A DNA stretch of 20,990 nucleotides from Chiloscyllium plagiosum (taxonomy: Eukaryota). The notes beneath the pieces are model-generated. The model ran no database searches. It had not been told where the DNA came from and saw only the letters and a list, made by a program, of their open reading frames with translations. The stretch covers positions 12,944,846 through 12,965,835 of the forward strand of contig NC_057749.1 in NCBI RefSeq assembly GCF_004010195.1, written 5' to 3'. Below are positions 1-20,990 of the stretch, in pieces (the first letter of the stretch is position 1; each line of letters begins with the position of its first letter). A program made the translations under genes and the position numbers.

Positions 1-1574
1 CATAAAAAGTGAATTGAATAAATATGCAGATACTGTAGTCAAATTTTACCGGTTTCTTCATCCATGCTCACTACCCCTCAGTGTGACACCCTCCAGTACG
101 TGCCTACAGTCTTTAAACCAGCTCAATAACTGACTTAGGATCAGAATCAAATCTGTGACATAATGTAGTCTGTTATGGTCTGGTATAATTTGCCTTTTAT
201 CTTATCCAGTCTGGAAAATAACTTTCTGTTGGTGATAGTGAGTGAGTGCCCCACCTGTTCATGTAGGCTTATTCCTTGTAAGATTAGTTGTTGTAAATTG
301 CCCTGTTTTATCTGTTACACATTTGCTTTCAGCAGTTCATCTGACACAATAGGTCTCAGTATTTTACTAGCTGCTACTCTGCCAGTGTCCGTTATTAACT
401 CTCTTTTGCGATTCTGCCATTCTTCTCAAAATATCTTTGTAGAACCCTTTAGTGTACAGAAATAATTTATTTCCTCTGCCTCCCCTGGTGCAGGAGGAAA
501 ATGGAGAGGGGGAGGGAGGACAGGGAAGTGACTTGTGTTGAACAAAATGGTAAATGTCACAATCCCTTTTGGGAAAGTACTGATACACCAGTCCCTCTAC
601 TCTTGAGGATCACCCCAGAAGTTAATCAAATTACTCACTCTTCATTGTCCTGTCTGAACTCTGGTTAACAAAAGAAGTCCATCAATATATAATTCTGCCA
701 GCTGAAACTTTGTCCATCTTTTAAGTCCCTATATGTGTACACATACAGAAATGCATGTATGTTATTGGTGGCAAGAGAAGTGTTGGGGACACAGTTTAAT
801 AGCAACAGTCCCCAGGATTTGATGAGGTGTCCCTTTTTTGCTTCTTTAATCTCCTTATTAGATTCTTTGAAGAAATAAAGTACTGAATGCTACACTCATG
901 AACAGTCTTTTAGTTCATGGTTTAGGGGCAACAGCTGAGAGCAGCTGGTGAGAGAGTATAGCTAGATGTCTTCCAGGTTTTATTTCATTGCACAGAAGAC
1001 CTTGTGTGTCTCATGCGCTTGCTCTGTCTCGCGCGCACTCTCTCTTCTGGAGTCATCTGTTCCTGGAAGTTCTGTGTTCATCTACTGTCTCTTGATGTTT
1101 GCTGTTCTCATACACCCAGAATGCTGTGGTGTCTTACACATATTCCCCATAGTGCTTAAAGCAACAATGTAAGCACAACACTGAGTTCCATGAACTTATT
1201 TTTTAAAAAAGTGCAGTTATTTTTCTTTCTTCACCACCACCCCACCCCCCAACCAAGTCCTTGCTTTAACACAGTCCTTTCTCTAGTTTTGTCCACAATG
1301 CAATAAAGATGTGGTCTTTGCTTAAAGCAGGAGTACTGACATTCTTTTCCCTTGCCTGTGCAGACCTCTTGAACTGTGTATGTGTTATATAGCAAGCAAC
1401 CAGAGTGGTAAATGATTTGTTAGCTTTTAGTAGATTGCAGTAGAAGAGTACAGTGCAATGATTGGCATTTGTGAGGGCTTTTCTGCAGTACTGTATATCA
1501 TTTTTGTGTCTTTGCTTAAGGCAGACAATATTTGCTTTGGGAAGGCTGCACATGATTTCAGCTGACGAAGAAAG

Positions 1575-2705
1575 ATTTAGTTGGCTAGGCTAATACTTCC
1601 TAGAACTTAGAATGAGCAGTGATCTGATCTAATTCAAATATTAATAATTTGATAGTGCTGAGAAAATGTTTTCACCCTATTAGGGAAACCTAGAACTGAG
1701 TCAGTTTTAGAGCCTAAGAACACGAGGAATAGGAGTAGGCCATTCAGCCCTTCAAGCTCACTGTGCTGTTCATTGAGATCATGGGTCATCTTGTATTTCA
1801 ATGCCATTTTGCGAGATGGTGTTGGTAGCACAACGGTCATGTTGTGGGAGCTTGGATACAAATCCCATTTTGGCAGATGGTGAAATTTGAATGCAATAAA
1901 CTCTGGAATTCTAATGTCACGAATGATATGTAATGGTAACATTTTACAATCTTGTGAAGAAATTCCTCATCAGACTGAAATAGTTTGCCTTTTGTGTGAC
2001 GACTATCCTCACTCTGGTGCTGTCCACGTCATTATCTTTCCTTAGGATCTTCCTTAGTTTTACCATGCCCCCTTCTGGATTTCTATTTTACATAACCCCC
2101 TGTTCTTTCCATACTATAGGACATTAACTGTTTTGAATCCTCTGCCATAAGCTTTCCCTTTTTTAATCTGATCCGGTATGTTCATTGACATGTTTGTTTT
2201 TCCATAACTGCCTTCGATCTTTAGAGCTGTGGTTACTATCACCAAACTGATTCCACACTGACAATTCTGCCAGTTGCTCAAATAATGCAGCACACATTTT
2301 CTTGCATACTACCTAAATTTTCATCCTTCTCAAAATCGTGTTAATTAGAATAGCGGATCAGTGTTTAGACTAAGATGAGGAATTTCTTCATTTGAGGGTG
2401 TCCCCAAAGAGTGTGGATGATCAGGCTTTGTGTATACAGATGTTTTTGGGTACCATGGGAATGTGGAACTGAAGTAAATTTGATCTTAAGGTACAGTGAA
2501 AAGTGCTGTTTTGAATGCTGTACAGGCAGATCGTACCATTCAAAGTGCGTCAGGGTTGCAGGTCAGAGTGCAGAATAGTGTTACAGTAGCAAAGAAGTTG
2601 CAGAGATCAGAATTAACATTTGAGGTTGAGGGGCAGCCATGTTCTTTTTGAATGGCAGAATGGTTTGAAAGGATCAAATGGACGACTACAATTTCCTATA
2701 TCTTT
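1575..2705. mobile_element. Nested cluster of old retroelement fragments
   Basis: Plus-strand CR1 3' pieces (~1575-1700, ~2364-2480, ~2634-2702) interrupted by a minus-strand CR1 tail (~1715-1809), a decayed SINE head (~1815-1960) and other fragments. The 1730-1790 segment is similar in reverse complement to 2634-2700 and 9575-9625. Confidence 0.55.
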
Positions 2706-3077
2706 GAAGACCTGGTGTTCTTGACCAGTTTGGTATCTTGTGCACTAGGTGGCATCTGACCTACGATTGCTTGGCGTTAGCTGCATTCTGACTTTTGCAT
2801 GGAGTATGAGGTTTAATTTTAAAGTTAGGGTGCATTTCTGTAAATGATAATACAGACAGCTGTCCATTATGCTGTGTTAACACAGGCATTTCTAAAAATT
2901 TAATTGTGTACAATTTATTATAAATACCTCTAGCCACTCTTCCCTACGTCAAAGACATCTAGGAAATGACTGCCAGACTACTCAGATCCCTTGGCATCAT
3001 GGTAGCCCACAAACACATAAATAGGAAGTGAGCCTACACCACCAGTACTTCATCTGGAGGCTCACTGAAGATGTTGT

Positions 3078-3390
3078 GGGCGGCACGGTGGCACAGTGGT
3101 TAGCACTGCTGCCTCGCAGCGCCAGAGACCCGGGTTTAATTCCCGCCTCGGGCGACTCTGTGTGGAGTTTGCACATTCTCCCCGTGTCTACGTGGGTTTC
3201 CTCCGGGTGCTCCGGTTTCCTCCCACAATCCAAAAATGTGCAGGTCAGGTGAATAGGCCACACTAAATTGCCCGTAGTGTTAGGTGAAGGGGTAAATGTA
3301 GGAGAATGGGTCTGGGTGGGTTACGCTTTGGCGGGTCGGTGTGGACTTGTTGGGCCGAAGGGCCTGTTTCCACACTGTAGGGAATCTATC
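3078..3390 (+). mobile_element. Full-length tRNA-derived V-SINE (HE1-like), copy 1
   Basis: Pol III A box TGGCACAGTGG (3089-3099), B box GGTTTAATTCC (3133-3143, C>T), V-domain gtgtggagtttgcacattctccccgtgtct...ggtttcctcccaca, and a CR1-like 3' tail. A second copy is in the window. Confidence 0.92.
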
Positions 3391-3490
3391 TGGAAAGCAT
3401 AATTGGGTGTATGCAGATTTGATATTTGCTTGATATATTAAAATAATTTAAGTCCAAAGAAAACTGCTAACCCTCTGGTTATCATTCCAG

Positions 3491-3566
3491 ATATCTACAG
3501 AGAATCATCAAGCACCCAACGCTCTTGCAGGATCCTGATGTGAGAGAGTTCTTGGAAAAAGATGAG
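3491..3566 (+). CDS. SNX1: Sorting nexin-1, internal coding exon (end of PX domain), 76 nt
   Basis: Acceptor ttccag|A, donor GAG|gtaatg. After 1 nt of a split codon it reads [25 protein letters not shown], matching the recalled SNX1/SNX2 PX C-terminus. Upstream exons lie outside the window. Confidence 0.95.
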
Positions 3567-4364
3567 GTAATGCCTGATAAAAGTAAGGTAATCTTCTCCA
3601 TTGTGGCAAGAGAGGGTTTGCTTTTACCTCTCTTTTTTCCCCCTGCTAGTCCCCATAACCCCTTGCCCTTTCAAAATGTGTCCACTGTTCATTTCTGACC
3701 ATCTGTTGGCCTTTATCCAGTTACCTGTCCAAGATGCTGTATCTTATTAATATCTCCGTGACATCTTGTCTATAATCTTGCACTTCATTTGTTAATATTT
3801 TTGTGTTGTGTCCTCATGACCTCTGCATCTAAATATCTTCTGCCTCACTGTTTTCTGGTTATTCATCCCACTTCCCCTCAATTTGGAATATTGTTTCCCC
3901 TTCTCTCTTGGCAGATTTTACTGTAACCCCTGTCAGATTGATCTGTTCTGATATCATGCTTTTTTATCAATTGCTGATCCATTGGCTGTACTTTTCCAGT
4001 ACTTGCCTTTTCTCATCAGTATGGAGCAGAAGTATTAAACTCCTGTTTCCAGCCAAACTGCCCCTTTTCTTCCTCCACCCGTTTTCTACCATACATTTTT
4101 GTAGCTTATCTATTCTATTGCCCTTGTCAGTGGCTGAATCCAAAGATGCTATGCAGTGATTACCCAAGTTTTTTACAGAAATGTTTTGAAGCTGAATTTC
4201 GAGTTTTCCTAATCCTTAAAGTATGACAAAACTATTTAGAGGTGAACCAAAGTTGCTCAAAACCAATGCAGTCTTGCAAAACCTTTTCCTCTAAGCTTCT
4301 AATCTTAAAACGTTAACTAGAAAGATGTCTTGCAACCATAAATGTTTGTGTCCCATCAAGCCAT

Positions 4365-4765
4365 GCATGTTAGACTTTGTAGAACACTTACATTCTGTCT
4401 GCAAAAATACCCCAAGCTTCCAATTGCCTGCCACTTCAACACAGTGTTCCCTTGACAGCATTTATCACAGGCCTGCTGCAGTGCTGCAACAAGGCTCAGT
4501 GGAAACTGGAAGAGCACATTTCATTTTCTGTTTGGGAACCATGGAACTTTCAGGACTCCTTTATAAAGTCTGTAACTTTGGAGCCTGGCCACCACTTTCT
4601 GTATCCTTTACCCACTCCTACACCTCCAGCCTTGCATTTACTGCTCTATTCTGGAGAAGAGTCACTGGATTCTGCTTTCCCTCCACCAATGTTGCCAGAC
4701 CTGCTGAGTTTTTGCACCAGTTTGGTTTTTCAGATTTCCAGCATCCGTGATTCTTTGTTTTATTA
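4365..4765 (+). mobile_element. Decayed Penelope-like element 3' end (GIY-YIG endonuclease C-terminal part plus pseudo-LTR)
   Basis: Across frames it reads FVEHLHSVCKN...PIACHFN...GLLQCCNKAQWKLEE.HFIFCLGT..LSGL, resembling the recalled PLE endonuclease C-terminus. It is followed by ctggagaagag...atgttgccagacctgctgag...gatttccagcatc, similar to the right arm and tail at 12163-12286. Confidence 0.75.
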
Positions 4766-5141
4766 TCCTGCATGCTCTTTAGCTATCACTAAATGTAGTG
4801 AACTAGTGGATCAGCTGTCTTAGGCAACAGAGGAATTTAAGTGCTGGCATTTGTTTTGCAAGGTGGTGTGAATGTAGCGTGAATAGCAGTCTTGCTCCTT
4901 GTTAATGTGCTAACTGTTCTAATTGTTCATGTTTGCTAGTGATTATATTTTTATTATTGACTTTTAAAATTACTGCTATCAAAAAGTTGCTCTAACATTG
5001 ATCATGCATGCCAATGGTGAACTTTCCAGGATTAGAAATCTAGTGGAAACTGTCTCCGACTAATTGTTTGTGTGGGTGGGAAATAGTGGTTTTTGGTAAG
5101 CAGTGTTCTGTATAGCATTGACATTTCAATCTGATTTACAG

Positions 5142-5255
5142 TTGCCACGAGCAGTAAACACTCAAGCTTTAAGTGGTGCTAGTCTCCTTCGGATGGTGAA
5201 CAAGGCTGCCGATGCAGTCAGCAAGATGACCATCAAGATGAATGAGTCTGATATC
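5142..5255 (+). CDS. SNX1: Sorting nexin-1 coding exon (PX-BAR linker/amphipathic helix), 114 nt
   Basis: Acceptor ttacag|TTG, donor ATC|gtaagt. Reads [38 protein letters not shown], phase 0/0. Confidence 0.96.
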
Positions 5256-5837
5256 GTAAGTGTTGTGCTATTGTGGAATGAGCAATAGGCTTCATGTTGT
5301 TTAATGTTCCCTATGTGTAAGTGATTTGATTCTGACCTCTGTAGATGAGCTGAAGGATGACTCGTATATTACATGAAAGTATTAAATAATGGTCAGAAAA
5401 AGAGCTATAGGTAATGGTTGAGCCGATTAAGTTCAAGTGGTTAGAAAGACCTATGGCCTATCTTGTGGTTTCTGTTGATTTTGGCCAGTTCCAGGAATAA
5501 AAATGGGAGCAAAAAAGACCAGCTTGTTCCTTTGCTGAACCTGTCAGCCATGGAGAAGAAATCCTATTCCTGATCTCCATACACACCCTCATCCTTAATG
5601 TGAGCGGTGGGTGAAGGATCCTTCTGTATACTGACCTTATGGGGTTCTGGGTTTGGTCTGTGATGTGCCCGTTACTGACCTGACATACTGTATCGTGTTG
5701 AGAATGTATATTGCTTTTGTTTCTCTGAATCTTGGCTATTTGATTCTAAAAGTTGGAAAATTATCTGCTTATGATTACATAAAGGGGTCACCACTGGGTC
5801 ACGTCTGGTTGAAAAGCAAGGAAATTAAATAAAAACA

Positions 5838-6337
5838 ATGTTGGGAGGTCATGTTGCAGCTGTACCGGACATTGGGTAGGTCACTTTTTAGAATATTGTG
5901 TGCGATTCTGGTCTCCTTCCTATCAGAAGGATGTTGTGAAACTTGAAAGCGTTCTGAAAAGATTTACAAGGATGTTGCCAGGGTTGGAGGGTTTAAGCTA
6001 TAAGGAGAGGCTGAATAGGCTGGGACTGTTTTCCTGGGACGTCGGCTGAGGAGTGACCTTAGAGGTCTATAAAATCAAGAGGGGCATGGATAGGATAAAT
6101 AGGCAACTTTAAAGGGCAACCTTTTCACACCGGGTCGTGAGTGTATGGAAAGAGCTGCAGGAAGTGTTGGAGGCTGGCACAATTTACAGCATTTTAAAAA
6201 GCATTTGGTTGGGTATATGAATAGGAAAGGTTTAGAGGCATATGGAACTAGATTATTTAGGATATCTGGTCGGCATGGACGAGTTGAACTGAAAGGTCCG
6301 TTTCCGTGCTGTACATCTCTATGATTCAGTGACTCTA
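5838..6337 (+). mobile_element. 5'-truncated CR1-clade LINE (ORF2 C-terminus and 3' tail)
   Basis: Frameshifted translation WEVMLQLYRTLGR..EYCVRFWSPSYQKDVVKLESVLKRFTRMLPGLEGLSYKERLNRLGLFS. Ends in ctctatgattc..gactcta, typical of CR1 terminal repeats. Confidence 0.88.
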
Positions 6338-6438
6338 AACCAGTTGGAAACCCTTTGCATGAAAAATATGGACTGAGACTACTCCATTCCCATCTATACT
6401 CATTTTCTGTGTGTGATATTTCTCTGTTCCATCTCCAG

Positions 6439-6532
6439 TGGTTTGAAGAGAAGTTTCAGGAGATTGAGAATGAAGACCAACAAATACGCAAGCTTCATGC
6501 TGTTGTTGAAACATTAGTCAATCATAGAAAAG
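6439..6532 (+). CDS. SNX1: Sorting nexin-1 coding exon (start of BAR domain), 94 nt
   Basis: Pyrimidine tract with ctccag|TGG, donor AAG|gtgagg. Reads [31 protein letters not shown] plus 1 nt. Confidence 0.96.
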
Positions 6533-7523
6533 GTGAGGCCAGTAGGTTTGAACATTCGGTGAAGTAGGATTAGCATAAACTTAATTCATTAAACTAATCT
6601 GTTTTGCAAACTGTCAAGTTTGCATTTTACCTTTTTTTTGTTTGAAGAAGTCAATAAATAATTTGTATGGAGAGAACTGGTCAATGTCATGGGTCATAAT
6701 GAAGGAACCACTTCTGTTAAAGCAATAGGATGTGTGGTTTTTAGGGCCCTAGTAGATTACTTTAAGCTAAGTGGTTTATGGTTCACAAATGTACTATGCT
6801 GTTTTGATAGATTAGAGGGGTGGGGTTAACTATGCATTACTGGAAGAAGACAGTAGTTATTGTTATAAGTTTTATTTAAGACTGGGTGAGGTTGATTAGC
6901 ACTAAGCAGCTCATCAAAAACATCAAATGCGTTGATGCCAAACATGAACTCAATGTTCACTTTCAGTTGCAGCCTTAGTGTGTAGAGTCTGATTTTTTTT
7001 TTTCTCTTTGGAGTACTGAAGCCTAAAGGGGAACTGGAAGTGAATGCATATTATGGACAGATTTTCCATGGTTACCTTCCACTGTTCCAATTCAATGCTA
7101 CTTGGAAAAGTCCCAGTAGTCCCAGAGGGCCAAGATTTATCAACTAGTCAAATTCCAACCTCCATTCAGTCTGGAATTTTGTAAGTGTCATATGCATGTT
7201 ATGTTGAAACATTCCCTTCAGAGAAAGGAACCCAAATTCACTCTTTTAAGCAATAAACAAGTTTGTCCAGTTTTGAAAAAAAACTAACCACCTATCGGCA
7301 AACAGCTGATGTGTAGAGTACTCAACTGTGGAGGAAATAGTCTCGTGCGGTACAAGATTGTGGTTTAGGCACTTTTGGGACAGTTGAATCCTGTTATACC
7401 TGGAGTGTGAGGGGGCAGTATAGCTTCACGCTGTATCTGACCTTTGTCCCTATCCCAGAAGTTTTTGATGGGGACAGTGTTGAGGGACCTTTCCTTTTGT
7501 TTACTTTTAAGGGTAGGTGGAGC

Positions 7524-7850
7524 TTTTTTTTTTTGATTAGATTACTTAGTGTGGAAACAGGCCCTTCGGCCCAACAAGTCCACACCGACCCGCCGAAGCG
7601 TAACCCACCCAGACCCATTCTCCTACATTTACCCCTTCACCTAACACTACGGGTAATTTAGCATGGCCAATTCACCTAACCCCTGCACATTTTTTTGGAT
7701 TGTGGGAGGAAACCGGAGCACCCGGAGGAAACCCACGCAGACACGGGGAGAATGTGCAAACTCCACACAGAGTCGCCTGAGGCGGGAATTGAACCCGGGT
7801 CTCTGGCGCTGTGAAGCAGCAGTGCTAACCACTGTGCTACCGTGCCGCCC
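7524..7850 (-). mobile_element. Full-length tRNA-derived V-SINE (HE1-like), copy 2
   Basis: Reverse complement is ~95% identical to 3078-3376 by hand alignment. A box TAGCACAGTGG, intact B box GGTTCAATTCC, ends in taatctaatc plus A11 (T run 7524-7534). Confidence 0.93.
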
Positions 7851-8221
7851 ATTAACTCTGCTGTACTCTGCTTCCTTAATTCTTCCTCCACTCTCCACCC
7901 AACCATTCCCTACACCACAAGAGTAGAAGTGTATTTTATTTAGTTATCCTAAGGCACAGCATGCAATACCTTTTACTAAATGACAGTCAGTTATGGGAAG
8001 GAATTCTGACCTCTGTATAGGCAGAATGGGTGGAGATATGATTGTACAATCTCTCCCCAGCAACTGAGTGGCTGAGTGTTATCTCCTGTATGACCTTCCT
8101 CATAATTATCTTCCTTTACAGTTTGTACTGGGCCATGCCAAAATAAACTCTCGTCTAGCTGCAAGACCCAAACAGAACATTCCCTTTTTCTCAGTGCAAA
8201 TGTTCTTAATGAGATCACAGT

Positions 8222-9630
8222 ATGTAAGGAAGTGTCTAGAAATAGTGGATGCATCGGTAGTCATTCTTTTCAAGATTCTATAGCCTCTGAAACAGTTTCT
8301 ATAGATTGGACAGCAGCTAATGTAATACCTCCTTTTTAAAAAGAGAGAGAAAAACCTGGGAATTGCAGGCTGGTTAGCCTGACCACGATAGAAGGAAAAT
8401 GCCAGAGCAGGTAAAAATTAATAGTGAAGCACTTAGAAAACAGTGACTCTTTCTAATCCAGTCAATGTGGATTTACAAAAGGGAAATTGTTCTGGACAAA
8501 TCTGTTGGAATTTTTTTGAGGATGAAACCAATAGTCTGGATTAGGAAGAACTAGTGGTTTACTTGGATTTTCAGAAGGCTTTTGATTATACCAAATGAGA
8601 GATTAGTGTGTAAAATCAATTAGTGTGGGATTGGAGATGGTGTACTGACATGGACGAGGAACTGGCTGGTAGATAGAAAACAGGTAGGAATAGATGGGTC
8701 AGTTTGGCTGTCCGTGACCAGTGGGTACCAGACAGATCAGTGCTTGGACTGAGCTATTCCCAATATATGAATAATTTTAGATGGGGAGCTAAGTGCAATA
8801 ACTTCACGTTTGCAGATGACAGTTGGGTGGGAGGATAAAGAGATGCTTCAGTGTGATTTGCTAAGTGAGTGGGCAAATGCATGGCAGATGAAATTTAATA
8901 TGAATAAATGAGTTAACCATTTTTGGTGGCAAAAGCAGCAAAGTGGATCATCTGATTGTGTTGCAACTCCCCCTTTCCTGATCTGAATCTCTTTGTTCAC
9001 CAGTCATTGAAAGTAAACAAGCAGGTGATGAAGAATACAGATGGGATTTTGGCCTTTGCTGCACAAGGATTTGGGTACAAAAGCAGGGATGCCTTGCAAC
9101 AATTGTATGGCGTCTTGATGAGACCATACATAGAGTACTGTGTGCAGGTTGGCCCCCTCTATCTGAGGGAGGATGTACTGGCCATGGAGGGAGTGCAGTG
9201 AAGGTTTGAGACTGCTTCCTGGGATGGAAAGACTGATGTATGAAAATTGTTTGGACAGGTTGGGATGTGTTCATTGGAGTTTACAAGAATGAGGGGGTGG
9301 GGGTAGATTCTCATAGAAACCTACAACATTCTAACAGGACTAGACAGTATAAATGCAGGAAGGCTGTTCCTGATGGCTGATTGGCGAGCCAGGATCAGGT
9401 CTTAAGGATATAGGTTAGGCAGTTTAAGACTGAGATGAGCAATTTCTTCAAATGACAAGCAGTTGGAATTTTCCACCACAGAGCATGGCTGAAGACGAAT
9501 ATTGAACATTTTCTGGGAGGTGGATATGGTTTCTAAGACTAAAGGGATCAAAAGCAGAAACCAGGTACTGAGTAGATCAGCCATGAATGGCTGAGGAACT
9601 GATTGGCTTACTCTTCCTATTGTGTGTTTC
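8222..9630 (+). mobile_element. Decayed CR1-clade LINE, reverse-transcriptase region to 3' end
   Basis: Remnant motifs DW..ANV.P, GFTKGK..TNLLEFF, YLDFQKAFD (8560-8586), FADD (8809-8820), LY..L.RP..EYCVQ. Many stops and frameshifts. Confidence 0.9.
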
Positions 9631-9865
9631 AAAGAAATTACATTTTGGAGGGGTTGGGAGGCTAAATGATTTGAGGAACTTGGAATTTTTTTGAGACAAG
9701 CTGAACTGAAATTGGAGATGAAATTGAGCTATTAATAAAGTGAGTACTGATACTAGTCATACTGCTGACAGAAAATCATTAGGTCTCTAGTGGGTGTGTA
9801 TTTAAATAAATCTCAGTTCTGAAGGTACTAAATTGACCTGTGCTTAAATTCTGTTTGATCATCAG

Positions 9866-10071
9866 AGCTTGCGATGAATACGGCCATCTTTGCAAAGAGT
9901 GCTGCCATGCTGGGGAGCTCCGAGGATCACACCGCATTATCCCGGGCACTGTCACAGCTTGCAGAGGTTGAGGAGAAGATTGAGCAGCTTTACCATGAGC
10001 AAGCCAACAATGACTTCTTCCTGTTCGCTGAGTTGCTGAGTGACTATATCCGTCTGATTTCTGCAGTGAGG
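9866..10071 (+). CDS. SNX1: Sorting nexin-1 coding exon (BAR domain), 206 nt
   Basis: Acceptor atcag|AG completes the Glu codon from the previous exon. Reads [68 protein letters not shown]. Donor AGG|gtacct is weak. Confidence 0.95.
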
Positions 10072-10619
10072 GTACCTGCTATTGCTAATGGTGCCACCTT
10101 GGTTCTCAGCTTCTCAAATGTCAAGTGCATTTTCTGATCGCTGGGTTATCGCTCAGTTTTCTGTTTGGGTCATTTGCGTACAAAGTACTTCAGCTGATAA
10201 ATGAGTTGTGCTAAGGGATGAGTGAACCGGTCATGGTGAAAACTGGGCTCTGAGGAGATTACCAAGCTATGTGCTGGAGGAATAATTATTTTGAGTAGAG
10301 GGCATATCTTCTCTCTTGTTCCCCTTAAAGTGATGATTCTATGATTTGAAGATATTTCTGATACTTTGCTCAAAAGGCTATTCTTCTCCCTCACAGGGAG
10401 CTTTGACCAACTCTTAAGGGGAGAGTCAGTTCTAACTGGATCTTGAACCTGCCTGTCTCCATCACTGGGTGGAGATCAGGATCAAGAGTCCTTGAAGCCA
10501 CAGACCAGCCTCCTGTGATGACCCCAGTTATGAGCTAGCTTCTCCAATTGGTGCATTGTAATAGTATGTGGCGGTTTAACCTAGACACTGAGTACTGTGG
10601 TCTGGTTGTCTTGGTGCAG

Positions 10620-10763
10620 GGAGTCTTTGACCAACGGATGAAAGCATGGCAGCGTTGGCAAGATGCTCAGACCACGCTGCAAAAAAAGCGAGAAAACGAA
10701 GCTCGACTGATTTGGGCCAATAAACCTGACAGACTGCAACAAGCTAAAGATGAGATATCAGAG
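10620..10763 (+). CDS. SNX1: Sorting nexin-1 coding exon (BAR domain), 144 nt
   Basis: Acceptor gtgcag|GGA, donor GAG|gtatgg. Reads [48 protein letters not shown]. Confidence 0.96.
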
Positions 10764-12071
10764 GTATGGGGCCCATAGGGGTGGCACCTGCCTGATTTAA
10801 ACCAATTGAACAGGTGGAAGTAGAACATTAGTTGTTCTGTGCTTTTTACTAACACCCATGCAGGCATTGGTTTTCTTGGTCAGCAGTTTTGGTGCTATGC
10901 ACTGTACAACCGGTAATTTTTTGGGGGGAGGGGGGCGTGGGAGGAGGAGGAGTGGGGTGGGTGGGAAGAGTGTCAGTTAGCTCATTTGGCTGGTTGGTAT
11001 CCTTGCAGCTCAGGTCACCTCTCCCCTCACCTGATGGATGAAAGTCCTTGTGTCTGCGTGGTGCAGTTACTACTTTTGCAACCAATAAACCCCTTAATGC
11101 ATCAATCATATTTGTGCTGCACACTATTTGCCAGTACTGTTTGCATAGGTTCAGATCTTTCCCTCACCATTGACCAAGTTGAGTGAGACAGTCTATAATC
11201 TGTAGATGTACACACAATTTCTGCTAGGAAGGTAGAAATGGAATTGTTTGGTTCCCACTGCCTTCCATAGGCAGCATGAACTGCAGAAACTAGAAAGGTT
11301 TCATGTTTCAGCTTGGATTTGTGCTCTGTGAGCTGACCACAGTTGGTGTGCTGCTAAAATTGGTGTCTGCATGTTAGAGTGAAACTCTGTCTCCCTCGCA
11401 GCGATGCAGTAACTAATCTGGAATGTGGGAACTGTTTGACCTGTCGAGTGAGAAATTGGTTTGGTTTGGTTTGTGACAGCTTCCCACACTTCAATAAATT
11501 GCCAGTGTGCGTCCAGATTCTGTTATGAATGCTCAGTGACTGGACAGAACACCAAAGGGCACCCTGGATCAGTGGGGGTTGTGCAGTAGCAGGGATTTAC
11601 CCTCAGAAGGGGAAAATAATAATGGCACAGAAGACTGCAATGGATTAGTTGCAGTGGATCTATTCCATTGTGAAAGAGAGGTTAACTTCTGTCTCCTGTT
11701 TTCTATCTTCTAACTTCAACTCACCAAACTTCTAACTATTTTCTAATTGCATCCAAGTCCCATTCATCCTGACCTCTCTGCTCACTTAAGGCATTGCTTA
11801 ACTGACGTCCAAAGTTTCCTCAGTGTGGGTTCACTTCTGGCCGAGGTCACTATGAATGTCTTGCTGCCTAACCTTTTCACTAGCCTAAGATGTGATTTTT
11901 CTCTCTCGTGCACGTGCTGTTTGCTCAAAGCAGCCTTATGGTCCCATGGCAACTTTACCTTTTATCACCAGTCAAACCCTTGATGCAGAGATAATATTCA
12001 TGCAGCACACTATTTGCTTTCGAAATCTGTAGTCATCCCTGACTCTGTCACCCTGACTCTATCCTCTCCTT

Positions 12072-12286
12072 GCTGAAACTTTATTGCTGGAACAGCACAA
12101 CAGGTAAGGCAGCATCTAGGGAACAGAAGATTCGACGTTTCGGGCACACGCCCTTCTTCTTCCTGAAGAAGGGCGTGTGCCCGAAACGTCGAATCTTCTG
12201 TTCCCTAGATGCTGCCTGACCTGTTGTGCTGTTCCAGCAATAAAGTTTCAGCTTTGATCTCCAGCGTCTGCAGACCTCACTTTCTC
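12072..12286 (+). mobile_element. Non-autonomous foldback element, probably derived from a Penelope-like element (PLE) pseudo-LTR
   Basis: Inverted arms 12072-12159 and 12165-12252 (87/88 complementary), 5-nt spacer, 34-nt tail, flanking 15-bp direct repeat ctctatcctctcctt (12057-12071, 12287-12301). Confidence 0.88.
12160..12193 (+). ncRNA. Minimal hammerhead-ribozyme-like motif
   Basis: TTC-CTGAAGA-A-GGGC-gtgt-GCCC-GAAA-C-GTC-GAA: CUGANGA box, 4-bp stem II, GAAA box, GUC triplet, 3-bp stem I (TTC/GAA). Stem III is reduced to the palindrome ACGT. Confidence 0.6.
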
Positions 12287-12301
12287 CTCTATCCTCTCCT
12301 T

Positions 12302-12610
12302 CCAGACTTAGACTTTCTGTGCTGCTCTAATTCTGACCTCCTTGAACATCCCTAATTTTCCTCGTTCACCACTAGCATCTTGCCTTCAGCTGTTGTGCCC
12401 AAGTTATGGAATTGCCTTTCTGGATCTCTACAGCTTGTGTTTTTGTTTTGTATCAAGTGCTCTGTAAAGCCCACCTCTCTTTAATCATTGTTTAGTCTCC
12501 TGCCCAGTATCTCCTTGGGTTGCTTAGTATCAGTTTTTTTTTGTTTTGCCCATGTGAAGTGCTTTAGGATGTTTTACTATGTTAGAGGTTCTCTGTAAAT
12601 GCATGTTTTG
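12302..12610 (+). mobile_element. Old L2-like LINE 3' end flanking the foldback insertion
   Basis: Decayed recalled motifs aattctgacctc, tgccttcagctg..ggaatt, tgtgaagtgctttaggatgttttactatgttagagg..taaatgca. Confidence 0.5.
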
Positions 12611-12664
12611 TCTGCACTAGGTAAATGTAGACTTTCAAGCACTGAGATTGGGGTTATGTTCTGT

Positions 12665-13060
12665 GCAGCCACAATGTGACATTCCAACTCTATGCTCAAT
12701 GCACTGACCGACAAAGGCAAACGTGCCAGATGCCATTTTCACACCCTGTCTACCTGTGACTCCACTTTCAAGGAACTATGCACTGTCATTCTTGAGTTTC
12801 TCTGTTCTACAACACTTCCTAGGGCCCTACCATTTGTGTATCAGTCCTGCCATGAGTCGCCTTACCAAATGCACCTCAGTCATCTAAGTTAAACTGTCTG
12901 GCACTCCTTGGCCCACTGACCCATCTGATCAAGATCCCATTGTACTGTGATATACATTTCTCTGATCTCTATACTGACAATTTTGATGTCATCTGCAAAC
13001 TTACTAACCGTACCTCCTCTATTTACGTCCAAATCATTTATATAAATGACGAAAAGCAGA
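12665..13060 (-). mobile_element. Internal CR1-clade LINE RT fragment
   Basis: Minus-strand translation LLFVIYINDLDVNRGGTVSKFADDIKI...DLDQMGQWAKE (FADD at 12999-12988). Boundaries approximate. Confidence 0.85.
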
Positions 13061-13190
13061 GAGCATGGAGTTTTGAGTCTGGTGTGTCTCTGTTCTGTTA
13101 GAGCTGAAATACTCTGCCATTGAGGCAGAAAAGGCTCCATGAGATCCAGTGGATGATTGAAGTGATGCTAATTAGTTCCTCTGTTTCTAG

Positions 13191-13271
13191 TGGGAGCCCA
13201 AGGTTCTACAGTGTGAGAGAGATTTTGAGCGGATCTCCCTAACCATTCGGAAGGAAGTTGCTCGGTTTGAG
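13191..13271 (+). CDS. SNX1: Sorting nexin-1 coding exon (BAR domain), 81 nt
   Basis: Acceptor ttctag|TGG, donor GAG|gtaaca. Reads WEPKVLQCERDFERISLTIRKEVARFE. Not in the ORF track. Confidence 0.95.
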
Positions 13272-13419
13272 GTAACACTCTTTTAATGGAGTCAGCTAAA
13301 ACTGGCTGTGCCTTTTATGAATGACCCTAGTCAGCTAGGGAATACTGGGGCTGTTACCTTGTGGAAGTTGGACCCTCTTATGTTTTAATTCTCCTTTTTT
13401 TGTTTTCGTACGCTTTCAG

Positions 13420-13491
13420 AAAGAGCAAATCAAAGACTTCAAAAGTCGGATTATTGTGTATTTGGAAACACTTCAGAACTCTCAGCAACAG
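13420..13491 (+). CDS. SNX1: Sorting nexin-1 coding exon (BAR domain), 72 nt
   Basis: Follows a 148-nt intron with a T-rich tract. Acceptor tttcag|AAA, donor CAG|gtgagc. Reads KEQIKDFKSRIIVYLETLQNSQQQ. Confidence 0.95.
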
Positions 13492-13716
13492 GTGAGCTAA
13501 TACCTGAGCATTTTCTTATTCTTTTAAAACAGCTTGTTGTTTGCATCCTGTTCCAGATACTGTTTAATATGAGAAGCTGGAATCTTGCTATAGAATGTTA
13601 AATGATTGATTGGAGGGGCTCGAGAGGGATGTTTGGTAGATTTTCAGAACATATCAATTTCAGAAGTTATTCAACAAACTACCTAATGAATTGTGTATAG
13701 CTCCTTGGTCTACACC

Positions 13717-14198
13717 TTACCATCAAGAAGGTCAAGGGCAGCAGATACATGCACGTTCCCTCCAAGCTACTCCCCATCCTGACTTGGAAATATCACTGTT
13801 CATTCAGTGTCACTGGGTCAAAATCCTGCAACTCTCCCTGAATCTCACTGTGGGTCTATCTACACCTTGTGAAGTGTAACAGTTCAAGGAGACCGCTTAC
13901 CACCTTCCCTAGAGAAATTAAGGATGGCCCAACCAGTGAAGTACCCACCTTGATTAAAAAATGCATGGAAAATCTCCATCTACAATCATCCCCTCCCAAG
14001 TGTATCTCCATCCTGACATTTACAATATATTTCTGTTGCTTCATTGTCACCGGGTCAAAATCCTGGAGCTCCCTTCCTTCCTAATAGCCCTGTAGGTGTC
14101 CCTCTTTTCCCCCAAGGACTGCAGAAATTTGAGGTCAGGTCAGTTAGGGATGGCAGGAAGCACTAGCCTGGCCAGTTTCCTCTATCTCATGAATTAAC
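13717..14198 (+). mobile_element. Two tandem diverged copies of a LINE 3'-UTR-type repeat (~13717-13961 and ~13963-14198)
   Basis: Shared collinear blocks ccatcctgac, gtcacYgggtcaaaatcctg (13809-13828 vs 14046-14065, 19/20), ctgtRggt, ttaRggatggc. First copy ends in an A run. Confidence 0.65.
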
Positions 14199-14918
14199 TA
14201 GTTGAAAAGCATAGGGTGTGTGGGAGAGGCAAACAATCAACACAAGTGTACCAGTTCAGGGAAGTGTTGGAGGATTTGAAGAAGCAATTAGATTTGGAAC
14301 GGGTGGGGGGTGGAAGTAGCAGGTCTGATTTTGAGTTGGACATTTTCTCATTTCTAATCTTTTCTGCAGACTTTTACCATGAAACAGTGTTATAAAACTT
14401 ACTTTTACCCAAGGAATAAGCTTCCTCAGTTGAATGCTTTCCCTGCTCCCCTCCAACCTGAGCCCTTCTAATCAGTTTTTAGCGCACTGGTTCAACTGGT
14501 AGAACGTCAGAAAGACAATAGCTTGGGAGATCTCTAATTCCATTTTGCTCAGAGTTGCACTATCCCTTGTAAGCAAGAGCAGCAGATTCACGCTGAAGGA
14601 TTTGATTTAGCTTTTTGTAAGTTTGCAGAAATTGGGAGTCTCAGCCTCTGGGGCATTCTAAGGTGAGACAATAACCTAAATTTCCTCTTTGATGCCTGTA
14701 GCCCTTTTAAATTTTCATGCAAGAGTGGTAACTAAAGGTTCCCAAGTGTGTAAGGGCTCTGTGCAGAGTCTTGTGTTGCCAAGCAGCTTGTAGGGAATAG
14801 CAAAACTACAGATCAGAAAGAAAGTGTTTAAAAGCTGAGTTTCACTTGCTTGCAGTTTATTTGCAAATGGACTTTTGTTTCAATTACTGAACCTCATAAC
14901 AATACTTTCTGTTGACAG

Positions 14919-14969
14919 CTCATCAAATACTGGGAAGCTTTCCTACCAGAAGCAAAAGCCATTGCGTAG
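14919..14969 (+). CDS. SNX1: Sorting nexin-1 terminal coding exon segment
   Basis: Acceptor tgacag|CTC. Reads LIKYWEAFLPEAKAIA then TAG (14967-14969), the characteristic SNX1/SNX2 C-terminus. Confidence 0.96.
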   Translation, partial: LIKYWEAFLPEAKAIA

Positions 14970-16710
14970 TGGAATTGAAAACGGAGTGGACACTTGCTGC
15001 CTTTTATATTGTATCTCCAGCCTATAAGTGAATCTGCAATATCATCTATAAAAGGGGACACTTTTTTTTAATGGTTGCAGGTTTTTCTTGCTCTTCCTAT
15101 GATAAATCTTGAATTATCTTTCATTTTCATATATTTTCTTATGAATTGATCAGTTGGGAAGCCCAATTGTGATGGAATTTGAATTTTTTGAATGCCCATT
15201 GCAGATATGGGTTTGGGAAGGGGAGAGGAGGGAGGGGAGTGGAGATATTATCAGAACTTGTCCCCACAGCATCCACTCTTTTTCTCCTAATGACAAACTC
15301 CTGCTCTTCTCCAACAGAACTGTTGGGTTTTTTTAAATAAAAGAAAACCTGTCTTTCCTTTAACCTGAGTTCCACAGATCTGAGAGGACCAAAGATTTTG
15401 AGGGATCCAAGTGTTGAGAGCTCTGTAGTCAGGACTAGGACAACCAGCGGTGGAACATCAGACTGACACCTTTTAAAACTCTAATCGAGCTTTCAAAACA
15501 AAGTACTACAGCTGGCCTGGAACTCCAAGCAGCCAGTACTAATGGCCAAACCATGATTGCCAGTACATGAATAGGCAACATTGTTTACACATGTCCTCTT
15601 TTTCTCTGAACCTGCATCCATGCTGTTTGTATTGTTTTCTTGCTAGTCTTTGAACTTTGCATTACCATTATAGTTATATAGCTGCTGGACTGAGTAGAAG
15701 TGAAGAAGGTCTCAACAAAATAGGTTTATAGGCTAAGTTCACGTTAAATACAGTTAAACATGGGGGTCTTAAATATGGACTGTGCTGAGGACTGATAAAG
15801 AATTCCTCCCATTTGTGAACTTTCAATGACTCAGCCGCTGTGTTTGGTTAAGGGAATTCTGTAACATGGTTGTCTCTGGCTGAGATGACTACCCATGTAT
15901 TCCTGAGCCAAGTTGAATTACCAGCCCTATGTTCCACTTTAAATTTTCTATCTTGTAGTGGTTTCCAAGACTATACTTTTTCACAAGTGTCAAGACAATA
16001 AATTGTATGCCATAACTGGAACAAGTGGCTCCATCCAAATATAACCTGTTTACTGCGGCCTGATTTAGCTGACTAACATTACTGTTCATGCACAAGTGTG
16101 AGCAGTTGCAACTTACCTTGCTTAGTGCTGTTTTATGGACTGATTGTGGAGTCTAAATACAAAGAATTTGGGGGTGAAAAATGAAATAGAGACTGGTAAA
16201 AGATTGATTTACAACAGTGCTGTAGAACAACCTGATAAACACTGGTGTATTTGACTCTAATCTGTTTATGGTGCAACAAAAAGGCCCTTGTCACTTGCTC
16301 CTCCATTGTCATTGAACTCCTGTAGTAACCATCCAGCCATGAGTGAGACTAGCAGGAGAGACTTTCCCGGAAACTGTGACCTGACAAAGCCAAGTATCCT
16401 TGTCTGCTTTCCTGACTGACAGTCAAAGCGAGTTGGAAGGCAACAGAACCGTCTGTTTACAAACCTGTTTATGGCCTGCTCTCCTGTATTACTTCAGTAT
16501 TCTGGAAAAAGATACTGGTGTTCCTGCACACACAATCGGTAATCTTTACTCATTATGCACTAAAACCTTTTTTAAATTTTCAGTTTAATGTACTTTCAGA
16601 GGAACTGAGAATTCTCTTTCACTTTGTTCTCAAGTAGAAAAAAAAATCAGTTCCTCGTCTAGTTGTGACCTCAACTTTCAAATAAAGTTCACAAATGATT
16701 TACCAAACCT
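14970..16710 (+). other. SNX1: Probable SNX1 3' UTR (~1.7 kb; end approximate)
   Basis: Follows the stop codon, AT-rich, no recognisable retroelement, and ends at an AATAAA followed by a GT/T-rich tract. Confidence 0.55.
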
Positions 16711-16741
16711 GTTTTAGTTTCTTTTTTGTCAAAGTAATAAA
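16681..16741 (+). terminator. Candidate polyadenylation signal(s) of SNX1
   Basis: AATAAA at 16681-16686, GT/T-rich downstream element gttttagtttcttttttgtc at 16711-16730, second AATAAA at 16736-16741. Confidence 0.55.
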
Positions 16742-17099
16742 TTTGTATTACAACCAGTATAAGCACAGTCAGGAATTTGCCTGGTTTCTGCATTCAGTGT
16801 AATGTAACAGAGCAGAAAGTTCCCATCTCTGTGCTGTGTTCATTGGAATGTGACAACCTGTCCTTTTTAGACTTGGGTCAGAAAGGAAATCAGCCAGGAT
16901 TCTTGCTTCCAGTGAAGAATGCAAGCGTGCAGTCAAATCCACTCCATCGGCATGATTCCTTACTTTCAATGAAGGAAGTAGAACTGGAAAGATTTTATCT
17001 TGTCTGATTTTGAAATAATTAGATCTTTTTGACAGTCTGTCCCCACACTGCATGTTTGAGTTCTGTGCATACCATCTGCAAAATATCAATCTTTCCAAA

Positions 17100-17343
17100 C
17101 TAGTGACCTCTAACCTGGAAGGATGAGGGTAGTAGGTTTATCAGACAACATAACTACCAGTCTCTCACCCTTCTGACATTACGCTGCATCTGAATCCTGG
17201 ACTACCCTGTTCTCTGCACAGTGTTTGGAGTAGAGTGAAGGTGGCTCACCACTGTCCAAAGGGCACCTGACTTAGCAGTGGTGACCTGACTATTCCAGTT
17301 TTGTTGGTGATGCTTATCTCCTAAGAATGAATTTAAAAAAAAA
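17100..17343 (+). mobile_element. Third, more decayed copy of the same LINE 3'-end family
   Basis: Collinear remnants gaaggatgagggtagtag, ctgacatt, aatcctgga, ggctcaccac, ending gaatgaattt plus an A run. Confidence 0.45.
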
Positions 17344-18621
17344 TACATTGAGGCATTGTTTTGTATGTAGGTTTCCTCATGAAGGAATGTTTCAGATTTT
17401 GTTTTGAACAGATAAAGGAAGAGTCTGGCTGCAAGTCTAGGTGAAGAATGAATTTTGTTTTGGTCACCCCACCCTCTACTGTTGACCGTAATGGCTAGGG
17501 TTTAATTTGATTTGTGTAATCTAATTATTTTCCTAATTGGAATGTTCCTGGTTCTTGTTCAGCGAATGGATGCTCCTGCTGAAGATCACCATTTGCTTGT
17601 ATCTTGCGTTACAAGCTCCACGTAATATAAATTGGCATCAAAGAGCATGTTCTAATAGATCTGTTTGGATTTCTAATGAGCTTTTGTCCCTCAGAAGTTT
17701 ATTTGTGGCGCTCTGGCTTCAGAGTTTCCTTGTCTGAAAAGCCCTTTTGATTGAATTTTACATGCAGTGTTTTCATTCCCCTCTTTGTCTGCATTTTGTT
17801 AAACGCTTTCATTGCAGCCAAGATTAAAAAGGGCTGATGGAGCTCGCAGCTGCTGATGCTCATTGGGACACGCTGTCCCCTTTCCCACAAAGGAAATATA
17901 TTCAACAACTGCTTCAATCATCCTGGTAGCCAGGCCACTGTTGATCTCCTCTAGTCCGTGTCTGTGGATTGAGATGCTGGGTATTAGTCATTGAATCTGA
18001 TTCTTGGCTCAAACCTATCTTTTTCAAGAAAAGAGGGGCAAGTAATCAATTAAGTGTAGAAAGTTCTTAACAATTGTGGGTTAGGGTGGGAATGTGGAAG
18101 GAAGGATCAGGGGTACAATATAATTAGGTGCCAGCAGAGTTTTTATATGACTGCCGTTGTTAGTGATTGGAAAAGAGAAGTGGCGTTTGCTGATGTGACA
18201 GTATGGTTAGCTGCTGTAGTAATTTGTGTAATCATCAGGCACCTAACTTCCCCGTGGCTAAGGAAATTAGAGAAAGAGGTTTTTTTAAATTTCCTTCTGG
18301 AAGTCATTGTCAGATGAGCAGAGACTTCCTGTGTGTTAAGTAATCTTTCCAAGTCACGTGTATGTTGGTGTTTTATTTCTACGTATACTGTTTTTATTAG
18401 TATATGGCCAGCTCAGTGGGAGCCAGATTTGTCTCAGGGTACAGTTCTTGCACCTAAAACCACTGGCAGTTCTCACTTGAAGAAAGCTTTGCAGATATTT
18501 TCTTCCACAGATTTCTGCCACTTTTCATTCCAGTACTTCTAGCACAAACCATTTGTCTGATTATGTTTCTGTTTTGTAGAAACACAATTGCTATTTGGAG
18601 AAAGTGGCTAATGAGACAAAA

Positions 18622-18715
18622 TTAAAAATCTCACAACACCAGGTTATAGTCCAACTGGTGTGTGATTTTTTTTTAACTTTGCCCACCCCAATCCAACAGC
18701 GGCACCTCCACATCA
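18622..18715 (+). mobile_element. Internally deleted foldback element (second family)
   Basis: Imperfect inverted ends ttaaaaatctcacaacaccag / ctggtgtgtgattttt..taa plus a ~38-nt unpaired tail. Resembles a recalled shark palindromic repeat lacking its centre. Confidence 0.5.
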
Positions 18716-18818
18716 TACACGAGGCAGACTACCATTCTCTGATTCCTTGAAGCGGTTTGCGTATGCAGTTGGTAAACCATGAACATTCCATTCCAGAGTT
18801 TGAAGATGCAAGAAAACT

Positions 18819-18878
18819 AACCAAAGAACTGCAGATGCGAGAAACTTGAAACAAAAACAAATTGCTGGAAAACTTCAG
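18819..18878 (-). mobile_element. Short PLE pseudo-LTR/tail fragment
   Basis: Reverse complement (ctgaagttttccagcaatttgtttttgtttcaagtttctcgcatctgcagttctttgg) aligns with 4704-4760 and 12230-12273. Confidence 0.6.
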
Positions 18879-19402
18879 ATTGTAGAGAGTCCATTGTTTT
18901 TTATGTTAGATAATTAAAATTTGTTTTCTTTTACCAGCAAAGAGAAGCTATCTGGAGTTGATGCTGTCTGTGTTCCTCGTTTCCCATGATTGATGACAGC
19001 TACCCATTCACCACGGCAGTGAATTCACTGAAACTACTGTGCACACTGGAGATCTGAAGGACTCAGCAGATCTAACAGTTAGTGCTGAGTGGTTCGCTTC
19101 TGATTCATTACAGTTATCCTGACATCACCATAACTTATTGTCCTCAATCACAATCTAACATTAGTTTATTCAGAAGTTAATGTGTATTAGTTCTTTCTAA
19201 AATCGTTTTCTCTTCACCAAATGGCAGTGAGATGTTCCTTTGGTTGCCAATTCTTAGCATCTTCCTTTGGTTTATTTAAATTCTCTTAAATTTACAGGTT
19301 TAGATAAAATGAAATGGCATCACCCCACCTCTCTAGATTGTGATTCACTGGATGCGGGTGGCCATATCTAGACCAGAATTTTCGGCAAATTCTGACTTGC
19401 TG

Positions 19403-19519
19403 TTTTCCTAATCAATCTGATCGCAGATGTAATTACCCTGTACACACCTCTGGGGTGGGTGGGTCTTGAACTCAGGTCACCTGGCTCAGAGGTAGGGACA
19501 CTGCCATTATGCTACGAGA
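19403..19519 (-). mobile_element. Short tRNA-derived SINE-like element
   Basis: Minus strand has A box TAGCATAATGG (19514-19504) and B box AGTTCAAGACC (19472-19462) at tRNA-like spacing, but no intact cloverleaf. Confidence 0.6.
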
Positions 19520-20189
19520 ATGATTATTAGTGCCACATTGCTATGTGCTTCCATCCATGTGGCTCACAAATAGTGTGAAATCAGCCTAGATGTTGCCAGG
19601 CTCCTGAGCAGGTACATGTTAACGGAAAGACTGGGCAGATCGCCAGTGCACTGTTTAATGTCACGTCTTTATCTTTCAGAGAAATACGTAAAAGTTGCAC
19701 TGAAATAGGAGTTTGGTTCAGTTGATCTGTTTGCTTTCCACAACAACAAATCCTTTGCATCCTATTTACCTACCCTGTTTCCATGTCCATTAATGTCTGT
19801 CATTCACTTTTCCAATCTAATCTTAAATGAGCCTTTGTGCTATTTAAAGATCTGCCTCATAACTTCACTGCTGGCTAATAACAAGTCAACTGGTGTTTAT
19901 TATTCTTTCCAGAATTTATTTGTCGGTGCTGTTTGATGTCTGTTCTCTCCCTAAGTAACTTTTAAAAGTAGTCTGGAGTGATTCAAACTGTGATTTTTAC
20001 CCACCTTAATCCAAACCCTTTGCATGGTCAGTTATTCTGCCTTTTGTTACCTCTGCTGCCTTTCCACCTGTGTTCTGAGTCTACCTCCCCTTCCGTGGTC
20101 AGCTTTGCACACTGAACCTTGCCTTCCTTTTGGCAGTCTCTCTCTCTAACTAATTGACCCACTCACACTCTTCCTCAATTCGCTCAGTG

Positions 20190-20430
20190 CCCTGACCTCC
20201 ATCACACTTTTGATTTTGCGGATTGATGACCCTTTTGATGATTAATTTCTCCCCATCTGTTTTAAATCTGCTACCACTTATCCCAGAACCCTGACCTCGA
20301 CATTGTCCCACGTGGGGAAATATCTTCGCTGTATCAAATTTAACATTTTACAGATCCAAATGTGATCTCTCATTTTTCTAAACTCTGGAGAGTATAAGAC
20401 TAAGAAATATTTAGTCCTGGTTTGATCAGT
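20190..20430 (-). mobile_element. Old CR1 3'-region fragment
   Basis: ggggaaatatcttc...ctctcatttttctaaactctggagagta is similar in reverse complement to the CR1 segment near 9270-9380. Boundaries approximate. Confidence 0.5.
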
Positions 20431-20499
20431 CTGCCTCCAATCCGAATTCAATCCAGATCCAGTCCTTCTTTAATTCTGCTTTAATATGAATTTAATCTG

Positions 20500-20690
20500 T
20501 CTGCAATCCGATTTAATCCGGGATAGGTCCGCTCCGCTCCAGTCCGGGTTTAACGTGGTTCCAGGAGGAGGGGCCGGTCACTCTCGGAGACTCGGAGCTG
20601 GAGCTGGAGCTGGAGCCCGGGATGATCCAGGTCCGGATCCCGAGCATCGGCCAAGGGGCGAGCGGGGACTCGGAGAAGGTTCATACGGTG
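20500..20690 (+). promoter_or_regulatory. CpG-rich promoter/5' UTR region of the SNX22-like gene
   Basis: Abrupt switch from CpG-poor background to GC- and CpG-rich sequence immediately before the ATG. Contains (GGAGCT)3GGAGC at 20594-20616. Confidence 0.55.
20622..20687 (+). CDS. SNX22: First coding exon of a SNX22-like PX-domain sorting nexin
   Basis: cccgggATG (G at -3), reads MIQVRIPSIGQGASGDSEKVHT, phase-0 donor ACG|gtgagg, in a CpG-rich patch. Resembles the recalled SNX22 N-terminus (MLEVHIPSVG...EKSHM) more than SNX24 (MEVYIPSF...ERGYT). SNX22 lies directly downstream of SNX1 in human. Confidence 0.8.
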
Positions 20691-20695
20691 AGGGG

Positions 20696-20990
20696 ACCCC
20701 CAACCCCCCGGGGGGACAGGGAGAGGGACAGAGACCCCCCCCCCCCCGGGGGGACAGGGAGAGGGACAGAGACCCCCCGGGGGGACAGGGGGAGGGACAG
20801 AGACCCCCCCCCCCGGGGGGGGACAGGGGGAGGGACAGAGCCCCCCCCCCCCCCGGGGGGGACAGGGGGAGGGACAGAGACCCCCCCGGGGGGGACAGGG
20901 GGAGGGACAGAGACCCCCCCCCCCGGGGGGACAGGGGGAGGGACAGAGACCCCCCGCCCCCCCCGGGGGGACAGGGGGAGGGACAGGGAC
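20696..20990. repeat. G/C minisatellite, ~8 units of G(6-8)-ACAGGGRGAGGGACAGAGA-C(n); runs off the window
   Basis: Units start at 20710, 20748, 20779, 20815, 20855, 20888, 20925 and 20965. Unit length 31-40 nt, varying mainly in homopolymer length. Confidence 0.95.

What the first reader, a model, noticed from the sequence alone, without database searches (positions are those of the whole stretch)
12057..12301. Young foldback retro-insertion: 88-bp near-perfect palindrome, 15-bp TSD and 34-nt asymmetric tail
Seen: arms 12072-12159 and 12165-12252 pair at 87/88 positions (only A12106/G12218 mismatched) around a TTCCT spacer. A 34-nt tail (12253-12286) lies on one side only, and an exact 15-bp direct repeat flanks the unit. 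CpGs are retained in a CpG-poor background. Known: Penelope-like elements (PLEs) often insert with an inverted pseudo-LTR copy and a short 3' tail, whereas MITEs have symmetric ends. Inference: a recently mobile, non-coding PLE-dependent miniature element consisting only of inverted pLTRs, possibly an uncatalogued family.
Basis: partly seen in the sequence, partly recalled or inferred. Interest (0 to 1): 0.8.

Follow-up and report, generated by a model that had tools for sequence, protein, structure and literature searches.

The report
Young fold-back Penelope retroelement insertion
The hairpin-shaped 218-base insert is a very recent, dead-on-arrival double copy of the tail end of a Penelope-like jumping gene, a known kind of insertion, still absent from another individual of the same species.

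Summary
In detail: an 88-nt inverted repeat (87/88), a one-sided tail and an exact 15-bp target duplication. It is not a self-contained miniature element. It is one of thousands of insertion products of a Penelope-like element (PLE) family. The arm-to-tail junction occurs 14,612 times in the host genome. About half of 60 sampled places are fold-backs. A copy with a long open frame carrying RT and GIY-YIG matches ends in the same sequence. Short tandem derivatives of 205-224 nt also exist.

The arm carries the minimal hammerhead motif described for PLEs. The centre of the palindrome differs from copy to copy, and the two arms stop at independent points. Each fold-back was therefore made at insertion, most likely from two cDNAs primed from both nicked target strands. 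One arm always starts at the tail-less site and the other at the tail site: 0 of 30 fold-backs have two tails.

Contigs from another individual and from a related species join 12056 directly to 12287, which is the empty site. The insertion is therefore polymorphic and the family recently active. This is a known kind of element, and the scan already found such PLE fold-backs elsewhere in this genome.

The parts
12057..12071 (.). Left copy of the target-site duplication (15 nt exact; the first 3 nt, CTC, are also the last 3 nt of the family tail, so the duplication is 12-15 bp).
   Evidence: The empty allele carries a single copy (X5 record 24 and X14 record 9 join 12056 to 12287).
12072..12159 (-). 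Inverted, tail-less arm. It is the reverse complement of family unit positions 137-222/224. Its outer end sits exactly at the tail-less end point (start site 1).
   Evidence: 94.2% to the unit, minus orientation. All 58 fold-back pairs examined have this arm ending at unit 222-224 or truncated short of it, never with a tail.
12160..12252 (+). Direct arm, family unit positions 132-224.
   Evidence: (95.6% to the unit).
12160..12194 (+). Minimal type-I hammerhead motif, + strand only. Helix I 5' side is UUC at 12160-12162 (one pair short of the family's AUUC). CUGAAGA is at 12163-12169, with an extra A at 12170. Helix II is GGGC/GCCC at 12171-12182. GAAA is at 12183-12186, palindromic CG at 12187-12188 and UC at 12189-12190. 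The predicted cut is after 12190. Helix I 3' side is GAAU at 12191-12194.
   Evidence: Read. The feature list comes from PMC4209133 (passages). The MFE of the isolated family segment forms exactly helices I and II. No Rfam hammerhead model matched.
12239..12244 (+). AATAAA hexamer 8 nt before the arm end. It is kept in all 28 aligned copies; its role is unknown.
12253..12289 (+). 37-nt tail, family unit positions 1-37. It is present on this side only and ends at the second end point (start site 2).
   Evidence: (97.3% to unit 1-37). In 1638 places the same sequence runs on into the internal region of longer copies.
12287..12301 (.). Right copy of the target-site duplication.

Best explanation
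The unit 12072-12289 is a dead-on-arrival insertion product of a canonical endonuclease-bearing Penelope-like element (PLE) family. It is not an element in its own right.

Shown:
- The arms are the last ~90 nt of the PLE unit (3' UTR/pseudo-LTR with a minimal hammerhead).
- The tail is the first 37 nt of what follows that end in tandem or longer copies.
- Insertions of the family end either exactly at the arm end (site 1) or 37 nt further on (site 2).
- About half of the tail-bearing insertions carry an adjacent inverted second copy.
- The centre junction and the inner end of each arm differ from copy to copy.
- This insertion is absent from another individual.

Inferred mechanism: the PLE protein cut both target strands about 15 bp apart. 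Each 3' end primed reverse transcription of family RNA at an internal start site, one at site 1 and the other at site 2. Both cDNAs ran to, or nearly to, the 5' end of a short RNA (mode near unit position 131). They were then joined head to head by repair, giving the palindrome with a private junction. The copy lacks the sequence downstream of the tail, and as RNA it would fold into one long hairpin that buries the hammerhead. It is most likely inert.
For: Family size and layout:
- At least 40 look-alikes at 92-97% identity were scored.
- The arm-tail junction pattern has 14,612 hits and the arm-end pattern 25,141 hits. Reversed-pattern controls gave 0.
- Of 60 places taken in list order on contig C1, 30 are clear fold-backs and 3 more are atypical ones (L048, L051, L060). 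About 24 are solo arm+tail copies and 3 are tandem or complex.

PLE identity:
- L111:580-3261:- is an 893-aa open frame. It matches RVT_1 at 33 bits (cutoff 29.6) and, downstream, GIY-YIG at 21.2 bits (cutoff 22.6).
- This frame is followed by a 3' UTR that is 100% identical to unit 117-224 and stops exactly at the arm end.
- The C-terminal protein query found 146,117 first-look candidates, with 134 scored at 87-100% identity.
- Tandem arrays have periods of 205 and 224 nt. One multi-unit insertion has its own 14-bp duplication.

Made at insertion:
- The centre differs among the 28 aligned copies.
- In the 30 fold-backs, the inner ends of the tail arm and the tail-less arm differ in both directions, for example 201 vs 131 and 137 vs 159. 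That excludes a simple snap-back of one cDNA.
- Duplications are 12-17 bp in nearly all fold-backs.
- The base before the tail-less arm is A or T in 48 of 53.

Two end points:
- 17 of 20 tail-less places are true solo copies ending at site 1.
- 0 of 30 fold-backs carry two tails and none carries zero tails.

Same template for both arms:
- 55 of 58 fold-backs have concordant subfamily haplotypes.
- The window copy shows two rare variants in both arms.

Youth:
- Arm-arm mismatch is 1 of 86 here and 26 of 4563 overall.
- CpG is retained.
- X5 record 24 (same species label, another sample) and X14 record 9 (related species) join 12056 to 12287. X1 and X2 contigs run from the flanks into the element.

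Literature:
- The purified PLE protein cleaves and extends both strands and starts at two adjacent internal sites whose interval is the tail (PMC11167929, main text read).
- An inverted 5'-truncated copy plus a one-sided 30-40-bp tail is typical of PLEs (PMC8557442, passages).
Against: - No Rfam hammerhead model matches the arm or the tandem array, even at E up to 10. The hammerhead call rests on a manual match to the published minimal-motif features and on one MFE fold.
- The GIY-YIG match is just under Pfam's cutoff.
- No complete copy with 5' pseudo-LTR, full ORF and 3' end was seen. Several longer loci contain N runs that I left alone.
- In vitro, the published protein showed no difference in start site between the two strands (PMC11167929). 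The strict one-tail rule seen here is therefore not predicted by that work.
- Four fold-backs in which both arms are truncated have similar inner ends (144/153, 157/172, 180/165, 191/191). That hints that the two cDNAs are not always independent.
- Identical centre junctions recur in a few copies (L004/L005, L012/L013, L022/L023). Chance can explain this, given the clustered end points, but it does not exclude occasional re-copying.
- The samples are exact-match places from the first 16 Mb of one contig, so they favour young copies.
Confidence: 0.85

Rival explanations
1. A self-propagating non-autonomous fold-back element. In this view the arm-spacer-arm-tail unit is itself transcribed and retrotransposed in trans by a PLE, as a family of its own.
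For: The layout recurs many times with different target duplications. A few copies share the same centre junction (L004/L005, L012/L013, L022/L023).
Against: At least 25 distinct inner-end combinations occur among 30 sampled fold-backs. Centre fillers differ between copies. Fold-backs with long arms taken from the autonomous element's 3' UTR exist (L048, L060), so the form is produced from ordinary PLE RNA. The unit lacks the region downstream of the tail, which the studied PLE needs for template use (PMC11167929). As RNA it folds into a hairpin of -181 kcal/mol.
Confidence: 0.06
2. The product is the same but made differently: one cDNA primed at the tail site folds back on itself and self-primes. 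The endonuclease then trims the returning strand at the tail-less site.
For: This would explain naturally why exactly one arm has a tail (0 of 30 with two) and why both arms share a haplotype (55 of 58). Craig et al. attribute the tail to endonuclease-mediated resolution (PMC8557442, passage).
Against: A snap-back predicts that the tail-less arm never reaches further inward than the tail arm. In at least 16 of 30 fold-backs it does, by up to 70 nt (for example L086 201 vs 131, L059 192 vs 133). L010 has arms of two different subfamilies, with 4 mismatches at diagnostic sites.
Confidence: 0.08
3. A DNA-transposon MITE with long terminal inverted repeats, or an assembly artefact.
For: There are long, near-perfect inverted repeats. 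No public contig spans the whole palindrome at this locus.
Against: Target duplications are 12-17 bp and variable. The tail is one-sided, the centre is variable, and solo half-copies carry their own duplications. The sequence is continuous with an RT/GIY-YIG element. Filled-site flanks are seen in two further runs, and a precise empty site with a single 15-mer in two others.
Confidence: 0.01

Closest known systems
Insertion units of canonical endonuclease-positive Penelope-like elements (Penelope/Poseidon, Neptune type), as described by Arkhipova and co-workers (PMC8557442, passages; PMC11167929, main text)
   Same: The family has RT followed by a GIY-YIG endonuclease, and a hammerhead-bearing terminal repeat. 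It forms partial tandems and strong 5' truncation. An adjacent inverted 5'-truncated copy is common, as is a 30-40-bp tail at one end only. Insertions show two end points separated by the tail, and the target nick favours A/T.
   Different: Here both copies are cut down to about 90 nt, so nothing but a near-perfect palindrome plus tail remains. This miniature form makes up about half of the young insertions sampled. The one-tail rule is strict in this sample (0 of 30 exceptions), whereas the papers say 'often'. The clade (Poseidon or Neptune) was not determined.
Animal non-LTR retrozymes (tandem hammerhead repeats; bioRxiv 10.64898/2026.07.22.740005, abstract and Results part 1 read)
   Same: The family includes 205-224-nt head-to-tail arrays that carry a type-I minimal hammerhead and share their sequence with the PLE terminal region. 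The preprint reports retrozymes in one cartilaginous fish and monomer derivatives in many species.
   Different: The window copy is not tandem and could not form a dimeric hammerhead. Circular RNA and self-cleavage were not tested. The preprint passages I read do not describe fold-back monomers.
Twin priming of human L1 (5' inversions) - recalled, not from a call
   Same: The second target strand also primes on the RNA, giving an inverted 5' part joined to a direct 3' part inside one target duplication.
   Different: In L1 the two parts are neighbouring, non-overlapping segments. Here both arms copy the same segment, because each starts at a fixed internal start site.
Fold-back/MITE DNA transposons
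   Same: Short, non-coding, with long inverted repeats and high copy number.
   Different: MITEs have symmetric ends and short duplications of fixed length (recalled). This unit is asymmetric, has 12-17-bp duplications and a private centre, and derives from a retroelement.

Membership tests
Endonuclease-positive Penelope-like element (insertion product) | Related longer copies encode RT followed by a C-terminal GIY-YIG endonuclease | tested here: met
   the 893-aa frame of L111 matches RVT_1 at 33 bits (cutoff 29.6; aa 358-541) and GIY-YIG at 21.2 bits (cutoff 22.6, so just under; aa 777-807). L101 gives the same weak GIY-YIG match.
Endonuclease-positive Penelope-like element (insertion product) | The short copy shares its sequence with the 3' end of the coding element | tested here: met
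   L111's 3' end is 100% identical to unit 117-224; window arms match L111 at 91-94%. L044, L052, L078 and L098 run from the arm upstream into the ORF end.
Endonuclease-positive Penelope-like element (insertion product) | Adjacent inverted 5'-truncated copy | tested here: met
   30 clear fold-backs among 60 sampled places.
Endonuclease-positive Penelope-like element (insertion product) | [quoted passage not shown] | tested here: met
   37 nt at 12253-12289. 0 of 30 fold-backs have two tails. Tail-less solo ends exist in 17 of 20 places checked.
Endonuclease-positive Penelope-like element (insertion product) | Partial-tandem (pseudo-LTR) arrangement in the family | tested here: met
   Arrays of 2.5-2.8 units. 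Arm-internal-arm-tail units in L119 and L120. Not present at the window locus itself.
Endonuclease-positive Penelope-like element (insertion product) | Clade assignment by RT phylogeny (Poseidon, Neptune, etc.) | not tested
   No reference PLE proteins were compared.
Minimal hammerhead of metazoan PLEs (Cervera and De la Pena 2014) | Core CUGANGA ... GAAA ... [quoted passage not shown] | tested here: met
   Read against the feature list in PMC4209133. The MFE of the 48-nt family segment gives helix I (4 bp) and helix II (4 bp) with an open core. The window copy keeps only 3 of the 4 helix-I pairs.
Minimal hammerhead of metazoan PLEs (Cervera and De la Pena 2014) | Match to a curated hammerhead covariance model | tested here: not met
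   No hammerhead family appears at gathering score or at E up to 10. The 2014 paper itself says that these motifs, which lack helix III, needed their own descriptor.
Minimal hammerhead of metazoan PLEs (Cervera and De la Pena 2014) | Self-cleavage (as a dimer) | not testable with these tools
   Needs an in vitro assay.
Animal non-LTR retrozyme | Head-to-tail repeats of a hammerhead-bearing unit; circular RNA | tested here: inconclusive
   Relatives form 205-224-nt arrays. The window copy is a single inverted pair. RNA was not examined: no RNA holder was listed.
MITE / fold-back DNA transposon | Symmetric terminal inverted repeats and a short target duplication of fixed length | tested here: not met
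   The tail is one-sided. Duplications are 12-17 bp in fold-backs and shorter in tail-less solos. The centre is variable.

The most novel reading that the evidence does not exclude
The thousands of young fold-backs in this genome record a strictly asymmetric double priming. In every fold-back, one cDNA starts at the tail-less site and the other at the tail site, and both come from the same RNA or the same source. Solo insertions, by contrast, use either site at about 25:17.

The boldest reading is that the two polymerases of one PLE dimer sit at the two ends of the 37-nt tail on a single RNA, and each is primed by one nicked DNA strand. Solo copies would then be events in which only one of the two cDNAs was kept. 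That would make this genome, where the family is still polymorphic, a natural readout of the unsolved PLE integration mechanism.
Probability: 0.3. Interest if true: 0.55.

Novelty: new member of a known kind. Interest (0 to 1): 0.3.

Why it matters
For annotation, near-perfect short palindromes with a one-sided 37-nt tail in this genome should be masked as PLE insertion products. They should not be called MITEs, microRNA hairpins (Rfam gives sub-threshold miRNA hits) or a new element class.

For biology, the empty allele shows that a PLE family has been active recently in this lineage. The large set of young insertions gives in vivo numbers on start-site use, arm end points and duplication lengths. 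These can be set against the single in vitro study of a PLE protein. None of this changes what is known about the kind of element.

Tried and rejected
- **Rfam:** scans of the window, the locus and a tandem array found no hammerhead family. They gave only sub-threshold miRNA-type hairpin hits and TCL6_1 noise.
- **Snap-back model:** a single-cDNA snap-back was rejected on the sign of the inner-end differences.
- **Hammerhead cut as RNA 5' end:** arms run 26-36 nt upstream of the predicted cut (unit 162/163), so this was rejected as the main end point. Only a minor cluster of inner ends lies at 156-165.
- **Polyadenylated 3' end at the AATAAA:** no copy has an A tail.
- **Full-length autonomous copy:** L101-L104 are decayed or gapped. 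L103, L111, L112, L115, L118 and L119 contain N runs, which I did not pursue. The 206-nt variant internal segment led to ~630-nt internally deleted units, not to a full element.
- **Window ORFs:** 9 of the 11 window ORFs of 110 aa or more were sent to Pfam, and none had a match.
- **RNA evidence:** no RNA holder was listed, so nothing can be said on expression.
- **Spanning contigs:** no laid contig spans the whole palindrome.
- **Literature:** searches with 'Penelope-like' plus hammerhead/pLTR/tail and plus shark/inverted/polymorphic listed no paper on this family in cartilaginous fish. The preprint's supplements are closed, so its cartilaginous-fish families could not be compared.
- **Not done:** comparison with Dfam or Repbase, for which no tool is available.

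Full report
**Observation**

One search reports inverted arms 12072-12159 and 12165-12252, 88 nt long, 99% complementary and 5 nt apart. It also reports an exact 15-nt direct repeat at 12057-12071 and 12287-12301. Reading, the only arm mismatch is A12106 opposite G12218. CpG observed/expected is 0.65 inside 12072-12289, against 0.20 in the neighbouring 2 kb and 0.26 in the whole window.

Two details change on comparison with relatives:
- The tail is 37 nt (12253-12289). Its last three letters overlap the right-hand repeat, so the duplication is 12-15 bp.
- The 'spacer' TTCCT is templated sequence of the longer, tail-bearing arm.

**A large family**

The window lies in a 3.56-Gb genome of 101,977 contigs.
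- The 245-nt query found 2112 first-look candidates. The 40 places scored (80 matches in all, because each palindrome also matches in reverse) are 92-97% identical and cover the same arm-arm-tail span.
- A 31-nt pattern across the arm-tail junction has 14,612 hits, and a 31-nt pattern for the arm end has 25,141. Reversed-pattern controls gave 0 in both.
- An alignment of 28 copies shows fixed outer ends and a fixed tail, and a different target duplication at every copy. The centre of the palindrome differs from copy to copy: the inner ends of both arms shift and the filler letters vary.

**What the arms are**

- The tail runs on into further sequence in 1638 places, some of them head-to-tail arrays spaced 194-224 bp apart.
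- Two arrays have periods of 205 and 224 nt. One multi-unit insertion has its own 14-bp duplication.
- Copies that extend inward past unit position 117 continue into a 3' UTR and the end of an open frame.
- One such locus, L111, has an 893-aa open frame matching RVT_1 (33 bits, cutoff 29.6) and, further downstream, GIY-YIG (21.2 bits, just under the 22.6 cutoff).
- Its 3' end is 100% identical to unit 117-224 and stops exactly at the arm end, without a tail.
- The C-terminal part of this protein has 146,117 first-look candidates in the genome, with 134 scored at 87-100% identity.

The arms are therefore the terminal ~90 nt of a canonical RT plus GIY-YIG Penelope-like element. The 205-224-nt and ~630-nt units are internally deleted derivatives of it. 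I did not see a complete full-length copy. Several longer loci hold N runs, which I left alone.

**Hammerhead**

On the + strand only, the direct arm reads CUGAAGA, an extra A, GGGC-N4-GCCC, GAAA, CG, UC. AUUC lies upstream and GAAU downstream. These are the traits listed for the minimal hammerheads of metazoan PLEs in PMC4209133 (passages):
- a G10.1-C11.1 pair;
- palindromic positions 15.2-16.2;
- a helix I of 4-5 bp;
- no helix III, so the ribozyme is active only as a dimer.

The minimum-energy fold of the isolated 48-nt family segment forms exactly these two helices. No Rfam hammerhead model matched, so this identification is manual. In the window copy helix I has lost one pair. The whole unit would fold as one hairpin of -181 kcal/mol, so the motif is almost certainly idle here.

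**How the fold-back arose**

I took 60 places in list order from contig C1 and compared them with a 224-nt unit.
- 30 are clear fold-backs and 3 more are atypical ones (L048, L051, L060). About 24 are solo arm+tail copies and 3 are tandem or complex.
- Inner ends cluster at unit 128-137 in all classes, but they range up to 201.
- Within a fold-back, the tail arm and the tail-less arm end at different points, in either direction (for example 201 vs 131 and 137 vs 159).

A single cDNA folding back on itself cannot give a tail-less arm that reaches further inward than the tail arm. That happens in at least 16 of the 30. The arms are therefore best read as two separate cDNAs.

The arms nevertheless nearly always share a subfamily haplotype: 55 of 58 pairs, with L010, L018 and L074 as exceptions. 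The window copy has two rare variants in both arms. Both cDNAs therefore come from the same RNA or the same source.

Duplications are 12-17 bp in nearly all fold-backs. The target base before the tail-less arm is A or T in 48 of 53.

**Two end points and a strict rule**

- Of 20 arm ends that lack the tail junction, 17 are genuine solo insertions stopping at the arm end with their own duplications. Two are fold-backs with one tail, and one is a mutated tail copy.
- Solo insertions thus use the tail site and the tail-less site at about 25:17.
- Yet 0 of 30 clear fold-backs have two tails, and none was found with no tail.
- If each arm chose its site independently, about 42% of tail-selected fold-backs would have two tails. 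The chance of 0 in 30 is then about 1e-7 (my hand calculation).

**Fit with the literature**

- Frangieh et al. 2024 (PMC11167929; I read the whole main text) found that a purified PLE protein cleaves and extends both DNA strands. Reverse transcription starts at two adjacent internal sites, and the interval between them is the genomic tail.
- Craig et al. 2021 (PMC8557442; passages) describe the adjacent inverted 5'-truncated copy and the 30-40-bp tail, often at one end only, as standard PLE features.
- Li et al. 2026 (bioRxiv 10.64898/2026.07.22.740005; abstract and first part of Results) report tandem hammerhead retrozymes as PLE derivatives in vertebrates, including one cartilaginous fish.

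The window unit is a miniature of this known picture. What the papers do not predict is the strictness of the one-tail rule, because the in vitro work saw no strand difference in start site. My preferred mechanism, two primings from the two nicked strands, is inferred and not shown.

**Age and polymorphism**

I laid contigs of four coded public runs on 11850-12500.
- In X1 and X2, contigs run from the left flank into the arm (to 12099 and 12093) and from the tail into the right flank (from 12265 and 12267). This is the filled site.
- X5 has the same species label but comes from another sample. Its 3222-nt contig joins 12056 directly to 12287.
- X14 has another species label. Its 328-nt contig makes the same join.
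- Both of these carry G11988T.

Contigs show presence, not absence, so zygosity is open. X1 or X2 may also be the assembly's own sample.

Together with 1 mismatch in 86 between the arms here, and 26 in 4563 across the 58 pairs, this dates the insertion as very recent. It also shows that the family has been mobile within the species' history.

**Earlier notes**

After forming this reading I looked at the scan's notes. Several windows of the same genome were already judged to hold PLE hammerhead relics and truncated fold-back copies. They agree with this report and add nothing I had not tested.

**Verdict**

This is a real, very young and polymorphic insertion of a known kind. It is a new member, not a new class. 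It is also not a self-contained miniature element.

Noticed in passing
L121-L140 versus L041-L100 (contig C1 of the own genome): Target-duplication length seems to depend on the class of insertion. Fold-backs have 12-17 bp (mode 14-15), tail-bearing solos 10-16 bp, and tail-less solos only about 6-13 bp (read by eye). Unexplained.
   Followed up: partly
L114 18-1312: About 35 head-to-tail copies of a 38-nt unit that is 97.6% identical to a stretch inside the PLE open frame (L111 reverse strand 3106-3146). This is a minisatellite born from the element's coding region.
   Followed up: no
L119 and L120, about 1200-1960: ~630-nt non-coding units laid out as arm, tail plus 5' internal part, a further 158-nt segment, arm, tail. 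This is a pseudo-LTR layout without an ORF. It is a second type of internally deleted derivative, beside the 205-224-nt tandem units.
   Followed up: partly
window 3076-3379 (-) and 7532-7851 (+): Two copies (91%) of another repeat, which also flanks the PLE copy in L111 and into which that copy had inserted. Its class was not determined.
   Followed up: no
window 12037-12063: The target lies at a short tandem duplication (CCCTGACTCTGTC / CCCTGACTCTATC, 14 nt apart, family D3). Craig et al. mention a microsatellite insertion bias for some PLEs. Not examined here.
   Followed up: no
window 12239-12255 (loose ends, table 7): Many contigs in all four runs match up to about 12239 and again from about 12255, but carry a different ~16-nt stretch between. 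This suggests a sister family that differs exactly around the tail-less end point.
   Followed up: no
window 11988: G>T is seen only on the two contigs that carry the empty site (X5 and X14, table 3). The empty allele therefore sits on a haplotype shared with the related species.
   Followed up: no
family unit positions 128-137 (window 12160 region): Inner ends of arms and of solo copies pile up just upstream of the hammerhead, at TCATTCC. This resembles an initiator-type transcription start (consensus recalled, not tested). It may be the 5' end of a short family RNA. A minor pile lies at 156-165, near the predicted ribozyme cut.
   Followed up: partly
L048 (C1:1863396-1864326) and L060 (C1:5366716-5367646): Two long-arm fold-backs with the same left flank but different right flanks. 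They may lie inside another repeat or a rearranged duplication.
   Followed up: no
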